Virus record (IMG/VR): IMGVR_UViG_3300007351_000004
Strand: one strand, 5' to 3'
Length of the DNA stretch: 64,000 nt
Source of the DNA: a virus
Shown: piece by piece, positions 1 through 64,000 of the stretch
Numbering within the stretch: position 1 is the first letter of the stretch
Layout of the letters: each line of letters opens with the position of its first letter
Translations under genes and position numbers: made by a program
The notes under the pieces: model-generated
What the model was told of the DNA's origin: nothing
What the model saw: only the letters and a program-made list of their open reading frames with translations
The model's database searches: none

Positions 1-834
1 CGGCATTCTAGGTTCGTGATCCCAATAACAGAACAAACCTGCCGATTCATTCACCCAAACAACCGGATCCCCGCTCGATTCCAAGTCTAAAAAGTCGGGA
101 TGAGGCTCGCCCTCTTTAACAGCTAATTTATATAGTCCCTCTAGAATTGTGGACTTTCCAACTTCACCCGCATAGGATTCAACCCACTGCATTGCGTACC
201 CCTGTAGGGTCGGTGGCACGGAGATCTCGCTCCAGAGTTGTTTTTTAATGTCCGAAGTCCAACCCCACGCCTCACTTACCACACTTAACAGAGGCTGAGA
301 TCCGGCCTCACCTACCGCGTCACACGGTAACGCTTTAATTCTAGTCCCATTAGATAGAAAAACTTCTGTTTTATTTGGATTTTCACCCTTGAATGGACCA
401 TTCAAATTGTTGTGCAACTTAAAACAAGTCTTTATAGGAACATATATACGATCCGAAGACTGTTCTTTGTCATTCGCCAAACAATAAACCTGAGAATAAG
501 GACGACTATACGCCATATACATCGCCACAGCCGATGCTAGAGCCGACTTTCCAGATTTTTTAGGGGCAGAATAGATTACCAAAGAATATTTAAGCTTACC
601 GTGCTCATCTTTAGAGAGTGCTTCATCGATAATTCGTTTCTGATGTTCAGACAGCCGAATAGGGCCGGGAGATAGAAATTCTCCGGTTACAGGATCGCGG
701 GGATCAGGCACATAGAAATACCGCTCAATCCACTCGGACGGTTTTTCAGTTATCTTCTCGACTCTGGCCTTCAATCGCTGCGAGAAGGCCAAGTCCAGGC
801 GTTCCAATAGATTCTCGGAGTGCTCCTGAGACAT
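1..834 (-). CDS. terL: Terminase large subunit, N-terminal ATPase part (runs off window start)
   Basis: Not in ORF track; my translation from ATG 834: MSQEHSENLL...KPSEWIERYFY...LSEHQKRII...VIYSAPKKSGKSALAS (Walker A)...LSVVSEAWG (Walker B-like); overlaps end of TerS. Confidence 0.88.
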   Translation of the reverse strand, partial: MSQEHSENLLERLDLAFSQRLKARVEKITEKPSEWIERYFYVPDPRDPVTGEFLSPGPIRLSEHQKRIIDEALSKDEHGKLKYSLVIYSAPKKSGKSALASAVAMYMAYSRPYSQVYCLANDKEQSSDRIYVPIKTCFKLHNNLNGPFKGENPNKTEVFLSNGTRIKALPCDAVGEAGSQPLLSVVSEAWGWTSDIKKQLWSEISVPPTLQGYAMQWVESYAGEVGKSTILEGLYKLAVKEGEPHPDFLDLESSGDPVVWVNESAGLFCYWDHEPRMP

Positions 835-1663
835 GCTGGTACACACCCTCTATAATTTCGGGATCTTTAACGTTCTTTTCAACGCCTTCGAGCACCGCAT
901 CCACCAGCCGCTCGAATTTTGCCATGACTTGTTCAGCAGTCAGAGTCAGACGCATTTCTTTCTGGCGCTTAACTTCGGCTTGCTGCAAATCTTTAATCGT
1001 CCGCATGTTCTGTCGCAACTCATCCCAGGCGGCTTTTGTCTCTTTGAGAGAATCGAGCGTGCCGCGAATGAGATCCACCCCATCCCGAACGTCGCCGCCT
1101 TCGATTTTAGACAGACCTTTATACAAAGCCTGCAGGTGTTCGTACTGTGTCAAACCACCAGCGGTTAACTCTTCGAGCAGTTGAGCGTTACGCGCCTCCA
1201 ATAAAGCCATATTCTTACGCTGGTCCAGAATTTCAGGATCTTGCAGCGCGAATAAAACTTTATCGGCTAAATTGCCCTTCACATATGATGTTATACTTTT
1301 ATTCATAGAGTATCTGGAAGTTCCTCCATGCACACGACACACATATCGACCCGGCACAGCCGCTTTACCGCACTGACAGTCGGGCCACATCTCTTCTTCG
1401 GTTAAGAGCCTGTCTTCCGGTCCAGCTTTTTCCTTAATCTTTCTCCAAGACGTAGCGTGACACCGCATCTTACCATTCTTAAGAAAGCGCACCCCTTTAC
1501 CTTCGATAAATCTGCGCTTGGGCGTTCCTGGTCTGGCTTTAGCGGCAGAACATTCTTTACAAGAGGGGTATAAGCCGGATTTAAGATGGGGATCACGATC
1601 AAAATATTCAGGCGTGGCCGGAAAAAGCCGACCACATTTGGTACACTTTTTCATCGCTGTCAT
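746..1663 (-). CDS. terS: Terminase small subunit with N-terminal Cys zinc finger
   Basis: CRVHGGTS (HGGxS-type motif of phage TerS), CxxC...CKEC finger, helical C-terminus, directly upstream of TerL. Confidence 0.65.
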   Translation of the reverse strand: MTAMKKCTKCGRLFPATPEYFDRDPHLKSGLYPSCKECSAAKARPGTPKRRFIEGKGVRFLKNGKMRCHATSWRKIKEKAGPEDRLLTEEEMWPDCQCGKAAVPGRYVCRVHGGTSRYSMNKSITSYVKGNLADKVLFALQDPEILDQRKNMALLEARNAQLLEELTAGGLTQYEHLQALYKGLSKIEGGDVRDGVDLIRGTLDSLKETKAAWDELRQNMRTIKDLQQAEVKRQKEMRLTLTAEQVMAKFERLVDAVLEGVEKNVKDPEIIEGVYQHVSGALRESIGTPGLGLLAAIEGQSREDN

Positions 1664-1693
1664 GTATGTATCATACTATGATGAAGGGGAAAA

Positions 1694-1714
1694 CAAAAAA
1701 CCCCCGTGAGGGGG
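1694..1714 (-). terminator. Intrinsic terminator
   Basis: Minus strand CCCCC-TCAC-GGGGG followed by TTTTTT. Confidence 0.7.
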
Positions 1715-1890
1715 CACTAAGTAGAAAGCAGTAAGTGGGCTAAGTCTCTTTTGCTTCCATCCAGTCCACGCGGACGATCTGCAGACCGAGATAGTAGAAG
1801 TCTAGGGGCGTTATAGCAAAGATACGATCATCACCCTCAAAACTGAGAAACACGTGATTATTCTCAAACCCACGCAGAACTACAGGGTAC

Positions 1891-2211
1891 TTACTTACCA
1901 TATCGATTCTCGATACGACTCGCTAGAAGAAACTCTTTGTGATCCAGACCGGAAGGCGGTCGTTCTGTCCACGAAGAAATGACCTTCACCGCAGCGATAA
2001 TTGTTACAATCACCTTGATTACCTGCTCGAAAAACAGCGCAATACCTTCGCCATCTTCCCCGAAAGCGTCTTCGATTTGTCGAAGCTGATCTTCCGAAAA
2101 GCCAAACGCGCCGCCTAGAGTCAAAAGGATAGCGAGAAATGCCACCCAGAAGCGGCGATCCACCAACACCGTTCCAATCTTTTCCAACGTTTTAACAACC
2201 TTCTCATTCAT
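1891..2211 (-). CDS. Holin-like membrane protein
   Basis: DRRFWVAFLAILLTLGGAFG TM segment (SRKFW-like holin start), second hydrophobic segment, basic C-terminus. Confidence 0.5.
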   Translation of the reverse strand: MNEKVVKTLEKIGTVLVDRRFWVAFLAILLTLGGAFGFSEDQLRQIEDAFGEDGEGIALFFEQVIKVIVTIIAAVKVISSWTERPPSGLDHKEFLLASRIENRYGK

Positions 2212-2402
2212 GCCTGATTCCTCCCAGAATTCGGTCTAACCACTTGTATAACTTTAGCACTTTATCTTCTGTCAGAAAAATACCTTCGCCCTCCAGTTGC
2301 GGATCGCTGAACAGAGCAATTTGCACGATATCTTTGCCGTCAAGCTCAGATTGTTCCGCCACCAGAGTCGTTGGATCTTCAAACAGGTCAGCGTCCGATA
2401 AC

Positions 2403-2810
2403 TTAAGTCTCATCCAGAAAGGTTTTCCCTGCGAAACTCGGATATGAGTACAGCAAATCTTCCAAAATATCGTCTGTTATTCTACCCTTAAGCCACTCAT
2501 CCATGTGAGTAAGGGTTTCTCCTGCTTCTAGTGTATTGTGGATTAGTTTAGAATAATATACGGTAATACCATAAGAGGTTTCATCAAACCGCAGAAAAAA
2601 CAAGACGTTTTCTCTCCACGCTGCGGTTGCTGTCGCATACAGATCAACCTTATTTTCGTATTCCAAACATAGTACACCCGAATCGGGATTGGTCTGCATA
2701 CCCAATATATCTCGGAGTTGAGTTCGTAAAGTTTCTGCGCGCTCTTTACGCTCAGCATCCAGCTTATCAGTGTACTCTTTAACCGCTTTATCCCACCAGT
2801 TAGTCATCAT
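2403..2810 (-). CDS. Hypothetical protein, paralog of the adjacent ORF
   Basis: Starts MMTNWWDKA; shares NPxSGV and LEDLLxSY with 2800-3225. Confidence 0.7.
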   Translation of the reverse strand: MMTNWWDKAVKEYTDKLDAERKERAETLRTQLRDILGMQTNPDSGVLCLEYENKVDLYATATAAWRENVLFFLRFDETSYGITVYYSKLIHNTLEAGETLTHMDEWLKGRITDDILEDLLYSYPSFAGKTFLDET

Positions 2811-3225
2811 CGTTTTCGCTTTCCACAAACGTATAACCTACAAAACCAGAATAAGAGTGTAGAAGATCTTCTAACACATGACCGTGTGGAATAAAACTTT
2901 TCCACTCTTTTATGCGAGATAACTCATATCCAGCATCGTGTGAGTTATCAAAAGCAGCAGACACATAAGCCTTACACTTCATACCTGTATAAGTGTCTAC
3001 GCGAAACGCTCTTAAAATAGAAAATTTTCCGTAATAATCGGATACAACCGTTAGAAAAATAGCCTTATCATTCTTATATGTGAGACGGATTACACCCGAA
3101 TTTGGATCTATACTCCAATCAAAAACTTGCTTAACTAGATCTATTAATACGTCTGAGCGAACTCTACGTTTTTCACTCTCCGCACCCAAATAAACATTTT
3201 CAGCTTTGCTCCACCAGTTAGTCAT
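2800..3225 (-). CDS. Hypothetical protein, paralog of the adjacent ORF
   Basis: Starts MTNWWSKA; DPNSGV, LEDLLHSY. Confidence 0.7.
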   Translation of the reverse strand: MTNWWSKAENVYLGAESEKRRVRSDVLIDLVKQVFDWSIDPNSGVIRLTYKNDKAIFLTVVSDYYGKFSILRAFRVDTYTGMKCKAYVSAAFDNSHDAGYELSRIKEWKSFIPHGHVLEDLLHSYSGFVGYTFVESENDDD

Positions 3226-3460
3226 CGTCCGTTCCTTAATCTATCACTCAGATAACGGTTGATCTTATTCGCGGTTGATCTCGATACAAAGAAATTAATT
3301 TCCTGTCCCTGAGAATCTACCAATCGCATCTCAATAAAAAAGGTATTATCGCCGTGATACTCCATCTCCAACCAGTGCGCTTCTTCGAGCAAACTCTGGT
3401 CTGGAAACTCCGAACTATCAACCGCATACGCGCAGTCTAGGTCGTGCCAGCGTGTGTTTG

Positions 3461-3697
3461 TCATGTGTACCAATCCAGTTCGTGTTTAACACAAGATCTA
3501 AGTTGTTTTTGTGTGCTGATCACCGTGTACTCGTCTTTTAGTTCTATATTAGAACTAGTATGATCTTCGACAGTCAATAGACCGTGCGACAGATTCCAGA
3601 TCATATCGGTAATTTCATCCACTATAATCTCAAACTCACCGTTATGGTATGCTTCTTTTATTATTTTGTTAAGGTATTTATATTTCATATCATCCAA
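3461..3697 (-). CDS. Hypothetical protein (tandem paralog)
   Basis: MKYKYLNK...EF..IV.EI...KHELDW, similar to 3685-3939. Confidence 0.65.
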   Translation of the reverse strand: MDDMKYKYLNKIIKEAYHNGEFEIIVDEITDMIWNLSHGLLTVEDHTSSNIELKDEYTVISTQKQLRSCVKHELDWYT

Positions 3698-3939
3698 TCC
3701 AACTGATGTCTAATACTATTCTCTAGTGCATCATATGATCTAAAAATATGGTGGTAAGGTAAGAAATCAGCGTATTGAAATACTTCATCATCTAAAATTA
3801 ACTCTCCAACAGTAGGAAGCCCGTGTTCATCACTACTAATTGCCTGAGAAACAAATACTGAAATTTCACGTACCAAGTCTCCAAACTCATCGTTGTCAAT
3901 CGCGTCGTTCAAAGCCTTAGTGAGATACTTCATCTCCAA
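3685..3939 (-). CDS. Hypothetical protein (tandem paralog)
   Basis: MKYLTK...EFGDLVREI...RHQLDW. Confidence 0.65.
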   Translation of the reverse strand: MEMKYLTKALNDAIDNDEFGDLVREISVFVSQAISSDEHGLPTVGELILDDEVFQYADFLPYHHIFRSYDALENSIRHQLDWMI

Positions 3940-4350
3940 TTTCCTTATCGACTGATACTCTAAAATTAGTTGGAATAAAGTCTTTTTGATCGAAATCCGA
4001 CACGCTCTCCATCAGAAAGAAAAACCGCTTCACCAAATCCAGAATTTGCTCTTGCTGCTCCCCAATTCGATCTTCCTGCACAGCGAAATCCCGATTCGGC
4101 CCCATAAAATAAACTTTAATCGTCGCAATGTATTTCACTTCTTGATCTTCCATGCCTTATAGGTTTCCTTTATAGCGTCTTCGGTCATCCATTCAGGGTT
4201 GCTCTTCAAAAACTCCCAGACTGCATCCCAAAACTGGACGACTTTTCGCCGCGAGAACTTATGATGTCGGCGCAACTTCTCTGATTCCTGATCGATCAAC
4301 CGCGACACTTCATTGATCCGATCTACACTTACTTTCATCATACACCACCT

Positions 4351-5388
4351 TTAAAATTTTGTCAAGTAGGGAGCCACCAATTGAATCGATTCGGGATCCG
4401 TCACCCCGTCAACTTGCTTGAACACCAGAAAACCGCGCACCGAAGGTCGCCATTTGGCATTATAGTCGTATTTATAATTCTCGGTTTCAGCCATACCGCC
4501 CATGCCCGGCTCAATCAACAACAAGTGCCCACCGGCTACGCTCATCATCGTTCGTTGGTGGACATGGAAATGCACGATGACATTAATATGTCTCAGATTT
4601 AGAGATCGCTCCCAGTCGGTAAACCACATCCGGTACAACTTGGAAACAGCAGGCTCCGTCCGACTACTCGAAAAGCTCATGTGACTGAACAGAACATCTC
4701 CCAGGACATACACAAACTCGTTGTGCATTCCCGTCGCGTAAATATCCCCATTAGGGAAGCGCAGATCGATGTCCTTACCAACAAGCTGAACGCGATCCTC
4801 CAATCCATCACACAGTAGTTCCATCGGATCTTTATAATAATTCAACACCCAATCGGGAAAAACTTCCAAGATTCGTTTCAACACCCGAACATCGTGGTTG
4901 CCCAACAAGATGTGAATCTCGCCGTCCGTTTCTTCCAACAAAGTCTCAATCACCGCTCGCATCTCAGCAATCTCGTCCCTGCAGGACTCTTGCTTTCTAC
5001 GATTGGCTTGCTTCTTTGTCTCGCTCGGCCAGCGCGAGGCTTGAGCCTGGTCGAATGTATCGCCCCCAAATACATAAATATCCGCGTTACACTTTACCAA
5101 CTCAGAGATAATTCGAGGATCGGGCTGACCATGAAAATCACCTACCGCCGCAATCGTGATCTCCTTAGAGTTTCTTTTGGGTGGAGCAGGGGAGTAAGTA
5201 GTGCCTAAATACTCGCGGAGAACTTCGCGGCGATCATCAACCGATGTAAATTTCTTGGATGATTTATAATTCTTTACGTAGCGGCGAGCCGATCTCCCCG
5301 GTATATGGAGTGCTCTGGATAATTCTGCGCCTGTTGTTTGAGGAAAACGATCTAAGTAGTCCTTGACGTATTCAGGTATGCTTGACAT
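4351..5388 (-). CDS. Calcineurin-like metallophosphoesterase with N-terminal HTH
   Basis: GDFHG, GGDTFD, LGNHD, FSH, HFHVH metal motifs; TTGAELSRALHIPGRSARRY HTH. Confidence 0.85.
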   Translation of the reverse strand: MSSIPEYVKDYLDRFPQTTGAELSRALHIPGRSARRYVKNYKSSKKFTSVDDRREVLREYLGTTYSPAPPKRNSKEITIAAVGDFHGQPDPRIISELVKCNADIYVFGGDTFDQAQASRWPSETKKQANRRKQESCRDEIAEMRAVIETLLEETDGEIHILLGNHDVRVLKRILEVFPDWVLNYYKDPMELLCDGLEDRVQLVGKDIDLRFPNGDIYATGMHNEFVYVLGDVLFSHMSFSSSRTEPAVSKLYRMWFTDWERSLNLRHINVIVHFHVHQRTMMSVAGGHLLLIEPGMGGMAETENYKYDYNAKWRPSVRGFLVFKQVDGVTDPESIQLVAPYLTKF

Positions 5389-5964
5389 GCACTATGGTAT
5401 CCAATCTCAGGTTATGAAGGCTCAGGATCACGGTTTCGCGCCAGCCACACTTTACACAGTTCAAATAAATACGAATGCGCGATTTGTCTATCCTTTGGGG
5501 AGGATCTATAATGGCGAAACATTTGCCACAGCGCGGACAGGGATAAATGTCCACTTCTTTTTTCTGCATCTATTATATCCTATTTCTCTGGCAGACGCAC
5601 AACCCGACGACACCCTAAACACAGATATTTATCGCCGTACCAGTGAATCAATCTACTCCGACACATCGGGCAGATCTTCTCCGTAGACAAACTTTTTCCA
5701 GGTTCTATCGAACTCTTCTTCATCCCAGTCACAACTCGCCCACCATTCCGTTGCCTGTAGTATATCATACATACGACGACCTAAAGCCAGAAAACGACGC
5801 TCAATCGTCTGCAGGTCTTTGATGTAGATCAGAACTTCGTCCGCCGCATCGTGCTTTTCGTTCTCGCGTAAATATTCTTCGATCCGATACAGATCTCCTA
5901 TTCGAGAAAAGATTTCGTCGCTGTCTACCGCGAAACAAACGTAATCAAAACTACCACCGCTCAT

Positions 5965-6630
5965 CTAACCCTCCGGCTCAATCGCAGACAAAGATTCAGT
6001 TGAAGTGTGATACCAGGGCGAAGACAGCGAAAGAATGATGTCCGGTCCCTCTGTTCGAGCAAACTTCTCAGCATACAATCTCTCACACTCCAAAGCGGAA
6101 ACGCCTTCTTCAAACCACCCATACGTTTCGATCATTCGTCGGGAATAAAGAGCGGGCCGATGTCCAAACGCAAACCCGTATCGGTCTAAGCGCAAGCCCC
6201 AACTGTTCCAGTAATCGGTAAATGCTTCGACATGACCTCGAATATTAGGGTGCGGCGGTCCCAGGCGGACCATACCTACATCTTCCCGCTCTTCCAAAAC
6301 CATTACCCAGTGCGTGAAATCTATCGGATATGCCAGCCACCAGTCATCCACCGCATATAATACGTAAGGCGATGTCTCGAAAGCCTTCGCAAATCCTCGA
6401 TTCAAACTTGCCCCAACACCCCGCCTTTCCTGTCGGGAATGTGTAATCGAGCCTTTCCAGATTAACTCAGGATGCCAGATATGCTTCGATCCATCATCCG
6501 CGCAATGTAAATGTAGATCACCATTATATCTCAGATTTTCAACCCACGAGCGCAGCGTTTTTTCCGCTAAGAATCTCCGATGCACATCGGGAAAGTAGGT
6601 CGTCATTACAATAGTCACGTCAGGAAACAT
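5965..6630 (-). CDS. Glycosyltransferase family 2
   Basis: VTIVMTTY...CADDGS...GVGASLNRG...YAVDDWW GT-A signature. Confidence 0.8.
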   Translation of the reverse strand: MFPDVTIVMTTYFPDVHRRFLAEKTLRSWVENLRYNGDLHLHCADDGSKHIWHPELIWKGSITHSRQERRGVGASLNRGFAKAFETSPYVLYAVDDWWLAYPIDFTHWVMVLEEREDVGMVRLGPPHPNIRGHVEAFTDYWNSWGLRLDRYGFAFGHRPALYSRRMIETYGWFEEGVSALECERLYAEKFARTEGPDIILSLSSPWYHTSTESLSAIEPEG

Positions 6631-7540
6631 CAGCGGACCTCAAACATATCACAGAACACCGAATCAAACACAGTTTTACATACCGGACAACGCATAGCGG
6701 GGTGATAACCACACAAATCACAGTCAATCTTCGTATACTTCCATTTTATATGTGAAGACCACTCGTTGCACTCAGGACAGTGGATTTCACAACCCTCTTT
6801 AGGTCTTACATCGCAAGGAAACTGGCGCAGATCGCTAATCTTCAAAATAAGCCTCGATGGTATCCCAGATAAACTGGCCGGGGTAATTCGCTTCCACCAG
6901 ATCTTTATGATCCCGCAACCACATCAGATAAGTGTGCCACTCGAAATCGCTAGGGGCATTTCGGTCTGAGATAAACACCCCCAACGGGAGTTTCTTCCCT
7001 GTGCTCTCATAAATAACTTTGTACAAAGGAATATCACAAAAGCAATCGCAGTACTGCTGAGCAATGTCCTCTTTAGTCAGACCGTGCAGATCGAGAAATT
7101 CCTGCTTGAGATGGCTCCCCAAGATTTAATAAGTTACGCCGCACGTCCAACAGCGGATCTGTCCGTTATAATCCGTCCACGTTCCTTTAAGTTCGTTTCC
7201 ACATACCAGACAAACATCTGTGCCTTGTTGAACGTGCTCGACAAACTGCTCTTTGGTGTAAGGTTGAATATTCACTATTTATCTCCAAAGTTATCGGGAT
7301 GTCCTGGGTGCCAACTATCATAATCGTCAATGTCAAACCACTCAGGATACAGATCCTCAAATACCTTCTGAACAAGGGGATGATCCCAGTACCCGCTCTC
7401 TGATTGGCAGTCCCAGTCCATGTCCGATAAAGATTCTGCCAAAATATACAAAATATCATACTGATCCGCTTCCGGTAGTTTAGAATTCAAAACCGCACCG
7501 GCAACCTTATCAAAAACCTCTGTGCCTGAACACCAGCCCA

Positions 7541-7996
7541 TTATGCGCTTCTCCATCCACAATATTCGTGTATATAGTTCCGAACAAGACGATACAGCCC
7601 GTTCACGTTTAAGTTCATGTCTCTGGCAAACTCAGCAATGTTACGCACTTTGTAGCATTTGCCTTCGGGCGAAATAAAGCGGTGATAAATGTCCCTCTCC
7701 GGTAAATGCCAGCCCCTATACTGCTTAACCTGACCGTTCAACACCTGAGAAATCACGATAGGGTTGAGATCGTGCTCCCTGCAGAACTCCGCTTGAGAGT
7801 AAAACTTGTGCTCGTAACCACTCGGATCAACCAGAATTTTAATAACCAGCGATCCCGGCAAATGCCAGCCTTTATGATGATATCGCTTTCTGTTCAAAAC
7901 CTGATTGAGACACGACGCTCTAAGATCATGCTCTTCCGCAAACTGTACCTGATTCTTAACTTCGTATTCGTTGCCCTCTGGATCTAAGATAATCAT
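7541..7996 (-). CDS. Protein of three tandem NUMOD1-like DNA-binding repeats
   Basis: Three ~46-aa units (I)xxPxGxxxxxxxxxxFxxxxxL...GW; probable start ATG 7996 after GGAG. Confidence 0.6.
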   Translation of the reverse strand: MIILDPEGNEYEVKNQVQFAEEHDLRASCLNQVLNRKRYHHKGWHLPGSLVIKILVDPSGYEHKFYSQAEFCREHDLNPIVISQVLNGQVKQYRGWHLPERDIYHRFISPEGKCYKVRNIAEFARDMNLNVNGLYRLVRNYIHEYCGWRSA

Positions 7997-8270
7997 ACTC
8001 CAATTAACCCTTTCTGTCAAGCAACTCGATAATAACCCCGTTTGTCCAGCCAACGATCTGCTGCCCAACGCATTTCTCTAAAACTCGAATAGGATCCGCG
8101 CTGAAACGTCCTGAGTCTGCGTTTGGATTTCGCTTCTACCACGATAATCGAATAGTTCCTGATCCAGAGAATAACCTCATTCATCGCGTTTACATCCTAA
8201 ATAGAACAAAACAGGCATTAAAATTCCAATAAACAGGTGAATTAACCAGAAAAGCAGACAACAATCGGGC

Positions 8271-8540
8271 TTATTCATCTACCTTCTCGTATGTCTCAAT
8301 AAATATTTCTGGATCACAAGGATAAAACTCATCCCTGACACCCCGAAGAACATACCAACCCAATCGACACTGCATTTCACCTTCGAGCGTAAGAATCATG
8401 AGACTGTCATCTTCATCTGGATCTATATAAGCAGCACAGGTGTTTACTGTATTCATCCACTCAAAGATTTCTTCTGCGTTATCACCTATGTACTGAACAG
8501 CCTCAATCACAACGGGTTTCTTGCGGTATTTAGCGATCAT
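8271..8540 (-). CDS. Conserved phage hypothetical protein (RKKPVVIEA family)
   Basis: KYRKKPVVIEAVQY...TLEGEM...FYPCDPEIFIETYE. Confidence 0.75.
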   Translation of the reverse strand: MIAKYRKKPVVIEAVQYIGDNAEEIFEWMNTVNTCAAYIDPDEDDSLMILTLEGEMQCRLGWYVLRGVRDEFYPCDPEIFIETYEKVDE

Positions 8541-8747
8541 TTTATCCCCAATCTGTATTTCACGCGATCATTCACCACTTCCCATATAAAAGGAGTCCAC
8601 TCTTTATTGCTAACCAGACGATCTAAAATAGTTAAATCAGCGCCAACCTCGTGTGTCTCATAAGGCAAACAGGCTCTATCTTCGTTTATGTAGTTATATA
8701 AACCATAATCTACACAGATCTGGCGTAAAAGTTCGTACTTTTGCTCA

Positions 8748-10118
8748 CTAGTTAACGTATTCATCTAAAATTACCCAAATATCCGTCAAATCGTTCCAGT
8801 ATTGAGGCTCAAACTCAATCAGGTCAGGATGATAACTGCTAATTCCAGCCCGTTGTGCAACTGCATCGATATACATACTAAACCGACCTTCGCCCGGCAC
8901 AACCAGCAGATCGGGAATCCCCGCTTCTTCGATTACATCTGCATACTGCTCGACAAAAGACGTATCCACTGACAGTCGCCAACCCTTATGCAACACAGAC
9001 GGATTAATTATTTGCGGTTTTGGATCTGTACCGCGCCCAACTTCCTTAAACCCCAACAAAGTCAGCGGAATTTCGTTCTCGGCACAGGATTCAATTACGT
9101 CTTCCAGTCGCCAATCAGGATGCGCGCCAACTACAAAATGCGCCGAAATCTTCCCACGTAATCCATACAACACTTCTGCCGCTTTTAACTTACCCGCTTC
9201 CCAGGTGCTTCCTACCGACACAGCCACACCACCTACAACTTCCATCACCGCCTGCAGTAAATCAGACGACCAGTGTTCCGGTGTTACCTTCGTCGTAAAA
9301 TTAGGCACAATACCTAAACTATGTGTCTTACGTAGAATTTTCACAAAGTCAGGATGCAACGTAGGCTCGCCACCGCCAAACGCAATTTCAAAAACGCCGC
9401 TGTTACTCATCATCTCCAGATAAGATTCAATATCTGCAAGAGACGCATGAATACCCTGCCGACTGCTGTCTTGATAGCAAAACGGACAGTCAAACGGACA
9501 ATAATCCGTAATCTTAAAATCAATCAACTCAGGATAAACAGATCGCCACAGATCTTGCGGGTTTTCTTCAAAGGAAAAACGCATCTTCGCGCCAGTTTCA
9601 ACACAAAACATCGTCCACCAGTCACCCGACTTTTGTGCGTACCACTTGAGATTCCAGCCTCTAGGCAAATCTACTTCGTATTGATAATATTCTTCAAAAT
9701 CGCGCCTATCGCTATTATCGTTACCCCCTAGAACAACCACATCTTTCCGACGCATAAATCGAGAGAAGTCTTGAACGAATAGCTGACTCACCTGTTTGGT
9801 AATCGGATCATGAGGAATCTCAATTTCTGATTGATGATCGATATACCACCCCTTCGACCAGGGAATCCCGCGAAACCACTCGCGCATAATAATTTCAGTC
9901 AGATCTTCCCCGTAAAACTCTAACAAAGAAGACCCAACTGCTGCCGCCAGATAAGACAACTTATCCTGCTGATTTTTGAGAACGAAATTCTCCCAACCAT
10001 ATTCTCCCTCAACCACATCAAAGCCAGACGGAGCAGACACGCCTTTTGGTAAAACTACAATACTATGTGAACTTGAAGAATTAGTTGCAAACCCCAACCG
10101 AACGTTACTGATCTTCAT
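8748..10118 (-). CDS. Radical SAM protein with N-terminal FATNSSS domain
   Basis: CPFDCPFC (CxxxCxxC), FGGGEPTLH, N-terminal RLGFATNSSSSHS. Confidence 0.88.
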   Translation of the reverse strand: MKISNVRLGFATNSSSSHSIVVLPKGVSAPSGFDVVEGEYGWENFVLKNQQDKLSYLAAAVGSSLLEFYGEDLTEIIMREWFRGIPWSKGWYIDHQSEIEIPHDPITKQVSQLFVQDFSRFMRRKDVVVLGGNDNSDRRDFEEYYQYEVDLPRGWNLKWYAQKSGDWWTMFCVETGAKMRFSFEENPQDLWRSVYPELIDFKITDYCPFDCPFCYQDSSRQGIHASLADIESYLEMMSNSGVFEIAFGGGEPTLHPDFVKILRKTHSLGIVPNFTTKVTPEHWSSDLLQAVMEVVGGVAVSVGSTWEAGKLKAAEVLYGLRGKISAHFVVGAHPDWRLEDVIESCAENEIPLTLLGFKEVGRGTDPKPQIINPSVLHKGWRLSVDTSFVEQYADVIEEAGIPDLLVVPGEGRFSMYIDAVAQRAGISSYHPDLIEFEPQYWNDLTDIWVILDEYVN

Positions 10119-10369
10119 TTTCTTGCTCCAATAGACTGCACATTATTTCGTCATTGTACAACTCTGTCTCGCCACACAGATAAGGACAGTCGTGCTCGCC
10201 TTCGACATCTATCTGAGTGCCATCTTCAAAGATAATTTTACGCAACTTGAACACCGGATCGCCAAACTCTTCTGAAATATAACCGTGAATGTCTTTGATC
10301 GGCCCCATCCACGCGGACAAGCTGATATAATGCGAGTTTTCCACTTGAATATCTTTGTAGTTTACCATT

Positions 10370-11485
10370 TTAACTCCCTCCGCTCCCGTCTAGAATTCTC
10401 TTTTGAGCCATCTCTACATACTCAGGATTCAGATCTCCACAGATAAACTGCCGACCACTCTGCACTGCTACTAAACCTGTAGTACCCGTTCCACAAAAGA
10501 AATCCAAAACAACACCACCAATCGAACAACCAGCTATAATCATCGGTTTGATTAGTTTTGGGGGAAAAGATGCAAAGTGTGCTAAACTTGACTGTCCTAC
10601 GTGTATATCAAACGCCAAAATCTGATTATCAACCAAAGTTCCCCTATTTTCTCGAACTTCTTTTAAGTAATTTAATTGATTTTCTGTATCTTCAATCATT
10701 ATATCTAATGAATCGTAATAGGCATCTGTATTACGGTATCGTCTACCTTTATTTTTATCTATATTCTTCTTAAAATTCTCAAGTGTTTTTCTAGCAGAAC
10801 GCGAAGAATCTGATCCGTAATCCTTCTCTCCCCCAGTTTGTAGATCAAAACCTGAATGATTAATTCTTTTTAGACTGCTCTCAGCATAAGGACGTAAAAT
10901 ATTTTCATAGTCATAATAATATTTCTTTGATTTAGAAAATAGAAAAACATATTCCAGCGAAGAAGTAGGACGATCTTTTATACTCTCTGGCATAGCATTA
11001 GGTTTAATCCACGGCATAACCGAACGCCAATACCACCCGTCAGACTGCAAAGCAAATGCTACTCGAAAGGGAATACCCAACAGGTCTTTAGATTTATACC
11101 CGTCTGGTACTGGCTGACCTTTAATTAAAGAGCCTTTATTGCTGGCTTGTTTACGACTCATATTTGGAACTGTGCCGTTTTCCCAAGTTCTGCCTGATGC
11201 CTTACCGCCCCCCGCATAACTATCTCCCAAATTCAACCACAGAGTTCCGTCATTTCGTAATACACGTCCTGCTTCACGAAATACTTCAACTAATCTCTCA
11301 ACATACTGTTCGGGAGTTTGTTCGGCACCAACCTCTTCAGGTTTACTTGGATCATTCTCGTCTAAATACGAGCGCAATCCGTAATAAGGCGGGGAAGTTA
11401 TAATACAATGTACAGACTGATCGGGCAAATCTTTGAGCAAATCTATAGCACTTTTACAGACAACCTGATTGAGATACTTATCCAT
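10370..11485 (-). CDS. DNA methyltransferase (N4-C/N6-A, beta class)
   Basis: ITSPPY catalytic motif, HFASFP, VLDFFCGTGTT SAM motif. Confidence 0.92.
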   Translation of the reverse strand: MDKYLNQVVCKSAIDLLKDLPDQSVHCIITSPPYYGLRSYLDENDPSKPEEVGAEQTPEQYVERLVEVFREAGRVLRNDGTLWLNLGDSYAGGGKASGRTWENGTVPNMSRKQASNKGSLIKGQPVPDGYKSKDLLGIPFRVAFALQSDGWYWRSVMPWIKPNAMPESIKDRPTSSLEYVFLFSKSKKYYYDYENILRPYAESSLKRINHSGFDLQTGGEKDYGSDSSRSARKTLENFKKNIDKNKGRRYRNTDAYYDSLDIMIEDTENQLNYLKEVRENRGTLVDNQILAFDIHVGQSSLAHFASFPPKLIKPMIIAGCSIGGVVLDFFCGTGTTGLVAVQSGRQFICGDLNPEYVEMAQKRILDGSGGS

Positions 11486-11864
11486 ACAGTCTCCTTAAGG
11501 GCTTGATAGGATTTAAACGCTGAATCTCCGAAATTTTCCAAGATACCCACGACAAAACTAAAGATCTAGGCGGTGAATCTGCATACTCCATATGAAACTC
11601 TAAATCTGATATATCAGATGTCACCAGACCCATAAATCTATCACTTTGGTAATATAACTGCCAAAAGTTATCCTTCAATAAATCAAGTGTCAATGAAAGA
11701 TCTTCTGTAAAATTAGGCACAGACTGCTCTAAACCACCGGGCGTAGTACCGTGAATAGACCACTCATCACCAAATGATACCTGCATATATAAATTCGTCC
11801 AGCCTAACAGATGAGCCACCAACAGATTCAGTGTTAAATCGTCGTATTCACGAATCTGATCCAT
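11478..11864 (-). CDS. Phage ABA-sandwich-like domain protein
   Basis: LNLLVAHLLGW...PNFTEDL...; start reassigned to ATG 11864 because the longer ORF runs through the tRNA. Confidence 0.55.
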   Translation of the reverse strand: MDQIREYDDLTLNLLVAHLLGWTNLYMQVSFGDEWSIHGTTPGGLEQSVPNFTEDLSLTLDLLKDNFWQLYYQSDRFMGLVTSDISDLEFHMEYADSPPRSLVLSWVSWKISEIQRLNPIKPLRRLYG

Positions 11865-11872
11865 GTCGTAGG

Positions 11873-11945
11873 TAGGCTTGGCAGGACTCGAACCTGCGAT
11901 ATCGTGTTTAGAAGACACGCGCTTTCTCCACTAAGCTACAAGCCC
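11873..11945 (-). tRNA. tRNA-Arg (anticodon TCT), CCA not encoded
   Basis: GGGCTTG/CAAGCCT acceptor, CGTGT-CT TCT AA-ACACG anticodon arm, GCAGG-TTCGAGT-CCTGC T arm. Confidence 0.95.
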
Positions 11946-12107
11946 GCTATCTGATACAATTACACAAGTCAACATACCGAGCAGATATAAAATACAAATT
12001 ATGGACCAGACCACACACGAGACATTGATCGATTGGTTATCATATAACAACGTATAGCCTGGGGGTTCGGGTGAATTATCTGGTTTCATCTCTCATCCTT
12101 TAAGAGT

Positions 12108-12136
12108 AGTCTACACCTAAATGCGCGAGATGTCAA
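12108..12136 (-). promoter_or_regulatory. Sigma70-type promoter
   Basis: TTGACA-17 bp-TAGACT with TG extension, just downstream of a terminator. Confidence 0.7.
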
Positions 12137-12141
12137 GACAT

Positions 12142-12193
12142 AAAAGCAAAACCCGCCACATTTGAGCGTGTCCGAAGACCTCAGCTTGGCGGG
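12142..12193 (-). terminator. Intrinsic terminator
   Basis: CCCGCCA/TGGCGGG outer stem, inner GTC-TTCG-GAC hairpin, followed by TTTTGCTTTT. Confidence 0.7.
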
Positions 12194-14374
12194 TGTACTA
12201 TTTTTAGTATAACACTAGCCTTTCTCATCCAAAACATCAAAACGAAAGACAATATACCAAAGCATCATTATAGTAGTACAAAAACGAGCATTATCTATAT
12301 CTCCACCAATAAGAGAGATACCAGCAAGAGTTAGAAAAACTACGGAAGCCATCAATGAAAATTTCATTGTTTTACTCCACAAAAGATGACATAAAATTTT
12401 CAATGCCAGGCGTACCTTCAATCTCAAAAGTAGGACCGTCATAATACACCCGTAGCAGATGACAAACATGATCATCTTTAAAATTGATCATATACTCGCC
12501 CTGCAGGTAAGGTAGGGCGGTTGGATCAATAATGTCTGCCAGATAGCCTTCCAATCTGGGATACTCGATCCCCGTTATCTCGCGCTCTCGTTTGTAAAGT
12601 TTACACAGTCTGCGAACAAGATCGGGATAAGACATTAGTCTTCCTCCGACATACACTCGGAACTCTCTTTTAGACTTTCCACCTGTTCTTCGGCTTCCAA
12701 CAACTGAAGATAAAACGTGCGCTGATGCATCGGCAGGTACTTTCGACCTTCTTCGTCATACATGCGCCGATGTTCGTCACACACCAGAATCTGTGCTGCT
12801 GTTCCAGTGGCTTCTTTTCCGCAAATTACGCAATACAGTTTAGGGGGCGCCATCACTTTATCCTTAGAGTATCTAGCGTATAACTCTCAATTACCCACAA
12901 AACATAAGTTCCTTCCCAAGTGAAATAGTAGCCCGTTACAGGGATATGTGTCCACACTAGATCGGAGGCTGCTTCTTGTTGGGCTTTTTCTAACGTTGAA
13001 AACACCCCTACAACATAATCCAAAGGAGTTGGATCACTTAGAATATCCTCCCTAAACAAAACATAAACTTTATTATTGATAATCATTATCGTTACTCCTT
13101 ATTCGGATTAGTTTCGTATCCACACTTTTCGCATTTGTATATTCGGTAATTGCCTAGATGTTCACCTGTCTCAGCATCCAGGGCAGGGCGATCAAACCGC
13201 ACCATAAGCGTCTTACACTTAGGACACCAGCGCTGCAGACGATCTTCCCAATACTGCCCGTCTTGACTATAATAATCGAAGCTATCCATTACATCATCCC
13301 CAACAAAACAGCAAACCGAGTGATCAAAGTCTTGCGATAGAAAATAATCTCCAAATGATCCTCTACCATACAAAAACGAACGAAATACTTGACTCTTTTA
13401 CTCAGCCAATCTTCTGCGTCACGTAAAATCTCAAATGTACTCAGGTTAGTTAGCCACCACTGAAAATCCCGCTTTTGCGCATCAGTAAATCCTAAATGCT
13501 GCATAAAGCGATCTACATCATACGGCAGTCTTACATACGAATCGTGAGAGTGGTAAAGATACACTTTAACCCCCTTCGTCAGCTTTCGTTTCCATATAGG
13601 CAAACAGCAAAGACACACCAATAATACTGTTAACAATCCCAGCAGGTATAAGCCAGATATCGTCCAGATCCCATACGAGCATAGGCCAGAACATACACAG
13701 ACCGAGAAGCAAGATAATCGCCGCTAAAATCAGAAAACCGAGCGTAATTTCAAACAAACTACTCATAAAATACCCGAAAAACTTACTCATGACAGTTCGT
13801 CCTCTATATATGCCGCTTCGTCTTTTAATATTTCCAACATATAAGTTGGAAACCACATTTCATCATTTTTATTTAGTATATATCCGCGCTCTGCTAGTTC
13901 CCTTCTCCAAAACCAATTTCTCCACGTAAAAACTCCCGTCCGACTGTTAATTTCTGCAGGTGTAATATTCGGATCAAACTTCTTTCCAAAATTAATAAAT
14001 GTACAGTATTTCTCTTCGTCTTCGCGTTTAATTTTACCACAACATAAACACTCCTTTTTCACGTATTTAGTAAAACCAATCAACCACCCACTTTTGTACT
14101 CATAGTCTGTCTCATGCCTAATATGCCAATCGTGTAGACCTAACCAACACTTTATTAGATTGTATATATCATTCATATTTTTACCCCCTTAAAGTAATTA
14201 AAATGGCTATCGGAAGTACCGCAACCAGACCAAACAGCACAAGAGAAGGTAGCTCGTCCAGCGGCACATATATCCACTCATGAAGTATAATAGAAAGCAG
14301 AAGCCCTACCCATGCAACAATTACCATAACGGTTAAAGTGAGCAAAAACCACACCACCAAAAATTCAAGTATGA

Positions 14375-14746
14375 TCATTGATTTAATCTCCACGCGATCC
14401 AGGCTAACACGATAGCACGAGCAGGCATACGATCATGCTCGATATACGCCCTGTCTTTGTGGTCACAAATTACCGCCGACCACCCAAAATCACATAAGCC
14501 TGACAAAGTAAAAGCATGAACCTGTTCACCGTTGAATAACTCTACTGCATCATCCAAACATTCGGGCCATTCTGGTAACACAGTACGGCTGGTCCACCCA
14601 GGCGGTACTCCTTGATAGTCAAACATAGGCTCGTCTTCCCATTCACCAAACTGTTCGTAAATATCAGTCCAACCCAACAACTGCGCCACTAACAAACGTA
14701 ACGCAGTGTTGTCCATCTCTCGAACTTGTTCCATCGTCAGATTCAT
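14375..14746 (-). CDS. Phage ABA-sandwich-like domain protein (paralog of 11478-11864)
   Basis: MEQVREMDNTALRLLVAQLLGW...PARAIVLAWIAW. Confidence 0.6.
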   Translation of the reverse strand: MNLTMEQVREMDNTALRLLVAQLLGWTDIYEQFGEWEDEPMFDYQGVPPGWTSRTVLPEWPECLDDAVELFNGEQVHAFTLSGLCDFGWSAVICDHKDRAYIEHDRMPARAIVLAWIAWRLNQ

Positions 14747-15427
14747 GTCAGTCTCCCTTATGTAACTTGGCAAGCAACGCAATTAGCGCCTCATAGGGTG
14801 TTAGTCCATGCCCAAAGGGTTCTGGTAGTGCGTGTTGTCCGTCACGAGTAACATTATCGGACGGAACAGCAGTATAATATACTTGTCCGTAATCATTTAC
14901 CTGCTGAAATACAGTAAACGAAAACTCGTATGGATAAGATACTGCCATAACTTTTTCGTCCTCGCGTTCCTGTTTAGCCTTGACAGCCTTATCCCATCTC
15001 TTTCTTTGCTCTGACATTGATTCTAACCCTCAAAAATCTCGATCTTCTTCTGGAATAGTCAGCAAAAAATCTAAGAACTCGTGTGTTGCGGCTAACTCTA
15101 ACAATCCGTGCCGATATAAACCGTTTTCTTTTACAGAGTAAAACTCTAAAGCCACAGATGTCGGATCCGGATTTTCTACAGTGTATCCAAGACGGGTAAT
15201 GATCGCCTCTTTCAATAACTTTTGACTTCGCACAATAGTGTCGTCGTCTAAATTATAATCGTCCAATACAACATGAGCAGGGCCCCAAGATGCTTCGGGA
15301 TATTTATCACAAAATATATCAATTAAATCCATAACGAGATGTGCCACGTGATTTCTCCATAGACAAGCATACATCCGAACAGGTGGAATGTCAAGGTGCA
15401 ATTATGTTATTGCTTTGTGTAAAGGTG

Positions 15428-16156
15428 CTAAATAAACTCAGCCAACCGCTGGTAGGCTTTCTCGCACAATACAGGATCGATCTCAATTCCGATAGATAGT
15501 CTACCTGTATTTCGCGCAGCCAGACACACAGAACCGGATCCCATCGCGTTATCCAGTACAACATCGCCTAGATTGGTATAGGTTCTAATCAAAAATTCGC
15601 ACAGATCAACCGGCTTCTGAAATTCACAGATTCTTTCTGGATCGTCATTATTCACCACGTCAAAATACAGAACATCATTCGGATACCTGCGAGTTGTTCC
15701 GGCGTCATTCACGACTCGTTTCTCCTCACCATAAACGTTGCTCGACCTCTTTTTTCTGGCCCAATTCATAGGCTTATGTCCGTAACTAAACTGAGGATTG
15801 TAAGTAGGCAAGCTACGATAGAAAACTAGAATATCCTCATGAGCGCGCAGCGGCATCTTTCTAGAATTTAAGTGATTGGTGGATTTATTCTTGATCCACA
15901 CATACTTATATCTATACAGATCAAATCTGGACAACGCCAACTTAAACGTAAACTGGTTATGCGCAAACAAGACAATCGCCGCATTTTCCTTACAAACACG
16001 CAGATATTGATCCCACAATAAATCTAAATCGATCTCCACATCTCGCTTAGATTGCGTCGTCCCGTAAGGAAGATCACACAAGACCATATCCACGCTGGAG
16101 TCTTCAATTTCTGGCAGTAGGGCGAGACAATCCCCACACATAACTCGATTAATCAT
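15428..16156 (-). CDS. DNA methyltransferase (N4-C/N6-A, beta class)
   Basis: CDLPYG, QKPVDL, VLDNAMGSGS, GIEID. Confidence 0.92.
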   Translation of the reverse strand: MINRVMCGDCLALLPEIEDSSVDMVLCDLPYGTTQSKRDVEIDLDLLWDQYLRVCKENAAIVLFAHNQFTFKLALSRFDLYRYKYVWIKNKSTNHLNSRKMPLRAHEDILVFYRSLPTYNPQFSYGHKPMNWARKKRSSNVYGEEKRVVNDAGTTRRYPNDVLYFDVVNNDDPERICEFQKPVDLCEFLIRTYTNLGDVVLDNAMGSGSVCLAARNTGRLSIGIEIDPVLCEKAYQRLAEFI

Positions 16157-16590
16157 GCTGATTCTTTATGTACTGCAATAAAAACATGATGTCTTTACGA
16201 GCATTAGCTAGAAACTTGTGATTATTCAGGTCTTTACTCGTACACGTCTCCATATCACCACACCAGATTATGGCGGTCTGTTCTGGATCATCGATAGTAA
16301 TGATCAGCTCTCCGTCCGAATTAATACTGGCGCTCCAATCACCCCCACTAGACGCTTCTGCTCGTGCTGTAATTTCCTGAATTATCTCATCAGAAGTTAG
16401 TTTTCGTAGCATATAATCGCGTACTCTATACACACCATAACCGTCAAATTCAACCTCAAGAATATCCTCTGCCCAAACAACAGTTCCCGTTGCGCCCGGT
16501 CGTGGATCCGTTGGACCATCCAGATAAGACAGAATGTGCCTCTTCAAAACAACCCGATCACCCGTCCCATACTTAGTCATCTTTACTCTC

Positions 16591-16983
16591 CTATACAGGC
16601 CACACATAATCCACCAAATCAATGCCGCTCCACTGTACGTAAAATTCTGAATTTTTCCGGTACAGGTTAGATCTGTGCGCATAATGAAACTGCTCATCGC
16701 CTAACCAGTTTGGAATTTTATAATTCGCTTGTGGAACCAAAACGGGCATTGTATTTCGATACCCCCGACTGATCCATTCCCGACAGACAGCCGAATAATA
16801 GGCAATTAGCGCAGCTTCGTAACCGCACCACACTCTCACAGCGGGGTGATTCTGCCAACCATATTTAGAATCAGACAGCGCACATAAAATCTGGTAGGCT
16901 TCTACGCGCTGCTTTCCAAGACGACGATAATCTAACGCCTCAGCACTACGCTCGAAACTAGAGTAGGGTAAAAAGGTTTGCAT
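16591..16983 (-). CDS. Pyrimidine-dimer DNA glycosylase / T4 endonuclease V-like protein
   Basis: MQTFLPY...LDYRRLGKQRVEAYQIL...WQNHPAV..W family signature. Confidence 0.8.
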   Translation of the reverse strand: MQTFLPYSSFERSAEALDYRRLGKQRVEAYQILCALSDSKYGWQNHPAVRVWCGYEAALIAYYSAVCREWISRGYRNTMPVLVPQANYKIPNWLGDEQFHYAHRSNLYRKNSEFYVQWSGIDLVDYVWPV

Positions 16984-17680
16984 AAGTCTCCTAACCTAAA
17001 AACTTCTTTGCAATACCAACGGGGCAGTCGGGAGCATGAGGAATACGAAAGCACACCCTACACGACTCTAATCCTGCACCAGAATATACCTCTGCCGCCT
17101 CACACACTTCACGTAACAAACTCCGAAGGTGCAGCATTTCAGATATCAACGCTTTAGATAGATCATACCCGCTGCCGGGGTTGTACTCCGCAAGTTTCTC
17201 TATGAAGGGAATTAACTGCTGTAATTGTTCGTCCGTATACGTGCTCATCGTGATCTCCTAGACATCAATAACACGAGTTTTCCACCGCTCTACACTATCC
17301 TCACGCATAAAAAGCATCTGATTCACAAGCCAAAGCGTAGCAATTTCAGCCCATACTTTATACTTACAGCGCAAGCCTATAATCTGCCTTGAACGAACAT
17401 TTTTATTGAAATACTCTACAATTACCGGATAAAAATACCCTTTATGCTCGACCTGAAACCCCTGCCAAGAGAAGGTTACTTTTCCATCTTCTGTTTTTAC
17501 ATCTAGCAGTTCGGGAAGTGTTATTTCGGAAGGAAGATCCTCGGTACTCTCCGCATAGGGGTTACCGTTAGCTAGTTCCTCCCACCGATCAAAATTGTCC
17601 GCTACTGGAATCACTTCTGGATCCGATAAAAGAGAAAAAATAACAATGTGTTTCATCGTGATCTCCACATATTTGATACG

Positions 17681-17709
17681 AGTGTATACCTAAACGGGAA
17701 ACAAGTCAA
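17681..17709 (-). promoter_or_regulatory. Sigma70-type promoter
   Basis: TTGACT-17 bp-TACACT; spacer shares TTTAGGT with the 12.1 kb promoter. Confidence 0.65.
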
Positions 17710-17878
17710 GACCCCTCAATAATTAAGATTAGATACTTTAGTCCCAAAGCATTAATTCTTTCTTAACTCTATTTCCCCTCAACAGACAAACAGAGGCAAC
17801 TTTCGTCACCGCGTAGATGCACCCCTAAAAAGCACATCTTAATTATTGAGGGGAAGACTATACAAAACCAGCCCCTAT

Positions 17879-18334
17879 CTACTTAGCACCAAAAATTTTA
17901 TCCACTGTCTCCGCGGTCTTTTGAATGCCATCAACAATAGACTGCGCTGCGACAGAGTTAGCCTCACTAACTGTCTGCGCCTTTGCTTTCCACAAACATC
18001 GCGGGAACTTGATTCCGTCATCCGATTTCTGATAAAACCGACACTTGCGACAGACTGACCAGGGCACAGCATAGTTATACACTTTACCCCTAGCAATACG
18101 CGGATATTGATCCTGCCACACTTGATTACCGCAGAACACGGCCTTTTGCCCGATGCATTCCATCGAGACGCCATCGGCATCGGGGCGGGTAAAACGTGAC
18201 TGGGCGTCGTCTTCATCGGGAGCATCTTTAGAGAATACCCATAGACCAGGATAAATGTGAATACGCCCCAGCGCCTTTTCGCGCGCTTTCTCGAACCACT
18301 CACCGAAAAACGATTTAGCCACTGTTACCTCCAA
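17879..18334 (-). CDS. Hypothetical Cys-rich protein
   Basis: Open 151-aa frame with conserved-looking Cys pairs. Confidence 0.6.
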   Translation of the reverse strand: MEVTVAKSFFGEWFEKAREKALGRIHIYPGLWVFSKDAPDEDDAQSRFTRPDADGVSMECIGQKAVFCGNQVWQDQYPRIARGKVYNYAVPWSVCRKCRFYQKSDDGIKFPRCLWKAKAQTVSEANSVAAQSIVDGIQKTAETVDKIFGAK

Positions 18335-18374
18335 ATTTCGCTCAGATATAGTTTACAGGTATATCCCCGAAAAA

Positions 18375-19070
18375 TCAAGACCACACACCTAATACTTCAG
18401 ATTCAGATAATGTACAGTAATCAGAAGAAATCTCACTACCAATATAATCTCTACCTGACAGAATAGACGCTACCGCCACTGTTCCACTTCCCATAAAAGG
18501 ATCATATATAACCTTAGCATCAGGAAAACACAGCAATACATCCTGAACCATTTTCAAAGGAAAACTACGTGTATGATTCTTATTCGTGCCTTCTGCTTTC
18601 CACTCCTTTGTATCAAATAAATCGTGATGACTAATTGCATTAAACAATTTAGTTTTTGGAGATTTTGCCAGCCAATACAACCGCTCAGTCATAGGATAAA
18701 AGCGGATCTTGTCAAAGTTCTGACTGCCATTAAACCAAACTATCTCCTGCTTAATAATCCAAGAAGTCTGTAATAACCAGATATAGGGCGTTATAGATAC
18801 ACCCTTTCTGATCCTGTTCTTGTGGTTGTAAATTAAACTACCGGTTGGTTTAGTGATCCTATATAACTCTTCCAAAACTTTAATTTGCCACTGCTGATAT
18901 TCGTCTTCTGGCATATTATCGTCATAAGGCTGATGTCGCTTGTTCCCTGTGTGATGAGTATTGCCCAAGTTATAGGGCGGAGAAGTGATCGTAAGATCCA
19001 CAAACCCATCAGGAATGCGCGACATTGTATCCAGACAATCTTGATTGTAGATGCGGTTTAATTGAATCAT
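18375..19070 (-). CDS. DNA methyltransferase (N4-C/N6-A, beta class)
   Basis: ITSPPYN, HTRSFP, IYDPFMGSGT, GSEIS; start ATG 19070 after GGAGG. Confidence 0.92.
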   Translation of the reverse strand: MIQLNRIYNQDCLDTMSRIPDGFVDLTITSPPYNLGNTHHTGNKRHQPYDDNMPEDEYQQWQIKVLEELYRITKPTGSLIYNHKNRIRKGVSITPYIWLLQTSWIIKQEIVWFNGSQNFDKIRFYPMTERLYWLAKSPKTKLFNAISHHDLFDTKEWKAEGTNKNHTRSFPLKMVQDVLLCFPDAKVIYDPFMGSGTVAVASILSGRDYIGSEISSDYCTLSESEVLGVWS

Positions 19071-19087
19071 AAGCGCCTCCACAGACG

Positions 19088-19116
19088 AGAGTACCATCAA
19101 AGGCAGGAGAAGTCAA
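19088..19116 (-). promoter_or_regulatory. Sigma70-type promoter heading the left arm
   Basis: TTGACT-17 bp-TACTCT. Confidence 0.6.
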
Positions 19117-19226
19117 GAGACAATTATAAATAGCAAAAACCAGTCTCAGAAAATGTGCTCGCGTCAAAATCAGGTTAGATGCGTAGTGTCGGCGGCGCGA
19201 CCGAGCGAGTCAGGCGGCGGCTAATA

Positions 19227-19282
19227 GAACAGAAGTTCGATTGCCAGGTGGCTAGAACAAACGAGCGATAGAACATCTGTTT
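19227..19282. promoter_or_regulatory. LexA-type (GAAC-N4-GTTC) operator cluster
   Basis: GAACAGAAGTTC 19227-19238 (perfect), GAACATCTGTTT 19271-19282 (1 mismatch), half-site TAGAAC near 19253. Confidence 0.6.
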
Positions 19283-19488
19283 AAGGTGACAGTCTGGTGA
19301 TTCTGTTCCCTCAGATACCAGGCCGGAATTAGTTTGATATCAAATAGTTCTATGTCGTACTATCTAATATCTGATGTTATCGCATCAAAAACGTTTATGA
19401 TGCGCGTGCATCGTTTATTCTAATTGTAAGATCTTACAAGTGTAATATTCTGTAATGAGAATGCGCGTTTCCCTCCATAGTTAAATGA

Positions 19489-19584
19489 TACGCCATAGAA
19501 TAGTTCCATATAGAATAGTTCTATGGCGTACTATTTTTAACGTCCACCATTACCCACACATCAGATATCAGATGTCTGATATCT
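19489..19584. repeat. Two perfect inverted repeats in the divergent intergenic region
   Basis: TACGCCATAGAA(19489-19500)/TTCTATGGCGTA(19519-19530); AGATATCAGA-TG-TCTGATATCT (19563-19584). Confidence 0.85.
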
Positions 19585-19733
19585 TACAACCTATATATTG
19601 ACGCTCATCGACATGCTCTATCTCTATTGATCCTTAACTCTATCTTAATGCAAGCGTAGGGAATCCGTAGGGTACGATACAATTATACGTGAGATAATGA
19701 AAGCATCAAACGAGCACACTGGAGGATCAAACC

Positions 19734-20093
19734 ATGAAGCTATCGCGCGGTATGCAACAAGTCTTAGATAACGCTAAACGTGAGTATGGTGCAACATTCG
19801 AATCGCCGGAATCCAAACTTGCGCAACGTGATACTGTTAATGCCTTATGGGATGCTAACAGTAAAACGCTTGATGCATTAGAATCGCGCGGTCTGATTGT
19901 AACACTTATGCGCGGTCAGTACATGTATTTCTACCTCACTCAACATGGTTATGATCTGGGCAATGCCGAAGACGCGGAAGTGTATCCTAAGCATGTATGT
20001 CCTAAGTGCGGCGGAACTGGACACATCCGCGAATACTCGCACGTATCAGGCGGTATATGTTTTCACTGCAATGGGTCAGGCAAAGCACGCTAG
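19734..20093 (+). CDS. Hypothetical protein with C-terminal DnaJ-type zinc finger
   Basis: CPKCGGTG...CFHCNGSG; GGAGG RBS. Confidence 0.7.
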   Translation: MKLSRGMQQVLDNAKREYGATFESPESKLAQRDTVNALWDANSKTLDALESRGLIVTLMRGQYMYFYLTQHGYDLGNAEDAEVYPKHVCPKCGGTGHIREYSHVSGGICFHCNGSGKAR

Positions 20094-20184
20094 AATCTAG
20101 TCTCACACACTGCGCATTAATCCGCGTTAGTGCGCAGCAGTGAGCTTAGGCTCAATCGACAAATTAGCGTAGGAGCATAGAATC

Positions 20185-20457
20185 ATGAATCTCACAGAAC
20201 CAACCTATATCAGCATTCGAGAATTCGGGCGAAAGATTCAACAGGCTTTCGCACAGTCTGAACAAGTCGGAATTTTTGAAGACTGGACCATTACAGGAAA
20301 TAATGTAGAGATCACTCACAGAGCAGTTTTCAATATGCCAGATAGATCACGACTCGTATATTTTGAGGAAAGTAACGAGATCTGGCACTACCCTATCAAT
20401 GGGGATCCGGTTTGGTTTGTGGTTAATCGCCCCTATTCGCCCAGTGACACGTTGTAA
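20185..20457 (+). CDS. Early-region hypothetical protein
   Basis: TAGGAGCATAGAATCATG leader. Confidence 0.7.
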   Translation: MNLTEPTYISIREFGRKIQQAFAQSEQVGIFEDWTITGNNVEITHRAVFNMPDRSRLVYFEESNEIWHYPINGDPVWFVVNRPYSPSDTL

Positions 20458-20475
20458 GCATAGGAGCAATCTACA

Positions 20476-20895
20476 ATGAACCACAGATATCCATACACAC
20501 ATAAAACGGATAAGCGTAGTCGTTCTAAAATGGTTGAATTCATACGATCTTTTGATCAACGTTCACCTAGTGGCAATCGTGCAGTATGTATCAAACTGTA
20601 CGCGCTTAATTTGACGCCAGAACAACAAGATCACGCTTATCAGCTATTAAACGATCCATATCACACCGTATGGGAACTAATCGCTATAGCAATTGAGGAG
20701 CACAATCAGACAAATAGATCACAAGTCTATATTGACGGTCGATCCAACGGGTGGTTAGTTGCTGGGTTTTCTAATGACAATCCAAACTATCTAGATATCG
20801 AAGATCTACGTTATCTGTGTCACCAATTAGAATCCCTTTTGTGTTTAGCGGATAGTTTACGGGAAACGTTCGTAAGCTACCTAAACAATCAATAA
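20476..20895 (+). CDS. Early-region hypothetical protein
   Basis: TAGGAGCAATCTACAATG leader; GRSNGWL motif. Confidence 0.7.
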   Translation: MNHRYPYTHKTDKRSRSKMVEFIRSFDQRSPSGNRAVCIKLYALNLTPEQQDHAYQLLNDPYHTVWELIAIAIEEHNQTNRSQVYIDGRSNGWLVAGFSNDNPNYLDIEDLRYLCHQLESLLCLADSLRETFVSYLNNQ

Positions 20896-21276
20896 TTCTT
20901 TTGCCAATCGTCACGATCTAAAGTTGGGATTGGCAATGCTGGAATCACAATTTAACATCACATTTCCGGAATCACTGAAAGCGCGGATCCCCGAACTTGA
21001 GGATCCCTACGTCGGAGCATAGAATCATGACAACCATACTCGCAATTGCACTAATCATCACCATTGCCCTACTCTGGCGTGAACGTAGAATCAGAGAAAC
21101 TCACGTCAAGGATTGGAGCGTAGCATACTCTAGATTATGGGACGATTACGCATTTATCGCTTGCACGCTTGAGGAGATTACTGGTATCGATATTCTTTGA
21201 TCGTCCAATAAACTACTTAGACTTATTTTTTATTCAGAATGGCAATATTGCCAGAATTAGATAGGAGCATAGAATC

Positions 21277-21570
21277 ATGAATAAAAAATCTTGGCTAGTC
21301 TATTGCGTTACACAAGGCTTGACCGGCTGCTACATGCCCGATAACGTCGAATACATCACCAATAAAAAAGAGGCATTGAGTTATGCCGCAAGTTTGGCGC
21401 GTGATTGCCGCGATGACGGGTATAAGGTATCGGGCAATGCCTGGGATGGATATTACTACGCATGGCCCGATCAATTTGACGATACTGCTTATAACATCAG
21501 TATCGGTGTTATGGTGTTCTCAACCAAAGCAGAGCGTGATCAATTCATATCGCAAAATTCAGACTTCTAG
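21277..21570 (+). CDS. Early-region hypothetical protein
   Basis: TAGGAGCATAGAATCATG leader. Confidence 0.7.
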   Translation: MNKKSWLVYCVTQGLTGCYMPDNVEYITNKKEALSYAASLARDCRDDGYKVSGNAWDGYYYAWPDQFDDTAYNISIGVMVFSTKAERDQFISQNSDF

Positions 21571-21590
21571 ACCATAGGAGGATCCACCCA

Positions 21591-22094
21591 ATGAAAAACA
21601 AACTAACGCGCCAATACACAATCAAAGCGAAACGCTCGCACGATACGGTATTAGTGATCACAGACAATCAAGATAGGGCATTTGAGATTAGGCGCACGCT
21701 TGGCGGCACAATCTATGACAACAAAAAGCCTAGACTCAACAAATATCATACTTACACTGTCGTCGATTATGACGCCCTGTCATCGCCACAGACTCACTTG
21801 TATAACGTCTACGATCAATTGCGAGACATGTTGCCAATAGGATCTAAAATCTACGCCAAAAACATGGGACACTATTCGCGATACGATCAAAACTTCGTGC
21901 ATACTCTACTTTGCGCCTACGTTGTACGCGATGGCGAATTGATCAATATCACTTCAATCACAGCGAAGATTGTAGGCGAAAAACGCGGATTGATCGACAT
22001 GCAAACGTCTCAAGGTCCAGTACGACAATTAGCGGCGGAATTAGGCTGGGATCTATGGGGAAATTATAAATCTCTCACGTCTGAAGAAATATAG
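21591..22094 (+). CDS. Early-region hypothetical protein
   Basis: TAGGAGG RBS, 167 aa. Confidence 0.7.
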   Translation: MKNKLTRQYTIKAKRSHDTVLVITDNQDRAFEIRRTLGGTIYDNKKPRLNKYHTYTVVDYDALSSPQTHLYNVYDQLRDMLPIGSKIYAKNMGHYSRYDQNFVHTLLCAYVVRDGELINITSITAKIVGEKRGLIDMQTSQGPVRQLAAELGWDLWGNYKSLTSEEI

Positions 22095-22175
22095 ACTTTA
22101 GTTACTTATTGATACTTAAATTTATTTTTATTTAAAGCCTGATATTTGTCAGGATAGACTATAGGAGCAAAAATC

Positions 22176-22709
22176 ATGATTACAGATAATACGTTCGATC
22201 TAATGGAAGCTCATTACCTGCTAGAGTCTGATTTTAACGTTAGTGGCATCCTACAAGAGCGTCCTAGCAATCTAAGACGCAAAATGTCTACTAGTTTCCA
22301 ATTGTCGCGTATGGGCTTTCATCCTAAGCCTAATCTGTCATACGAGACGCTTTCAGATGATGGCAAACAGATCTACATGAGTCTAGTCTTTCGTTATGGT
22401 CTAGAATCCGAGCTAATCCGCACAGTAAAGGATCTGGATTATTTTATTCCTGATGCAATATTAGTTGATAGAGATTATGACGTTTTAGCTACTCTATGCT
22501 CTATTGGATACCTTGACTCAAGTCTAGAAGAGGATCCAAACTGGATTGACTCAGAAGATTGGTTAAATTGTGACTACGCTCTCTTGTTTGTTTTACTAGA
22601 TGAATCTGGAACAGATTATAGCCATATTTGGGGATTAGCTTGGGGAACTATTCCACACATGGATCGTCCAGTAGATCTAATCTGGAAAAACCATAAGCTG
22701 CTCGTTTGA
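22176..22709 (+). CDS. Early-region hypothetical protein
   Basis: TAGGAGCAAAAATCATG leader, 177 aa. Confidence 0.7.
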   Translation: MITDNTFDLMEAHYLLESDFNVSGILQERPSNLRRKMSTSFQLSRMGFHPKPNLSYETLSDDGKQIYMSLVFRYGLESELIRTVKDLDYFIPDAILVDRDYDVLATLCSIGYLDSSLEEDPNWIDSEDWLNCDYALLFVLLDESGTDYSHIWGLAWGTIPHMDRPVDLIWKNHKLLV

Positions 22710-22751
22710 TGCCGGGGATCTTCGGATCCCCTATCGATAGGAATAAAAATC

Positions 22752-22946
22752 ATGAATATGTATAATGGTTGGCGCGTATACGTGTTCGCTGGTGGCGCTA
22801 TCGTTACCCCATACCGACAGGGTAAGCGCAGCAAACCGATCAAAATGACTAACGCTATCTTTTCCAGGTTCTGGACATACGCTAACGGCCGCAGTACGCG
22901 ATACTATAATCCATCAGATGACAGGCTCTATTTTATTAAGCCATAG
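22752..22946 (+). CDS. Early-region hypothetical protein
   Basis: TAGGAATAAAAATCATG leader. Confidence 0.6.
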   Translation: MNMYNGWRVYVFAGGAIVTPYRQGKRSKPIKMTNAIFSRFWTYANGRSTRYYNPSDDRLYFIKP

Positions 22947-23363
22947 GAGTACAAACCGTGAAAAAGTTCATTGTATGCTTGATTCTCGTTATTCTTACTG
23001 TAGCATCGTTTAGAATGCTATGGGCACTACAAGACGATTCTATGCACCTTTAGACTTATCAGGTATTACCTATCATGATATACTTATCGTCGTTTTTAGC
23101 CCTATTTTTGGACGTTTGGAGCGATCTATGCTTTACATCCTGTTAATTGCTATCATCATCGGTCTATGGTTGAGATTACACCAGGCACTAAAAACTATCG
23201 ATACGCTGCAGCACAAGTATAACGCTCTATACGATGATGGCTTATACTGGTACACTCAAGCATTAGATCTCGCAGATTACATTGAGGAAATTGCCGGGAT
23301 CTATGTTCTAGAGGATAAGCGCGCATAATTACGCATTTGCTTTGTACAAAGTTTCGTCTTAAG

Positions 23364-23384
23364 CCCGGCCTATACCGGGTTTTT
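23364..23384 (+). terminator. Intrinsic terminator closing the early cassette
   Basis: CCCGG-CCTATA-CCGGG-TTTTT. Confidence 0.75.
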
Positions 23385-23400
23385 GGTTGCCCTAAGTTTA

Positions 23401-23459
23401 GAACATAGGTTCGTAGAACGAGCGTTCTGTAGAACAGGTGGTCTATAGAACAAATATTC
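23401..23459. promoter_or_regulatory. Four tandem LexA-type operators
   Basis: GAACATAGGTTC 23401, GAACGAGCGTTC 23416, GAACAGGTGGTC 23432, GAACAAATATTC 23448; each preceded by TA, spacing 15-16 bp. Confidence 0.7.
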
Positions 23460-23507
23460 GGTTTTGGGCCGCCTAAAAATTTGGATAGATCCCCATAATC
23501 CGGCCCT

Positions 23508-23748
23508 TAGACTCTGGAAAAAATCCGCACCTACTATATATAAAGATCGTTTGCAAATTGACGTGGGTCGTTTTAGACACCCCTAAATTTAGACTTAGAC
23601 TCGAAAAACCGGCGTATAGGTATATTATACATATCTACAAATTGGCGTGCCTCATTTATAGTTTAGGCATATAAACTATAAATCTAGACTCGCACCAAAA
23701 TCCGCGCTTATATATAACTAATTTATACAAATTGACGTGCGTCGTTTT
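23508..23748 (+). repeat. Three degenerate ~85-90 bp tandem units
   Basis: Each TAGACTC...AAAA(T)CCG...TATA...CAAATTG(A/G)CGTG; cores at 23554, 23638, 23728. Confidence 0.8.
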
Positions 23749-24145
23749 CAACTTATCCGAATATAACTTTAAAGTTAGGTATAACTAACAGGTTAAATAA
23801 CTACTTTTCCATCTTTTAAATATAAAAGTCTGACTAATAATCGGGTTTCTCTTATAAGTTAAATTACAGTCGTTTCTTTTAGGCTATTTAACATGCTTTA
23901 ACATTTGTTTCTCTCAATAACTATATGTACCGTCAAAACATCGTGTCTTATAATTATGCTTACCGTTTATGCAGCCCTACAGGGTGCCTGTTTTATAGTG
24001 CCGCGCTAGTTTATATGTCTTTTTCCTATCGTCGTTTCTAGGTGCCATTTTGCGCGTCTGAAGGACATTCGCGTTTAGCGTTATAGCGGCCAGGAGGGTT
24101 ATTTAGAAGATATCTACTAAAACTATGCGAGTTAAACTTTCCTAC

Positions 24146-24173
24146 TTGACACGCAACGAAAATGCTATATAAT
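24146..24173 (+). promoter_or_regulatory. Sigma70-type promoter
   Basis: TTGACA-16 bp-TATAAT. Confidence 0.7.
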
Positions 24174-24216
24174 TATAGATAGACATTAGTCAGCAGAGGA
24201 TAAGGAGCAAAGCACG

Positions 24217-24822
24217 ATGGATTTTTACGGGGTTATCAATTTCACACATAGATGGCCCGACAAATGGATTATGAGATCTTCCGATCCTATAGAAGAGACT
24301 CAGAAATTTATGCTGTGGGCAAATGCGTATGAGATCAACATCAAAGACTTTGAGATCATTACTTACGATGTACCTTGTCTGTCAAAAATTGCAGCAGAAT
24401 ATGAAGAGCATCAGATAAACGAGTTTTACAGGCGAATTGCTTATGATACGAGTTTTTGGGAATACCGCAACCCTGTCGATACAGAATGGTATAGTGTTGT
24501 TTGGCTAGAACTAATGCGCTCAAGTAACTGTACTTGTTTCACGGATCCCGTCCGTATGGAATCAGTCTGCATTAACTATATGCTAAACCACATTGATAAT
24601 TTCAAAAACGAAACCTATCAATCTATATATGAGAAATATTCAGTTAAAGAAATGTGCGAGATTATCAACGGCACAGACTGGACGGAAAAATACCAGAAAG
24701 CCCTACACATTAGTTTGTATGTTTATCTCCAACAGCGTTTCTATCACCTACGTAAAATGGGATTAGGGGAATTACCGCTTACCGATGATATTAGTTGGAC
24801 AATTGAACACTCTATCTTATAA
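24217..24822 (+). CDS. Hypothetical protein
   Basis: 201-aa ORF with AAGGAG RBS downstream of promoter. Confidence 0.7.
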   Translation: MDFYGVINFTHRWPDKWIMRSSDPIEETQKFMLWANAYEINIKDFEIITYDVPCLSKIAAEYEEHQINEFYRRIAYDTSFWEYRNPVDTEWYSVVWLELMRSSNCTCFTDPVRMESVCINYMLNHIDNFKNETYQSIYEKYSVKEMCEIINGTDWTEKYQKALHISLYVYLQQRFYHLRKMGLGELPLTDDISWTIEHSIL

Positions 24823-25029
24823 AGGACTAAGGACAATGAAAATCTTTCGTGAATCAGAGATCAAACACGGATCTAAATTGTGGATTGTCGATCTGTCTTC
24901 ACCTGGTATGGTCAATCCTGATTGCTATTGGCGCTTTGGAAAACGCAAAGACGCGATCAAATTCGCTCAACTTATTGAGAGCGGTAAATCACCACGAGAA
25001 GCACAGTATATCGTAGCAGGAGTCTAATC

Positions 25030-25446
25030 ATGTTTACACCAGACGTTTTTAAATTCGCAGAAAGACGACAGTCCTACAACGATCTAATGGCCCAAAATCC
25101 GCAAGTAATATCTAAGTGGAGAGAGGGAGAGGCAAATATTACTATATGGTACACCGGATCTGCTTGGCAAACCGATGACTGGTATCATCCGAGTCAAAGA
25201 GTAGCAATTGAGGTTAGACTCAAACCAGACTGGAATAAAATTGCTACATTTGAATTTAACGATGGATACGTGCTTAATGTGTACCACTCTATTTTTGATA
25301 CCTACTACTCAGATCGGATGCACTCTTTTACGCCGTCAATGCTCAAATACATCATCAAAGAGCACGGCGCTATTGTATCAAAAACAGTGCGCAAAGGCTG
25401 GCGTAAAAATTCAGCTATGTACCGCAAATTAACTCTAAGGGATTAA
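25030..25446 (+). CDS. Hypothetical protein
   Basis: AGGAG RBS, 138 aa. Confidence 0.65.
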   Translation: MFTPDVFKFAERRQSYNDLMAQNPQVISKWREGEANITIWYTGSAWQTDDWYHPSQRVAIEVRLKPDWNKIATFEFNDGYVLNVYHSIFDTYYSDRMHSFTPSMLKYIIKEHGAIVSKTVRKGWRKNSAMYRKLTLRD

Positions 25447-25453
25447 ACACAAG

Positions 25454-25756
25454 ATGAAAACTAAAACGATCTTTCGCAAATTCAAAGATGGAGAAGTTAT
25501 CGCGCTCTTTCCTGAAATTCCCTCAGACTTGGAGGGTAAATATTGTGACTCCTATATGCACATAGGACAGCATGGATCAGCAAACTATCAGGGATTGCTC
25601 AAGGATACCGTATTAGCCACGCCAGAAGAGTACGCCGAACTTAAGCGCGAACTTGAAACACATTACGATTATGAGATCGAAGTATACCGGCGTCGGACTC
25701 CGCAGATGCGCGACACATTCAGGAAACAAGTTGAAGACTGGCGTAAATTAGCTTAG
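25454..25756 (+). CDS. Conserved phage hypothetical protein
   Basis: FRKFKDGEVIALFP...SYMHIGQHG pattern. Confidence 0.7.
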   Translation: MKTKTIFRKFKDGEVIALFPEIPSDLEGKYCDSYMHIGQHGSANYQGLLKDTVLATPEEYAELKRELETHYDYEIEVYRRRTPQMRDTFRKQVEDWRKLA

Positions 25757-25764
25757 ACTCAGAC

Positions 25765-25818
25765 TTGACTTCCCGACCGACCTATAGTATAATTACAGAA
25801 ATTGACGTGAGTCGAATT
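25765..25818 (+). promoter_or_regulatory. Sigma70 promoter plus downstream AATTGACGTG motif
   Basis: TTGACT-17-TATAAT (25765-25793) then GAAATTGACGTGAGTCG. Confidence 0.75.
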
Positions 25819-25834
25819 CAGGAGATAAAGCAAA

Positions 25835-26251
25835 ATGAGTGCCTACGTAGTAAAAGACGAAACAATCAACAAGATCGTATCTTTCCTTAACTTCGGTAAC
25901 AAGTCTGTTTACTGGGATCATACCTATCTTTTTCGTGAGTTGGGGTACAATATCCCGTATGTTGTTGAAGACTACGAACGGCTGGCTAATGATCTGTTTC
26001 AGATGAACGTTAGCGCGGTCAAACAGCGTTACTCTCACGACACAGAAGAGTATACCTATCAATTCCACACGTCAATCAACGTGCGTCCCGCTGTTGAAAT
26101 TTATAAAGCCGCTCAGTGTTTGCGCTATCAGTGCTCAGAAGGTAATGTACCTGATATGCCTCTGTATAAAGCACTAAATCAATTCTGCTCGGATCTGGCT
26201 GAGGCTATTATTGCAGATATGCCAGAATACGAAAGTGCACCCTGGGGGTAA
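25835..26251 (+). CDS. Hypothetical protein
   Basis: AGGAG RBS; YKAAQCLRYQCSE. Confidence 0.7.
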   Translation: MSAYVVKDETINKIVSFLNFGNKSVYWDHTYLFRELGYNIPYVVEDYERLANDLFQMNVSAVKQRYSHDTEEYTYQFHTSINVRPAVEIYKAAQCLRYQCSEGNVPDMPLYKALNQFCSDLAEAIIADMPEYESAPWG

Positions 26252-26716
26252 TATGAACAACCAACACGAGAAATTTATGGACTACGCTGTTCGAGAAAAC
26301 CTGAAGCGCTTTGTTACGGCATTTCCTGAATTTAAGCATCTGCCAGAAGAGCAAGCAGCCTGGTGTATGGCGATTGACTCGCTAATGGACGAACTAGCAG
26401 ATTTACGCCAGAAAGTAGCAAGAGAGAAAAGCAAACAGGAGATCTAAATATGTCCACACTCACGAATAGCCATAAAGTTCTGCTTGGCATCGCAACAGAA
26501 GATGAAAAGAATGCCCATGAGACAGAGGAACGCCAAGCGGCTATTGAAAGCGCCGCAAACGCTATTGAAATGGCACTAGACTATCTGAGCAAAGATCCCG
26601 ATAGTCTGGAAGACGTTGAAAAATCCATCCGCGCCGCTGTAGGTAAAATCCGACGAAACATATGCTAGACTAATTTATACTTATATTTATTTTCGTCCTT
26701 TGTGGAAAGGTCTATT

Positions 26717-27319
26717 ATGTCATGGCAGAACGTATATGCACAACTAGGAATCACGCCTGAAGATGAGAGACTATATAAACTGATGCTCATTCACGAAAGA
26801 GAGGTAAAGGTGTGCACGTTGGCCGAAGCTTCGGATCTTGTGGAATTTGAACAGTCAAACCCCCGGCACTGTTACGCGATGAAAACTATTGTTGATTGGG
26901 CTGAAGCCGGATACATCCCCACCCCCGGCGATCTTCTGAACTTACACGCCGAATTATTCCCGTACGGGGGATATTATAGAACATGCGACGTGTATATCAA
27001 GGGATCGTCGTTCGTGCCGCCGCGTTACAATCATATTCCCCTGTTAATGAGAAATTGGTATCATGATATGCTATGGTGGCTGTCCTCCAGGGAGGATCCC
27101 TATACAATTCTGGCAGAGATTCATTTGAAATTGACTCAGATCCACCCGTATTCAGACGGGAACGGACGGATCGCCCGTATGGTGCTCAACCATAACGCGA
27201 CTTATTTAAACCTACCCTTTATCCTGATCTCGCAGCGCAACCGAAACACGTACTTAGATTGTCTTGAAAATGAGGACGTTCCTGCGCTCGCCCGGCTGTT
27301 CAAGAATCTTTCGTTCTAG
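26717..27319 (+). CDS. fic: Fic-domain protein (AMP-transferase motif intact)
   Basis: HPYSDGNGRIAR = HPFxDGNGRxxR; upstream GYYRT..V.I.GS.FVPP. Confidence 0.9.
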   Translation: MSWQNVYAQLGITPEDERLYKLMLIHEREVKVCTLAEASDLVEFEQSNPRHCYAMKTIVDWAEAGYIPTPGDLLNLHAELFPYGGYYRTCDVYIKGSSFVPPRYNHIPLLMRNWYHDMLWWLSSREDPYTILAEIHLKLTQIHPYSDGNGRIARMVLNHNATYLNLPFILISQRNRNTYLDCLENEDVPALARLFKNLSF

Positions 27320-27321
27320 AC

Positions 27322-27381
27322 TTGACAAACCGCCCGCTTATAGTATAATTAGATTATCTACAAATTGACGTGCATCGTTTT
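27322..27381 (+). promoter_or_regulatory. Sigma70 promoter plus downstream CAAATTGACGTG motif
   Basis: TTGACA-16-TATAAT (27322-27349) then CAAATTGACGTGCATCGTTTT. Confidence 0.75.
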
Positions 27382-27703
27382 AGGCTATAGGAGAAACTTT
27401 AACAATGGGTCGCTATTTCAATCCAACAAACGAAGTTGCCAGCAAAGGACGTGAGATTTATGGAAACTCCTACGATGAACTGGTGAATCAACTTCAAGAA
27501 GGAGAATATCTGATCGGGCTGTATGATCGGGGTATTTTCAAAAACGCGCCTCACCTTTACAGCGAACGAGAATATAACGAGTTTGAAGATCAGGCCAACG
27601 CGGGAATTATTCTGCGTGAGGGGTACTACGCAGTATCAGAAGAAATTTACCGCTTGCACGTTCGATAAAGATAGGGGGCTAACTGCCCCCTGAAAGGTAT
27701 ACA

Positions 27704-28117
27704 ATGAAACTCACAGCAGAATTGATGAACGAGATTGATCAGTGTATCCACAAGATTGATCGCCTGAAAGCAGATATCGCCCAATACGAACGGGATATCA
27801 ATGAGCACAATGAACGAAAGCCACAACCACCTAAAGTTGTGCTCGACTATGAAGAGTACAATCAATATCTGGATGATCTGCATTGGTGGCAGACTACACT
27901 AAAGAATTACCAGAGTCTTCTAGATCAAGCGCGAGAGAATTATAACACCACCAGAAAAGATATTATGGCAGTGTTGCCCCGCATGATCTGGTTCCGCACT
28001 CAGGATGGTACGTTGGCTTATGGGATATCTTACGATAACTGGGGCGGCGGGGAGTCTATACTGCATATCGTAGACTGGTCGGATAACCTGTATAACTTGG
28101 ATCGGAGAGGATCATGA
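27704..28117 (+). CDS. Hypothetical coiled-coil protein
   Basis: 137-aa ORF, heptad-like N-terminus. Confidence 0.65.
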   Translation: MKLTAELMNEIDQCIHKIDRLKADIAQYERDINEHNERKPQPPKVVLDYEEYNQYLDDLHWWQTTLKNYQSLLDQARENYNTTRKDIMAVLPRMIWFRTQDGTLAYGISYDNWGGGESILHIVDWSDNLYNLDRRGS

Positions 28118-28419
28118 AATACACCATTTATTCTGAGTGCTGGTATAAGCCCTATCTGAACCACGATTTTGTGGAAGAGATCGCTTTTGAGGATCCCGAA
28201 GGAGAAGGCGCAGAGTTTGCTATACGCTGGTACGATATCGGAGACACTAAAGGGCCACACGCCAAGCTAGAGGTTTTTGATGATGCCTGGATCACACTGC
28301 GTCGACATCCCGAACTTCTTGATCTACTCGCTCGTCTGGATAACCCTACGCCAGAAGAACTGATCAACCACCTGAAATTGTTTTTGGGTTATGAAGACGA
28401 TACACCGAGGGAAAAATAG
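28114..28419 (+). CDS. Hypothetical protein
   Basis: GAGG RBS, ATGA overlap. Confidence 0.65.
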   Translation: MKYTIYSECWYKPYLNHDFVEEIAFEDPEGEGAEFAIRWYDIGDTKGPHAKLEVFDDAWITLRRHPELLDLLARLDNPTPEELINHLKLFLGYEDDTPREK

Positions 28420-28701
28420 TGCCTACACTTATCATCGGAAGAGAGAAAGTCAAAGTCACAGATCGACAGGTGAAAGATATTCTGCAAGCCCTGAAAGAAG
28501 GTAGAGAGATTGAAGCTACCCTACCTGATGGACGTAAAATCCGCAGCAAGGGCAAGCAGGTGCAGTTAATCAAATGAAACGCCTGTTGAATGTGAGCGTC
28601 GTGTACGGGGGATTGGGGGGATTAACCCTTCTGCAGTACCGTCCTGCTGAGGGGGTAATTCTCATGATCTTAACCTTTGTCCTGTTTTATATCCGAATCA
28701 A

Positions 28702-29130
28702 ATGGGAGATAGCAACGTGAAATGGACTAAAAAGCACATGATGTTAGGTGAGATGTACGGAATGATTCCTGTAATACAAGACATGCATATATCTATTTCT
28801 CGTGAATACTTCAAACCACATTACACTAATCCGCTGTTTGACTCATCTCAAACTATTTTTCTGAGAGAAGGGTACGAATTAGAAGGAAACTCGATAGACC
28901 TTCTAGTAGTCAAGGGCGCTCACTACGTTTATTCTGATCGTCTACCCTACGATATAGACGGTATCTGGAATAAAATCAAAGAGACTGGGTTAGAGGTATT
29001 CACGGCGGCTTTTCAAGAGTTATATCTCAGGGAAATTTTAGGTTCTCCCGATCTCACCTTAGTACACATTCTATCGGGGGTGAATTTAGGTAACGGCTAT
29101 CCCTATCAAGTCTATGGATTTTTTGAATAA
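28702..29130 (+). CDS. Hypothetical protein
   Basis: 142-aa ORF. Confidence 0.6.
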   Translation: MGDSNVKWTKKHMMLGEMYGMIPVIQDMHISISREYFKPHYTNPLFDSSQTIFLREGYELEGNSIDLLVVKGAHYVYSDRLPYDIDGIWNKIKETGLEVFTAAFQELYLREILGSPDLTLVHILSGVNLGNGYPYQVYGFFE

Positions 29131-29410
29131 CTTTACATAAAGGAAACCGCATGAATGAAGACATTAAATACGCTCTGAAACTGGCGCTGGCAACCTTTGA
29201 ATTACTACTCAGACTTAATCCCGATATGGAAGGACTTGACGCCGTTAACGTCGCTCGTTACGCTGTAGCCCAAACACTCTACGAACACGGGGTTATCACT
29301 TTAGAAGACACTGATCAGGATATCATCGACTGGGCTTTAGCCGAACTCACCCGCATTACAGAAGAAGGCAGCGACTCTAGTCCTGATTTAAATCTGGAAC
29401 CTGGACTCGC

Positions 29411-30211
29411 TTACTCTCGATTAGCCAGATAGCGACCGAGCGCCCGCTTAGCTCCCGATTCGGAGTAGGGTTTGCCGGTCGCTGTTGTTTTGTGCTTCTC
29501 GCCGGTATAGGGATCTTCCCAAACCCAACCGCCGCCTTCCTGGTAAACATAAGACTCCATGTCCTTAGACTCAGGTGAATCCCCGCCTGCTATATAGTAT
29601 TGACCTTCAGGAATCGACGTGGGTCGATTCAGCAACAGATCGGCGTACTGCGAATAATATTCATCCTTCAATTCGCGGTCGGACAAATCAAGCAGAGCAG
29701 ATCGAGCGACTTTATTCTTTAACTTCCGCTCGTATTCGAGCATCCCAATATAATCTTTTTGCGCTCGGCGGTGTCTCGCTCGATTGAATCGATCTTCCCA
29801 GGTTTCGTCACGCCACTTCTGCCACTCAGAGATATATTTAAGAGTAGCGTTCAAGGCAAGGATCCCCAAACCAATACGGGGTGCAAAGGCTATGATTCCT
29901 TCGTCCGCAAAACCGATGGCTACAATGAAAATGTACAGCACCCAGAGCGAGACAACCTGCCCCCAACGTGCAGAGAAAGCCTCGCCTTCGCTACGCTCGG
30001 CTTCTAAGAAAGTAACCAGCATAACGTACAGCAGATCGACCAGCACAAAGGCGACAAACACACCTAAGAAGATCGCCGTGCCGCGTGGTATGAAGAAAAT
30101 AGGCTCGGTAATAGATTGCTCAAATGCCGCGTGGAAGACATTGTAGGTGGCAATTGACGTGAGAATCACACCGGCAATTTTAGTGGTAATCCACCAGGTT
30201 TGTTTATTCAT
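29411..30211 (-). CDS. Multi-pass membrane protein (about 4 TM) with soluble C-terminus
   Basis: Four hydrophobic stretches in first ~130 aa; opposite strand to neighbours. Confidence 0.75.
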   Translation of the reverse strand: MNKQTWWITTKIAGVILTSIATYNVFHAAFEQSITEPIFFIPRGTAIFLGVFVAFVLVDLLYVMLVTFLEAERSEGEAFSARWGQVVSLWVLYIFIVAIGFADEGIIAFAPRIGLGILALNATLKYISEWQKWRDETWEDRFNRARHRRAQKDYIGMLEYERKLKNKVARSALLDLSDRELKDEYYSQYADLLLNRPTSIPEGQYYIAGGDSPESKDMESYVYQEGGGWVWEDPYTGEKHKTTATGKPYSESGAKRALGRYLANRE

Positions 30212-30443
30212 GTGTCAATTCGTCAATTTTCACGAGAATATCCTGAGCGCCACTGAAATTCTTGTTTTGTAGGATAAGGATCAGGTCATTGTATAAACCA
30301 GTAAGTTCAATAGATTTGTTTCTGACTTTAACGAAGGTTTCTATCCAACCTGATAACATATCTTCTGCAACTTCTGGATTCAACTCACAAGTCATCCGTA
30401 AAAGTTCCAGATAAGCCATGATCTGAATTGTATCTGCTCTCAT
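30204..30443 (-). CDS. Hypothetical protein
   Basis: Overlap-coupled to flanking minus-strand ORFs. Confidence 0.6.
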   Translation of the reverse strand: MRADTIQIMAYLELLRMTCELNPEVAEDMLSGWIETFVKVRNKSIELTGLYNDLILILQNKNFSGAQDILVKIDELTHE

Positions 30444-30601
30444 TCTAATTTATCCTTAATCACTATCTCTAAAATGTCAAATATTAGATTCGTATTCTTG
30501 AGCATGTAACGATAGTATATCACAAAACAAATGCTGGTAAAGAGTAAAACCAGCAAGATCAGGAAATTTAGAATAGTTATTAAAGTTAAAAGGGTAATCA
30601 T
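30440..30601 (-). CDS. Small single-TM protein
   Basis: Below ORF-track cutoff; my translation MITLLTLITILNFLILLVLLFTSICFVIYYRY..., TGA overlaps next ATG. Confidence 0.55.
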   Translation of the reverse strand: MITLLTLITILNFLILLVLLFTSICFVIYYRYMLKNTNLIFDILEIVIKDKLE

Positions 30602-30712
30602 ATTGGGTTAGATTGTTGGGTCAGGGACCGAAGGTCCCGTCTATTAGATAAACGCTAATGCGTTTATTTCCCCCGTCCCACCTCCCAAGTGTACAGGGTA
30701 TGTCAATACTCT

Positions 30713-30741
30713 ACTATACATCCATAAGAGAAGTTTGTCAA
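30713..30741 (-). promoter_or_regulatory. Leftward sigma70 promoter
   Basis: TTGACA-17-TATAGT. Confidence 0.7.
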
Positions 30742-30799
30742 TACCTTTTTGAAATCTTGACACTTTCTTGATATGTTTTAACCTTTTCTTGATATTTTC

Positions 30800-30864
30800 T
30801 TGACGTCCTCTAATGTGATTCTTATACTTTATGCGCTTGACATTCCTTAAAAAGCCTGTATACT
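30800..30864 (+). promoter_or_regulatory. Two tandem rightward sigma70 promoters
   Basis: TTGACG-17-TATACT (30800-30828); TTGACA-16-TATACT (30837-30864). Confidence 0.7.
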
Positions 30865-30892
30865 GTAATTATCAATTTGCGAGGGACCATAG

Positions 30893-31309
30893 ATGAATAA
30901 AATTATTGTCTACGGCGATGGTGGGTGTGAATCGAACGGCACAAAAGATGCAAAAGCATACGGATCTTTTATTGTGCAGACACATTTAGGTGGAGCGACA
31001 ATTTATCAACACGCCAGCGGTCGATTAGATTTTGGAGATCCTGCTACTAACAATGTTGCTGAAATTAAAACGTTTATTGCAGCAATAGAGTATGTGCTAT
31101 CTAGGGACGACAGTAGTGTGATCTCTTATCCTGTACTTTATTATACTGACAGTCAGCTAGTTGTCAATTGGTTGAACGGCAACTGGAAATGCAAACAGTC
31201 TCATTTGGTTCCTTTAGTGGAAGAGGCTCGTAGATTGATGCGTCGTTTTATGTCTTTATCGGTAGAGTGGGTATCACGAGAAACTATCGAGAAGATTTTG
31301 GGGCATTAG
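30893..31309 (+). CDS. rnhA: Ribonuclease HI
   Basis: YGDGGC...TNNVAEI...YTDSQLVV...WVSRE. Confidence 0.88.
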   Translation: MNKIIVYGDGGCESNGTKDAKAYGSFIVQTHLGGATIYQHASGRLDFGDPATNNVAEIKTFIAAIEYVLSRDDSSVISYPVLYYTDSQLVVNWLNGNWKCKQSHLVPLVEEARRLMRRFMSLSVEWVSRETIEKILGH

Positions 31310-32030
31310 GTATGAAAGACTATCTGGCATTTCTGGCTTTGTGTCTGGTTCTGGCGTTCTTTTACGTTCTGTTGTTCGGATAGGGAGAGTATAACGTGAA
31401 AGCGTTCTTTCGTGATCTGGTAGTTCCTATTCTGGTGTACGTTGGTTTTGGACTCCTTGTTGTTCTGTTTATTCTGGCGGCGGGCGGTACATCAGACGAG
31501 ACTCCGATGACAGATGTTTTCTACGGTCTGCTGTCTGAGAACAACCTGCGCATGACGGGCGGGATCGTATGTGAGGATAGCCGGTGTGATTTCGATGTGC
31601 AGTGGTCGCTAGTAGAGGGCGCACGATGAAGTGCTACTTGTGCGGAAAGGCGTCTCGTGATAAGTTGTGCCCCAGGTGCGCCCGTAAGAAAAACAAGCCC
31701 CTGTTTATTATTAATTACGAGACATTGGACTTTGTTTACACTGGAGACAGCCCAAAAGGGCACAAGGCTAAAGTCAAGCGAGTCAAACCGCGCAAAGTGG
31801 GGCACATCTGGACTTATAAATACCGTTGCACGACGCATTATAAATACCGAGTCAAAAAAGTCCAAAAAGTGCCTCTATTTTGAAAAAAGTGACGGTTGTG
31901 TATGTTTAGACCTTTTCTGGAAAACGACCCCTATAATTATGGGGTTTTGTCAGATGTCTAGCCGAAGACTCAAGCCCTATTTTTCAGGTTCTCAAATTTA
32001 AAGTGGAGACAGCGGCTGAAATGTCAAAAA

Positions 32031-32441
32031 TTGGAGATTTTTATGAGATTCAAATTTGATCCCCAAGCTTTTTGGGACAGTATTCCATCTGAGGACTCTC
32101 CATACTGGCCCGCCATCTGTATTGACTTCAATGGAGTAATTGATTCTTACACAGGTTGGAACGGGAAGGTAGAAGATCATCCCCCCGCCCCTAACGCGAG
32201 ATGGTTCCTGGAAAAGATTCGCGTTCGGTTTTCAACCGTAATTATTTTAACTGCCACTCGTCCTTATACGAAGGTGGAAGACTGGTTCATCAAGTACGAG
32301 TTAGATCACCTGATTGATTACGTGACAAACGTAAAGGTTCCGGCAGTGTGTTACGTGGATGATCGCGCCATCTTGCATGACGGAGACTTTTATCATACAT
32401 TGGTAGATATTGAGCGGTTTAAGCCGCATTGGGAGAAATAA
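32031..32441 (+). CDS. HAD-superfamily hydrolase-like protein
   Basis: ICIDFNGVI (DxN variant of DxD), ILTATR, YVDDRA. Confidence 0.7.
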   Translation: MEIFMRFKFDPQAFWDSIPSEDSPYWPAICIDFNGVIDSYTGWNGKVEDHPPAPNARWFLEKIRVRFSTVIILTATRPYTKVEDWFIKYELDHLIDYVTNVKVPAVCYVDDRAILHDGDFYHTLVDIERFKPHWEK

Positions 32442-32442
32442 T

Positions 32443-33072
32443 ATGTTATCTAATACAGAATATGAAATTACAAATGAAGATGAGAAATATAGGGTTAAGG
32501 TTGAGTATGAGTCTGTTCAGGGGTGTTTCAGGCAGATAACCTATATTACGGTATACGCTAATGCCGCTGTGGTAACGTGTGATAGCGAAGGATACGCATT
32601 ACAGGTTCGTCCCAACTCTTTCACTGTTTACGTTGTTGATCTTGTTTCTATCCGAAAAGTGGCTCTTGAGGGAAAACAAAAATTTTTACGTGAAATTAAC
32701 AGTGAAACAGTTTCCGTAAAAGATAATATCTTTGATAAGCCCGGCATTGAGAAGGAAATAATCTCAACAAAAGAGTTGCCTAAATTCCGATGGGGTTTGG
32801 GGGGAAACGAGATGATAGGTAAATCAACTATACACGTTAAATCAGGCGCGCAGCATAAACTCGTAGAGGTATATTATCAAATAGTTAATGGACGTATAGG
32901 AGACATTGATTCGATTATTGTTAAAGATACGACAGAAAAAGAGTATGTGCTTTTTTCTGCTGATCTAGAAATAGTGGGAGTTAACGCGGGATACTATTTA
33001 ACCCTTAAAAAGTTCAAAGAAGCAGCCCAGCAGGGGTTAGATAAATTTAAAAAAGAGATTGAAGGATCTTAG
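32443..33072 (+). CDS. Hypothetical protein
   Basis: Open frame, GGAG RBS before ATG 32443. Confidence 0.6.
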   Translation: MLSNTEYEITNEDEKYRVKVEYESVQGCFRQITYITVYANAAVVTCDSEGYALQVRPNSFTVYVVDLVSIRKVALEGKQKFLREINSETVSVKDNIFDKPGIEKEIISTKELPKFRWGLGGNEMIGKSTIHVKSGAQHKLVEVYYQIVNGRIGDIDSIIVKDTTEKEYVLFSADLEIVGVNAGYYLTLKKFKEAAQQGLDKFKKEIEGS

Positions 33073-33339
33073 ACATGCGACTCCTGATGCTCACGCTGCT
33101 AATAACATTGAGTGCCTGTTCGACGTGCGTCGTTTCAGATCCAGATACATATCTATATGATAGGCTGATCAGTGCGGGGCCGATATCAGCATAGAATAAT
33201 TCCCGTTCGGGTGGGTAGTTTGCCAGTCCTGCGCTATCAGTGGTGTAGCGGATGCCAGAAATATATGCCGCCCCATCTGTTTGCGAGTTACAAAAGTGTA
33301 TACTGTCGGAAATGCAAACAGAAAATTAACGAAAAGCAC

Positions 33340-33368
33340 TTGACAAAGCATAATTAGCATGATATAGT
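33340..33368 (+). promoter_or_regulatory. Sigma70 promoter of the RNA operon
   Basis: TTGACA-17-TATAGT; predicted +1 about 33375, the first G of the tmRNA-like RNA. Confidence 0.8.
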
Positions 33369-33374
33369 ATGTAC

Positions 33375-33462
33375 GGGTCTGAAGGTATTCGACAGGGAGA
33401 AAGTCAGCAGTTTAATCGCTGGCGAGTAAATCTGGACCGGGGCTCAATTCCCCGCAGATCCA
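33375..33462 (+). ncRNA. ssrA: Mini-tmRNA (tRNA-like domain only)
   Basis: GGGTCTG/CAGATCC acceptor with G3:U70 and A73; stemless D-loop ending TTCGACAGGG; 3' TGGAC-CGGGG-CTCAATT-CCCCG; only ~35 nt internal, no tag frame. Confidence 0.8.
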
Positions 33463-33465
33463 AAT

Positions 33466-33537
33466 GCCTGCTTAGTTTAACTGGCAAAACGCGCCATTTG
33501 TACTGGCGGAATCTCAGTTCAAGTCTGAGAGCGGGCT
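33466..33537 (+). tRNA. tRNA-Thr (anticodon TGT), CCA not encoded
   Basis: GCCTGCT/AGCGGGC acceptor, CGCCA-TT TGT AC-TGGCG, CTCAG-TTCAAGT-CTGAG. Confidence 0.9.
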
Positions 33538-33539
33538 TT

Positions 33540-33918
33540 GGTTGGTAGGAGGTTGGCTTAGAAGCAGCCATCCTTTAAAGAGTGCCGAGTGGAAGAGAGC
33601 GCCGATCTAACCAGTCGGGTAATCTCAAGTTCTGGTGCATGAGACGGGTGGTGCCCGGTAGCCGTGTCCCATCGGTATGTTGCGAAACCAGAATACCACA
33701 CGGAATGGTAGCACTCTAGGGCGTCCTAATAGAGAACCCGTACTATGTTTTTCCTTCTCTAGAACGATGAACTAGAGCAAGCCAGGGGTTGCTTGTATGT
33801 TTGCATAGTACGGGAGGAAATGCGAATTAACCTGTCGGGATCGGATATGGGATGGTCTTGGCAGCAATGCAAGCAACGTGGCCGTCTGAGGCTTTGGCGT
33901 AACAGCACACTACCAACC
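33540..33918 (+). ncRNA. 23S rRNA GTPase-associated-centre (H43/H44, L11 site) mimic split by a 313-nt structured insert
   Basis: 33544-33583 + 33897-33914 join to GGTAGGAGGTTGGCTTAGAAGCAGCCATCCTTTAAAGAGT|GCGTAACAGCACACTACC; closed by 9-bp GGTTGGTAG/CTACCAACC stem. Confidence 0.88.
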
Positions 33919-33920
33919 TT

Positions 33921-34063
33921 TTGCGACTGAACCTCTGCTAGTCGGAGTAGTAGGCCGCAACCGGGGGCGCTGGGCTCCCTTGTTATCCGCCCCAGCGATC
34001 TTGGTCTGTCGTTGGGTTTGATATGGGGCTTTGCCGTGTGCCCCAGACCAGAAACGCGGCAAA
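33921..34063 (+). ncRNA. Structured RNA segment with hairpins and a pseudoknot
   Basis: TTGCG/CGCAA, CGCTGGG/CCCAGCG, GGTCT/AGACC, GGGGC/GCCCC, loop TTTGCCG pairing with CGGCAAA. Confidence 0.5.
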
Positions 34064-34385
34064 ACTTTACATAAAGGATTGAACGTGGTTCCTCTACTCG
34101 CTTTCACTCTGCTGGTTTATATCGTTATCGGCTTTTTAATTATGCCCTGGTGGAATGCCGTGTTCGCTTTGTTTGCGGCTTTCTTGGGGGCGATGTGGGC
34201 TAAAGCACATGCCGAAGAAGATAATCGTTAAAAAATTTGGAGACGTGGATCTGGTGGTAACTAAAAATGTGGAAATGTTCTTAGTGTTGTCGCGTTGGTT
34301 GCGGTTTCGCATCTGGTTGGGGCTGAGATTAATTCATCTGGCGTCATTTGTGATGGGCATGGGATTTGAGGTAAAGGAAAAGTAG

Positions 34386-34976
34386 ATGGATTTTCTGCGA
34401 CAGGCGTATTTGGATTCTGTTTATTGGGCCAGCGATATTCTAGAGCGGGATTTTGTCGTGCTCGACACGGAAACAACTGACAAGATCGAAAATGGGGGCG
34501 AGATCATTCAGTTGGGCATTATCGATAAAGATGGTCATACTTTGATGGATCAGTTGATCAAGCCTAAAGGTAAAATCTCAGCGGGTGCAGCAAAAGTACA
34601 CGGCATTACCGAGAAAGATGTGGCTAAATCGCCCACGTTTGCCGATGTATATCCGCAACTTCAGGATATTCTAAGAGATAAGATCGTTGTTGCCTATAAT
34701 GCCGAATTTGATCGGAATATTCTGAATAACACCTGCGATTTGTATGATCTGGAGCATTTTCCGAATACGTGGCAGTGTGCCATGCTCGAATACGCCAAAT
34801 ACAATGGCGAGTGGCAGTCTAAGTTTAGTTCTTTTCGATGGAAAAAGTTGACAGATGCGGCAAGTCGGTTTAATATAGTGACAGACGGTGCTCACGATGC
34901 TTGCGCCGATGTGCGTATGACACTGCAGGTTATGAAGAAAATGTCAGAAGAATATATTCCTGCGATTGGAGAATAG
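34386..34976 (+). CDS. DEDDh 3'-5' exonuclease (DnaQ-like)
   Basis: VLDTETT, AYNAEFD, HDACAD. Confidence 0.9.
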   Translation: MDFLRQAYLDSVYWASDILERDFVVLDTETTDKIENGGEIIQLGIIDKDGHTLMDQLIKPKGKISAGAAKVHGITEKDVAKSPTFADVYPQLQDILRDKIVVAYNAEFDRNILNNTCDLYDLEHFPNTWQCAMLEYAKYNGEWQSKFSSFRWKKLTDAASRFNIVTDGAHDACADVRMTLQVMKKMSEEYIPAIGE

Positions 34977-35304
34977 CATGAAAACCGAAGGAGCAAAGTG
35001 GCAGGATCTCAAAGATACGATGGACTGGCACGGAGACATTACCGATCTCCGGCAGTTTACATTGATGGTCCTGCTCAAGTATTCAGAGAAGAACAAAGAG
35101 GCCGCTTTCTCAACTGCTCGATTCTATTTCGATCCTGACTTTGAGCCTACGGCAATGGATCGTAATTACCACGTTCGGGGTCGGGATGTGCTGTGGACCA
35201 CCTATCAATTTATTCGTCAAGAGTTAGGTGAGGATGCCGTGGATAAGATGTACCGTCTGCCCGTCAACGAGAGAGACTTGTTTGAGGCACTGATCAATGG
35301 CTGA
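34966..35304 (+). CDS. Hypothetical protein
   Basis: GGAG RBS, operon position. Confidence 0.6.
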   Translation: MENSMKTEGAKWQDLKDTMDWHGDITDLRQFTLMVLLKYSEKNKEAAFSTARFYFDPDFEPTAMDRNYHVRGRDVLWTTYQFIRQELGEDAVDKMYRLPVNERDLFEALING

Positions 35305-35608
35305 TAATTTTGATTTTGAAGACGAGTTCGAGCCTGCTGAGGTTTACGGGTATGAGGTTGCCGCCAAACCTGAGTCATCTATCCATAATGGATGTATCGA
35401 GTTTGTAGTCAGTAAAATTTGGATTAAGCAGGTTAGCAAACGGGGCGCTAACGAAGAGACGCGGAGTATTACCTACAGTACGCCGTGGGGCAAAGAAACT
35501 TCGGTCGTTGTTCCCTTTCAGGACGAATATGAAGTTCCAGAGGGAATGATCACTCTGGACAATCTAGAACACGCCATTCGTGAGTTGTTGGAGATGAAGG
35601 ATAAATAA
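35297..35608 (+). CDS. Hypothetical acidic protein
   Basis: Overlap-coupled ORF. Confidence 0.6.
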   Translation: MADNFDFEDEFEPAEVYGYEVAAKPESSIHNGCIEFVVSKIWIKQVSKRGANEETRSITYSTPWGKETSVVVPFQDEYEVPEGMITLDNLEHAIRELLEMKDK

Positions 35609-35609
35609 C

Positions 35610-36767
35610 ATGGGATTCAGCTTTCTAGGTGACGAAAATCTTGATCCAATGGAAGAGTTTGAACGGTGTTCGAGAGGCACCTATAAGATCAACGGAATTA
35701 CCAAGTGGATTTCTAGGGATGAAAACGACAACCCTGTCTGGGAGTACGACGAACTTCGGCAAGATCTGGTTGTTAAATGTGAACTTCGGCGGGTAGACGG
35801 CGAGACAGGTCCTGCCTGGTCGGGCACACCGCTGGATATGTCGTTGCTGGTCCGCGCTTTCGGCGGCGATATTCACGCGCTGCCTAAGAAAAAGAACACG
35901 ACTGAGTTTCTGGTTAAAGCCGAAGCGCTGATTGACAAATCAAACAGCACAGTTACGGCGGAAGTGGGCGATTCGGGTTGGGTGTCTTACATTCACGAGG
36001 CAACTCCCCCCGAAGGATACTACCAGGTTAAGTTAGTATACGCTCAAAGTCTGGATGGTAGCGTTCCGCTGACTTTCCAAAAGGGTCAGTTTGGCGATCA
36101 CGAACAACTCAAACTCTGGTTCGAGATTGTGGGTAATATGCTAGGTAACGAGACTCCCTACGATGGATACCGTTTCATCTACTATCTCAAGCAGGGATTT
36201 GATGGCACACACGAAGGCAAACCCAACCTGTTGATGACACAGAAGGGTGCCAAGTCTTATTCGGCTCGTCGCGTCGAAAAGCTGGCGGACATTTTTGCGC
36301 CGGAAGTGCTTGAGGGAGATTACGGGTGGAAGAATCCTGAAAATCCCATTGATGAAATTCTGAACATTGCTATTGAATCGGAACGAGTCGCAATCGGACA
36401 CTACACGTACAACTCTCCCCGACCGCCGAAGAAACCCCGCCTGGTACTGGACTTTGATTCGCTGGCCCCAGTCGATGAAGTGCCGGAAACACAAGAACCT
36501 GAAACGGATGAATCAGACGTTCCCCCGAATCTGTTTGCTCTGGTAGAATGGATTCACGGAGGGGAGCCAAAGGCTTTCGTGTCTTATCCGCCCCAGACGG
36601 TTGAGGATATCCAGTTGACGGATGCTGGTAAGAAGTGGGCAAATAAGCACATGGCAAAGTTGATGATCGACGCTCAGTTGGAGCCTAAAGCGAAACCGCT
36701 GGCTGAATTCACCGAAGAAGAGTGTGCGGCGCTCATGGGCGTTGTCTGGGGTGGCGGTTTCGCATGA
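35610..36767 (+). CDS. Hypothetical replication-module protein (possible ssDNA-binding protein)
   Basis: 385-aa acidic ORF upstream of primase; function only inferred from position. Confidence 0.55.
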   Translation: MGFSFLGDENLDPMEEFERCSRGTYKINGITKWISRDENDNPVWEYDELRQDLVVKCELRRVDGETGPAWSGTPLDMSLLVRAFGGDIHALPKKKNTTEFLVKAEALIDKSNSTVTAEVGDSGWVSYIHEATPPEGYYQVKLVYAQSLDGSVPLTFQKGQFGDHEQLKLWFEIVGNMLGNETPYDGYRFIYYLKQGFDGTHEGKPNLLMTQKGAKSYSARRVEKLADIFAPEVLEGDYGWKNPENPIDEILNIAIESERVAIGHYTYNSPRPPKKPRLVLDFDSLAPVDEVPETQEPETDESDVPPNLFALVEWIHGGEPKAFVSYPPQTVEDIQLTDAGKKWANKHMAKLMIDAQLEPKAKPLAEFTEEECAALMGVVWGGGFA

Positions 36768-37117
36768 AACGGCAGAGCTTGGGGCGGGTAAATTATCGTT
36801 CATCCCCCACCCGCCCCTTGCACATCACCGATCCACTCGCCTCGCGCTTCAATCCCCCGGTTGGCGACTCGCCGGGGGAGTTGTTTAAATATCTGATGGC
36901 GTGTCAGGTTAAAGCCTATGGCAAAACAATTTTATCGCTGCAGTCCAATCAATATATGCATATAAAACACTTGAAAAGCCTGCTTAATGAGTTTGATCCC
37001 TTGACAATTAAGAGAGCGATCCTGTATGCTAGTCTTAGATGCAGAAACCCGTTCGGGATACGGTGGATCAAAGTCTACGCTAAAAATATGAAGGATATGA
37101 TGGATGGGATTCGCTGA
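36764..37117 (+). CDS. Hypothetical basic protein
   Basis: ATGA overlap with previous gene. Confidence 0.6.
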   Translation: MKRQSLGRVNYRSSPTRPLHITDPLASRFNPPVGDSPGELFKYLMACQVKAYGKTILSLQSNQYMHIKHLKSLLNEFDPLTIKRAILYASLRCRNPFGIRWIKVYAKNMKDMMDGIR

Positions 37118-38060
37118 TCAGAGCATTTCTCCCAAAGTCTTGAAGCGGGAGATTAATATCCAGCAGGTTTTCGCGTATTTTGATATTGACATTGATGAAA
37201 ATAGTAAATGTCTGTGCCCTTTTCACGAAGACAAAAACCCGTCTATGTTAGTTAATTCCGAGTTTGCCTATTGTTTTGCCTGTGGTCGGGGGTGGGATGT
37301 CTTCGATTTTCTGAAAGACTACCTTCAGATAGAGTTTAACGATACGCTGTTCTGGCTCAACACCAACAAAGAATCGCTGCCCAATGTAAAAATTAAATCA
37401 AGAAGGCGGGGTGAATATCGCGGACCTGTCTCTCAGGAGTTGGTTCAGTATTGGCACTCATGCCTGACACATGAGCATCGGATGATTCTTCATGAAAAGA
37501 GACTCTTAACGGATGCTTTTATTGATCGCTGGTTATTGGGTTGGCGACCGGACTGGAACGCTTTCTCGATTCCTTTCTGGTCGGGTATTCCTCAGAAGAG
37601 CGAAATTGACATCGTTCAATTCAGGCTGACAGAGGAAAGTCCAGAGTTCATTACAAGATACACTCACGATTCCAAGTTCATTGGATTGCCGGGGCATAAC
37701 CGCCCCGCTCTGATAGGGATTCACTCTTTGAAAGATTGGGGTATCCTGGTTTTTGGGACATTTGACGCTCTCTTAGCGATACAGGACGGGTTTCCGTGTG
37801 TAAGCCCGAACGGTGCATCGGTGTTCTCGACTAAGAAAACCAAGCCGCGCATGGTTGAGATGCTGAAAGGTGTCAAGAGATTGTTTGTAGTTTACGATGC
37901 GACTGAGAGCGAAAGATCTTCCGCACAGAAAACAGTGAAAGATTTACCGTGTGATGTAATTGAGCGCGAGTTTGTTAAACACACGGATTACGGCGAATAC
38001 AGGCTGTATCATGATCCAGAAGAGTTTATGACCGAAATTTTAAAGTGGAGAATATCATGA
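37104..38060 (+). CDS. DNA primase (CHC2 zinc finger + Toprim-like)
   Basis: CLCPFHEDKNPS...YCFACG; GTFDAL; VVYDA. Confidence 0.85.
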   Translation: MGFADQSISPKVLKREINIQQVFAYFDIDIDENSKCLCPFHEDKNPSMLVNSEFAYCFACGRGWDVFDFLKDYLQIEFNDTLFWLNTNKESLPNVKIKSRRRGEYRGPVSQELVQYWHSCLTHEHRMILHEKRLLTDAFIDRWLLGWRPDWNAFSIPFWSGIPQKSEIDIVQFRLTEESPEFITRYTHDSKFIGLPGHNRPALIGIHSLKDWGILVFGTFDALLAIQDGFPCVSPNGASVFSTKKTKPRMVEMLKGVKRLFVVYDATESERSSAQKTVKDLPCDVIEREFVKHTDYGEYRLYHDPEEFMTEILKWRIS

Positions 38061-38428
38061 GAGTCTATCTGGCTGAACAAAGTGATATATGGGACTATGA
38101 TTTTGTAGAAGAATCTATGTATGGTGCTCAGGAAGAAACGTGGTGGAGGCAAGAGAGGCAAAGAAAAACAACTAGTATAAAATATGTTGCTGTGTTGAAT
38201 GAAAAAGGCGAGCCGGTAATACAGAAGAAGAAGGAAATTGAATACTCTTTTGGCTGGTTTGATTTTGGGAAAAATCACGGTGAAGACGATTATAATATGT
38301 GGAGAGACATACCCTATTCCGTGTTTTATCTGGAATTTGATACTTTGGAAGCGTTTGAGACTTTTTTCTATAAGTACGGGCTTGAACTGATTAAAGACAG
38401 TGAGCATTTAATTTTGGTGTTGGAGTAG
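38045..38428 (+). CDS. Hypothetical protein
   Basis: Open 127-aa frame. Confidence 0.6.
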   Translation: MENIMRVYLAEQSDIWDYDFVEESMYGAQEETWWRQERQRKTTSIKYVAVLNEKGEPVIQKKKEIEYSFGWFDFGKNHGEDDYNMWRDIPYSVFYLEFDTLEAFETFFYKYGLELIKDSEHLILVLE

Positions 38429-38824
38429 TTTATGATCTGGGAATATCTGGTTTGCGAATTCGACCGAGAGATTTTTCACGTCTCACCCGATCAGCATGAG
38501 CCGCAAGGAAAGTATGACATTCATGTTTTGGGTGAGCGGGGATGGGAGTTAGTAAACATCAGTGGATGGCAACTCTCACGAGCGGTTGCAATCTTTAAGC
38601 GCCCAAATTCTGAGACTGATTCAGATGGGTGCGGGGCTGGTTGCAATTGCGCACATGAGGTATTCGGCTAATGGTGTGCCGGTGGTGGGTTTCGTTGAAT
38701 ACCTGAAAACTGCATCAACACACTTTGATATGCTCGACTTTATAGACAGTCTAGAGGGTGTTATTGACTCTAATACGCTCGAAGGCTTAATTCTATACTG
38801 GTCAGACTACTTTCTAGGGAACAC

Positions 38825-40285
38825 ATGGACATAAAACAGGCCGAACAGATTTTAATTGGATCCGTCCTCAAGCACGGCAAGCAAGCCGCCGCGCTGGTTA
38901 TTCCCGATCTCGTTCCGTCGAAATTTATTTATGATGAAAAAGGCTTTGGGATTGATCACTCACTAATCTGGGACAAGATCAGCCAGTCATTCTTGCAGAG
39001 CAGGAGCGATCCGACGATTGCGGGGGTCAGTTATCGAGAAGAGTATTTACACCAGCTAGTTACTGATCTGGAAAATAAACACGGTATCTTCAAATTCGAT
39101 CCGAATACTCTCCTGGAATTTGCCGATGTCGTTTATAAATCAGGTACAATTTATCGCACGATTAAAAATGCCGCAGCAGTCTCCAAGTTGGGAACCAGCG
39201 AAGATATCTTTGAGGCGCATGTCTCGTCGGTTTCTTCTTTGAACGAGTGGTTAGCCGATATTATTGAAACCTTTCAGGTTGAGACACAGACCAATGAAGG
39301 CTATAAACATACTTCGGATATTATTCCGTCTGTTATCGACAAATGGGAGCGACAGTATGCCGGAGAGCAGCTTGTGCTCTTGCCTGTTGGACTGCCATCT
39401 TTCCTGTCGTCTCAGTTATTTCCACGCGGACAACTCTCTGTATTACACGGTATGTCCGGCACGGGCAAGTCTTCCTTACTTTTGTTAGTTTTATTGGGCA
39501 CAGCCATAGGGCTGAAATCTAACGGTGTTCAAGGCTGTGTGGCTTTAAATAGTTTGGAGATGGACGAAGAAGAGTTAATTTCTCGCGCCGCGTCTCTGTT
39601 GGCTGGAATTGATTACACAAGATTAATTGGTGGTAAGACTCCCTTAGAGACGTGGGAACTCGAAAAGCTAATCGACTGGACCGAGTTCGTTGGGACACTG
39701 CCTTTGTTCATCGATGACTCGAATCTCCTGACAACCGATGTCCTGAGATATCAAGCCTTGTCCTTACACGCGAGTGAGCACGGTCCTCTTTATCAGCTGG
39801 GAACGGATTACACTGAGCTTTTTACCGATGAAACCGAGAACAAAGAACAGCGCATTGAAAAAGTAGCGCGTAATCACTTCGCCATTGCGAGACTCTTAGA
39901 TTGTTCGGTGCTGATGGTATCGCAGTCTACCTACGGAAACAATCGTGGCAAATATTATATTGCCGGATTGAACGGACTCCGCTGGAGTCGCGGCGCGACA
40001 ATGGCGGCAAACATTATCGTGGAAGTGATTAACTATCCCGCGATGGAATCCAACGGAGTAGATTTCAATACGCCCGAAGAAATGGATCCTTATCACGCCT
40101 GGATTCAGATTCAGAAATATCGGGGTGGACAAACCGGACAATTCCCGTTAAAATGGGAAGGTAACTATACACGTTATTTCGATCCTGAGTTATTCACTAA
40201 AAAGGAAGACAGTCTGGTTTTCGAGCACCTTTTAGAGTTGCCGGAAGCCAAACGGTTAGTAGAAAAGTGGCGTTATGTTCGCTGA
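38825..40285 (+). CDS. DnaB-like replicative helicase
   Basis: LHGMSGTGKS Walker A, SLEM, LFIDD, VLMVSQ, IQKYRGGQTG. Confidence 0.88.
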   Translation: MDIKQAEQILIGSVLKHGKQAAALVIPDLVPSKFIYDEKGFGIDHSLIWDKISQSFLQSRSDPTIAGVSYREEYLHQLVTDLENKHGIFKFDPNTLLEFADVVYKSGTIYRTIKNAAAVSKLGTSEDIFEAHVSSVSSLNEWLADIIETFQVETQTNEGYKHTSDIIPSVIDKWERQYAGEQLVLLPVGLPSFLSSQLFPRGQLSVLHGMSGTGKSSLLLLVLLGTAIGLKSNGVQGCVALNSLEMDEEELISRAASLLAGIDYTRLIGGKTPLETWELEKLIDWTEFVGTLPLFIDDSNLLTTDVLRYQALSLHASEHGPLYQLGTDYTELFTDETENKEQRIEKVARNHFAIARLLDCSVLMVSQSTYGNNRGKYYIAGLNGLRWSRGATMAANIIVEVINYPAMESNGVDFNTPEEMDPYHAWIQIQKYRGGQTGQFPLKWEGNYTRYFDPELFTKKEDSLVFEHLLELPEAKRLVEKWRYVR

Positions 40286-40489
40286 TCCCGCTCCCGAAAT
40301 CTATAACCAGCCGCCTCAATACGCTGTTCCTATAAGTGTGATGGAACGACTCGTGATCCTGCAGAAAGGCATTAATACTGAGAGTTTTGATACTTACGTG
40401 AGCCTGATCTGTCAGGATTTCAGGACCAACCAACTCTATCATTTCTACTTTTCTATTCATGATATGGGCGCGAGTGTGTGGTATAAGGA

Positions 40490-42232
40490 GTGTTGGAATT
40501 GAATCTTAATACGCTGCCTCTGTTCCCAACTGTCTTAGGGTTGGATATCGAGACGGACGGAAAAGATCGTTTTTCGGCTCAGATTACCGCTGTCGGCTTA
40601 TCAGATGGAGAAGATGTCTGGGTATTAACCGAGAGGTTTGAGCGGCTGGCTCCCCTACTTGAAGATCCGTCTGTTATGAAAGTTATTCATTATGCAGATT
40701 TCGATCTCACTGTCTTGTGTTTCAGGATGAAAGTCGATCACCATATCGAAGTTAAGCCTCAGAATATTTATGATACACTTTTAGTTGAGAGAGTGCTGAA
40801 TAACGGCCTGTCCATCTCTAATAAATTAGAAGATGTTCTCGCTCGTAGACTGGGAATTTTAGTTGATAAGTCCTTGCAGGAATCGTTCACGGGAGGGGGG
40901 TTAAGTGAAGATCAACTCCACTATATCGAGAACGACTGCAAACATTTAATTAAACTTCGCGACGAACAGATGAAAGAAGTCAGTCTGTGCGGTATGGAGT
41001 GGGTGGTCGATCTCGAAAACAAAGATGTTCTGGTGACTCTGGACAAGACTTTAACAGGCATCGGCATTGATATCGAACAGTTTGAGGCCATTCGAGCGCA
41101 AATTCCTGCTGTGTTGGATCAGATTCAATCTCAAATCGTAGATATCTTAGGTGAAGACTTTATTATCGAAGTTGAGCGCACCAAAAAGGGCGAGAAATAT
41201 ACCGAAGAAATTCCCGTCAACGAGATTAAGTGGAATGCCTGGCAGCAGTTAAAGCCTGCTTTACATAAAGTTGGCGTCAAAGTTAATAACACACAGCGCG
41301 GTACTCTGGAAGAGCGGCAGGATCAGCACCCCCTTATTCCTCTGGTTTTAGAGTACAAAACGTGGTTCAAGATGTTGGGCTGGCACTGGGACGAATTCAT
41401 TAATCCCATTACAGGTCGAATTCATCCTAACTGGAACCAATTAGGACCAATTACCGCACGATTTTCGTGTTCGGATCCGAACATGCAACAAATTCCGCGA
41501 CCAGACGGTGTGAGGCCAAATTTCAGATCGCTATTTCTGCCCCTCCCAGGTCATAAGTTGTTGGTAGCCGACTGGTCACAACAGGAGCCTCGAATTCTAG
41601 CGCACGTCTCTCAGGACGAGAAGATGATCGCCGCTGCTAATTCAAGTGATATTTACTCTGCCTTCGGTAAAGACGTGTGGGGCGAAGAGATTACCAAAAA
41701 AGATCCGCGCCGCCAGATTATGAAGATCGGAGTGCTCGCCTCTTTCTATGGGGTATGGCACGTTAATCTCGCTTCGCGCATGGGGTTGTCTGAAAAGGAA
41801 GCCGAGAAACTACAAAAGAAAATTTTCAATACCTATCGTAAAGCCAAACAGTGGGGCGATTATCAAATTAAGGGAGTTATGCAACACGGCTATACTCAGT
41901 CGGTCATGGGGCGCAGGATTTACTTTGAGGACACCAGCCCGCGTATGCAGTGGCGTCTCAAGAAAGAATCTCGAAACTACCCCATTCAAACAACCGGTGC
42001 GGATATGGCAAAATTAGCCGAAGTTAAAATTTATGATATAATCCAGAAGAAGAGTTACGACGCTCACTTTATCATTGGGTTACATGACGAATTAGTTCTA
42101 TCCTGTCACGAATCACAGGCTCAAGATTGTTTTGCCGATATGAAACAGGCCATGATGGAAGCGGGGTCTGAGATCTGTCCGTCCGTACAGTTTCCGGTCG
42201 AAGGGGTGGTATCTGATAAATGGGAACACTAA
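40490..42232 (+). CDS. polA: DNA polymerase family A with 3'-5' exonuclease
   Basis: DIETDG, TARFSCSDPNMQQIP, ADWSQQEPR, RQIMKIGVLASFYG, NYPIQTTGAD, LHDEL. Confidence 0.93.
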   Translation: MLELNLNTLPLFPTVLGLDIETDGKDRFSAQITAVGLSDGEDVWVLTERFERLAPLLEDPSVMKVIHYADFDLTVLCFRMKVDHHIEVKPQNIYDTLLVERVLNNGLSISNKLEDVLARRLGILVDKSLQESFTGGGLSEDQLHYIENDCKHLIKLRDEQMKEVSLCGMEWVVDLENKDVLVTLDKTLTGIGIDIEQFEAIRAQIPAVLDQIQSQIVDILGEDFIIEVERTKKGEKYTEEIPVNEIKWNAWQQLKPALHKVGVKVNNTQRGTLEERQDQHPLIPLVLEYKTWFKMLGWHWDEFINPITGRIHPNWNQLGPITARFSCSDPNMQQIPRPDGVRPNFRSLFLPLPGHKLLVADWSQQEPRILAHVSQDEKMIAAANSSDIYSAFGKDVWGEEITKKDPRRQIMKIGVLASFYGVWHVNLASRMGLSEKEAEKLQKKIFNTYRKAKQWGDYQIKGVMQHGYTQSVMGRRIYFEDTSPRMQWRLKKESRNYPIQTTGADMAKLAEVKIYDIIQKKSYDAHFIIGLHDELVLSCHESQAQDCFADMKQAMMEAGSEICPSVQFPVEGVVSDKWEH

Positions 42233-43017
42233 CTGTTCAGTCTGAAAATCTGGGGCAACTCACGGGTGAGGCAATTGTCCATAAAGCTTTGGAAGAAGTC
42301 AAAAAATATCAATCTCAAGAAGACGTAGATGAAAGATTTTCGCTGTTAAATAATGCTGCACAGATGAGCGATGCTCTCTCCGAAGGCTTTAAATTAGTGA
42401 GGGCAACAGCTTTGTGTATGATTGAGGATATCTGGGATCATCTTGGGTTTGAAGTGCGTAAAAGTTATGATTACCAGTTTCGTCTTTATGCGGAAAAGAG
42501 ATGTCCTGATCTGACCTGGACCACCATTCAAAATCACATGCGAGCGGCAAGGACATTTGTATTGGGAAATGTCAAGCCGCCCGTTGTCGAAGGTAAAATT
42601 ATTGAGTTTAACCCTCTGGAAACACCTATTTCTAAACTCGTTTTGGCGAGATCGGTAGCCGAATCTGGGCAGATCAACGACAACCCCAAAATCTGGGAGA
42701 TACTGACCGATCCCGCTTCGGACGTATCCGAACTCAGGAAAGAGTTATTCTCTGAGACAAGTAAAAAGGCAGGCATCGATCCTGAGATTCATTACGAAGT
42801 GGTTGGTCCCTATCTGATTGCCAAAAATAACGGGGATGAAGTTATTCTGGCTGAGTTTAACTGGGAGCCTTATTACGATAAGAATGAAATTGCGGTTAGA
42901 GCGGTAGATCGGCTGATGAAGTTTCTCGGTGTGACATTGGATGAAGAGATTATTTATCGTCAGATGAAAGAGAAGTTTGACGCTCGCCAGAAAGCAGAAG
43001 AAAGACGGATCTCGTGA
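42220..43017 (+). CDS. Hypothetical protein
   Basis: 265-aa ORF coupled to polA. Confidence 0.65.
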   Translation: MGTLTVQSENLGQLTGEAIVHKALEEVKKYQSQEDVDERFSLLNNAAQMSDALSEGFKLVRATALCMIEDIWDHLGFEVRKSYDYQFRLYAEKRCPDLTWTTIQNHMRAARTFVLGNVKPPVVEGKIIEFNPLETPISKLVLARSVAESGQINDNPKIWEILTDPASDVSELRKELFSETSKKAGIDPEIHYEVVGPYLIAKNNGDEVILAEFNWEPYYDKNEIAVRAVDRLMKFLGVTLDEEIIYRQMKEKFDARQKAEERRIS

Positions 43018-43586
43018 AGCCCAAAACGAACAGAAAAGGTGACATTTCTAAGTCGCATAAGATGGATCGGTGTCAGACACCGCCTTATGCTCTAAATCCG
43101 CTGCGTCCCTTTTTATCTAGATTTTCTCATGTGTGGGAGTCAGCGGCAGGTGAGGGGTATCTGGTTAGAGCGCTCGAAAAAGACTGCTTTAGGGTAACAG
43201 CGACCGATCTCCTGACAGGCGATAATTTCTTCACGATGTCAGTGCCGAAGGGGTGCGAAATCCAGATCACCAACCCGCCCTTCTCCGCGAAATACGACTG
43301 GTTGAGACGAAGTTACGAGTTGGAATTTCCGTTTGCTTTACTACTTCCTATCGAGGTATTGGGTGCTGCCGCTGGACAGAACTTAATTCGGGAATATGGT
43401 GCAGAGATTATCTTTTACGATCAGAGGGTGGATTTCAAAATGCCCGAAAAGGGGTGGAACGGGGGCGGTGCGCAGTTTCCTACTATGTGGCTGACCTGGG
43501 GGTTGAATATCGGGCAGCAGATGACGTTCGCTCGACTCAATAAACCCGGCAAAGCCGAGAGAGATAAGTTTCATGAAAATACGTGA
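43014..43586 (+). CDS. Small phage N6-adenine DNA methyltransferase
   Basis: QTPPY, WESAAGEG, ITNPPFS, FALLLP. Confidence 0.8.
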   Translation: MKPKTNRKGDISKSHKMDRCQTPPYALNPLRPFLSRFSHVWESAAGEGYLVRALEKDCFRVTATDLLTGDNFFTMSVPKGCEIQITNPPFSAKYDWLRRSYELEFPFALLLPIEVLGAAAGQNLIREYGAEIIFYDQRVDFKMPEKGWNGGGAQFPTMWLTWGLNIGQQMTFARLNKPGKAERDKFHENT

Positions 43587-43899
43587 TGTGAGCATGGTTG
43601 AAGAGTTTTATGATGATTATACTGAAGCACCTAATCACGTCAAGAAACGAGTAGACAACAAGATCCGAATCATGGGCGAAGCCATTCAGACGAACGGTTG
43701 GTGTCATTTGCCCAATTCTTTTAATGCCCATAAAGTCGATAACGTGCCTGATTTGTGGATCGGCTATATTACAGTGGGCAATCAGGGCTGGCGGGTGTTG
43801 TTCGATGTAGACGTTAAAGGCACCCTCCGTTTTTTGCATCTGCTGTCTCACGACAATATGGATTTTTTGTTAAGACAACTTCAACGCTGGGAGACTTGA
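43573..43899 (+). CDS. RelE/ParE-fold toxin-like protein
   Basis: EEFYDDY...VKKRVDNKI...HKV...LW...WRVLF...LHLLSHD pattern, 108 aa. Confidence 0.6.
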   Translation: MKIRDVSMVEEFYDDYTEAPNHVKKRVDNKIRIMGEAIQTNGWCHLPNSFNAHKVDNVPDLWIGYITVGNQGWRVLFDVDVKGTLRFLHLLSHDNMDFLLRQLQRWET

Positions 43900-43946
43900 C
43901 ACTGCGAATCTTTCCTGATATAATGATGTTAGAAAGGAAGGATGAG

Positions 43947-44804
43947 ATGCTAACCCTATACGAGCGGAATGTAGTCGAAGAAATTTTGAATACTTTGTTG
44001 GAGAACCTGTCTCCGCTGTCGCGTGAATCCTACCGCGCTTCGATTGTCAGTTTCTTGCGGTTTTCGATTGCGCGTAAGCAGGCCAACCCGTTTCAGTCGC
44101 CCGTGTCAGTTTTCACGGCGTATAAGATGGAACTCAAGAAAGAGTATGCTCCCGCAACCGTCAATAAGAAACTGTCGGCGGTGCGTGAGTTTTTCCGTTA
44201 CGCCTACATTCACGAGTTGATCACGCACGAGATGTATGAAGGTATCCGTCTCGTCTCGAATGTCCGCCAGTCGGGTGAGACGTGGCGTGAGTGGTTGGAC
44301 GAAGATGAAGCCCATGCCTTACTGGAAAAAGCCGATTTGCTGAGAGACAAGGTTGCAATTGTCTTGATGATGATCGTTGGTTTGCGACGAGAAGAGGCGG
44401 TATCAGTTAAGTGGGAACAACTCATTCAGCAAGACGGGGTGTGGTTGTTGGCAAATGTCGTTGGCAAGGGCAATAAGATCCGCCACCCCGAAATTCCAGA
44501 TCGTTATGTTCCGCTGTTTCAGTTGTGGCGCGAAGACAACTACAAGGATTACATTCTGGTGTCGATTGACCGGCACGGTAATCTGGGAGATAGGCTGAAC
44601 AAGACCTCGCTCAATAAGATTATGAAGAAATACGATGTGCGACCGCACGATCTTCGCCGCACTTCGGCTAAGTTGGCAGATGAAGGTGGTGCTCCTATTC
44701 GCGCTATTCAGAAGCAGTTAGGACATTCGTCGGTCAAGACGACCGAGATTTATATGGAGCCTATGCGTGTAGGCGAGAGCGCAGTACACTACATTAAGAT
44801 ATAA
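43947..44804 (+). CDS. Tyrosine recombinase/integrase (XerC/D-like)
   Basis: Full R-K-H-R-H-Y set: GLRREE, GKGNK, HDLRR, LGHSS, TEIY; probable start ATG 43947. Confidence 0.93.
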   Translation: MLTLYERNVVEEILNTLLENLSPLSRESYRASIVSFLRFSIARKQANPFQSPVSVFTAYKMELKKEYAPATVNKKLSAVREFFRYAYIHELITHEMYEGIRLVSNVRQSGETWREWLDEDEAHALLEKADLLRDKVAIVLMMIVGLRREEAVSVKWEQLIQQDGVWLLANVVGKGNKIRHPEIPDRYVPLFQLWREDNYKDYILVSIDRHGNLGDRLNKTSLNKIMKKYDVRPHDLRRTSAKLADEGGAPIRAIQKQLGHSSVKTTEIYMEPMRVGESAVHYIKI

Positions 44805-44838
44805 GGCGCGACAAGCGCCCTGTCCTGGGAGGGGAGAG
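44805..44838 (+). repeat. Intergenic hairpin+RBS repeat, copy 1
   Basis: GGCGCGACAAGCGCCCTGTCCTGGGAGGGGAGAG-ATG right after recombinase stop. Confidence 0.85.
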
Positions 44839-45069
44839 ATGCGCGTAAAATATCCACAAGACGATTGGCGGTGGTATGACCCCTGGAACGAAGAGTGGTT
44901 TTGCAGTCATGAGTGCGCCATGTCGTATAGCTACGTAGAAGACCATGAACTGCGCCGAGTGTACCGAGACAACTTCACGCTGGCAGACCGACGCATCATG
45001 AAGACGTGTCGCTGTGGTGTACGCTTTGAGGTATCGGAACAAGACACCCGTGAGGTTGAGTACGACTAG
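44839..45069 (+). CDS. Small Cys-containing hypothetical protein
   Basis: FCSHEC, CRCG; bounded by repeats. Confidence 0.65.
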   Translation: MRVKYPQDDWRWYDPWNEEWFCSHECAMSYSYVEDHELRRVYRDNFTLADRRIMKTCRCGVRFEVSEQDTREVEYD

Positions 45070-45070
45070 C

Positions 45071-45108
45071 AGGCGCGACAAGCGCCCTACCCTGAGAGGG
45101 AATGAACA
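45071..45108 (+). repeat. Intergenic hairpin+RBS repeat, copy 2
   Basis: AGGCGCGACAAGCGCCCTACCCTGAGAGGGAATGAACA-ATG. Confidence 0.85.
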
Positions 45109-45315
45109 ATGGACGAATATGTATATACGGCACAGCGCGCGGTAGTCTATCGCAATGCGCCTGATCTTGAGACGGTTCGGGAGTTCTTGGAAGAGTGCGC
45201 TCAAGATGGAGAAATTGTACATTTCCAAATTCTGCCCGTGCCTCATATACGCGGATACGACTACGACGTTGTCGTAGTCATCAACGAAGAAAAGCGTGTA
45301 CCCAAAGGTCTATAG
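45109..45315 (+). CDS. Small hypothetical protein
   Basis: Bounded by repeats. Confidence 0.65.
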   Translation: MDEYVYTAQRAVVYRNAPDLETVREFLEECAQDGEIVHFQILPVPHIRGYDYDVVVVINEEKRVPKGL

Positions 45316-45316
45316 C

Positions 45317-45356
45317 GGGCGCGCACAGCGCCCTACCCTGAAGGAGGGGATGAACG
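45317..45356 (+). repeat. Intergenic hairpin+RBS repeat, copy 3
   Basis: GGGCGCGCACAGCGCCCTACCCTGAAGGAGGGGATGAACG-ATG. Confidence 0.85.
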
Positions 45357-45641
45357 ATGAGTATGTACCAGTACACTAGCAAAGGCTACAAGTTCGTTGA
45401 ATACGACGCCGACGACATTCCAGAACTGTGGATTGTCGTAGAGCATGGCGAAGAGCCACCAGAAGACATTGACCCCGATATGGATTGGCTGTTCGACAAC
45501 TTCATTGAGGCGGTCGAATGCGCAAATGACGAAGCATTGGGCAAGTCTCGCGCCTTCGATGTGTGGATGATGTCACCGGGCCAGTATTGCGCCGCGACGT
45601 TCTTCCCGTCCGTATCCCAGGAGGCCCCCGACCATGACTGA
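45357..45641 (+). CDS. Small acidic hypothetical protein
   Basis: Follows repeat copy 3. Confidence 0.65.
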   Translation: MSMYQYTSKGYKFVEYDADDIPELWIVVEHGEEPPEDIDPDMDWLFDNFIEAVECANDEALGKSRAFDVWMMSPGQYCAATFFPSVSQEAPDHD

Positions 45642-45975
45642 CACCGACTGGACCAACGACGCGCCAGAGGACATCGGTAAGGCGATGGCTGATAAACACC
45701 TGCGGATTATCAAGAAGACAGCAGCGGCAAAGAGACTAAAACCACCCAAGAACTTCAGAGACACTCTTCCTCGTTGCTGCCATACGTGTAAGTGTGCCAG
45801 GGTAGATGAGGGAGAACGCTGGGCTGTCTTTTGTATCAGAGAGCCAGGGAAGCCCCTGAGTTTTGATACGCTAGAGGACCTGTGGACGGTAGTTTGTGAC
45901 TACTATACGCTTTCTCCTACGGGAGAACACCCACTATCTGGCAAATTCAAGGAGGCCCCCGATGACACTGACTGA
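45634..45975 (+). CDS. Hypothetical Cys-cluster protein
   Basis: CCHTCKC...FC...VCD; AGGAGG RBS. Confidence 0.6.
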   Translation: MTDTDWTNDAPEDIGKAMADKHLRIIKKTAAAKRLKPPKNFRDTLPRCCHTCKCARVDEGERWAVFCIREPGKPLSFDTLEDLWTVVCDYYTLSPTGEHPLSGKFKEAPDDTD

Positions 45976-47515
45976 CGACCGACCGCTGACCCCGGACGCC
46001 CTGCGCGACATCGAGGCGCGGGCGGAGGCAAACTACCGGATACTCGCGCCAGATGTACAGTCTGTGCCGGATACCACATGGTATGTGGCACAGGACAACT
46101 ACCCGACGAATCCGCTTATCCTGGCCGCACCAGACGCGGGATGGGCACGCGGGATGGTGGACGAACTCACGCGCCGGGACAATGACGCCCGCCTGCTGCT
46201 GGCGCACATCCGCGCGCAGGACGCGGAACTGGCGCGGCTGCGGGAGGAAATCGACCCCACCTGTCTCCGTAATGGGTGTATACGAACGGGGGCGAGGGAA
46301 TACCGTGACGCTGAGGAACACTATAGGGATGATGACGAGGAAGACACCCCCTAGCCCAGCGCCCGCTCGATTAGATAAAAGTAAACGGGAGAAGACAGTT
46401 AATGAGGACTTTTAAAATTGATAGGTTAACAGACGGGGAAATTGAATCTCTCCTGCAGGAATATAAAGTGAGATACGAAAAAGAGGTTGACAACATTCTC
46501 GAAACGCGCTCTCCCAACGATTATGTGTTGGATGAGATTTATCAGATCATTTGCGTGTTATCTGAGATTCAAGATACACGAGCAGCACTCAGAAAAATCG
46601 CTTATCGTTTTTATTTGACAGATCCAGTTGATACGGTTACTATTTTACGAGATACTGCTGTAGAGGCTTTAGAAGATGAATGATATTGATGATATAGCGT
46701 ATCTTGTTTATGATTTGCTAAGTTGTGATGAGAGCTTGAGTTGGACTATAGGTGATTTATATTGGGCATTAAGTGCAACAGAACCTGACAAGGATATTAC
46801 ACTGAATGAAGTTAGATATGCTGTATGGTATTTGATTGACGAAGTAAAAGCCGATTTAACATCAGATAGAAGGGTTATATTTCACAATGATAGCATTTAA
46901 GTGGGGCCAATTCACGATTAGGGTGAACATTTTACTTCTATTGTCTATTCCACTTATGTTATTTGGTCAGTATGAGATAGCAATCTGGTTAGTGTTGTGT
47001 GGTATATACGGAGTGTTGGCGCAATGAAACCTAAGCGAGGCGTGTTTTCTTTACGGGGTTGGTTGTACTGGCAATTGCGCGTGTTGCCAGATAAAGATGA
47101 TGTTAAAGATGTGTTTAAGTCACTTTTAGATTTTTTGGATGAGATGACATCTGATACAGAATCGAGTATAGGAATTAGTTCTATACTGTTTGGTATTTGT
47201 TTTATGGTTGTTTCTCTAACCCCGATAGTTGTTGGAGAAGTATTATCTATATCAGTAGATGATTACGCGGGATATATAATTTTACTCTCTCTTCTGTTAT
47301 CTTTTTTAAGTATTTCTCTCATGCACTATCTTTTGTATGTATATAAAGCAGAACTCAAGGAGAAAAATGATGAAACCCAATCGCGGTGATGTGGTCTATA
47401 TCGTAGATCGAAACGGAAAGAAGACTCACAATAAAACCCATGTAATGCACGTGTGGGAAAATTACGACGACTGCTGGCATATTCATGATGAGTTTGTCGT
47501 GCCCATGAAAGTTAG

Positions 47516-47875
47516 ATGGGACGGCGAAAGTTGGATACAGTGTATAGAAAGGCCAAGCGAGACAAAAACGAAAAGCGACTCGTGGATTTTTTAAGACGAT
47601 GCGGAGCATCAATAGCCTATCTGGACGATCCTGGTGTACCGGATCTTCTGGTGGGCTATTGTGGTTTAAATCTGTTATTAGAAGTCAAAGGGCAGAAAGG
47701 TAGACTTACCAGTGCTCAAAAGTCTTTTATACAGAATTGGGGGGGCACCGTTTATGTGGTCAGAACCATCCGAGATGTCAAATTTGCCCTTAGATCCGAG
47801 CGCCTACGGCATGACGGATGTTTACACCTGGCGGCAGTATCTCAAAAAGGAACTACTCAAGAAGCGGGGGTATAA
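47516..47875 (+). CDS. VRR-NUC / PD-(D/E)xK nuclease (Holliday junction resolvase-like)
   Basis: KRDKNE...GVPDLLVG...LLEVK...LTSAQ..F..W. Confidence 0.8.
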   Translation: MGRRKLDTVYRKAKRDKNEKRLVDFLRRCGASIAYLDDPGVPDLLVGYCGLNLLLEVKGQKGRLTSAQKSFIQNWGGTVYVVRTIRDVKFALRSERLRHDGCLHLAAVSQKGTTQEAGV

Positions 47876-48140
47876 GTCAGACTGGTCGGGCGAGAAACTT
47901 AAAGGGTGTCACATGCACGAGGGTATTCTGACTCGTGCTAATGTCCCTAAAAGTATCTCGTGGCATATTCTGATCTATCACGAATATAACTGCTTTCTTC
48001 TTTCGGTAGACGAGCACATTCCTCAAGCTCCGTCGAGAGCGTGGTGTATCGAGAAATCCTACGAACTCTATGGCAGAGACAAAGTAAGATTCTGGTACTA
48101 TCACTTACCTTTCAAGGTATTTCCGTTTCAACTCCCTTGA
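47811..48140 (+). CDS. Possible HNH-like protein
   Basis: CHMHE...YHEYNCFLL...EH; start at ATG 47811. Confidence 0.45.
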   Translation: MTDVYTWRQYLKKELLKKRGYKSDWSGEKLKGCHMHEGILTRANVPKSISWHILIYHEYNCFLLSVDEHIPQAPSRAWCIEKSYELYGRDKVRFWYYHLPFKVFPFQLP

Positions 48141-48165
48141 CAAACATTAAATCCCATGTTACACT
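48137..48165 (+). promoter_or_regulatory. Sigma70 promoter
   Basis: TTGACA-17-TACACT, then AAGGAG RBS. Confidence 0.65.
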
Positions 48166-48185
48166 TTACTCAAAGGAGAGTGTAC

Positions 48186-48419
48186 ATGGGATTCTGGAAT
48201 TTTCCTCGAAGCTCCAAGTTAGATATCTTAGACGACCGCAGACACGTTCACATTTACCTGTCTGCTTTTCGTGATCCAGAGACTCAGATTGAAGCAGTAG
48301 ACCGCGAATCATATTGTCTTTACGGGTTGGACGAAGCTCTGTTAGCTGAGCCGCGTCATCCCTTCTTGAAGTTGGCTTTTGCTATTTATTGTATGGTTTA
48401 TGCTTGCTTTAAAGTTTAA
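48186..48419 (+). CDS. Hypothetical protein, last rightward gene
   Basis: Own promoter/RBS; stop overlaps the stop of the convergent tail gene. Confidence 0.6.
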   Translation: MGFWNFPRSSKLDILDDRRHVHIYLSAFRDPETQIEAVDRESYCLYGLDEALLAEPRHPFLKLAFAIYCMVYACFKV

Positions 48420-48811
48420 ATCATACCCGCTATACCGTACCAGTCAAATCCGTCGCAGATGATTAGCATTTTATTGAACTGTGTTGTGGCTGTTTTAGTG
48501 AGAGATCCGTTGATTAATTCTGTTCCGTCTCCATCAATTGTAACGGTGTTTGCTGATGCGTCTATTTTGACGAATCCCAATATACGACCTGGATCGTTGG
48601 CAGCGGCGGGTAAATTTATGGTAATGTTTCCGCCAGATGCGTCGGCTAAAATAATTGTTTCTCGTTCGGGAGAGTAAGGCGAATCGGCGGAAGTGATAGA
48701 CACAAATCTCCAATAAACTAAAGGCTCTTGCGCCTCCAGATTATTAACGCGACTATCTAGATCGCGGAATTGAGAAACAAAATCTCGATAGACTCTACGA
48801 AGATCTTCCAT
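48416..48811 (-). CDS. Minor tail / fibre-associated protein
   Basis: DASGGNITINLPAA...KIDASANTVTIDG beta-rich motif typical of tail fibre modules. Confidence 0.6.
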   Translation of the reverse strand: MEDLRRVYRDFVSQFRDLDSRVNNLEAQEPLVYWRFVSITSADSPYSPERETIILADASGGNITINLPAAANDPGRILGFVKIDASANTVTIDGDGTELINGSLTKTATTQFNKMLIICDGFDWYGIAGMI

Positions 48812-48812
48812 A

Positions 48813-51200
48813 TTAACCGCCGCAAATTCCTATGAATTCGTTATTGGTGTCTGAGTAAAAGTCAGATAAGTTTCCGGCTTTTGATTGAATAGTTGCGCCA
48901 AAGTCGTTTGAATAGGCTATTGAGTATTGAGTACCCCATAAATAAAGCGATGTAGTTGTATCTCCCGCAATAGCAACCCTGCGATAGCCTGTATTTGGTC
49001 CCTGTCTTAGTGTCCACGTAGATCCTGCATCTTCGCTGGTGTAAAGGTACCAGGGATCTGTTGTCCAACTACCTTGACCACAAAAGGCCATGTAATTTCT
49101 ATTTTGAAAAGAGCTTACAACTCCCCAACGAGTTCTCCACGGAGAAACACGGCGCGTTCCTATGATGCCGCCCGGCTGTGGGGAAATTTCCCCGGAACTT
49201 CCGTCAGCCAACGTGCGCCACATTTTTGTGTCGTCAAAATTTGACGTCGTGCTTACCACGTTGTAGTAAACAATATTTTCATCATCATTGTCGTGGAAAG
49301 GAATGTGCATCTCCCCCCCACCGTGTTTAGACAAAAGCATCAGGGGAGAGCGGGGGCCATGCGACGTGATTTTGGACCACGTTGCCCCATAATCGGTGCT
49401 TCTGTATCCTTTACCTGCCGACGTGCCCGTTTCACCACCTGTAATAATCACCAACCCTGCTGTTTTCGACGACACGTAACAACTCGGCCACGGAACGGCA
49501 CTTACAGCAGCACCCGCTACCTCAACCTCCGTCCAAACGGCCCCGCTGTTAGTCGTATAGGCAACACGTGTGGTCCAAGAGGACGTTTTCCAGGCCAACA
49601 CCACATGCCCCTGAATGCCGAAACTAGCATCTGCCATAGCTTGGGTTAGGTATTCACCATAAGTAGGATAGTTAAGGGGGGGCGCTTTGAAATAAGAACT
49701 TAATGTGTGTTGTTCTGTAAAAACAGGAGTGCCAAAAATATCGGTGACACGATATATTTTTGTGGTAGTAAATAGCCACCCATTAACCTCCGTTCCGCCC
49801 CCTACATATCCTGGCGAGAAAGCGTCTACCACAAAATTAGCAGGAAGTCCGTCAACTCCCATGTCTGTTTGATTCCATGTAGGATTTGCGGCGGTAAAGT
49901 TAGATGTTCTATACAAATAACCATCTGTTCTAAAGGCGGCAATTTTTTGTGTTCCGTCCAGTAAAGCCCACGGACCAACTTCGACAACTGGCTCGAACGG
50001 ATATGGATCTTCATAGTCGATAGTCCATTCTGCCAGATATTCGACCATTGCGTCCGATAAACCGTCCATTTCTACGTCAATGCGCTCGATGAAGGTTGTA
50101 TCTCTGGACGTATTGACTGTGACGTGAATTTCTTTAATTTCTTTTGATTCGAGATGGTCAAAGTATTTAGCAGTGACGATATCGCCCAGATTAAAGTCGC
50201 GCATCCAGCGAGTAGATTCGTTCTGTCTTAAATTAAAAGTGACACTTTTCTTGGCGGCATTTTTTTCTAGATAAGAACGACCGACTGTGAGCATCTCGGC
50301 GTTTGATTCAGCACCGCGACTGTCAATGTAAGCCTCTTTTCGGATGCGGGGTGACTCAGCTAAAGCCGTGAGATTAGAGAGTTCCAATAACTTGCGCTTG
50401 ATACCTACTCCCGTACCGGCGACGTAAACAACCGTTCTTTGCTCGGAATAGTTCTTGGATAGAATGGGAATGTCCATGTTCTTTTTCATGAAATCAAAGA
50501 GCATGGGATCGCCTTTGTCGGGATTGGTGGAGTTGATGCGTCGATCCAGCCCCCAAATCTCGCGGGTGTATAGTGCAAAGGTGACGGGCGGATCGTCTGC
50601 TCCGACAATGCCGAATTTCACATTTCCGTCTTCGGCTAGCGTCTGACACGCTGTTAAAAGGTTTGTGTAGCGGGGCGAATAAGTGACTGTGTTGCCTCCA
50701 TCTGGGGCGGCGGCAACCGCAAAACCTGGCATAGCGCGGTCAGCATCGGGTACCGATCCCGTGAGCATATTAAAAGCCACGTACTCTTTGATAGCTGTAC
50801 CTGCGGCAGCAGTAACTTCGTGAACTTCCCAGTCCGCCACGGGAGGAATAATGACTCTACGATTCAACCACTCAGTATAGCCCTGACCGTAAAGAGTTAA
50901 AATGATGTCGCCATTCTCTCGCGCCTGATCGACGGTTGTCTGGTGAAATCCTTCCCAGACTTTATCCTTGTCCAGTGTCACAGGATCTGTCCTGTAAATT
51001 AAATAAAACCAGTCTGGACCAATCGATCTCAAAGTTTCGAGACGGGGATCATCGTAGGAAAGATCGTAACGAATGGTATGGTTCCACGGCGCGTTAAGCC
51101 GCTGCCAGTATTCGAGGACAGACCAGCCCTGCAGAATAGTGACGAAATTTGAATCTTCGTCGTAGAGACGAACTTCATATAGGTCTGAGGGGTAAGTCAT
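48813..51200 (-). CDS. Baseplate hub/Tal-like protein with C-terminal Asp-box beta-propeller (candidate receptor-binding)
   Basis: Follows Dit; FNLGDIV motif ends hub domain; YTTNSGAVW, RSTDYGATW, TSEDAGSTW, YSNDFGAT repeats. Confidence 0.75.
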   Translation of the reverse strand: MTYPSDLYEVRLYDEDSNFVTILQGWSVLEYWQRLNAPWNHTIRYDLSYDDPRLETLRSIGPDWFYLIYRTDPVTLDKDKVWEGFHQTTVDQARENGDIILTLYGQGYTEWLNRRVIIPPVADWEVHEVTAAAGTAIKEYVAFNMLTGSVPDADRAMPGFAVAAAPDGGNTVTYSPRYTNLLTACQTLAEDGNVKFGIVGADDPPVTFALYTREIWGLDRRINSTNPDKGDPMLFDFMKKNMDIPILSKNYSEQRTVVYVAGTGVGIKRKLLELSNLTALAESPRIRKEAYIDSRGAESNAEMLTVGRSYLEKNAAKKSVTFNLRQNESTRWMRDFNLGDIVTAKYFDHLESKEIKEIHVTVNTSRDTTFIERIDVEMDGLSDAMVEYLAEWTIDYEDPYPFEPVVEVGPWALLDGTQKIAAFRTDGYLYRTSNFTAANPTWNQTDMGVDGLPANFVVDAFSPGYVGGGTEVNGWLFTTTKIYRVTDIFGTPVFTEQHTLSSYFKAPPLNYPTYGEYLTQAMADASFGIQGHVVLAWKTSSWTTRVAYTTNSGAVWTEVEVAGAAVSAVPWPSCYVSSKTAGLVIITGGETGTSAGKGYRSTDYGATWSKITSHGPRSPLMLLSKHGGGEMHIPFHDNDDENIVYYNVVSTTSNFDDTKMWRTLADGSSGEISPQPGGIIGTRRVSPWRTRWGVVSSFQNRNYMAFCGQGSWTTDPWYLYTSEDAGSTWTLRQGPNTGYRRVAIAGDTTTSLYLWGTQYSIAYSNDFGATIQSKAGNLSDFYSDTNNEFIGICGG

Positions 51201-52069
51201 AAGGACAGATACCGATTATAATAAGTCATCGTAATAGTTGGAGTTCCAGAATCGAGTGTAACCTGCAAGACGTTATCTCCGTCTTCGACAATCGGGTGGG
51301 GTTGAAGGTTAAAGTTGATGAGATTAGAACTCAGAGTAAGATAACTGAGCAGGGAATCTCCGGAGTCGTTGTAGACATCTTTGATACCGTAACTTAAATC
51401 AAAAGTCATAATTTCTGCTGCACCAGATGTATACTGCAAATCCATATAATACAGCGTATCTGTATTTTGAATAGCGAAGTTTTGAACAGCACCATCTACA
51501 ACAATTGTCGGATATTCTTCCCAGTTGCCTTCGTAAGTAATGGTATTGTTACCTACATTAAGCTCGACCTCAACAGGCGTGGGATCGTAAAAGAGAGGAT
51601 TATAAGCTGTAAATGTCAAATCTTCCTGAATAGCATAAATATCGTCTGAATCCCGATAGGTCACGCCTCCATTCAGGTAAACATCGATGGCCCGAACAAC
51701 AAGCTGTCCATCTTGAAGATAAAAGAATTTAAGCTGGCCCGGCTCTGGGTTGTTAAAAGGCGCGTGGGTGTCTGGATCGCTGGGGCGGTTGATGCGTAAG
51801 ATATCAGTTAAAGTATCCCGATTATCCCACAACTCCGAGCGCGAGAATCCGTTATGCCGAAACGAAAAGGAAATAGTGCGGGGATCTAAGGCGGCGCTGA
51901 TGACTCGCTCCCCGTGTTGGTAGGGACCAGCCACCGAACGATACGTTCGAGGCGGCAAGCCAACCCCATCGAGATTATACACCCCTTTATTGGGGGGATC
52001 GTGTAAGTTAAATTTCACCCCGTCAGGTGTGATGTATTGAACTTTCTCTCGAACAGGTTTGCGAATCAT
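51197..52069 (-). CDS. Distal tail protein (Dit-like)
   Basis: Directly after tape measure; LTFTAYNPLFY, ITYEGN..EYP.I. Confidence 0.75.
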   Translation of the reverse strand: MIRKPVREKVQYITPDGVKFNLHDPPNKGVYNLDGVGLPPRTYRSVAGPYQHGERVISAALDPRTISFSFRHNGFSRSELWDNRDTLTDILRINRPSDPDTHAPFNNPEPGQLKFFYLQDGQLVVRAIDVYLNGGVTYRDSDDIYAIQEDLTFTAYNPLFYDPTPVEVELNVGNNTITYEGNWEEYPTIVVDGAVQNFAIQNTDTLYYMDLQYTSGAAEIMTFDLSYGIKDVYNDSGDSLLSYLTLSSNLINFNLQPHPIVEDGDNVLQVTLDSGTPTITMTYYNRYLSL

Positions 52070-55000
52070 CAGCCTACCGCCTGTTGTGCCAAAAGATACT
52101 GCGAGTACATTTGCTGGTTCTGCATATAGGTTGAAGAAGGCTGAGGACCAACAAACTGTGGTGAGTAGGTATTATAATTTACATTACTTTCCGAAGATCC
52201 CGCTGCCGGGGCAGTGCCTGTTAGGAAGGAGAAAGCTGACGAAACTGCGCCGCTGATGAGGGTCAGAAGTGTAGATGCTGTATTGTAGAAGTTCATCAAC
52301 TGTGTTGTAACGGATGTAGTTGAGTTGGTGATTCCCATCGAGAAAATATCAAACTGATACAGGATCGAGTTGAGAACGGATTGCAAGTAGGTTTGATAGG
52401 ACTGCATACCGTAAATCAGACCCAACATGACATCCTGACCGATTGCCATAAAGATGCGGGAGGGCGAGTAGGCCATCCAAGCAGTTTTAAGTGTGCTGAT
52501 AGCTTTACTGGCAATTGAATTGAGAGTGGAGGTTAGGGTTGGTGTGTTGGTGTCTAATCCAGAATTGAGTCCCTCTATAATTGCCATACCCAAAGGTACA
52601 GTCGTTTGATTAATGTTATCTGACATAGACTTTTCGGTTTGAGGCGAGATAGGTGTAACCTTACCAAGTTCTTCATCCAAGATTTCTTGAAAAGTTTTAT
52701 CTAGCCCTAGTTCGTCACTTAAACCTAAAGCCTCATATACATTCCAGTCAATACCGATAATTTTTCCAAAAACTCCACCGGGGTTAGTCCATATTTTAAG
52801 ATATTCGTTAATGAACTGCTGCCCTAAATACTTTCCGCGAGCTTTAATGCGGGGAGTAAGATAAGTATCAAACCAACTATCTAAAGAATCCCATGCAGAT
52901 TGAAAAGACGGTTGTAAGAGAGGCCATAGATCATTACTAATAAGATCTCTCACACCAGTAAAAGCGAAATTGAATCCGTCTTTAATGCGATTTTTTACGT
53001 CTTCACCTGTTATATAATCAACCATCTGAGAAATTAATTCGCCTAGAGATTCAACCAAACCGCCCTCGCGCACGAGATCAGACGACAGATCAAAACCGGC
53101 TTGTTTTAGACCTTTTCTGCGCTGTGCATCTCCGTAGTCGGGTATTTCTCGTGTCACTCCCGCAGGAGTAGTCATGAAGAATTTACGTTGTTCTTTACCG
53201 AATAGAGCGTCCTCGAAAGCGTCTTTGACTACGCTTCCGATACTGGATATACCTGCGGCAAGTAAGCTCATTCCGTCTGTTTGCAACCAATCTACTGCGC
53301 TATACACAAACGATTCAAGACTGGGTTTGACAGTATCCCATAAGGTGCCTGCTGCTAGAATAATTCCATCCCAAATTGTTTTAAGGGTTGGACCTAATTC
53401 TTCAAAGACGCCCTTAAGTCCGCCTTCTTTGTAAGCGTTAACCAGACTGGTAAAAGCATCAACAACAACCGTTACAATGTTGGCAATGAGCGCGAAACCC
53501 TGCAAGCTGAACGATACAATTTGCCCCAGAATTTCACCGGCAGTTTTACCAATGTTCGATGCGGTACTCTCGAAATCTGGCTCAAGCTGGCTGATAAACT
53601 CATCCTGTGTCTTTTGGGCGCTGCCAAAAATAGCGGTGAACAGTGCCCCGAAAGAAGAGAAAGCATCTTTAACAGCGCGAATGAACGTATCAAACGCCGC
53701 TGCCATGTCGCCAAAACTTTCGGTCCACCCAATGAAAAACCCGCCCAAAAACTGAGCAATTGCTGTTGTCAGAGCAATAATGCGGTCGCTGGTTGAGCCA
53801 ACCGACTTTTCGAGTTTCAGAGAGTTAGTAACGCCGTTGATCAAGAACTTGACAAAGGCAACCGTCGCTTTGTAAATTTGAATGGCGTGAGAGGTTGCAG
53901 TACCCAAAGCATAAGAAAATTTGCGAGCGTTTTCTTCGCTGGCACCCAAAGCCTTAGCAATACCGAGAATACCCCCCTGACGACCGGATCCTAAACTGCC
54001 ACCTGACACAAACAAAAGTAAAGCTCGCTCGATGCCTTCTCGTTTAATGTCTTCGGTGAAGTTGGTAAAGGAGAGTTTGAATTCAGCCAGCAGCTTATCC
54101 CAGTTCTTCACCGCTTGCGTGATAACTTTTGGCGCAAACAATAATGTAAAACCTGCTGCAGCTATTGCAATCAGGGACGGAATAGCCTTAAGAGGTTTTA
54201 GAATGAAATTAACAATAGAAGCACCAAAAACTGGGATGCGTTTAGCGGTGCCAGTTATAATAGTTCCTACATTACCGAACACAAACTTAAAAGCATTATG
54301 AACTCCACCAAATAGAAGGTCTGTGATCCACTTTAGCGGGGTAAGTATGAAACTTGCAAATCTACCAACAATAGCGCCTACTGCCGGATTCGCCACACCA
54401 ATAAATAGATAAAGAGCTTGCTTAACGAAATATCTAAAAACGCTGACTAAGGCAGACGGAACTCTGAATAGAGTATTAAATCCCCCTATAAAAACCTTAT
54501 TTATAAGAAAAGAAAACGATTTAGTGAGTGGAGACGCTAGACTACTAAGCATACCCGTAAATAATCCAACAATTCCCTTAATATCTTTAGCAAAAGACTG
54601 AGGTTTTGGAATTAGTTTGCCAAGCCCACCCAACAATCCGCCTTTCTTGTCCTTACCCTTCCCGCCCCCAAAGAATAACCCAAAAATGCCCAACAAGGGG
54701 GTGAAGGGTAGGGTGAGCAGACCACGAAACGCCCCGCTGAGCTTGGTCAGGCCGATAGCCGCATTACCTGCCAGTTGAGTCAATGTACCAATTACCAGCA
54801 GAGCAGGACCGAAAGTGGCAATTAACAATCCAAAGCGGAGAATACTCTTTCGGACAGCCGGATCTATATCAATGAAGCGCTGGATCAGATTTCGTATACC
54901 AGTGATTATGTTCTCAATGTCGTCTCGCAAGTCTTTAAGGACTTCGACACCTAGCGCCATAAACGAGTTTTTGAGCAGTTGAAGTTGGTTTCTAATCGTC

Positions 55001-56193
55001 TTGGACTGTTTTACGAACTCTTCCTGCAGAGCGATTTGTTCCTGCCACTGCACATTCGCCAGAGCAACATTATTACGTACCAATTCAATGTTAGGGCCAA
55101 GCAGGTTTAGAACTTCACGAACGCGGATACCTGACAGTCCCAATTCTAAGAGGGTATCTTTGGTGATCCTTCCGGCGTCTTGCGCGTCCGCTAGTCGGGC
55201 TAAGAATAACTCTAATGTCCCTAAAGCATCTGTCTTAAAGCGAGTGGCAAATTCCTGAGCGCTCAACCCGGCAATCTGCGCAAACGTGTCCAGAGCATCG
55301 CCACCATCTGAAATAGCGAAGATCATCTCGTAAATGACGCGGGAAACAGCAGTACCGCCGCGTTCCGCTCTTACGCCCATCTCTGCTAGCGACGTAGAAA
55401 GCCCTAAAATATCGGGGGTTGTCAGTCCCGCTATTCTACCCGCCGCCGCCAAACGTAGAGTCAAATTGACAATTTCAGGCTCGGTTGCAGCGGCATTGTT
55501 ACCGAGAGCTACGATAGAGGCACCAAACCGCTGTGCAAATTCAGCCATCTTTTCGGATTCGACGCCCATGATGTTTGCCACACGAGCGATAGCGAAAGCG
55601 GCGGCTTCGCTAGAAAGATCGGTTGTGACCGACAGCATAGCGATTGTTTCAGTAAATTCTTCAATCTGGGACGCAGACACGCCTAACTGACCGGATACCT
55701 GACCGATTCTCGCTAACTCAGTAGCAGCGATAGGAATGTTAAGCGAGAGATCGATAAACTGGTCGCTCAGCTTTTCTCCAAAGTCAGTTAACTTGCCAAA
55801 CTCTTCGTTGGTAAATACCGCTTGCTTTTGTAGATCATTCAAACCAGTAGTTGTGCCGTACATCTCGGTGGCAATTTCGTTAAAGCCTTTGGCTACGCCG
55901 TCTACTGTCTTAGCGACTCCAACGAAAGCCTGTTCAAAATCGATACCGGCTTTGACCAATGTACCTGTTAAAGCTAAGATGGGAGCAGTCACGCCAAAGG
56001 TCAGAGTACGACCAAAGGACACCATTGCATCGCCAGCGCGAACCAGACTGCGACCGAAAGCGGCGGATCCCGCGCTGGCAGCGTCCATTGTGGCGGCGAA
56101 TCGGGTGAGGTCGTTGCGGAGAGCGCCAACCTGACGGTGCGCCTCTGCCGCGCCCAAAACCACGATCCTAATGCCGACATTTGTGTTAGCCAT
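52069..56193 (-). CDS. Tail tape measure protein (TP901-family core)
   Basis: 1374 aa helical, FEQAFVGVAKTV, AERGGTAVSR, hydrophobic middle. Confidence 0.92.
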   Translation of the reverse strand: MANTNVGIRIVVLGAAEAHRQVGALRNDLTRFAATMDAASAGSAAFGRSLVRAGDAMVSFGRTLTFGVTAPILALTGTLVKAGIDFEQAFVGVAKTVDGVAKGFNEIATEMYGTTTGLNDLQKQAVFTNEEFGKLTDFGEKLSDQFIDLSLNIPIAATELARIGQVSGQLGVSASQIEEFTETIAMLSVTTDLSSEAAAFAIARVANIMGVESEKMAEFAQRFGASIVALGNNAAATEPEIVNLTLRLAAAGRIAGLTTPDILGLSTSLAEMGVRAERGGTAVSRVIYEMIFAISDGGDALDTFAQIAGLSAQEFATRFKTDALGTLELFLARLADAQDAGRITKDTLLELGLSGIRVREVLNLLGPNIELVRNNVALANVQWQEQIALQEEFVKQSKTIRNQLQLLKNSFMALGVEVLKDLRDDIENIITGIRNLIQRFIDIDPAVRKSILRFGLLIATFGPALLVIGTLTQLAGNAAIGLTKLSGAFRGLLTLPFTPLLGIFGLFFGGGKGKDKKGGLLGGLGKLIPKPQSFAKDIKGIVGLFTGMLSSLASPLTKSFSFLINKVFIGGFNTLFRVPSALVSVFRYFVKQALYLFIGVANPAVGAIVGRFASFILTPLKWITDLLFGGVHNAFKFVFGNVGTIITGTAKRIPVFGASIVNFILKPLKAIPSLIAIAAAGFTLLFAPKVITQAVKNWDKLLAEFKLSFTNFTEDIKREGIERALLLFVSGGSLGSGRQGGILGIAKALGASEENARKFSYALGTATSHAIQIYKATVAFVKFLINGVTNSLKLEKSVGSTSDRIIALTTAIAQFLGGFFIGWTESFGDMAAAFDTFIRAVKDAFSSFGALFTAIFGSAQKTQDEFISQLEPDFESTASNIGKTAGEILGQIVSFSLQGFALIANIVTVVVDAFTSLVNAYKEGGLKGVFEELGPTLKTIWDGIILAAGTLWDTVKPSLESFVYSAVDWLQTDGMSLLAAGISSIGSVVKDAFEDALFGKEQRKFFMTTPAGVTREIPDYGDAQRRKGLKQAGFDLSSDLVREGGLVESLGELISQMVDYITGEDVKNRIKDGFNFAFTGVRDLISNDLWPLLQPSFQSAWDSLDSWFDTYLTPRIKARGKYLGQQFINEYLKIWTNPGGVFGKIIGIDWNVYEALGLSDELGLDKTFQEILDEELGKVTPISPQTEKSMSDNINQTTVPLGMAIIEGLNSGLDTNTPTLTSTLNSIASKAISTLKTAWMAYSPSRIFMAIGQDVMLGLIYGMQSYQTYLQSVLNSILYQFDIFSMGITNSTTSVTTQLMNFYNTASTLLTLISGAVSSAFSFLTGTAPAAGSSESNVNYNTYSPQFVGPQPSSTYMQNQQMYSQYLLAQQAVG

Positions 56194-56469
56194 TTACTTA
56201 CGTTTCCTGTTTTGCCGCTCCATCTCGTCTTGTTGGGCGTCATGAACGTGTGACTCGATGAGCTTGTCTAGGAGATAGTGCGCTACGATTTCGGCTTGCT
56301 GTTCATATTTCAGATCAAGCCAGGTGGTGTGATAACAGTAATTCGCAGCATTACAGGCGGATATCACGTAAATATCGGGGATTAAACCGGGGATATGTCG
56401 GACATCAATCCCCGTCTCCATCCGGTGGCGCAGGTTCAGACGGTGGATCGGCTTCCCCCCTCTCGTCAC
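56194..56469 (-). CDS. Tail assembly chaperone, downstream (T-like) frame
   Basis: Overlaps upstream chaperone across GGGGGG run, ends at tape measure start. Confidence 0.65.
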   Translation of the reverse strand: MTRGGKPIHRLNLRHRMETGIDVRHIPGLIPDIYVISACNAANYCYHTTWLDLKYEQQAEIVAHYLLDKLIESHVHDAQQDEMERQNRKRK

Positions 56470-57004
56470 TCCGAAATTTGCTCATCTCGGTTTCAACCGC
56501 CCCTTCAGTGATACCCAGGAGCTTGCCCACCTGTTCGGACAGAAGCAGTTGATCGGAGTCTTCGGGAGCCGCGACATACGTCACCCAAGCCAGATAGCGC
56601 AGGGCAGGCGACTTAGGGACGATCACGCCAAAGTGCTCGCGTTCTTCAACCCAGGAGTTATCCTCAATCGACGGAAGGTGTTCTGGCTTTTCAATCAGAT
56701 ACGTGCCCTTCATGATCCCGAAATCCGATACCGCGAAAACGAGATCCATCTCCCACTGTTGAGTTTTTTCAAGGTAAGTGGGATCAGCCGGATTCAGTTC
56801 TTCCCGATCTTTTTGGTCGTTCCACACCATCGGCACTTGAGGTTTGCGCTTCTCAAAAAGATCATACAGATCTCGAATGAAGCGTTTAGGGATGGGCTGA
56901 GTCCCTAGCACAACTCCCGTGCTAAATCGGATCAACCCATCCTCTGTTTTTTCTTCGCGGCTCGCCGCCTGAGCCAAAACTTCGTTATAGTCCTGACGAT
57001 CCAT
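56405..57004 (-). CDS. Tail assembly chaperone (G-like)
   Basis: Position between tail tube and tape measure. Confidence 0.7.
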   Translation of the reverse strand: MDRQDYNEVLAQAASREEKTEDGLIRFSTGVVLGTQPIPKRFIRDLYDLFEKRKPQVPMVWNDQKDREELNPADPTYLEKTQQWEMDLVFAVSDFGIMKGTYLIEKPEHLPSIEDNSWVEEREHFGVIVPKSPALRYLAWVTYVAAPEDSDQLLLSEQVGKLLGITEGAVETEMSKFRSDERGEADPPSEPAPPDGDGD

Positions 57005-57009
57005 TTTTA

Positions 57010-58521
57010 CTACGATCCTTTCAGAATAATCCCGTCCGCACCGTTATCCGCCAATCCGCCCGCAAAGACCACATTCGCCTCATGCCAGCAGGTTGCCAGA
57101 GCATTGATTTGGTCGTTCGCCGGAATCGAGCCGGAGCCTTCGGGAAGCACGTACCACGAGTGTCCGCCGTCCAATGAACGGAGGATACGACCGGCAGTTG
57201 CCGAAGTCTTGTGCGCGAGATAGAGCACGTTACGGGTAGCCGCCACGATAGCGCGAACTTCACCCGTGCCGCCACCCCCGGTTGTATCGCCAGCGAAGCG
57301 CATTTGCGTCCAGCTTGTTCCAGAGTTCTCGGTGTACCAGGCCGCGTTATCGGCGGTGCCCACGATCCAGGTCCGCTCGTCCAGCATCAAAACTGAAAGC
57401 AGATTGGGCGTGTTAACCGTATCCGGTCCTGTAACAGCCGAGAAGGTTTCGCCATCGGTCGAATAGAGAACGGTGTTGGCATCGCCCACTGCAACCACGT
57501 TTTCGGCGTCGTAAGCATCCACGTCATTCAGATCTTCGGTAGTAGCCGCGCCAGCGTCCAGAACTTCGACGCCATCCACGATAGATTCGCTGTAATACAC
57601 GTATCCACCATCACCGACGATCCAGGTGTCAGCCGCGCCCGCCGAAGCAATTGCGTTTGGCTCACCCGTGACCACAAAACCAGTCGTGACTTTGTTCCAC
57701 GTTTCCGCGCCGTTAAGCACGTCTTCCCAATCCGCGTAATGCAGCGAGTTGGAGTCGTTGGAAACAACAACCAGATAGTCGCCAACACCTACTGCGTCAG
57801 TCGGATCTTCTCCAACCGCCAGCGACGTGATCCACGAGTCACCCCATGTCACCCCGCCATCCGCTGTAAAGAGGACTTCCGCCAGAACGCCCGGCGAAGC
57901 TGTACCAGGAGCACTCACGGCAAAGACGCGCTGACAACCATCCGAAGGCGTAGCGCAGTCACCGCAGCCTTCCGAGTCAATCACGCCAACCGCGACAACT
58001 TCCTGTCCCACTTCCGACTGAGCGCGTTCCACCAGACGAATTGGCACCACTTCGTAGAACCACTCGCCGGACAGATCAACCGTCTCTTCAATGACTGCTT
58101 CCTCAGACTGGTCAAACGCGCCAATGTCCGAAGTTGCGTAGTTGGTGAAGACGGCATTCTCAAAGATGACAATTTTCTCCCACCCCTGGTTGAACGAGGT
58201 TGGAGACGAACAGCGACCGAAGTGGATCTGGACATCCAGCGCGCACTTCGACTTCGCCATTTTTTCGATATCCGAGCGACCCGTCAGATATTTGAAGATC
58301 AGAGAGGTCGTCGGGCGATCTTCAGCACCGCGGGTAATCGCCAACTCGGTGAACTGCCCGTATGATTCTTTGGACGGCACACGGATTGGCGTTACATCGC
58401 CCAAGCCCTGCTCGATGGCTCCTGCTTTCGAGTAGCCTTGATAAATCGGAACGTGCGACGGGCTGGCGCGGTACTGTAGAGTCCAGACACGAGAGAATGA
58501 AGACTTCTCGCCTACAGGCAT
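57010..58521 (-). CDS. Major tail tube protein with C-terminal Asp-box beta-propeller
   Basis: Upstream of chaperones; FTADGGVTW, YTENSGTSW, RSLDGGHSW repeats. Confidence 0.7.
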   Translation of the reverse strand: MPVGEKSSFSRVWTLQYRASPSHVPIYQGYSKAGAIEQGLGDVTPIRVPSKESYGQFTELAITRGAEDRPTTSLIFKYLTGRSDIEKMAKSKCALDVQIHFGRCSSPTSFNQGWEKIVIFENAVFTNYATSDIGAFDQSEEAVIEETVDLSGEWFYEVVPIRLVERAQSEVGQEVVAVGVIDSEGCGDCATPSDGCQRVFAVSAPGTASPGVLAEVLFTADGGVTWGDSWITSLAVGEDPTDAVGVGDYLVVVSNDSNSLHYADWEDVLNGAETWNKVTTGFVVTGEPNAIASAGAADTWIVGDGGYVYYSESIVDGVEVLDAGAATTEDLNDVDAYDAENVVAVGDANTVLYSTDGETFSAVTGPDTVNTPNLLSVLMLDERTWIVGTADNAAWYTENSGTSWTQMRFAGDTTGGGGTGEVRAIVAATRNVLYLAHKTSATAGRILRSLDGGHSWYVLPEGSGSIPANDQINALATCWHEANVVFAGGLADNGADGIILKGS

Positions 58522-58533
58522 GTTTGTATCTCC

Positions 58534-58872
58534 TTATATATCACGTTGCATAATGGACAGAATATGCCTGATCACCGCTTTTGTGTTGCGTTTAGGCAGC
58601 GCCGCTTTCACTACATTAAACAAGTGATTGCGACTTCCGTGCACCAACTCAGCATTCACCAGCCGCGAGTTCACCAGACCTTCTTGTAAGACTTTACGCT
58701 CGTCTTCTGTCAGATCCAACTCACTCAAGTCGGGGGGGCCGATGGTAATACCTCTGTTATAGTGCTCTGGTTTCGCCCGTTCCGTCACCCGTTTAAGCCA
58801 GGTATATCCGTCTTCATCAACGTATTTCACGTCAGGCATAAGACTATTAACCTTTCCTCTACACCAGATCAC
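58534..58872 (-). CDS. Hypothetical neck/tail-region protein
   Basis: Position; probable start MPDVKY. Confidence 0.55.
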   Translation of the reverse strand: MIWCRGKVNSLMPDVKYVDEDGYTWLKRVTERAKPEHYNRGITIGPPDLSELDLTEDERKVLQEGLVNSRLVNAELVHGSRNHLFNVVKAALPKRNTKAVIRHILSIMQRDI

Positions 58873-58985
58873 CTATATTATAGTTTACAAACCCGTAGAC
58901 GAAAAACTTGTGTTTTACTTAGGAGATATGCTATAATAGGTAAAAGTAACGCTCCCGCGAGGGAGTTTTATTTCAGAGGGGAAAT

Positions 58986-59180
58986 ATGAAGGGCGAACTT
59001 ATTACCAAACAGGAAGCCAAGCAGAGATTGTTTAAGTTGTTAGACGAAACCTTTGAACAAAAACCCTACTCCCGTATGATCGCCTTCGATGTCGGCTGGC
59101 CCTATTACTTCTCGTTTGGAGAGGATTTCAAAGTCTGGTTGGACGAGTGGCTAAACGCCTTTGCGCAGCGATCCGCCTAA
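58986..59180 (+). CDS. Small antisense-oriented ORF inside the structural module
   Basis: Extended -10 TGcTATAAT at 58929-58937, GAGGG RBS. Confidence 0.55.
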   Translation: MKGELITKQEAKQRLFKLLDETFEQKPYSRMIAFDVGWPYYFSFGEDFKVWLDEWLNAFAQRSA

Positions 59181-60350
59181 CTTATTCTGCTGAATATAGT
59201 CCCACATCCGAATTGCCGCTCGTTTGGTACCAAGCGGACAGTCCATTTGTTTAAAAGTGACCTGAAACCGCTTGGTATCGCCTACTTCTGCCAGATCTTG
59301 TAACTCATACGCCAGATGGGACGAAAAGTTGTCACACCCGCAAATTGCTTTGTCGGCTAGAGAGAGCGCGTAATAAACCAACAACCTTTCCAGGGTGTAA
59401 TCCATCTGCAATTCAGGTGTTTCTGAGTAAAGGTTTTTCTTACCGGCGCGATACCAGAATCTTGCGCGGAGCGGGGGATAAGTCAGAGTTGCATTTGTCC
59501 ACCCATCATCGTATGTGCCGGGCCAGTAGGCGACAAACCCCCTTCGGCTGTCCCTGACATTCAAATAGCCTGTCTGAGAAGTTTCTTCGGTACTGCAAAA
59601 ATCTGGCTCCATGTAAAATACGACCTGTTGACTGGGGTCATTGTAGACGCGGTAAACATCGGCGGCTGTTAAAAAGTTGGCATCGTCGTCACCGTCAACG
59701 GCATCCATTGGATCGTCAGGAGGCGGCATACGGTACAGCAAGTTCTCTAGAACACACTGTTCTCGTTTGAACGTAATGGTGCCCGCGTCGAGATCTACAT
59801 CAACAGGTCGTATCTCCCATTGTACCGCCGCTTCATAGCCAGGGTAAAACACGCGCACTTCCTGACGATCTTCAATAGTAGATAAGTCTACTGTAATAGT
59901 CGCAGTTTCAAAATACCCATCTGAATCTTCATCTGTGTAAGATATAGCTGCGTCACCTTCAATTAACGAAGTGGCGCGGATACCGCCTTCGATAACGTGT
60001 CCCCAACGGGTTAGAATCGACTTGCGCATCCCTCTGGAGTTGTAATAAGACGGCACTTCGACCCGCACAAACTGAGTCAATTGATGCTCTTCTTCCTCTA
60101 CCCAACGCGGCATCGGCCAGTAACCTAAATATTTGGCAACTGTCTCTTCGGCAACCGCCAGCAGACGCGCCAGATCTTCGCGTGAGAATCGGTCGGCGCG
60201 CTGGTAAGCCTCCTGAAACCAGACTCCGTCGCAGTAGGACTCATCGTGGATGTATTGGCTCCGCACACCATTAAAGTGCAGTGGAGAAATACCTAAAACT
60301 TCAGCCGCCCGATCCAGCGGTAGAAGAGTCGGCGTCTTCGCTAGTGCCAT
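59151..60350 (-). CDS. Head-tail adaptor/neck protein (probable)
   Basis: 399 aa upstream of tail genes; VAKYLGY, ARFWYRAG, ERLLVYYAL adaptor-like motifs. Confidence 0.55.
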   Translation of the reverse strand: MALAKTPTLLPLDRAAEVLGISPLHFNGVRSQYIHDESYCDGVWFQEAYQRADRFSREDLARLLAVAEETVAKYLGYWPMPRWVEEEEHQLTQFVRVEVPSYYNSRGMRKSILTRWGHVIEGGIRATSLIEGDAAISYTDEDSDGYFETATITVDLSTIEDRQEVRVFYPGYEAAVQWEIRPVDVDLDAGTITFKREQCVLENLLYRMPPPDDPMDAVDGDDDANFLTAADVYRVYNDPSQQVVFYMEPDFCSTEETSQTGYLNVRDSRRGFVAYWPGTYDDGWTNATLTYPPLRARFWYRAGKKNLYSETPELQMDYTLERLLVYYALSLADKAICGCDNFSSHLAYELQDLAEVGDTKRFQVTFKQMDCPLGTKRAAIRMWDYIQQNKLGGSLRKGV

Positions 60351-60816
60351 TGGGCAACTCCTGAATTAAACTCTCGACGCGATCAATTGTATTTTGAAGC
60401 ATCGTGCGAAGTTCATCATACTCGCGCTGGTTACTGCCGCGCATGTCACTCATAGAACTTGAGATTTTATTGACGCCCACTAGAATTTGATTGATCGCAT
60501 CTTTCATTTCAGCATTAGATTGTGTAAGGCTATCTTTTAACTCGTTGTGCGACACGGCAAATCGACTGAATGCCTCAGTGTTATTGTCTATGGCTTTTTT
60601 AATATCGGACAAGGTTCCCCCAATGAGATCGATTAAGTTTTTCTGCCGTTCGTTATCGGCATCGATATCGCTTTGTTCGCGATGAATAACCTGACGATAG
60701 AATCGGAAAGTAAGGATGCGATCAAGCATGAACGCAAGCAGTAAAAGTCCAATGAAACCCCAGGCTGCAGGGTTTTCAATGAACTTGAAAAACATATCAT
60801 CAATTGACGCCAGCAT
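60301..60816 (-). CDS. Membrane-anchored coiled-coil protein
   Basis: N-terminal TM, long heptad region. Confidence 0.6.
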   Translation of the reverse strand: MLASIDDMFFKFIENPAAWGFIGLLLLAFMLDRILTFRFYRQVIHREQSDIDADNERQKNLIDLIGGTLSDIKKAIDNNTEAFSRFAVSHNELKDSLTQSNAEMKDAINQILVGVNKISSSMSDMRGSNQREYDELRTMLQNTIDRVESLIQELPNGTSEDADSSTAGSGG

Positions 60817-60822
60817 AGAGGA

Positions 60823-61098
60823 TCATCCCTTCTCTTCAATCTCCCGTATTAAGATTGCTCCGGCACTGACGGCACACACCCACACCAAAATCGGGAAATA
60901 AACGTAGAGAATAATGGCTAACCCCGCACACCATACGCTCAGACACCAAAAACAACTGAAAAGGCTTCCCAGAAAGTTGTCTGGATAACTTAAACCGTCA
61001 TACCCAATGAGTCGGCGTAGTGGCTCGGCTATGCGTTCGCGGTGAACGATAGATGTTATCCGATAACACGCCAGACTCAGGAGCAGTAGATCAAACAT
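60823..61098 (-). CDS. DUF1360-like small membrane protein
   Basis: LACYRIT...PLR...LFSCFWCLSVW. Confidence 0.6.
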   Translation of the reverse strand: MFDLLLLSLACYRITSIVHRERIAEPLRRLIGYDGLSYPDNFLGSLFSCFWCLSVWCAGLAIILYVYFPILVWVCAVSAGAILIREIEEKG

Positions 61099-63853
61099 TT
61101 AACGCTTCGCGGATAGCGGCTAACCGAGACGGACCGATTCCTCGAATTTTCAACAGCGATCCGTCATTCATCAACCGGAGTTGTTCAATCGTTGTAATGC
61201 CTTCTTTGCGCAGTCTTGCGATCAAATCCCCATCGATATCGAGGTTTTCAATCGAGCGCGGCGGCACGACAACTTTTTCAGCTACAATGACTGGCTCATC
61301 CGAAGGCGGAATTTCGTTTTGAATAGTTTCTCGATGTACCCTAAATTCGCTCGGTCGGCTCAGAAAACGATCCGCTTCGGCTTTGTAAATGTCAAAGATA
61401 CGCTGAGTGGCGCTGTAGGTATAATAGTGTCCGCGCCGGACGTGACTCGGAATCCGACGCTTGTTAAGCCCCGGTCCAATATACTCAACCGTAATCTGCT
61501 CGTCGTTAGAAGACACGAGTGTTCGTTTAGCCTCTTTGACAATCAAATCATTTCGCTTAGAACATCCTTGACAACCCATACGTCCTCCATAGAGATCCTT
61601 ATGTCGCCCTGTTATATATTTTAACAGAGTTTTCTTATTAGCAAAATCCTTATCTCGATTTAAGCCCAGTCTATACCGATAAGTGAACAGGGGGTGAGGG
61701 ATGCGACTGCCACAAATACAGTTTTCCAGTAATTTAAGATGAAAATCCCAATCTTCCCACCCAGGCGCGTCCTCGCTAAATCCACCCACCTTCTTCCAAT
61801 CTTCTTTCCAGTATAAGCCGATCACCGGACCTAAAGACTGCAGTTTAAGTTGTTCTGGATCCCACGATTTCGCGTGTTCGCGGTAGACTTTCTCCCCATC
61901 ATCCGCCCACCAATCCGAGTATAAATACCCATCCGTTTCCAGAGAGGCTTGATAGAGCGTCATCAACATATGCGGCTGCATATAATCGTCCGCATCCAAC
62001 AGAACCACCCGCTCACAACTGGCGTGCTCAAAGCCTACGTTACGAGCGTGAGCCGTGCCTTGCTTGCCGCCATCGACAACTTTCACAAACGGAAATCCAG
62101 GCAAAGTCAGGGGTTTTCCGGTATCATTGACAACGATACATTCCCACTCTTTAAGGGTTTGTCCTACTAAAGAGTCTAAAGCGTCCTGCAAGAAAGGAAC
62201 GTGCAGCGGTCCAACTGGAATCACTACTGAGATCAAAGGAGGACCGTAAGACCACACCGGACCACCAACTCCGAAAGGTACCAGGTGTTCGTATGTCGCC
62301 CAGGTGAACCACGAGATCCAGTTTGGCTCCGATTCAGTGTGACTCATCGAAGAAGATCGATTTCTGTAAATAAGAGTCGGCGCTTCGGTAACTTTACTTG
62401 GAATGAATCCGTAAGAAAAGGCTCGCGTCCAGAAATCCGCGTCTTCTGCCGATCTCATCCGCCTCCGATAACCTCCGGTGCGCTCCCAGACTTCTCTACG
62501 ATAGAGAGACGCATAAGGAATCTGATTTCTTTTTTTAATCTGCTCGGAAAAGCTCACGGTTTTAGCATTAGGCCACTTAGACACCCAGCGGTGTCCGTTT
62601 TCCTCAATAAGCTCCATCGAGCCGGTGACGATATCCAACTGAGGATTTTGATCGAGCGCCCTAACCAATCTCCCCAAAGCGTCCTCGCCCAACATATCGT
62701 CGGCATCCAGCGGAATAACATACTTTCCGGTTGAATTTTGAATGCCTATATTTCGAGCTTCGGCTAGATAAACATTCTTGGGATTGTGGATGACTTTGAA
62801 ACGATCATCTTCTTGCGCAAACGCTTCGGCTATTGCTCCACAGGTGTCGGGGGAGTTGTCGTTGACGACGATACACTCCCAGTCTTTGAATTTTTGATCC
62901 TTGACCGATTGCAGGGCGTCTGGTAGATATTGATCCAGGTTATAAGCCGTGACCACAACGCTAACTGTTGGTCCGTAGTCGATGGCGAGGGCTTGCTGGT
63001 AGGCGCGTAGGTAGCTTTGAATAACACGTTCCCATCTCCAATTCTCTAGTACATCTTGACGAGCGTTTGCTCCTAGTTCGTCTTGATGATCCAAACAATA
63101 ATGTAATCCATCTAACAGATCATCATAATTTCCGTATTCAGCCAGATAGCCTGTTACCCCGTGTCGAACGATCTCTCGCTGTCCACCGTAGTTCCACCCC
63201 AAGACAGGTGTAGCACACGCCATCGCTTCGAGTGTCCCAACCCCCAACGTCTCTCTAGAGGTTGCCAGATACACGCCCGCATTTTGAATATAAGATTTCA
63301 TCTTCTCATACGAGAGTTTACCCGTCAGCGTGACGTTAGATGTCTTCTCCCCGAAAGTTGACACAAACGGAACAGACGAATCCAGAAAAGCCAGTCGATT
63401 CATGGGTGCTGGATCGCAGACCGTATCAACGCGATTTTTATTCCACAACACGTAGTTTTTACTTTTGCCGGGAGTCCAATCTTCAACATCGATACCGTGA
63501 TAACATACGACTGGATCGATCAGCATTCCCCGCCGCACAGCATTCGCCACCCACTCAGACGGGGCGGTGACTGCTTTGGCGCTTTTCATGCTCTTAATCA
63601 GAGAATCATTAACCTGTAAATACCACTTGGGCCAGTCATACTCTGCCCAATACAGTCCGTGTAGACTCAATACCAATGTATCGTGATCGACAAAGGATGT
63701 AGCGTGACAGTTAGCAACATCTGCTTCGCCGGGTGTATCAACAAACTCTACGCCAAACTCAGGTAGATATTTTCTTTGTGCCTCCACCACACGGCGAATA
63801 CCGCCATCACCTTTGTCGGGCTTATCAAACGAAGGGTTAAGATAGACCTTCAT
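61091..63853 (-). CDS. Multidomain glycosyltransferase: GT4 + GT2 + GT2 + C-terminal HhH domain
   Basis: ETLGVGTLEAMAC (GT4); two VSVV/I...DALxS...ECIVVND...LDADD units (GT2); LLKIRGIGPSRL HhH. Confidence 0.88.
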   Translation of the reverse strand: MKVYLNPSFDKPDKGDGGIRRVVEAQRKYLPEFGVEFVDTPGEADVANCHATSFVDHDTLVLSLHGLYWAEYDWPKWYLQVNDSLIKSMKSAKAVTAPSEWVANAVRRGMLIDPVVCYHGIDVEDWTPGKSKNYVLWNKNRVDTVCDPAPMNRLAFLDSSVPFVSTFGEKTSNVTLTGKLSYEKMKSYIQNAGVYLATSRETLGVGTLEAMACATPVLGWNYGGQREIVRHGVTGYLAEYGNYDDLLDGLHYCLDHQDELGANARQDVLENWRWERVIQSYLRAYQQALAIDYGPTVSVVVTAYNLDQYLPDALQSVKDQKFKDWECIVVNDNSPDTCGAIAEAFAQEDDRFKVIHNPKNVYLAEARNIGIQNSTGKYVIPLDADDMLGEDALGRLVRALDQNPQLDIVTGSMELIEENGHRWVSKWPNAKTVSFSEQIKKRNQIPYASLYRREVWERTGGYRRRMRSAEDADFWTRAFSYGFIPSKVTEAPTLIYRNRSSSMSHTESEPNWISWFTWATYEHLVPFGVGGPVWSYGPPLISVVIPVGPLHVPFLQDALDSLVGQTLKEWECIVVNDTGKPLTLPGFPFVKVVDGGKQGTAHARNVGFEHASCERVVLLDADDYMQPHMLMTLYQASLETDGYLYSDWWADDGEKVYREHAKSWDPEQLKLQSLGPVIGLYWKEDWKKVGGFSEDAPGWEDWDFHLKLLENCICGSRIPHPLFTYRYRLGLNRDKDFANKKTLLKYITGRHKDLYGGRMGCQGCSKRNDLIVKEAKRTLVSSNDEQITVEYIGPGLNKRRIPSHVRRGHYYTYSATQRIFDIYKAEADRFLSRPSEFRVHRETIQNEIPPSDEPVIVAEKVVVPPRSIENLDIDGDLIARLRKEGITTIEQLRLMNDGSLLKIRGIGPSRLAAIREALNV

Positions 63854-64000
63854 CCAGATCTCCTAGTTGTGCCTTCATCTCTTCAAACATCTCTCGGTAA
63901 GATTTATCAATCGTTTCACTGTACAGCGTTCGATCTAACTTTGGATCTTCGACAGGAATAATCTCTTTCTCCCACCCGTAAACTTCGTTGGCTAGAACCA
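63837..64000 (-). CDS. C-terminal fragment of the upstream gene
   Basis: Open frame ...VLANEVYGWEKEII...DEGLS*, overlapping the GT start. Confidence 0.55.
   Translation of the reverse strand, partial: VLANEVYGWEKEIIPVEDPKLDRTLYSETIDKSYREMFEEMKAQLGDLDEGLS

Follow-up and report, generated by a model that had tools for sequence, protein, structure and literature searches.

The genome of an uncultured 81-kb phage carries a single strong promoter followed by three non-coding RNA genes: a mini-tmRNA reduced to the tRNA-like domain, a tRNA-Thr and an RNA of approximately 380 nt whose two ends rebuild helices H43 and H44 of 23S rRNA, the site of uL11. The last of these, a mimic of the GTPase-associated centre (GAC), is a member of an RNA family that is widespread in phages and of which we found no published description. 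In the 64,000-nt stretch that we analysed (the window), it also carries a copy of the sarcin-ricin loop (SRL) of 23S rRNA. Our preferred reading, to which we give a probability of about one half, is that the three RNAs arise from a single primary transcript by tRNA-type maturation, that the trio is a small cassette array, and that it combines a GAC/SRL decoy or sponge RNA with a mini-tmRNA that binds SmpB.

Organisation of the locus

The promoter is of the sigma-70 type and lies on the forward strand at 33340-33368, with TTGACA at 33340-33345, a 17-nt spacer containing an extended TG, and TATAGT at 33363-33368; in a consensus scan it matches the consensus at 11 of 12 positions. Six bases separate TATAGT from the predicted +1, G33375, which is base 1 of the tmRNA-like element, so that the preliminary description of this DNA, which had placed +1 on the 5' G of the mini-tmRNA, is matched base for base. 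Promoters of equal quality number 12 in the window compared with 1.4 in shuffled sequences, from which we conclude that this phage does use sigma-70-type sites.

All three RNA genes lie on the forward strand and are very closely spaced. The mini-tmRNA occupies 33375-33462 (88 nt) and is followed by AAU at 33463-33465, the 3-nt gap between its discriminator and the tRNA that had been described previously; these three bases would remain as a short 3' trailer of the mini-tmRNA if RNase P cuts at the tRNA. The tRNA-Thr (33466-33537, anticodon UGU) was identified by ARAGORN and by Rfam model RF00005 (56.7 bits, against a threshold of 29) and does not encode CCA. Two bases (UU) after its discriminator, U33537, begins the large RNA, at 33540-33920. 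The preliminary description had a ribosomal RNA-like clamp starting at this point and, whilst the start 2 nt after the tRNA holds, the element is not short but an RNA of 381 nt. No internal promoter or terminator was detected between the three RNAs by consensus scans, and by the same scans the locus has the features of tRNA punctuation, with one promoter, an uninterrupted unit and genes abutting the tRNA borders. The shared orientation, the sole promoter, the lack of interruption and the spacers of 2-3 nt would all fit a single tRNA-punctuated transcript.

The cluster had been proposed to extend to 34065, which is right as far as 33920; the last ~145 nt (33921-34065) show no significant fold (z -0.73). 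Given the absence of both a significant fold and conservation, this segment was ruled out as a fourth RNA. It forms most of a non-conserved trailer on the forward strand (33921-34075) with weak terminator-like hairpins at 33963-33979 and 33991-34016. Transcription probably reads through this trailer into a small membrane-protein ORF (34085-34231) and replication genes and, since no terminator follows the cluster, it may be no more than an mRNA leader.

A tmRNA without a tag

The tmRNA model RF00023 matches 33375-33463 with 41.2 bits (E 1e-14, local mode), a score below the gathering score of 47 because some 290 internal positions of the model are missing, replaced here by 15 nt. The predicted fold has an acceptor stem of 7 bp (33375-33381 with 33455-33461) that includes G3:U70, a T arm at 33438-33454, the discriminator A33462 (A73), and a P2-like stem enclosing an inner hairpin. 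The signature AUUCGAC of the tmRNA D loop is also present, so that the element has the G3:U70 pair, the discriminator A, the T arm and the stemless D loop with UUCGAC that together characterise the tRNA-like domain of tmRNA. The mRNA-like domain (resume codon, tag frame and pseudoknots) is absent, as is an encoded CCA, and ARAGORN called neither a tmRNA nor a tag peptide at the locus. On the basis of its identity elements, G3:U70 and A73, the mini-tmRNA would be expected to accept alanine and to be a ligand of SmpB and EF-Tu.

A tmRNA consisting of the tRNA-like domain only has been published for mycobacteriophage DS6A (Hudson, Lau and Williams 2014, PMC4131195), and titration of SmpB was proposed as its action (PMC4131195). 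The element described here fits this class, as it lies in a phage genome and has the whole tRNA-like domain, which a short P2 hairpin closes. Like the DS6A molecule it comprises little beyond that domain, with G3:U70, A73, the T arm and no tag frame, but it differs in coming from another phage lineage, in its longer internal hairpin, in the lack of an encoded CCA and in forming a single unit with a tRNA and an rRNA mimic. We found neither SmpB nor a CCA-adding enzyme encoded by the phage.

The pattern of a tRNA-like domain alone matches more than 119 viral contigs, and 113 of 120 such matches (91 distinct sequences) have a perfect 7-bp acceptor stem and matching architecture. The inner hairpin, measured from UUCGAC to GGAC, spans 40 nt in the window compared with 28-31 nt in most viral matches. 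Neighbouring tRNAs are almost always co-stranded (96, against 1 on the opposite strand), and a tRNA abuts the mini-tmRNA in only 7 of the 91. A promoter scoring at least 9 adjoins the first G at 4 of 82 loci, compared with 0.1% of random positions.

A stand-alone mimic of the GTPase-associated centre

In 23S rRNA the GAC comprises H42-H44, of which E. coli positions 1051-1108 form the 58-nt domain that binds uL11 and thiostrepton. The two ends of the large RNA jointly rebuild this centre at H43/H44, the uL11 site. The 5' half (33540-33592) contains the 5' strand of a closing helix, P1 (GGUUGGUAGG), a copy of H43 (AGGUUGGCUUAGAAGCAGCCAUCCU), a junction (UUUAAAGAGU) that corresponds to positions 1082-1090 of 23S, and the first part of the insert helix. 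The 3' half (33890-33920) contains the end of the insert helix, UUUG, a copy of H44 (GCGUAACAGC) equivalent to 23S 1091-1100 and including A1095, then ACAC and the 3' strand of P1 (UACCAACC). P1 consists of 9 complementary base pairs and, across the family, covaries. Between the halves, at the position between the equivalents of U1090 and G1091, lies an insert of 308 nt (33585-33892, body 33593-33889), whose sequence is variable across the family and which in the window houses both the SRL hairpin and a segment complementary to it. U1101 is replaced by A.

The resemblance to rRNA is close. Shared with 23S are a near-identical H43 (GGUUGGCUUAGAAGCAGCC), the 1082-1090 junction, the H44 loop GCGUAAYAGC, the bases of the H43-H44 tertiary contacts and the covariation of 1082 with 1086, and over the 40 nt of the H43 core the sequence hardly departs from real 23S rRNA. 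The phage RNA differs in being stand-alone, with its own closing helix of variable sequence, an inserted helix of 24-314 nt across the family and no flanking rRNA. The inserted helix at U1090/G1091 and the change of U1101 to A could alter the binding of uL11 or of translation factors. As the sequence of P1 is not conserved, the uL10 site in H42 is probably not copied.

Blastn against a 23S sequence revealed no further rRNA similarity in the large RNA, the matches stopping at 1090/1091 and at the P1 borders. A genuine 23S rRNA gene or fragment was rejected, given that no rRNA was seen beyond H42-H44 and the window gave no LSU rRNA match. A secondary blast peak in the inserts, considered as another rRNA region, proved to be a trivial repeated 9-mer.

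A sarcin-ricin loop copy within the insert

The insert includes, at 33800-33826 on the forward strand, a copy of the SRL (23S H95), which is an addition to the features that had been listed previously. A stem, UUUGCAU/AUGCGAA, encloses AGUACGGGAGGAA, and the copy retains the bulged-G motif (AGUA / GAA) and a GNRA tetraloop on a helix. With the 23S SRL (2653-2667) it shares AGUACG(A/G)GAGGA, the bulged G, the GNRA tetraloop and a Watson-Crick stem. It differs in being limited to a small subclass of the GAC mimic family, in having an upstream complement, and in its tetraloop, which in the window reads GGGA rather than GAGA, so that the equivalent of A2660 is G. Among 11.9 kb of sampled inserts the window's copy was the sole strict SRL match, and four further viral contigs, three of them distinct (L327, L328 and L329/L330), were found to have one as well; across four sequences the motif is invariant and the stems covary.

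An 11-nt segment at 33737-33747 on the same strand (CCCGUACUAUG) is perfectly complementary to the SRL hairpin on its 5' side, and its pairing with the SRL is present in the minimum-energy fold. An equivalent complement at equal distance occurs in L328 and L327 but not in L329. The alternative helix formed by this predicted pairing may mask the SRL copy or keep it closed.

In vitro binding of EF-G to RNAs of the SRL and of the thiostrepton domain, each in isolation, was reportedly observed by Munishkin and Wool in 1997. These 'ribosome-in-pieces' oligonucleotides contain the same two rRNA domains, likewise outside the ribosome, but they are synthetic and separate, whereas the phage RNA unites both domains naturally.

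The GAC mimic is a widespread phage RNA family

GAC mimics are present in more than 119 viral contigs. The family model, covariance model R1, recovers 77 loci with 82 matches, almost all of full length. It matches the two halves of the window's RNA apart, since the 308-nt insert is too long for a single alignment: 53.3 bits (E 1.6e-15) for the 5' half and 18.1 bits (E 2.4e-4) for the 3' half. All of the family's parts (P1, H43, 1082-1090, insert helix, UUUG, H44 and ACAC) are found in the window. RNAalifold predicts 25 pairs for the family, 14 with compensatory changes. In the R1 alignment 93.6% of paired cells can pair compared with 72.2% after shuffling, 18 of the 25 pairs are compensatory, and the covariation score is 0.549, against 0.159 for shuffled alignments and 0.05-0.14 when partners are slid. 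Bases that make tertiary contacts in rRNA are preserved, namely A1084, A1085 and A1088 (100%), G1071 (96%), the G-C pairs of H44 (96-98%) and A1095 (95%); the equivalent of A1067 is A in only 76% of members. Positions 1082 and 1086 change in concert, being either U/A or C/G, and rRNA shows the matching pairing.

The family is phage-specific, as judged from the viral match count above and a pattern scan of 596 Gb of prokaryote genomes, which gave 68 matches where approximately 69 are expected by chance and only 16-18 real elements. The split architecture is shared by cultured phages whose genomes are complete (XacN1, CBB, pf16, Milchi, Astolliot, UNO-G1W1 and Aeromonas phage 4_4572). When the tmRNA model was run on five cultured carrier phages it matched mostly tRNAs, and a 106-nt match in XacN1 (33 bits) is not clearly a mini-tmRNA. 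Separately, Paenibacillus phage Pd_22F holds a genuine 23S-like stretch.

The linkage to tRNAs is strict with respect to strand, with 431 of 431 tRNAs near GAC mimics co-stranded and none opposite. In 30 of the 76 distinct copies one end has a same-strand tRNA no more than 30 nt away, and in 18 copies a tRNA is upstream, at most 30 nt from the closing helix and usually at -5 to +3 nt; the window's mimic is likewise among same-strand tRNAs, with tRNA-Thr ending 2 nt upstream. The proposal that the RNAs are released by tRNA-processing enzymes is made plausible by this adjacency (30 of 76 copies, 18 with the tRNA upstream). T4 species 1 and 2 RNAs are stable RNAs of unknown function embedded in a phage tRNA cluster, and in the punctuation model of mitochondria RNAs are released by tRNA-processing enzymes. 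The window shares with these systems non-tRNA RNAs that are co-oriented with tRNAs and abut them, and here the processing would be analogous. No sequence relation to the T4 RNAs was seen, in that blastn against the phage collection did not retrieve T4.

The GAC mimic is absent from Rfam 15, the only match being a local one of 21.8 bits to the LSU rRNA model in one locus (L004), and the models of GOLLD, ROOL and ribosomal-protein leaders gave no match at E<=10 in 33000-34400, nor at E<=1 in five other loci. A search for a published phage GAC or L11 mimic, in literature that covers few subscription journals, retrieved nothing relevant. Bacterial mRNA leaders, such as the L10 leader, mimic ribosomal sites and so regulate ribosomal-protein synthesis. 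The GAC mimic has in common with these leaders the imitation of a ribosomal-protein site by RNA, and with GOLLD and ROOL the occurrence of a large structured RNA beside phage tRNAs, but it differs from the leaders in having no ribosomal-protein genes downstream and in being a near-exact rather than a partial mimic. No recurring partner protein was found beside it, the largest cluster of neighbours (an AAA ATPase) being present at 6 of 76 loci, which fits a ligand supplied by the host.

Proposed function of the large RNA and the mini-tmRNA

We infer co-transcription and processing, together with the binding partners and effects of all three RNAs, as follows. A transcript from the promoter at 33340 would start at base 1 of the mini-tmRNA, cross tRNA-Thr(UGU) and the 381-nt RNA and probably extend into the replication genes. 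RNase P would cut at the 5' end of the tRNA, and RNase Z/BN or exonucleases at its 3' end, freeing three stable RNAs by means of host enzymes. A CCA-adding enzyme would complete the tRNA and the mini-tmRNA, as neither encodes CCA. Given that the ends of the large RNA rebuild the uL11-binding GAC and that an arm of the insert shows an SRL copy, this RNA can be read as a free-standing imitation of the factor docking site; it would bind host uL11, and the resulting particle would act as a decoy or sponge, either for a translational GTPase such as EF-G or for an rRNA-directed toxin. Through the mini-tmRNA, trans-translation in the host would be blocked or diverted, an action also proposed for the DS6A molecule.

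A more detailed version of the decoy, which we hold tentatively and at somewhat less than even odds, is that the family is a replica of the factor docking site, with the GAC in all members and the SRL and its conserved masking strand, possibly a switch, in a subclass. The uL11-bound particle would then capture translational GTPases or the rRNA-directed toxins of immune systems or competitors, during infection, and would be co-expressed here, from the one promoter, with a tag-less tmRNA that disables rescue. If this is the case, phages would have a hitherto unseen class of RNA-based means to take over the host or counter its defences at the ribosomal GTPase centre. We found no description of a trans-acting phage RNA that copies the uL11/GAC site almost base for base, here with the SRL in addition. 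If the RNA does act as a decoy or sponge, it would add a new layer to phage-host conflict around translation factors or rRNA-targeting toxins, and might account for some of the non-tRNA content of phage tRNA arrays that still lacks an explanation. As the GAC mimic is present in hundreds of phages, culturable ones among them (Pseudomonas phage pf16, Pectobacterium phage CBB, XacN1 and Otagovirus isolates), the idea is directly testable at the bench. The window is the most compact example that we found, with promoter, mimic, tag-less tmRNA and a single tRNA within 0.6 kb, so that a 0.6-kb fragment would suffice for tests of expression, processing and binding.

A common view of phage tRNA arrays is that they counter tRNA-directed defences, and by that precedent the large RNA might serve purely as an anti-toxin decoy, offering substitute GAC and SRL targets to enzymes of the host or of competitors (Tre23-type ADP-ribosyltransferases or SRL endonucleases) and so sparing the ribosomes. 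We regard this as doubtful, although the bases that such toxins attack are conserved, namely A1095 and A1098 in H44 and the bulged G and tetraloop of the SRL. We know of no anti-phage defence that targets the GAC, and the RNA would have to compete stoichiometrically with tens of thousands of ribosomes. Tre23 modifies bases 1095-1098 in H44 of 23S rRNA (PMC8661411), and the same article cites VapC toxins that cleave 23S rRNA. However, the substrates assayed for Tre23 were ribosomes and rRNA rather than a small mimic, and the G at the equivalent of A2660 in the window speaks against an SRL target.

It is also conceivable, if unlikely, that the large RNA simply titrates free uL11, perhaps along with uL10-bL12, leading to altered ribosomes or to relief of ribosomal-protein autoregulation; ribosomes poor in uL11 would be relaxed and blind to RelA. 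The uL11-binding fold defines the family and is its best-conserved part and, since most members are without an SRL copy, the GAC alone must suffice. Mutants in rplK (relC) are viable and relaxed, and ribosomal-protein leaders act by rRNA mimicry, both of which favour titration. Against it, the H42-like helix, which corresponds to the uL10 site, varies in sequence across the family, and the SRL copy of the subclass would be left unexplained.

Co-occurrence and origin of the cluster

The preliminary description had proposed that the three RNAs constitute a dedicated, co-evolved operon of ribosome decoys, aimed jointly at SmpB, at L11 and RelA, and at decoding. The one-promoter, punctuated arrangement withstands scrutiny in so far as the genes are co-oriented with minimal spacers and share a theme of translation, and full-length tmRNA genes are co-stranded near the GAC mimic in five other loci (L020, where the two are directly adjacent, L053, L059, L079 and L113). 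The dedicated system, in contrast, is distinctly improbable. The co-occurrence expected of such a system failed to appear: in the flanks that were fetched, mini-tmRNA and GAC mimic were together at none of approximately 130 other mimic loci and none of 119 mini-tmRNA loci, leaving the window alone, and this uniqueness weakens the claim of functional coupling. The scarcity of mini-tmRNAs that abut a tRNA, a variant contig apparently without the mimic and near-identical mimic copies in other contexts also count against it, and nothing in the analysis points specifically to RelA. The apparent three-part system is probably a chance product of cassette accretion and not a unit. Each part belongs to a phage RNA family of its own, and the trio is not a conserved machine; on our preferred reading it would be a pared-down form of the 'translation RNA' arrays that larger phages have and that take up independent RNA cassettes by insertion.

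A neighbouring exonuclease gene has counterparts in just four viral loci, all of them distant (30-40% identity) and lacking tRNAs as well as the RNAs described here, so that co-occurrence in close relatives was judged solely from sequencing runs, and the phage DNA polymerase yielded no close cultured relative. In other samples, near-identical copies of the GAC mimic run into different downstream DNA, diverging right after 33923, and 33929-33965 is uncovered in all four runs. One contig of a soil run, with a 29-nt side, joins 33540 directly to 33982, weak evidence that the GAC mimic may be missing in a variant phage.

That the cluster is functionless, its rRNA-like piece being debris of host rRNA or a chimera of assembly and its mini-tmRNA a decayed tmRNA or attachment-site remnant, is scarcely credible: the near-identity of the 40-nt H43 core to 23S rRNA, the breaking of assembled contigs at that core and the 23S-like stretch of Pd_22F would favour it, but it is largely refuted by the extensive compensatory changes and by the recurrence of the split architecture in complete cultured-phage genomes, whilst contigs from three runs independently span 33552-33923 and the acceptor stem and T arm of the mini-tmRNA are intact, as they are in the 113 of 120 matches elsewhere.

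The large RNA is also found in RNA libraries, two of which gave contigs covering 33557-33923 and 33592-33840; these assembled copies sit in a different genomic context, and DNA carry-over is therefore possible. In a related strain, contigs from the sequencing runs show T33469C, which converts a U.G pair of the tRNA-Thr to C-G.

A phage RNA family resembling the GTPase-associated centre

Much of the interest in this locus shifts from the proposed "ribosome-decoy operon" to its large RNA (33540-33920), which apparently belongs to an undescribed, widespread family of phage RNAs. The preliminary description had called it an rRNA-mimic clamp; the element is real and begins 2 nt past the tRNA discriminator, but it is actually one member, 381 nt long, of an extensive phage family, and its anatomy, family membership, structural conservation and linkage to tRNAs are established. 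Its 5' part (33550-33583, + strand) is near-identical to H43 and the 1082-1090 junction of 23S rRNA, within the GTPase-associated centre (GAC). The 3' part (33893-33918, + strand; CUUUGGCGUAACAGCACAC-UACCAACC) consists of the H44 loop and then a strand complementary to GGUUGGUAGG (33540-33549). The same split architecture is found in complete cultured genomes (Xanthomonas XacN1, Pectobacterium CBB, Aeromonas 4_4572 and the Pseudomonas phages pf16, Milchi, Astolliot and UNO-G1W1), and the 3'-half pattern on its own matches at least 119 viral contigs. Across 596 Gb of prokaryote genomes this pattern gave 68 matches, with approximately 69 expected by chance on our estimate, and only 16-18 of them come with the 5' half or with tRNA arrays; most of these are on contigs from metagenome-assembled genomes. 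Phages are essentially the sole carriers of the family. Rfam 15 holds no family matching this RNA, and literature searches on phage GAC-mimic RNA found no description of it.

We parsed 76 distinct elements from the matches listed, with inserts of 24-314 nt between the two GAC halves. RNAalifold, applied to 24 members, predicts the closing helix P1, two H43 stems, a helix at the base of the insert and H44, giving 25 pairs of which 14 show compensatory changes. A covariance model of the family (R1) returned 82 matches in 77 loci, nearly all full-length, at 26-150 bits; in its alignment 93.6% of cells are paired (72.2% when shuffled), both-sided changes occur in 18 of the 25 pairs, and the covariation score is 0.549, compared with 0.159 for shuffled alignments and 0.05-0.14 for slid partners. 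The model matches the window as two halves (5', 53.3 bits, E 1.6e-15; 3', 18.1 bits, E 2.4e-4) because the 308-nt insert is too long for a single alignment. The bases that make tertiary contacts in the rRNA domain are kept across the family: A1084, A1085 and A1088 (23S numbering) at 100%, G1071 at 96%, the H44 G-C pairs at 96-98% and A1095 at 95%, with position 1067 being A in 76% and G in 18%. Positions 1082 and 1086 change in concert, as U/A or C/G, a covariation which rRNA itself has. Since the sequence of P1 varies freely, the RNA probably does not reproduce the uL10 site of H42.

Some phages hold two diverged copies (1115-1234 and 2170-2363 in locus L113; also L042, L126 and L084), which in L093 stand in tandem (3845-4090 and 4098-4340). 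In L094, L115, L078, L134, L111 and L066 the H43 copy has a second hairpin inserted into its 3' strand, after GCAGCCA and before the junction. The stretch in Paenibacillus phage Pd_22F (L008, 82475-85513) is ordinary 23S rRNA sequence which, unlike the other phage matches, extends well past H44 and may derive from captured host sequence or from contamination. Two circular "plasmids" of E. coli GCF_036498665.1, pLR-72_5 (L010) and pLR-72_4 (L258), are 1.9-2.9 kb of 23S rRNA sequence and probably represent assembly artefacts or contamination; the H43 region of pLR-72_4 presumably departs from the E. coli sequence.

A sarcin-ricin loop copy within the insert

The insert carries a copy of the sarcin-ricin loop (SRL) at 33800-33826 (+ strand; UUUGCAU-AGUACGGGAGGAA-AUGCGAA), in which a 7-bp stem bears the bulged-G motif and GNRA tetraloop. 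The 11.9 kb of sampled inserts contain no other strict match, against a chance estimate of approximately 0.006. The SRL motif and the 3'-half pattern occur together in four further viral contigs, three of them distinct, where the motif AGUACGAGAGGAA is invariant and the stems differ yet remain complementary (GUUACG/CGUAAC, GUUACAU/AUGUAAU and CCCGC/GCGGG). The window therefore falls in a subclass that reproduces the two rRNA elements making up the translation-factor binding site, and it is the fullest form of the family (GAC and SRL) in the smallest genomic setting. The other SRL-bearing GAC mimics all lie within tRNA arrays, one of them with tRNAs on both flanks.

The minimum-energy fold pairs the SRL-like string at 33807-33819 with an upstream complement. 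The complement lies approximately 70 nt upstream, at 33737-33747 (+ strand; CCCGUACUAUG), and its target is the 5' half of the SRL hairpin (33803-33813). It is present in three of four sequences (the window, L328 and L327, but not L329) and in these three varies in step with its target. The segment may be a masking strand for the SRL copy and, given that the SRL fold and the upstream pairing are mutually exclusive, the two may form a conformational switch.

The mini-tmRNA and its promoter

The first RNA of the cluster, the mini-tmRNA (33375-33462), matches the Rfam tmRNA model at 33375-33463 (+ strand; 41.2 bits, local E 1e-14) from end to end, with approximately 290 internal positions replaced by 15 nt, and ARAGORN called neither a tmRNA nor a tag peptide on it. 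Its fold shows a 7-bp acceptor stem that contains G3:U70 (GGGUCUG/CAGAUCC), a D loop bearing the tmRNA signature AUUCGAC, a P2-like stem enclosing a hairpin, a T arm and the discriminator A33462; CCA is not encoded. On these grounds, it is a tRNA-like domain (TLD) only. This architecture matches at least 119 viral contigs, and the 7-bp acceptor stem is perfect and includes G3:U70 in 113 of 120 pattern matches listed. Among the 91 distinct sequences in the matches listed, 96 nearby tRNAs are on the same strand and one is on the opposite strand, and the mini-tmRNA abuts a tRNA in seven. A TLD-only tmRNA is published for mycobacteriophage DS6A, and a molecule similar to it strongly inhibits tmRNA, perhaps through titration of SmpB (PMC4131195). 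Neither SmpB nor a CCA-adding enzyme was found among the proteins encoded by the window phage, so any activity of the mini-tmRNA depends on host proteins; most likely it would compete for SmpB, EF-Tu and AlaRS.

The promoter placement described for the 5' G of the mini-tmRNA was borne out, in that a sigma-70-type promoter (TTGACA 33340-33345 and TATAGT 33363-33368, 17 nt apart with TG closing the spacer; + strand; 11/12 matches in a consensus scan) is followed after six bases by G33375, the first base of the Rfam match. A similar promoter set to start at the first G (score of at least 9) precedes 4 of 82 mini-tmRNA loci, compared with 0.1% of random positions. Twelve promoter-like sites in the window reach 11/12 or better, compared with 1.4 when the sequence is shuffled; the phage therefore uses host sigma-70 promoters, which makes the 33340 site credible, and host RNA polymerase appears to serve its early and middle transcription. 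Near-consensus sites cluster at 24-44 kb (e.g. 24146, 27322 and 43896 on the + strand and 31167 on the - strand). The viral record is 81,155 bp with direct terminal repeats, and its genes include a replication module and ones for siphovirus-type tail proteins; we found no close cultured relative.

A proposed single transcript, but probably not a dedicated three-part system

Overall, what had first been observed here was confirmed, and its interpretation was partly supported. The proposal of a single transcript punctuated by a tRNA gains from the single strong promoter, the short spacers (AAU after A33462 and UU after U33537, exactly the 3 and 2 nt originally described) and a consensus scan that found no promoter or terminator between 33375 and 33920. 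The tRNA-Thr(UGU) itself (33466-33537, + strand, discriminator U33537) is called by both ARAGORN and Rfam. Around the 76 GAC-mimic elements in the matches listed, all 431 tRNAs share the strand of the element; 30 elements have a tRNA no more than 30 nt from one end, and 18 have an upstream tRNA no more than 30 nt from P1, mostly at -5 to +3 nt. This linkage and these close borders support tRNA punctuation as a general design. Metatranscriptome contigs cover the large RNA at 33557-33923 (compost) and 33592-33840 (bioreactor); RNA ends are not visible in contigs, and DNA carry-over is a possible source since the compost copy runs on into other DNA past 33923. The region 33921-34075 has no significant structure, only weak terminator-like hairpins and no coverage in other samples, and read-through is likely into a small, strongly hydrophobic ORF (34085-34231, + strand; 48 codons, AAGGA ribosome-binding site, GTG start, no Pfam match) and into the genes for exonuclease, primase, helicase and polymerase.

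The idea of a dedicated three-part system was not sustained, as the mini-tmRNA and GAC mimic occur together, within the flanks analysed, only in the window among the approximately 130 GAC-mimic and 119 mini-tmRNA loci in the matches listed. The GAC mimic has the behaviour of a cassette placed immediately after the tRNA and looks mobile, because 33540 is joined to 33982 in a contig of a soil run (weak evidence from a single contig, one side of which is 29 nt), copies 99.7% identical to it leave the window sequence exactly after 33923 in two other samples, and relatives retain the mini-tmRNA and tRNA at roughly 91-96% identity. There may be a soil variant that lacks the mimic. Positions 33929-33965 are uncovered in every other sequencing run compared.

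Five GAC-mimic loci have a full-length tmRNA gene on the strand of the mimic. In L020 the tmRNA (11050-11373, - strand; tag DEYLPLAA) starts approximately 15 nt past the end of the GAC mimic (11389-11571, - strand), and at 2172-2253 ARAGORN called a tRNA whose anticodon has four bases (gttg). The 30-tRNA array of L023 includes an amber-reading tRNA (anticodon CUA, 11864-11940; tRNA-Pyl in ARAGORN), which hints at stop-codon reassignment in that phage.

Proposed mechanism

We infer that host RNase P, RNase Z/BN, exonucleases and CCA-adding enzyme would release and finish the three RNAs. The large RNA would then fold like the GAC and bind uL11, the most probable first step given the established uL11-binding work on a 58-nt rRNA fragment. 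With its SRL arm it would imitate the translation-factor binding site, and the common ligand of the GAC and SRL would be a translational GTPase; EF-G reportedly bound each of the isolated domains (Munishkin and Wool, 1997). The main alternative is that the large RNA serves as a toxin decoy, as Tre23 ADP-ribosylates H44 bases 1095-1098 (PMC8661411). Across the 76 loci, no conserved protein gene was found next to the GAC-mimic RNA, which fits a host ligand. The smallest GAC mimics sampled (L033, L044 and L079; e.g. L079 5205-5304) are approximately 100 nt long with a 24-nt hairpin as insert, and would suit biochemistry.

Follow-up and report, generated by a model that had tools for sequence, protein, structure and literature searches.

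The mini-tmRNA gene and its surroundings

The window, a 64,000-nt stretch of an 81,155-bp virus record with direct terminal repeats, carries an 88-base gene for a miniature tmRNA on the plus strand at 33375-33462 (Table 1). In the gap in which it lies (33073-34385) every ORF is shorter than 80 aa, and none has a family match. Its neighbours encode an RNase H, a DnaQ-like 3'-5' exonuclease and a primase zinc-ribbon protein (30893-31309, 34386-34976 and 37104-38060), and therefore the putative RNA operon sits in a replication module. A near-consensus sigma-70-type promoter lies directly upstream. The 6-nt gap between its -10 element and G1 would place +1 on G33375, and we infer that transcription starts at this G, the first base of the RNA. 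The gene is followed by tRNA-Thr(UGU) and, after both, by terminator-like hairpins at 33963-34016. CCA is not encoded, as A73 is followed by AAU and then by the tRNA. Contigs from RNA libraries cover only 33557-33923 and not the mini-tmRNA; small structured RNAs are usually lost from RNA libraries. The phage encodes no SmpB, Pth or CCA-adding enzyme, so that host factors would be needed.

Table 1 Features of the mini-tmRNA gene and its immediate flanks (positions in the window)
Feature	Position	Strand	Remarks
Sigma-70-type promoter TTGACA-17-TATAGT	33340-33368	+	11 of 12 consensus matches; TG before -10 (extended -10)
Acceptor stem, 5' strand GGGUCUG	33375-33381	+	7 of 7 pairs with 33455-33461, G3:U70 included; G3 is 33377
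Stemless D-loop analogue AAGGUAUUCGA	33382-33392	+	unpaired; read from sequence
Helix 2, 5' strand CAGG	33393-33396	+	minimum-energy fold
Purine-rich bulge GAGAAA	33397-33402	+	with G33403 forms the GAAAG motif, 33399-33403
Inner hairpin GUCAGC/GCUGGC, loop AGUUUAAUC	33403-33423	+	6-bp stem (33403-33408 / 33418-33423), 9-nt loop; fold and R1 alignment
Unpaired GAGUAAA, 3' side	33424-33430	+	minimum-energy fold
Helix 2, 3' strand UCUG, then conserved GAC	33431-33437	+	fold and R1
T-arm CGGGG-CUCAAUU-CCCCG	33438-33454	+	C, not U, at position 54 (33443)
Acceptor stem, 3' strand CAGAUCC, and discriminator A73	33455-33462	+	A73 is 33462
tRNA-Thr(UGU)	33466-33537	+	ARAGORN; Rfam 56.7 bits; 3 nt past discriminator, co-oriented

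An earlier note, made from the letters of the window, had read this locus as a tmRNA relative reduced to its tRNA-like domain (TLD), and the hallmarks that it named are all in place. The acceptor strands GGGUCUG and CAGAUCC pair and include the G3:U70 alanine determinant, the discriminator is A73, the stemless D-loop analogue ends in UUCGAC, and the 3' TGGAC leads into the T-arm. Counting C33393, the D-loop analogue has 12 nt, which is the modal length in the family alignments described below. The minimum-energy fold (-28.6 kcal/mol) has the same four-helix layout, and the folding energy by itself is unremarkable (z = -1.5). Helix 2 has 4 bp (CAGG/UCUG) compared with about 7-8 bp in the family, and the next two helix 2 pairs of our covariance model R1 are flagged as non-standard in the alignment of the window. 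The inner hairpin is an enlarged form of the 3-4 bp tetraloop hairpin of the family and is aligned by R1 as an 18-nt insertion; enlarged inner hairpins also occur in two 95-nt members.

Between the strands of helix 2 we counted 36 nt with one hairpin only, close to the ~35 nt of the earlier note. Its statement that pseudoknots and a tag ORF are missing also holds: neither pseudoknots PK1-PK4 nor a long helix 2 is present in the sequence or the fold of the element, no credible tag reading frame with resume and stop codons was found, and ARAGORN calls neither a tmRNA nor a tag peptide at 33375-33462. The short frames of the middle region, GCA GUU UAA and AGC...GAG UAA, are at chance level. Nor did ARAGORN or Rfam call a tRNA at the element (RF00005, 29 bits or more; D-stem, anticodon arm). 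An aberrant tRNA or ochre suppressor, with the loop read as U33-UUA-A37, was considered and rejected because of the excessive length of the arm, the tetraloops of other members at this place and the lack of a match to any tRNA model. An attP remnant of integration into ssrA was likewise rejected, as both TLD halves are present, the recombinase is ~10 kb off and DS6A integrates at tRNA-Lys and not at tmRNA.

A working miniature or split tmRNA would require either that the 36-nt middle be translated (Ala-Val-stop, or SSLIAGE-stop after AAGUC) or that a coding piece be supplied from downstream, for example by the short frame DGLGSNASNVAV-stop at 33851-33889. The AGUC before AGC is like the UAGUC before the E. 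coli resume codon, two-residue tags have been described for some bacteria, and the tag-like downstream frame, which like tmRNA resume codons is preceded by UA at -5/-4, belongs to the same putative RNA operon. However, such a frame is by our own estimate roughly a 1-in-20 chance event, and the middle of other family members has no frame. Judged by published ribosome structures, 36 nt above a 4-bp helix would hardly be long enough to thread the mRNA channel. ARAGORN and Rfam found no mRNA-like piece anywhere in the 81-kb genome, and the pairing between the middle and the downstream RNA (-21.3 kcal/mol) was no better than the shuffle mean (-22.8 kcal/mol). We consider a tagging function of this kind highly improbable.

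Just after tRNA-Thr, at 33544-33602 and 33897-33918, lies a mimic of the GTPase-associated centre of 23S rRNA (the L11/thiostrepton site), which shares 36 identical nt with the Rfam LSU consensus (21-26 bits). Its domain of ~380 nt is closed by a 9-bp clamp, GGUUGGUAG/CUACCAACC, and the short frame mentioned above lies inside this insert. Similar stretches of ~40 nt, unannotated, are present in the large phages XacN1, CBB, Milchi, pf16, Aeromonas 4_4572 and Paenibacillus Pd_22F. A soil-metagenome contig joins 33540 to 33982 and skips 441 nt (33541-33981), a weak junction with 29 letters on its shorter side. Copies of a 368-nt piece (33556-33923), with no more than one difference, are present in DNA and RNA libraries from compost, bioreactor, biofilm and soil. 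Because of this skip and this recurrence, the rRNA-mimic cassette (33541-33981) seems to be an optional or mobile unit that can be separated from the mini-tmRNA and tRNA-Thr; it has no match among the Rfam intron and ribozyme models.

A family of mini-tmRNAs in phages

IMG/VR was searched with a gapped pattern consisting of UUCGAC, 20-50 nt, and a skeleton of GGAC plus T-arm. At least 119 stretches match, where by our own expectation only a handful would do so by chance. A complementary 7-bp acceptor stem is found in 113 of the 120 matches listed, to which the window's copy was added as a control. Among the matches listed there are 83 unique sequences, with G3:U70 in 82 and a discriminator A in all 83, and the lengths are 73-81 nt apart from two of 95 nt. 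As UUCGAC, GGAC and most T-loop letters were set by the search pattern, invariance at these positions is no evidence.

From 79 unique IMG/VR sequences, with the window's copy left out, we built the covariance model R1. It matches the window at exactly 33375-33462, over the full length, with 54.6 bits (E 3e-12), in agreement with the earlier reading of the element as a TLD. It also locates the element of mycobacteriophage DS6A (JN698994 28478-28557, 62.1 bits), the TLD-only ssrA relative that the earlier note had mentioned. The two true tRNAs of the window score at most 14.6 bits with R1. In cellular genomes the highest scores are ~37 bits for tRNAs and 45.4 bits for the 3' portions of ordinary tmRNA genes, and above ~54 bits only rare TLD-only-looking elements are found; these controls support the specificity of R1.

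The check with ARAGORN and Infernal that the earlier note had proposed gave a divided answer. ARAGORN calls no tmRNA, whereas RF00023 of Rfam 15 aligns 33375-33463 end to end with model positions 1-374 (41.2 bits, E 5e-13), a score under the gathering cut-off of 47 bits, and the RNA is absent from a gathering-threshold scan. A narrower Rfam search gave just a truncated match of 8.6 bits. The DS6A element also scores below the RF00023 cut-off (43.2 bits), while canonical family members score above it (56.9-72.4 bits). ARAGORN thus misses the mini-tmRNA family, and Infernal with Rfam 15 catches most of it. The two scores of the window, 54.6 bits with R1 and 41.2 bits with Rfam, are at the low end of the family. 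At two TLD-only sites ARAGORN made spurious full-length tmRNA calls (L057:11236-11879 and L085:5905-6228) with the implausible tags AKQHGSTPA and AWDYNPMWVQCSA.

All four helices covary strongly across the family. In an 86-sequence alignment, which is model-guided and fitted to R1, 95.5% of the cells in paired positions are base-paired compared with 69.4% in shuffles, and 16 of 22 pairs have double-sided changes. The covariation score of 0.606 (against 0.124) was reached by none of 500 shuffles, and slid controls gave 0.08 at most. G3:U70 is present in 85 and A73 in all of the 86 sequences, whereas the neighbouring acceptor pairs 4-6 covary freely. This near-invariance beside varying pairs argues for selection on alanine charging in the family. 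Just 5' of the inner hairpin there is a NAAAR bulge, with A in 79, 63 and 60 of the 86 sequences at its three successive A columns, which the window carries as GAAAG. As NAAAR is specific to the mini-tmRNA layout, it points to kinship with the DS6A type and not to a separate deletion of a host tmRNA. A built-in stop codon after helix 2 was considered as a family feature and rejected, since the conserved letters are AAA and not U-purine-A.

In cellular genomes the search pattern mostly hits the 3' ends of normal tmRNA genes, and TLD-only elements make up just 5 of the first 100 loci. The family is rare in cellular genomes and frequent in viral contigs (the 113 of 120 matches listed); it is a large family found mostly in phages, of which the window's copy is a divergent member. 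By BLAST, unannotated copies were found in the Streptomyces phages pSt2308, LuckySocke, GiJojo, Alone3 and BRock. In LuckySocke (OR725497.1 17977-18054; L257:2501-2578) the unannotated mini-tmRNA is flanked by tRNA-Val(tac) and tRNA-Ser(gct), an RNA ligase gene follows 1.6 kb further downstream, and in GiJojo a hypothetical protein is annotated over the copy of this type.

The contexts of the family vary and include head genes, positions upstream of helicase/primase genes and the inside of tRNA arrays; about a fifth of the loci are within 300 nt of a tRNA gene. No recurring protein partner was found near family members. In one clade (L013, L023, L047, L054, L099, L109 and related IMG/VR loci) the mini-tmRNA lies on the same strand between the genes for a prohead protease (Peptidase_S78) and an HK97-type major capsid protein, a site that belongs to the most heavily translated late operon. 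A promoter of its own on G1 was rejected as a family trait, as our script flagged one in just 10 of 83 loci. A few further loci have a -10-like hexamer at promoter spacing, and others have a terminator-like hairpin upstream.

The C at the start of the T-loop (CTCAATT), to which the earlier note had drawn attention, is one of the peculiarities of this copy. Among the 86 aligned sequences the window's copy alone has C54, and U54 is invariant in the 79 sequences of the model. An identical element, C54 included, is present in a soil metagenome contig (run X2) with different flanks, so that C54 is no assembly error. A C54-specific scan yielded five otherwise canonical metagenome members (75.6-78.9 bits) and no further member in IMG/VR. 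C54 is therefore real and tolerated. The five form a second, independent lineage with this change (L260, L273, L277, L284 and L275): four contigs have the same 78-nt mini-tmRNA, with the T-loop CUCGAUU, and the fifth has a 79-nt variant. With C54 and its 4-bp helix 2, the window's copy could be weaker or act differently.

These same departures are what a decaying relic of a phage tmRNA might show, and the sub-threshold Rfam score would fit as well; the position of the element directly before a tRNA would suit a mere tRNA-like processing signal that punctuates the RNA operon. We hold this very unlikely. None of the four helices is broken, the near-consensus promoter fits a start at G1, an independent sample has the same sequence between other flanks, and C54 also occurs in the high-scoring canonical members. 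Moreover, a plain processing signal has no need for a tmRNA-specific D-loop or an alanine identity.

The exact 16-mer from the D-loop of the window's copy had only chance coding matches in IMG/VR, and a pattern tuned to its helix 2 (TTCGACAGGG...CTGGAC) returned three known loci and five new ones, none of the new ones matching R1. Nothing matched in a blastn search of the 88 nt against cultured phages. The neighbouring DnaQ-like exonuclease led to distant phages only, none with a related locus, and the proteins of the phage have no close kinship to those of other TLD-bearing loci.

Comparison with known tmRNAs

The TLD-only tmRNA of DS6A is recorded at the tmRNA Website (tmID 11587) and attributed to Mao et al. 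2009 in PMC4131195 and PMC11915505. In JN698994 the element is unannotated and lies between gp33 and gp34. Both RNAs are encoded by phages. They share the T-arm, an acceptor stem with G3:U70 and A73, a D-loop that lacks a stem, and a short helix 2 that ends in an A-rich bulge and a single hairpin. Neither has pseudoknots or a tag frame, both adjoin DNA-replication genes, and both match R1 (62.1 bits for DS6A, 54.6 bits for the window) while falling just under the RF00023 cut-off (43.2 and 41.2 bits). They differ in that the DS6A RNA is 80 nt long with a CCG-CACG-CGG tetraloop hairpin, a helix 2 of ~6-7 bp and U54, whereas the window's RNA is 88 nt long with a 6-bp stem and a 9-nt loop, a 4-bp helix 2 and C54. 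To the latter belong, in addition, a sigma-70 promoter placed for G1 and a tRNA gene that follows after 3 nt. The two phages are unrelated.

Compared with standard one-piece tmRNA (SsrA, RF00023), including the full-length tmRNAs of Bxz1-type mycobacteriophages, the window's RNA shares the TLD, the alanine identity and the expected partners AlaRS, SmpB and EF-Tu, and its TLD departs only by C54 in the T-loop. It is without the ~280 nt of pseudoknots 1-4 and the tag frame, and therefore no degradation tag can be templated. The CDS-less organellar tmRNAs of jakobid mitochondria (RF02544) and of two Mallomonadaceae plastids (~65 bp) are, as described in PMC11915505, likewise tmRNA relatives cut to the TLD. 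In contrast to the phage RNA they are non-viral and, in that account, products of reductive evolution with SmpB co-retained. Two-piece permuted tmRNAs (Alphaproteobacteria, Cyanobacteria and marine phages such as Melnitz; PMC9004378) also have a non-standard layout and also occur in phages. They keep a coding piece with a tag frame and assemble the TLD from two RNAs, whereas the TLD halves of the window are contiguous and no coding piece was found.

We found no description of a phage TLD-only family beyond DS6A in the literature. The kind itself is already published, in DS6A and in the CDS-less organellar forms, and the window's RNA is a new and rather divergent member of it.

Possible action at stalled ribosomes

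The main system of ribosome rescue and protein quality in bacteria is trans-translation, which is also a drug target. We favour, on balance and with considerable reserve, the reading that the phage expresses from this locus a DS6A-type mini-tmRNA without a tag, which would compete with host tmRNA at stalled ribosomes without tagging. Host RNA polymerase would initiate at G1 from the adjacent promoter, and the cut of RNase P at the 5' end of tRNA-Thr would free the 3' end of the mini-tmRNA, which the host CCA-adding enzyme could then complete. Host AlaRS would load alanine by way of G3:U70 and A73. Together with host SmpB and EF-Tu, the RNA would compete with host tmRNA for entry into ribosomes that have stalled on broken mRNAs. 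With no template, the nascent chain would gain at most one alanine and no degradation tag, and infection would overall leave the trans-translation tagging of the host lowered or bypassed. Expression, 3' processing with CCA addition, charging, binding of SmpB and EF-Tu, and ribosome entry are all predicted here from the sequence and its relatives.

If this is true, phages manipulate ribosome rescue, and a widespread natural phage RNA reduced to what charging, SmpB binding and ribosome entry require would offer a ready-made tool for probing trans-translation and possibly for inhibiting it. The window's copy would also widen the known sequence range (C54, 4-bp helix 2, enlarged hairpin) and thereby help to define the required features, and its clean promoter would make expression constructs simple.

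Strong inhibition of E. coli tmRNA by a DS6A-like molecule is described in PMC4131195 and PMC11915505, which cite Mao et al. 2009. As reported by Hudson et al. 2014, the inhibition occurs with or without chargeability and is perhaps due to titration of SmpB, and so charging may not be needed for the inhibitory effect. This result speaks for an uncharged RNA that merely titrates SmpB away from host tmRNA and does no work on the ribosome, as do the TLD parts kept in the element (D-loop, helix 2 junction, T-arm). An SmpB sponge, however, does not need G3:U70 and A73, which are kept almost without exception while the adjacent pairs vary. Because these charging signals are near-invariant, tag-free entry into stalled ribosomes seems favoured over a pure sponge, which we think improbable.

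The same entry could serve productive tag-free rescue, with quicker ribosome recycling as the benefit: peptidyl-Ala-RNA would drop off or be freed by host Pth- or ArfB-type factors, which would give extra capacity when phage or defence nucleases shred mRNAs. The charging signals kept across the family are as expected here, as is the closeness of about a fifth of the loci to a tRNA gene, which a translation helper would lead one to expect. In PMC11915505, CDS-less tmRNAs are described as persisting with SmpB in jakobid mitochondria and some plastids, and a rescue role is assumed for them. Against rescue, the phage lacks a Pth homologue and encodes no means of release, and the RNA has no conserved stop codon, as the bulge is NAAAR with a preceding U in only ~37% of the sequences. 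The sole experiment cited in the sources above shows inhibition and not rescue. Productive rescue is in our judgement rather unlikely, though the next most probable reading after the competition with host tmRNA that we prefer.

The earlier note had also offered a decoy for a tmRNA-cleaving defence nuclease of the host, to which we add one that cleaves tRNA-Ala. Phages can make good the loss of tRNAs to defence nucleases with tRNA genes of their own, and the element is predicted to be co-transcribed with a tRNA and an rRNA-fragment mimic. We know of no defence nuclease aimed at the tmRNA TLD, none turned up in our searches, and the family has no recurring protein partner. A decoy appears extremely unlikely.

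A broader reading, which we regard as speculative and rather unlikely, is that the strictly kept alanine identity reflects charged RNAs across phages, which carry out a distinct, virus-specific reaction on stalled ribosomes, a one-alanine, tag-free rescue or arrest. Here the mini-tmRNA would be one part of a single-promoter RNA operon, together with tRNA-Thr and the 23S mimic, that reprograms host translation, perhaps with the downstream tag-like frame as a new kind of split tmRNA.

Elsewhere in the window, ~200 nt from tRNA-Arg(UCU), there is a sub-threshold match to the abiF RNA motif on the minus strand at 12151-12193 (29 bits against a cut-off of 37, E 0.44).

What the first reader, a model, noticed from the sequence alone, without database searches (positions are those of the whole stretch)
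33540..33918. Phage-encoded mimic of the 23S rRNA GTPase-associated centre (L11/thiostrepton site), split into two pieces
Seen: 33544-33583 and 33897-33914 join to exactly 58 nt matching the H43/H44 fragment (E. coli 1051-1108). Against the T. maritima 58-mer as I recall it there are 7 differences; all keep or create Watson-Crick pairs (three compensatory pairs plus U1090-A1101). The flanks are not rRNA but an extended 9-bp clamp GGTTGGTAG/CTACCAACC, so this is a free-standing structured RNA rather than rRNA debris. Known: this domain binds uL11 and, with H42, the L10/L12 stalk; it contacts EF-G/EF-Tu/RFs/RelA and thiopeptides. Inference: a decoy that titrates L11, RelA or other ribosome-associated factors, or absorbs a ribosome-targeting anti-phage effector or antibiotic. 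I know of no described phage system like this.
Basis: partly seen in the sequence, partly recalled or inferred. Interest (0 to 1): 0.95.

Follow-up and report, generated by a model that had tools for sequence, protein, structure and literature searches.

The report
Phage RNA imitating the ribosome's factor-binding site
This phage makes a roughly 380-nt non-coding RNA whose ends fold into a near-exact copy of the ribosome's L11-binding GTPase-associated centre and whose inserted middle carries a copy of the sarcin-ricin loop; it belongs to a large phage RNA family, absent from Rfam 15 and the searchable literature, that looks like a free-standing imitation of the site where translation factors, and some toxins, dock.

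Summary
Window 33544-33583 plus 33897-33914 join to 58 nt, 47/58 identical to Salmonella 23S 1051-1108. Four of the differences are compensatory pairs. A 9-bp non-rRNA clamp closes the element.

It is neither rRNA debris, nor an assembly chimera, nor an intron. More than 200 IMG/VR contigs share the architecture, as do cultured phages (Pectobacterium CBB, Cronobacter GAP32, Xanthomonas XacN1, Pseudomonas pf16): variable clamp, H43, GAGU, a 45-600 nt insert closed by a short helix plus UUUG, the H44 loop, clamp.

In 89 members found through the 3' half alone, the clamp, 1057-1081, 1058-1080, 1082-1086 and the insert's closing helix all covary. The tertiary-core and uL11-contact nucleotides never change, whereas A1067 is A in only 75%.

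New here: the window's 313-nt insert belongs to a class of at least seven RNAs. Six display the sarcin-ricin loop core on a covarying stem (33800-33826 in the window).

Three RNA libraries hold contigs that include the insert, with no spliced joint. About half of 224 member loci lie within 300 nt of a same-strand tRNA.

The function is inferred: a decoy or sponge for uL11 and for proteins that dock on this site. Rfam 15 and the searchable literature hold nothing like it. This scan has met the family before on other DNA.

The parts
33340..33368 (+). Sigma-70-type promoter (TTGACA, 17 nt, TG-n-TATAGT) that would drive the three-RNA unit
   Evidence: 11 of 12 consensus matches with an extended -10 TG. 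Consensus match only; no transcription start was mapped.
33375..33462 (+). 88-nt tRNA-like RNA (acceptor stem with G3:U70, T arm, no normal anticodon arm). It resembles the tRNA-like domain of tmRNA and is the first RNA of the unit.
   Evidence: (weak match to the 3' end of tmRNA, 6.5 bits). ARAGORN does not call it.
33466..33537 (+). tRNA-Thr(UGU), ending 2 nt before the mimic
   Evidence: 56.7 bits.
33540..33549 (+). 5' strand of the terminal clamp helix, standing in for H42 (E. coli 1047-1055), followed by G1056 (33549), which lies opposite A1103 and is not part of the 9-bp clamp
   Evidence: Nine Watson-Crick pairs with 33910-33918. The equivalent pairs covary with all four pair types in 89 relatives.
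33550..33574 (+). H43 copy (1057-1081) with the A1067 loop UUAGAAGCA
   Evidence: Across 89 relatives, 1057-1081 and 1058-1080 are 100% paired with 3 and 6 pair types.
33575..33583 (+). Junction 1082-1090 (UUAAAGAGU), holding the U1082-A1086 pair, A1088 and U1090
   Evidence: 1082-1086 covaries as UA 42, CG 23, AU 18. A1084, A1085, G1087, A1088 and U1090 are invariant in 89 relatives.
33584..33896 (+). 313-nt inserted domain between 1090 and 1091. It is closed by GCC (33584-33586) pairing with GGC (33890-33892) and followed by the UUUG linker (33893-33896). A long-range helix joins GUGG 33589-33592 to CCAC 33696-33699.
   Evidence: The closing helix is paired in 100%, 98% and 89% of 89 relatives, with covariation. 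RNA contigs cover the insert.
33800..33826 (+). Sarcin-ricin-loop-like hairpin. The core AGUACGGGAGGAA at 33807-33819 is an AGUA/GAA bulged-G motif, a C-G pair and a GNRA tetraloop. G stands at the position of A2660.
   Evidence: 12/13 to Salmonella SRL. Five of the six class relatives carry the SRL core at the homologous place: L270, L288 and L298 the full AGUACGAGAGGA, L242 the same with GGUA for AGUA, L260 a variant AGAA tetraloop; L277 lacks it. The 7-bp stem shows compensatory changes in 6 of its 7 pairs.
33897..33909 (+). Upper H44 copy (1091-1102: G-C and C-G pairs around the loop GUAACA), A1101 pairing with U1090, then A1103
   Evidence: The same 3' half occurs in more than 200 IMG/VR contigs.
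33910..33918 (+). 3' strand of the terminal clamp helix
   Evidence: Complementary to 33540-33548, with covariation in relatives.

Best explanation
Shown: window 33540-33918 encodes a stable non-coding RNA of about 379 nt that lies directly behind a tRNA-like RNA and tRNA-Thr, downstream of a consensus sigma-70 promoter. Its two ends form a sequence-variable clamp helix plus a faithful copy of the GTPase-associated centre of 23S rRNA (H43/H44). Every nucleotide that builds the tertiary fold of that domain, and those uL11 contacts, is kept. A 313-nt domain is inserted between 1090 and 1091, which turns the three-way junction into a four-way junction. In this class of the family the insert displays a copy of the sarcin-ricin loop. 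The RNA therefore copies both rRNA elements of the ribosome's translation-factor (GTPase) binding site. It belongs to a family of several hundred phage RNAs that mostly sit inside tRNA gene arrays. Inferred: the three RNAs form one transcript, and the RNA is cut out of that polycistronic precursor by the tRNA-processing enzymes. It binds host uL11 through the conserved core and acts off the ribosome as a decoy or sponge for proteins that normally dock on the L11 stalk base and sarcin-ricin loop. The most likely targets are ribosome-targeting effectors (H44 ADP-ribosyltransferases of the Tre23 type, sarcin-ricin-loop nucleases) or regulators such as RelA and translational GTPases, so that translation keeps running for the phage.
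For: Architecture and rRNA identity. Family: 94 contigs from the H43 seed, of which only 2 are true rRNA, and more than 200 contigs from two 3'-half seeds. Cultured phages CBB, XacN1 and pf16 were read directly; GAP32 was read through its IMG/VR copy; Serratia BF, Erwinia pEa_SNUABM and Pseudomonas Milchi/Astolliot are known only from 5'-half BLAST hits. 28 bacterial assemblies, probably prophages or mis-binned phage contigs, also carry it. Covariation in 89 members ascertained through the 3' half only: every tested pair exceeds the maximum of 1000 shuffles. Invariant positions are G1055, G1059, U1060, G1071, C1072, A1077, C1079, A1084, A1085, G1087, A1088 and U1090. These overlap the uL11 C-terminal-domain contact set 1058-1060, 1062-1065, 1075-1083 and 1088 given in PMC1802607. 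A at 1061, the substitution used in vitro to stabilise the tertiary fold (same paper), occurs in 33% of members. The sarcin-ricin copy is conserved on a covarying stem in 6 of 7 class members. RNA evidence: contigs in three RNA libraries cover 33557-33923, 33592-33840 and 33649-33874, insert included, with zero depth over the 1.5-kb flanks and no joint from 33583 to 33897. tRNA context: of 224 loci, 121 have a tRNA within 300 nt, all on the same strand, and 78 have one within 20 nt. Precedent for off-ribosome binding: isolated SRL and thiostrepton-domain oligonucleotides bind EF-G and IF2 (PMC3496166, which cites Munishkin and Wool 1997). A toxin that attacks H44 1095-1098 exists (Tre23, PMC8661411).
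Against: No binding, abundance or phenotype data exist, so the function is wholly inferred. A1067, G1068 and A1070 vary (75%, 73% and 79% conserved). That is unexpected if EF-G or thiopeptides were the ligand, because rRNA keeps A1067. Only one insert class carries the sarcin-ricin copy, so the 'whole factor site' reading does not hold for the family at large. A decoy against an enzyme must be abundant or bind tightly, and neither is known. The RNA evidence comes from assembled contigs, which cannot show ends, strand or level. In two samples the element sits in a different downstream context, so the zero depth on the flanks is weaker evidence than it looks. The window's sarcin-ricin copy has G where A2660 stands.
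Confidence: 0.55

Rival explanations
1. uL11 sponge that blunts the stringent response. The RNA's only conserved job is to bind uL11 tightly. Made at high copy from tRNA operons, it captures free and exchanging uL11, so ribosomes lacking uL11 cannot activate RelA, (p)ppGpp stays low and phage production continues.
For: Across the family the tertiary core and the uL11-contact nucleotides are invariant, while the factor- and antibiotic-contacting A1067 is not (contact list in PMC1802607). The stabilising A1061 is frequent. No phage-encoded L11 was found in five genomes, so any partner would be the host protein.
Against: This does not explain why one class adds a sarcin-ricin loop copy or why inserts are so large and varied. 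Stripping uL11 from existing ribosomes within one infection cycle is kinetically doubtful (my judgement, untested).
Confidence: 0.17
2. The GAC copy is a handle, not the business end. It folds compactly and recruits uL11 to protect or localise the RNA, for example next to ribosomes or stalk proteins. The variable inserted domains carry different functions in different phages.
For: Inserts range from 45 to about 600 nt and fall into unrelated classes, each with its own conserved motifs. A second insertion point after A1077 exists in roughly a quarter of members. The design resembles a scaffold with display sites.
Against: The smallest members (total about 100 nt, insert 45 nt) leave little room for a separate function, yet they keep the whole GAC copy. 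A generic stabilising handle would not need near-perfect identity to the rRNA loops.
Confidence: 0.15
3. The 313 nt are an intron or ribozyme, as proposed for the same stretch in scan note e1-5344359, and are spliced out to leave a 58-nt GAC mimic.
For: In the window the 5' piece ends in U and the insert ends in G, as in group I introns.
Against: No group I or group II model matches even at E up to 10. Family inserts go down to 45 nt and are not homologous between classes. Every insert is a closed helix followed by UUUG. RNA contigs from three libraries contain the insert and no joint was found.
Confidence: 0.02
4. Host rRNA debris, an rRNA pseudogene or a chimeric assembly.
For: The core is 47/58 identical to 23S rRNA. 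True rRNA fragments do occur in some phage records, such as Paenibacillus phage Pd_22F and loci L069 and L081.
Against: The flanks are not rRNA, and the LSU model gives a single 46-position match in a complete 81-kb genome with terminal repeats. The same split design with covarying clamps occurs in hundreds of contigs and in finished genomes of cultured phages. It is also found in 20 runs from 16 studies.
Confidence: 0.01
5. A cis-regulatory rRNA-site mimic like the autoregulatory leaders of ribosomal protein operons.
For: Such leaders also imitate rRNA binding sites of ribosomal proteins (established knowledge).
Against: No ribosomal protein gene follows. The downstream genes encode an exonuclease, a primase and a helicase. 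No L11 gene was found in five phage genomes. Most members are flanked by tRNAs on both sides.
Confidence: 0.02

Closest known systems
GTPase-associated centre of 23S rRNA (H42-H44, E. coli 1051-1108; the uL11- and thiostrepton-binding 58-mer)
   Same: H43 and H44 hairpins with their loops, the 1082-1086 pair, and all tertiary-core nucleotides (U1060, G1071, C1072, A1088 and others). 47/58 identical in the window.
   Different: It is free-standing and phage-encoded. H42 is replaced by a clamp of variable sequence. A large domain is inserted between 1090 and 1091. The family has its own signature: GAGU, a U1090-A1101 pair and a UUUG linker. A1067 is not invariant.
Sarcin-ricin loop (H95 of 23S rRNA)
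   Same: AGUA/GAA bulged-G motif, one C-G pair and a GNRA tetraloop. Three class relatives (L270, L288, L298) carry AGUACGAGAGGA exactly as in E. coli 2654-2665.
   Different: It sits on an unrelated covarying stem inside the insert. The window has GGGA instead of GAGA, that is G at position 2660. It is present in only one class of the family.
'Ribosome-in-pieces' oligonucleotides (synthetic SRL and thiostrepton-domain RNAs that bind EF-G and IF2; Munishkin and Wool 1997, as cited in PMC3496166)
   Same: The same two rRNA modules taken out of the ribosome, and the modules are known to bind factors on their own.
   Different: Those are laboratory constructs on separate molecules. Here both modules are natural, joined in one RNA and under selection in phages.
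GOLLD and ROOL, large ornate phage RNAs found in tRNA arrays
   Same: Genomic setting: phage, inside tRNA clusters, hundreds of nucleotides, function unknown. A GOLLD RNA lies near one family member, L014.
   Different: No match to either model, a different architecture, and no rRNA mimicry is described for them.
RNA mimics used as decoys: ribosomal-protein operon leaders, 6S RNA, Y RNA (YrlA), phage RNA anti-CRISPRs, and phage tRNAs that evade anticodon nucleases (from my own knowledge)
   Same: The principle of an RNA that imitates a cellular RNA or DNA site in order to capture its partner.
   Different: None of them imitates a functional centre of rRNA as a trans-acting, free-standing RNA.

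Membership tests
23S rRNA GAC / uL11-binding domain (fold) | H43 hairpin: GGC/GCC stem closing the 9-nt loop UUAGAAGCA, with 1057-1059 pairing with 1079-1081 | tested here: met
   Pairs covary in 89 relatives.
23S rRNA GAC / uL11-binding domain (fold) | H44 hairpin: 1091-1092 pairing with 1099-1100 around GUAAYA, plus the 1087-1102 and 1090-1101 pairs | tested here: met
   1087-1102 and 1090-1101 are paired in 89 of 89 members.
23S rRNA GAC / uL11-binding domain (fold) | Tertiary-core nucleotides (U1060, G1071, C1072, A1084/A1085, A1088, the 1082-1086 pair) | tested here: met
   Invariant or covarying in 89 members chosen without regard to the 5' half.
23S rRNA GAC / uL11-binding domain (fold) | Binds uL11 and thiostrepton | not testable with these tools
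   Needs EMSA or ITC with the transcript.
23S rRNA gene or fragment | Contiguous with the rest of domain II / H42 and other rRNA | tested here: not met
   The LSU model matches only positions 1098-1143 in the whole phage genome. The flanks are a tRNA and a non-rRNA clamp.
Sarcin-ricin loop | AGUA/GAA bulged-G motif next to a C-G pair closing a GNRA tetraloop, on a stem | tested here: met
   Window 33807-33819. The class alignment shows a covarying stem. The window has G at position 2660.
Group I intron | Conserved catalytic core recognised by the Rfam model | tested here: not met
   No match at E up to 10.
Group I intron | Removed from the RNA | tested here: not met
   RNA-library contigs contain the insert and no joint was seen. 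Contigs cannot exclude a rare spliced form.
GOLLD / ROOL | Match to the family covariance model | tested here: not met
Ribosomal-protein autoregulatory leader | Lies in the 5' UTR of a ribosomal protein gene | tested here: not met
   Downstream genes encode replication proteins. No L11 gene in five phage genomes.
Phage tRNA-array stable RNAs (context class) | Same strand as tRNA genes and within tens of nucleotides of them | tested here: met
   The window's element starts 2 nt after tRNA-Thr. 78 of 224 members lie within 20 nt of a tRNA, and 121 of 121 near neighbours are on the same strand.

The most novel reading that the evidence does not exclude
With host uL11, the RNA rebuilds the ribosome's factor-binding site (GAC plus sarcin-ricin loop) off the ribosome. 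It serves as a phage counter-defence or takeover decoy: it absorbs ribosome-targeting immune or competitor effectors (H44 ADP-ribosyltransferases, sarcin-ricin-loop nucleases) or captures RelA or translational GTPases. That would make it the first known trans-acting mimic of an rRNA functional centre and a new class of phage anti-defence RNA.
Probability: 0.4. Interest if true: 0.95.

Novelty: categorically new. Interest (0 to 1): 0.9.

Why it matters
If this holds, phages do more than import tRNAs: they also make a stand-alone imitation of the ribosome's GTPase centre. That would open a new chapter in how viruses manipulate or protect translation. It would give structural biology a natural, evolutionarily tuned 'ribosome-in-pieces'. 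It would also point to still unknown host effectors that attack the L11 stalk base or the sarcin-ricin loop. The family occurs in cultured phages of Pectobacterium, Cronobacter, Xanthomonas and Pseudomonas (with 5'-half matches in Serratia and Erwinia phages), so these questions can be tested directly. Rfam lacks the family, so it is currently invisible to annotation.

Tried and rejected
1. Rfam 15, at gathering and at E up to 10, on the window and on 14 relatives found only tRNA, tmRNA and one GOLLD; nothing covers the element.
2. An exact E. coli-type SRL 14-mer scan of IMG/VR gave 40 hits, all chance matches in coding sequence or true rRNA, and none lay inside a mimic. The family's SRL copies end GGAA, GGAG or GGGA and were missed.
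3. The LSU covariance model run on five class relatives gave no match at E up to 1, so it is too insensitive for these short split pieces.
4. BLAST of all inserts against a 23S rRNA found no further significant rRNA-like segments. The window's SRL match alone has E 2.7; its significance comes from the class comparison.
5. A pattern search for the window's insert start found only L041 in IMG/VR and L136/L137 in metagenomes. These share the base of the insert but lack the SRL hairpin. The true class relatives turned up only through the 3'-half seeds.
6. Locating 3' halves from clamp complementarity alone was noisy, so I did not use it for statistics.
7. No phage-encoded L11 (PF00298) was found in the window's genome, a 518-kb relative, CBB, XacN1 or pf16.
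8. Intron, rRNA debris, assembly chimera and cis-regulatory leader were considered and rejected (see the rival explanations).
9. My first reading of the 88-nt upstream RNA as an ochre-suppressor tRNA was dropped in favour of a tmRNA-like tRNA-like domain with G3:U70. This is not settled.
10. Literature searches with four sets of terms, and with the H43 loop sequence itself, found no description of such a phage RNA. Subscription-only papers are not covered.

Full report
**What is in the window**

Window 33540-33918 reads as follows. First comes a 9-nt strand, GGTTGGTAG. Next is a stretch that matches 23S rRNA H43 and the junction up to position 1090, ending at T33583. Then come 313 nt unrelated to that part of rRNA (33584-33896). 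Then GCGTAACAGCAC, the upper part of H44 (1091-1102). Then A, and finally CTACCAACC, the exact complement of the first strand.

The two rRNA-like pieces join to 58 nt and are 47/58 identical to Salmonella 23S 1051-1108. Eight of the 11 differences form four compensatory pairs: 1052/1107, 1053/1106, 1058/1080 and 1090/1101. A ninth turns G-U into G-C. The last two lie in unpaired positions.

The window belongs to a complete 81-kb IMG/VR phage genome with terminal repeats. The bacterial LSU model finds only this one short match in that genome (26 bits, model 1098-1143).

**Context in the window**

A near-consensus promoter (TTGACA, 17 nt, TG-n-TATAGT) lies at 33340-33368. It is followed by an 88-nt tRNA-like RNA with a G3:U70 acceptor stem (33375-33462). 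Next is tRNA-Thr(UGU) at 33466-33537. The mimic starts 2 nt after the tRNA.

The neighbouring genes encode RNase H, an exonuclease, a primase and a DnaB-type helicase. The element thus sits in the early/replication region and not next to any ribosomal protein gene.

**It is a large family**

The 20-nt H43 core occurs in 94 IMG/VR contigs. Only two of these are real rRNA (L069, L081). Nearly all the others repeat the same design:
- a clamp of variable sequence;
- GGANG, then H43, then NUYUAARGAGU;
- an insert;
- GCGUARNAGCAC-AC, then the complementary clamp.

That search gave 61 distinct elements of 101-416 nt.

I then searched with only the last 18 nt (UUUG plus the H44 half, in two variants). 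Of the 169 new sites, 144 had an H43-like core upstream, giving 123 distinct elements.

Cultured phages carry it in unannotated gaps:
- Pectobacterium CBB, between CBB_405 and CBB_406;
- Xanthomonas XacN1, after a 2'-5' RNA ligase gene and before a terminator;
- Pseudomonas pf16, between tRNA-Asn and tRNA-Pro;
- Cronobacter GAP32, read through its IMG/VR copy (L246).

By 5'-half BLAST hits alone, Serratia BF, several Erwinia phages and Pseudomonas Milchi and Astolliot also appear to carry it.

One scan of 185,579 species genomes gave 28 true members. They lie in assemblies of Clostridia (including isolates such as Flintibacter muris DSM 110149), Bacteroidota, Bdellovibrionota, Chloroflexota, Nitrospirota and candidate-phyla-radiation bacteria. 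They are probably prophages or mis-binned phage contigs.

**Structure is under selection**

I used 89 canonical-spacing members that were found through their 3' half, so the 5' half was not biased by the search.

| Pair or helix | Result |
|---|---|
| 1058-1080 | 100% paired (UA 38, GC 23, AU 23, CG 3, GU/UG 2) |
| 1057-1081 | 100% paired (AU 77, CG 11, GC 1) |
| 1082-1086 | UA 42, CG 23, AU 18 |
| Eight clamp pairs (1047-1054 with 1105-1112) | 72-100% paired; four or more pair types in seven of the eight, three at 1054-1105 |
| First three pairs of the insert | 100%, 98% and 89% paired |

Every one of these values exceeds the maximum of 1000 column shuffles.

Invariant in 89 of 89 are G1055, G1059, U1060, G1071, C1072, A1077, C1079, A1084, A1085, G1087, A1088 and U1090. 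These are the nucleotides that form the compact tertiary fold. They overlap the contact set of the uL11 C-terminal domain (1058-1060, 1062-1065, 1075-1083, 1088) listed in PMC1802607.

Position 1061 is A in 33% of members. That same paper uses U1061A to stabilise the tertiary structure.

By contrast, A1067 is A in only 75% (G in 19%), G1068 is conserved in 73% and A1070 in 79%. The fold and the uL11 face are therefore more constrained than the apex that contacts EF-G and thiopeptides.

The family also has marks of its own:
- GAGU at 1087-1090;
- a U1090-A1101 pair;
- an almost constant UUUG linker between the insert and G1091;
- in about a quarter of members, a second hairpin inserted after A1077.

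A few members (L157, L208, L214) still carry H42-like rRNA sequence in place of the clamp. This hints at an origin from rRNA.

**The insert is a designed branch, not an intron**

- Inserts range from 45 to about 600 nt and fall into unrelated classes.
- Each is a closed helix placed between two consecutive base pairs of H44.
- No group I or group II model matches.
- In three RNA libraries, contigs cover the element with its insert: 33557-33923 with one mismatch, 33592-33840 identical, and 33649-33874.
- No joint from 33583 to 33897 was found.

These are assembled contigs, so they show presence but not ends or amounts. In two samples the element continues into a different downstream sequence. 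The same RNA gene therefore exists in another context, which makes the zero depth on the window's flanks less telling.

**New for this window: a sarcin-ricin loop copy**

Window 33800-33826 is a hairpin whose core, AGUACGGGAGGAA, is 12/13 identical to the sarcin-ricin loop. On its own that match is not significant.

The 3'-half searches brought in six diverged relatives of the window's insert class: L242, L260, L270, L288, L298 and L277, of 376-429 nt.

| Relative | Sequence at the homologous place |
|---|---|
| L270, L288, L298 | AGUACGAGAGGA, the exact E. coli 2654-2665 core |
| L242 | the same core, with GGUA in place of AGUA |
| L260 | AGUACAGAAGGAA |
| L277 | no SRL core |

The 7-bp stem below the core shows compensatory changes in six of its seven pairs (alignment A2).

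A strict SRL-type pattern (AGUA-N-GNRA-N'-GA[A/C]) occurs twice in 45 kb of family elements, against 0.15 expected from the surrounding phage DNA.

This class therefore combines, in one RNA, copies of both rRNA elements that make up the translational-GTPase binding site. An earlier follow-up in this scan (e1-4016152) reported the same combination in a 411-nt member on other DNA. My result is independent and adds the covariation.

**How it probably works**

*Shown:* a conserved structured RNA that reproduces the GAC fold and, in this class, the sarcin-ricin loop. It is present as insert-containing sequence in RNA libraries. Across the family it is embedded in tRNA arrays: of 224 loci, 121 have a tRNA within 300 nt, all on the same strand, and 78 have one within 20 nt.

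*Inferred:*
- The three RNAs of the window form one transcript, and the RNA is released by the tRNA-processing enzymes.
- It binds host uL11. No phage L11 gene was found in five genomes.
- It acts off the ribosome as a decoy or sponge.

*Precedents:*
- Isolated sarcin-ricin and thiostrepton-domain oligonucleotides bind EF-G and IF2. The 27-mer binds with a Kd of about 4-6 uM (PMC3496166, citing Munishkin and Wool 1997).
- Ricin and alpha-sarcin keep their specificity on a synthetic loop (reference in the same paper).
- The type VI toxin Tre23 ADP-ribosylates H44 at 1095-1098 (PMC8661411).

Phage tRNA arrays are thought to counter attacks on the translation machinery (my own knowledge). A decoy for effectors that target the factor-binding site fits that setting. 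I put it at about 0.4-0.55.

The main rivals are a pure uL11 sponge that prevents RelA activation (0.17) and a uL11-binding handle for functionally diverse inserts (0.15). The variability of A1067 argues against EF-G or thiopeptides as the main ligand for the family as a whole.

**Novelty**

Rfam 15 has no model for it. Searches of about 8.4 million open papers and preprints found no description. The exact H43 loop sequence appears only in a paper on the L11-RNA complex itself.

The scan has noted the family on at least eight other windows, and two follow-ups also judged it undescribed. I treat those notes as leads, not as evidence.

**Limits**

No experiment supports any binding. The RNA evidence comes from contigs. 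The three-dimensional position of the insert and of the sarcin-ricin copy relative to the GAC copy is unknown. The host of this phage is unknown.

Noticed in passing
window 33375-33462 (+): 88-nt tRNA-like RNA directly after the promoter. It has an acceptor stem with G3:U70, A73 and a T arm, but no normal D or anticodon arms. There is a weak match to the 3' end of the tmRNA model (6.5 bits). It looks like a tmRNA reduced to its tRNA-like domain. ARAGORN does not call it.
   Followed up: partly
window 26702-27319 (+): A 205-aa protein with a Fic/DOC domain (Pfam E 1.8e-16) lies 6 kb upstream of the RNA unit. Doc-type enzymes modify EF-Tu, so a link to the translation theme is possible but untested.
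   Followed up: no
window 33919-34085 (+): ORF-poor, G+C-rich stretch after the mimic with two terminator-like hairpins (33963-33979, 33991-34016). Its fold is not better than shuffles (z = -0.6).
   Followed up: partly
L166 and L201 (both on IMGVR_UViG_3300028591_000087, 193 kb): One phage contig carries two different copies of the mimic. They have different H43 loops (UUAAAAGCA and UUCAAAGCA) and different inserts, so paralogous diversification occurs.
   Followed up: partly
L235, L263, L173, L291, L157, L214 and others: A second insertion point: an extra hairpin or larger domain sits between A1077 and U1078 of the H43 copy in about a quarter of the 3'-seeded members.
   Followed up: yes
L157, L208, L214: These members keep rRNA-like H42 sequence (AGACAGCCAGGAUGUU ... 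CACUGGCCGAG) instead of an arbitrary clamp. They may be intermediates from rRNA, and may also be candidates for binding L10.
   Followed up: partly
Many class-A inserts, e.g. L140 (Pseudomonas phage pf16), L043, L016, L027: The commonest insert class shares a 3' arm: RAUAGUA..., then CACCCC, a 3-bp stem with a GNRA or UAAC loop, GGUAAGG, then ...GAA. AGUA and GAA flank an irregular hairpin, which may be another bulged-G (sarcin-like) module. This was not analysed further.
   Followed up: no
L014 685-1176 (-); L017 853-1296; L082 3380-3461: Other large or special RNAs lie in the same phage tRNA arrays as family members: a GOLLD RNA (164.8 bits) and tmRNA genes.
   Followed up: no
L141 (Paenibacillus phage Pd_22F, MZ092003.1, about 83.4-84.0 kb): This phage record contains more than 500 nt of contiguous genuine 23S rRNA in an unannotated region. 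It is host DNA, a transduced piece or an assembly artefact, and is not a mimic.
   Followed up: partly
window 33552-33923 versus run contigs X15 and X6: The element is 99.7% identical in other samples, where the sequence beyond 33923 is unrelated to the window. Other contigs match the window's flanks at only about 90%. The RNA gene is therefore either more conserved than its surroundings or moves between contexts.
   Followed up: partly

Follow-up and report, generated by a model that had tools for sequence, protein, structure and literature searches.

This locus raises the question of why a phage-borne, near-exact copy of part of 23S rRNA is broken at a single base, and of what the 313 nt that lie in the break might be. 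The window, by which is meant the whole stretch of 64,000 nt of viral DNA analysed (IMG/VR record IMGVR_UViG_3300007351_000004), comes from a complete 81-kb phage genome with terminal repeats. Positions 33547–33581 of the window are identical to E. coli 23S 1054–1088 at 33 of 35 bases (blastn against rrlH), both sides of the 1058/1080 pair being changed. The copy breaks after AAAGAGU at 33583, the equivalent of U1090, and resumes with GCGUAACAGCACACUACCAACC at 33897, the equivalent of G1091, with the 313 nt of 33584–33896 in between. The initial annotation had set the insert at exactly these coordinates and at U1090, in agreement with both the sequence and the blastn comparison. It had read the insert as an atypical self-splicing intron or new ribozyme class, with a large phage ncRNA of the GOLLD/ROOL type, carried in H44, as the fallback.

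Genomic setting and family of the split rRNA copy

The broken copy belongs to a non-coding cluster on the + strand (33340–34020), the features of which are collected in Table 1. The first product of the cluster promoter is a tmRNA-like RNA of 89 nt (33375–33463), reduced to the tRNA-like domain and without a tag reading frame, which scores 41.2 bits with the Rfam tmRNA model (cut-off 47, E 8e-15). Downstream of the rRNA mimic are some 100 nt of non-coding, GC-rich hairpins (33920–34020) with terminator-like stems at 33963–79 and 33991–34016, and these may represent a third RNA or just the terminator region. In the 3' half of the mimic RNA itself, the phage-specific sequence AGCACACUACC stands 3' of GCGUAAC.

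Table 1. Features of the non-coding cluster and of the mimic RNA that it contains, in window coordinates.
Feature	Position	Strand	Details
Sigma-70-type promoter of the RNA cluster	33340..33368	+	TTGACA, 17-nt spacer, TG-TATAGT; extended -10; 11/12 consensus matches
tRNA-Thr(UGU), directly 5' of the mimic RNA	33466..33537	+	Rfam tRNA 56.7 bits, and ARAGORN
GTPase-associated-centre copy, 5' half (H42 strand, H43, H44 5' strand; end = U1090 equivalent)	33540..33583	+	
P1 5' strand GCC	33584..33586	+	Partner 33890-33892; followed by GA 33587-88 opposite GA 33888-89
P2, enclosing variable domain 2	33589..33699	+	GUGG 33589-92 with CCAC 33696-99
Pseudoknot strand UCCCAU in the domain-2 loop	33666..33671	+	Partner AUGGGA 33847-33852 in the P6 loop
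P3 5' strand ACGG	33700..33703	+	Partner CCGU 33882-33885
P4	33711..33782	+	33711-12 and 33714-19 with 33772-77 and 33781-82; 5' strand contains GCACUCU
Anti-SRL strand	33737..33747	+	Complement of 33804-33814 (three stem bases and AGUAC of the loop copy)
P5 5' strand	33790..33796	+	Partner 33869-33875
Sarcin-ricin-loop (23S H95) copy	33799..33827	+	7-bp stem, bulged-G motif AGUA/GAA, C-G pair closing a GGGA tetraloop
P6 hairpin	33832..33864	+	33832-39 with 33857-64; loop carries a pseudoknot strand
UUUG linker from P1 to the H44 loop	33893..33896	+	Nearly invariant
GTPase-associated-centre copy, 3' half	33897..33918	+	H44 loop GCGUAACAGC (A1095 loop) and returning H44/H42 strand

To survey related RNAs, a pattern derived from H43 was used, which lies 5' of the insertion point and is hence blind to the insert. 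This matched at least 117 viral loci and, among the matches listed, copies with readable downstream sequence break at the same base, the one exception being L011, a contiguous copy resembling the GTPase-associated centre (GAC) that is itself divergent. Measurements were made on 78 RNAs from viral contigs, namely the non-identical members in which both ends could be located. All 78 carry an insert at the U1090/G1091 position, the sequence GCGUAAYAGCAC(AC) returning 28–350 nt after the 5' half, and in nearly all of them GCGUAA is preceded by YUUUG or UUUAG. The window fits this family of GAC mimics, with its H43 and H44 halves, the branch at 1090/1091, a P1 of GCC/GGC and UUUG at 33893–96.

The RNA family is essentially confined to viral DNA, the subfamily pattern having been met in three MAG contigs among approximately 185,000 species genomes. 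In most related loci tRNA genes abut the mimic RNA within a few bases on one or both sides; phage tmRNAs are located nearby in three of these loci, and in phage pf16 the mimic RNA, which is unannotated, fills the gap between tRNA-Asn and tRNA-Pro. As tRNAs adjoin it, the whole RNA including the insert would be released by tRNA processing. Short forms of the RNA, which have no copy of the sarcin-ricin loop (see below), are present in the cultured phages pf16, UNO-G1W1, CBB, XacN1 and Aeromonas 4_4572, and a BLAST comparison with named phages returned only such short forms and a 23S fragment of Pd_22F, with no cultured phage carrying the long form. The latter fragment (L416; Paenibacillus phage Pd_22F, record 83275–84713) is a contiguous, genuine-looking 23S stretch of the GCUCAC type near the end of the record, running into domain II; it could stem from host DNA that was captured or from a chimeric assembly, and is not a member of the family.

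A number of individual loci also have features of their own. One viral contig (L042:5138–5750) has two GAC-mimic RNAs in tandem, some 320 nt apart and with different middle domains. ARAGORN predicts tRNAs with a CUA anticodon (amber suppressor type, labelled tRNA-Pyl) at L341:3923–3995 and L400:5287–5358, in arrays beside long-form mimics. In Xanthomonas phage XacN1 (L414; record 149836–151283) the short-form mimic starts 16 nt past the stop codon of an annotated 2'-5' RNA ligase gene.

Retention of the insert in the mimic RNA

In the 78 measured RNAs the two ends of the insert are base-paired to each other, with a mean of 4.0 consecutive pairs counted from the junction (0.9 in controls with a shifted 3' end), and the sequences of this closing helix are very diverse. 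Because its ends pair at the junction with such diverse sequences, the insert is a branch of H44 and not a helix that guides exons. It is, moreover, universal and in many members only 28–100 nt long, which is too short for a ribozyme, and therefore it does not behave as a sporadic mobile intron. The sequence GCACTCT at 33711–33717 is complementary to 33579–33585, as had been pointed out, but the role of internal guide ascribed to it did not hold, since RNAalifold with 14 sequences shows it to be the 5' strand of P4. In the closest relative, L340, the first base of the insert is altered (G33584A) and a compensating change of C to U occurs at 33892, while GCACUCU is the same as in the window.

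The region 33050–34120 was searched by cmscan against all 4227 Rfam families with permissive filters, and gave no group I, group II, GOLLD, ROOL, small-ribozyme or riboswitch match at E ≤ 10. The catalytic core of group I introns (P3–P9, with a G-binding site in P7) was not found, there being no Intron_gpI match and a different topology derived from covariation, nor were domain V or the boundaries GUGYG...AY of group II introns, as no group II model matches and the insert starts with GCCGA and ends with UUUG. The view that group I and group II features are lacking is thus upheld, as is the statement that the insert has no ORF, given that no conserved one is present. With regard to the fallback reading, an ornate ncRNA branch of H44 is what the family displays, but the kinship with GOLLD and ROOL is not borne out by Rfam at this threshold.

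Contigs from three libraries recorded as RNA, each from a different study, cross the insert unbroken, both junctions included. One of these extends over 33557–33923 with one mismatch, and the others over 33592–33840 and 33649–33874. No joint skipping the insert was reported in these contigs, and the flanking phage genes are without depth there; as the contigs are assemblies, DNA carry-over or a rare spliced form could pass unnoticed in them, and they do not show the transcript ends.

With these data the readings that remove the insert can be weighed. A self-splicing intron, group I-like or of a new class, with GCACUCU as its guide, would join the two halves of the rRNA mimic at a junction reading AAAGAGU-GCGUAACAGCACACUACC, and it is true that H44 is contiguous only with the insert removed, that a 7-nt complement of the 5' junction exists, and that a U precedes the insert and a G ends it, just as the initial annotation had described. 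Such an intron is nevertheless exceedingly improbable given that nothing of group I or group II matches at E ≤ 10, that every measured member has an insert, some of 28 nt, with no matched intron-less alleles found, that the paired ends covary, that the L340 change is compensated at 33892 with the supposed guide, the 5' strand of P4, staying constant, and that the RNA contigs are unspliced and free of a joint. It is also highly unlikely that the insert is an intervening sequence excised by a nuclease without ligation, as by RNase III in fragmented 23S rRNA, to leave a GAC mimic in two pieces. Intervening sequences of this kind are known in 23S rRNA, and the halves could hold together through H42 and H44; however, with 3 bp and a tandem G-A the helix at the base of the insert falls short of the long duplex required by RNase III, the interior shows strong conservation and includes a functional-looking loop copy, and the RNA-library contigs span both junctions. 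The insert is not supported as an intron or as a new ribozyme class, being universal, paired at its ends and unspliced in RNA contigs; the apparent intron is a defining part of the RNA family, and not an interruption of it.

Fold of the middle domain and the sarcin-ricin-loop copy

The fold of the insert was examined with a subfamily set of inserts starting N-N-C-G-A-G from viral and metagenome contigs, comprising 80 non-identical RNAs. In this set P1, P2 and P3 meet in a three-way junction at the base of the insert; each of the three occurs in many sequence combinations, and in 68 of the 80 RNAs all eight P2 and P3 pairs are of standard type. For P1 more than 10 complementary combinations are found (ACC/GGU in L340), P2 takes forms such as GCGG/CCGC, GAGG/CCUC and GGGG/CCCC, among others, and P3, ACGG/CCGU in the window, is AGGG/CCCU, CGGG/CCCG or AGGA/UCCU in relatives. 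A K-turn at the base of the insert was also tried as a candidate and rejected, as its strand registers do not fit and covariation puts GUGG in P2. Scans of viral contigs with exact 14-base insert patterns were likewise discarded, as they gave approximately 90 matches each, which is the chance level, with only L063 and L094 being real.

Analysis by RNAalifold of 14 RNAs of the window's clade yielded 50 pairs, 33 of them with compensatory changes, and adds P4, P5 and P6 to the junction. Compensatory changes are found among the P4 pairs, and P5 has many pair types. L340 differs from the window at 19 positions, and ten of these differences pair up as five double compensatory changes, of which three fall in P6 and one each in P1 and P5 (U33794C matched by A33871G, in P5); a further three turn a wobble into a Watson-Crick pair. 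The pseudoknot between the loops of domain 2 and P6 was supported by a position-restricted search at the aligned sites, in which only Watson-Crick pairs were counted: 5–6 bp are present at the same aligned places in 11 of the 14 relatives, in six sequence versions. The longest helix joining domain 2 to the 3' part was also sought without positional restriction, and here the result was no better than in shuffles. Thermodynamic z-scores are modest (whole RNA, -2.8; insert, -1.9); covariation is strong. The unconstrained minimum-energy fold of the window RNA contains P5, the sarcin-ricin hairpin and a P6-like stem.

A number of pairings had been listed from the window alone, and the relatives separate them. 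The long-range GTCCCAT/ATGGGAT (33665–71/33847–53) is sustained by the six versions of its partner sequences, and TTCTGGT/ACCAGAA, which occurs in the minimum-energy fold and is identical in the only close relative, is a plausible pairing. Others are replaced by competing helices: the conserved partner of 33772–77 is the upstream copy at 33714–19 and not the local one of the CTCTAG/CTAGAG hairpin, GCUUG at 33791–95 pairs, as L340 shows, with the downstream CAAGC at 33870–74, and the bases of TACCA/TGGTA and of its proposed CACGG kiss make P2 and P3. CCGATC/GATCGG is lost in L340, and the GCAA-tetraloop and terminal hairpins clash with P6/P5 and with P3/P1, respectively. As a separate observation, a conserved junction motif at 33706–33717, GGUAGCAC(UC), is similar in sequence to the 3' strand of H44 in the copy (AACAGCACAC) and for this reason looks complementary to the AGAGU junction; the likeness could reflect a competing pairing or an old duplication.

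The hairpin at 33799–33827, which was absent from the initial annotation, consists of the stem UUUGCAU/AUGCGAA followed by AGUA, C, GGGA, G and GAA (AGUAC-GGGA-GGAA), and matches E. coli 23S 2653–2665 at 12 of 13 bases. It is present in 42 of 50 long-form relatives, many of which have the exact 12-base sequence that is universal in rRNA, AGUACGAGAGGA. Among 34 distinct relatives, standard pairing is seen in 85% of the hairpin cells (shuffles, 58.9%), covariation reaches a score of 0.714 (shuffles, 0.199, with 0 of 500 as high), and pairing falls to 31–50% when the partner strand is slid. The bulged-G motif is formed by AGUA (33807–10) opposite GAA (33817–19). In the same 34 relatives the U, A and C of AGUAC and the G closing the loop are invariant, and conservation is at least 90% for the G of AGUAC and for the G and A that come next (columns 19–20). 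The C33811–G33816 pair does not vary; the tetraloop is GGGA in the window, while most relatives have GAGA and a few a non-GNRA loop, with AAGA, CAGA, AGAA, GAAA and CAGC being the other versions observed. The position beside the motif is mostly non-canonical, as is U2653–C2667 in rRNA.

When the 80 RNAs were compared with E. coli 23S, regions 1040–1100 and 2640–2665 were the only ones enriched in matches. Further 23S pieces were sought inside the insert, and the search gave only an 11-base identity (TGCCCGGTAGC, 33652–33662) to E. coli 2713–2723, which is at chance level (E 0.29) and where no family feature was seen. Judged from the sequence comparisons, the middle domain carries a structural copy of the sarcin-ricin loop. 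This copy is an add-on and not the core of the family, because the short-form relatives, those of cultured phages included, are without it.

The loop copy also has a competing partner upstream, the anti-SRL strand. In the alignment of 14 sequences, 33737–47 and 33804–14 are 84% paired, against 20–42% when slid, with compensatory changes at three pairs; this is the 11-bp CCCGTACTATG/CATAGTACGGG helix that had been proposed for the window, and it is found with 8–12 bp in the 14 relatives. The anti-SRL pairing and the sarcin-ricin hairpin are mutually exclusive, both covary, and constrained folds place the two states within approximately 4 kcal/mol of each other. Of the 42 long forms, about 16, all in the window's clade, have this strand at a distance of 69–75 nt on the upstream side of the motif, and the other clade lacks it. 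In three relatives (L299, L304, L397) the strand follows the departures of its own loop copy from the universal sequence, and because it tracks the deviations of its own RNA the pairing is in cis; a trans-acting antisense directed against the host loop is ruled out on the same grounds. Two pairings that are both selected yet exclude each other are suggestive of a mask, a timer of folding or a switch.

The last of these could be taken further, with the RNA as a regulatory switch in which the alternation of anti-SRL pairing and hairpin would respond to a ligand, to a protein or to temperature and so act on downstream genes or on how the transcript is processed. The covariation of both pairings and the closeness of the two states in energy would fit this, but the strand is missing from about half of the long forms, the RNA is bounded by tRNAs in arrays and is not set before a particular gene, and Rfam has no riboswitch that matches 33050–34120, which makes a switch of this type very unlikely. 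It is somewhat easier to imagine, though still improbable, that the insert is a scaffold that gives structure or stability to a mimic of the L11 site, or allows it to multimerise, and that the hairpin is a generic block of S-turn and tetraloop. Modules of the S-turn type are common to many RNAs, relatives differ in their tetraloop, the short forms manage without the hairpin, and other subfamilies have AGUA...GAA modules with long stems. On the other hand, many relatives have all 12 universal bases of AGUACGAGAGGA, the RNA that contains the hairpin copies the partner rRNA element almost identically at its ends, and across the whole of 23S the enrichment in matches is limited to these two regions.

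Possible function and relation to known systems

To our knowledge, every translational GTPase has to make contact with two elements of rRNA, namely the GTPase-associated centre and the sarcin-ricin loop. H42–44 is bound by uL11 and the stalk, RelA activation requires uL11, and these rRNA elements are attacked by antibiotics (thiopeptides) and by toxins (ricin, sarcin, VapC20, Tre23). Munishkin and Wool reportedly observed in 1997 that isolated oligonucleotides of the two sites bind EF-G. Against this background we favour, with a probability of roughly 0.6, the reading that the 313 nt are the retained central domain of an approximately 380-nt phage ncRNA, with the GTPase-centre copy at its ends and the sarcin-ricin-loop copy in its middle, and that this RNA would serve as a decoy or sponge.

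According to this proposal, transcription would begin from the promoter at 33340, and the RNA of approximately 380 nt (about 33540–33918) would be freed from a tRNA-punctuated transcript, with processing of tRNA-Thr setting its 5' end. Its ends fold as the near-exact copy of 23S H42–44, the site of uL11 and thiostrepton, and the middle domain branches from H44 between the U1090 and G1091 equivalents, closed by its own 3-bp helix and tandem G-A. A conserved scaffold made of the P1–P3 junction, P4–P6 and the loop-loop pseudoknot displays the sarcin-ricin-loop copy, and the RNA as a whole thus replicates, apart from the ribosome, the site at which translational GTPases and rRNA-directed toxins dock. 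It might soak up a host protein that recognises the GTPase-centre/sarcin-ricin site, for which the candidates would be a defence toxin that modifies or cleaves rRNA, uL11, the uL10–bL12 stalk, a translational GTPase or RelA; or else it might offer a protein recognising the site an alternative substrate. In the window's clade the 5' half of the loop copy can be taken up in pairing with the upstream strand, which would mask the loop or time its display.

Within the decoy reading, a counter-defence decoy for rRNA-directed toxins is conceivable but rather doubtful, and a role in capturing uL11 or the stalk, or else a GTPase or RelA, is a little more doubtful still. Tre23 ADP-ribosylates H44 at 1095–1098 and VapC20/26 cleave the sarcin-ricin loop (PMC8661411), and other RNA-directed ADP-ribosyltransferases act on tRNA and tmRNA (bioRxiv 10.1101/2024.02.24.581848). 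As GAGA is replaced by other tetraloops in some members, not every member could serve as a decoy for an enzyme that depends on A2660 or on the G2661–A2662 step. Phage-encoded uL11 or bL12 was looked for and none is found in the window's genome, which neither helps nor hurts the decoy reading. The tmRNA-like stump and the tRNA beside the mimic fit a 'translation-RNA decoy' cluster, this being an association only. A bolder version, which we hold tentatively and at somewhat less than even odds, is that of a working miniature of the factor-binding site, in which the scaffold would hold the loop copy beside H43/H44 as in the 50S subunit, the RNA would trap or mis-activate a GTPase or RelA or divert toxins, and the anti-SRL strand would be a mask controlling display of the loop.

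No description of such an RNA was found in Rfam or in the full-text searchable literature. If the proposal is correct, a widespread, phage-restricted RNA copying both sites would constitute a new viral route for interfering with translation or with defence. It would also provide a natural 'ribosome-in-pieces' of approximately 380 nt for the ribosome-free study of factor binding, GTPase activation and toxin recognition.

Compared with the GTPase-associated centre of 23S rRNA (H42–H44, E. coli 1051–1108), the flanks of the insert are near-identical and all bases known for the tertiary fold of the 58-nt domain are kept. The branch point of the mimic lies within H44 of this copy, and it is here that the two differ, as rRNA is contiguous at 1090/1091 whereas the phage RNA always has a branch there and a conserved UUUG linker. 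[quoted passage not shown] Unlike the rRNA loop, which is located in domain VI, the phage copy sits in an RNA of approximately 380 nt, has a variable tetraloop (GGGA in the window) and a stem of unrelated, freely covarying sequence, and can in the window's clade be sequestered by an upstream strand.

The likeness to group I introns in rRNA genes lies in the rRNA-like setting, the U before and the G at the end, the length of a few hundred nt and the high degree of structure; the phage insert differs from them in having no maintained P1 guide pairing or recognisable catalytic core, in being universal and in being retained in the RNA. GOLLD and ROOL are also large, intricately folded, non-coding, phage-borne RNAs, often found beside tRNA genes, but the mimic matches neither of their Rfam models and is built around copies of two rRNA functional sites. 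In imitating a translation RNA to capture or satisfy a protein, the mimic resembles the rRNA-mimicking leaders of mRNAs, to which ribosomal proteins bind, and the phage tRNAs that have been proposed as replacements or decoys against anticodon nucleases. Those leaders copy one protein site and act in cis for feedback, whereas the mimic is a stand-alone viral RNA that brings two distant rRNA sites together on a new scaffold.
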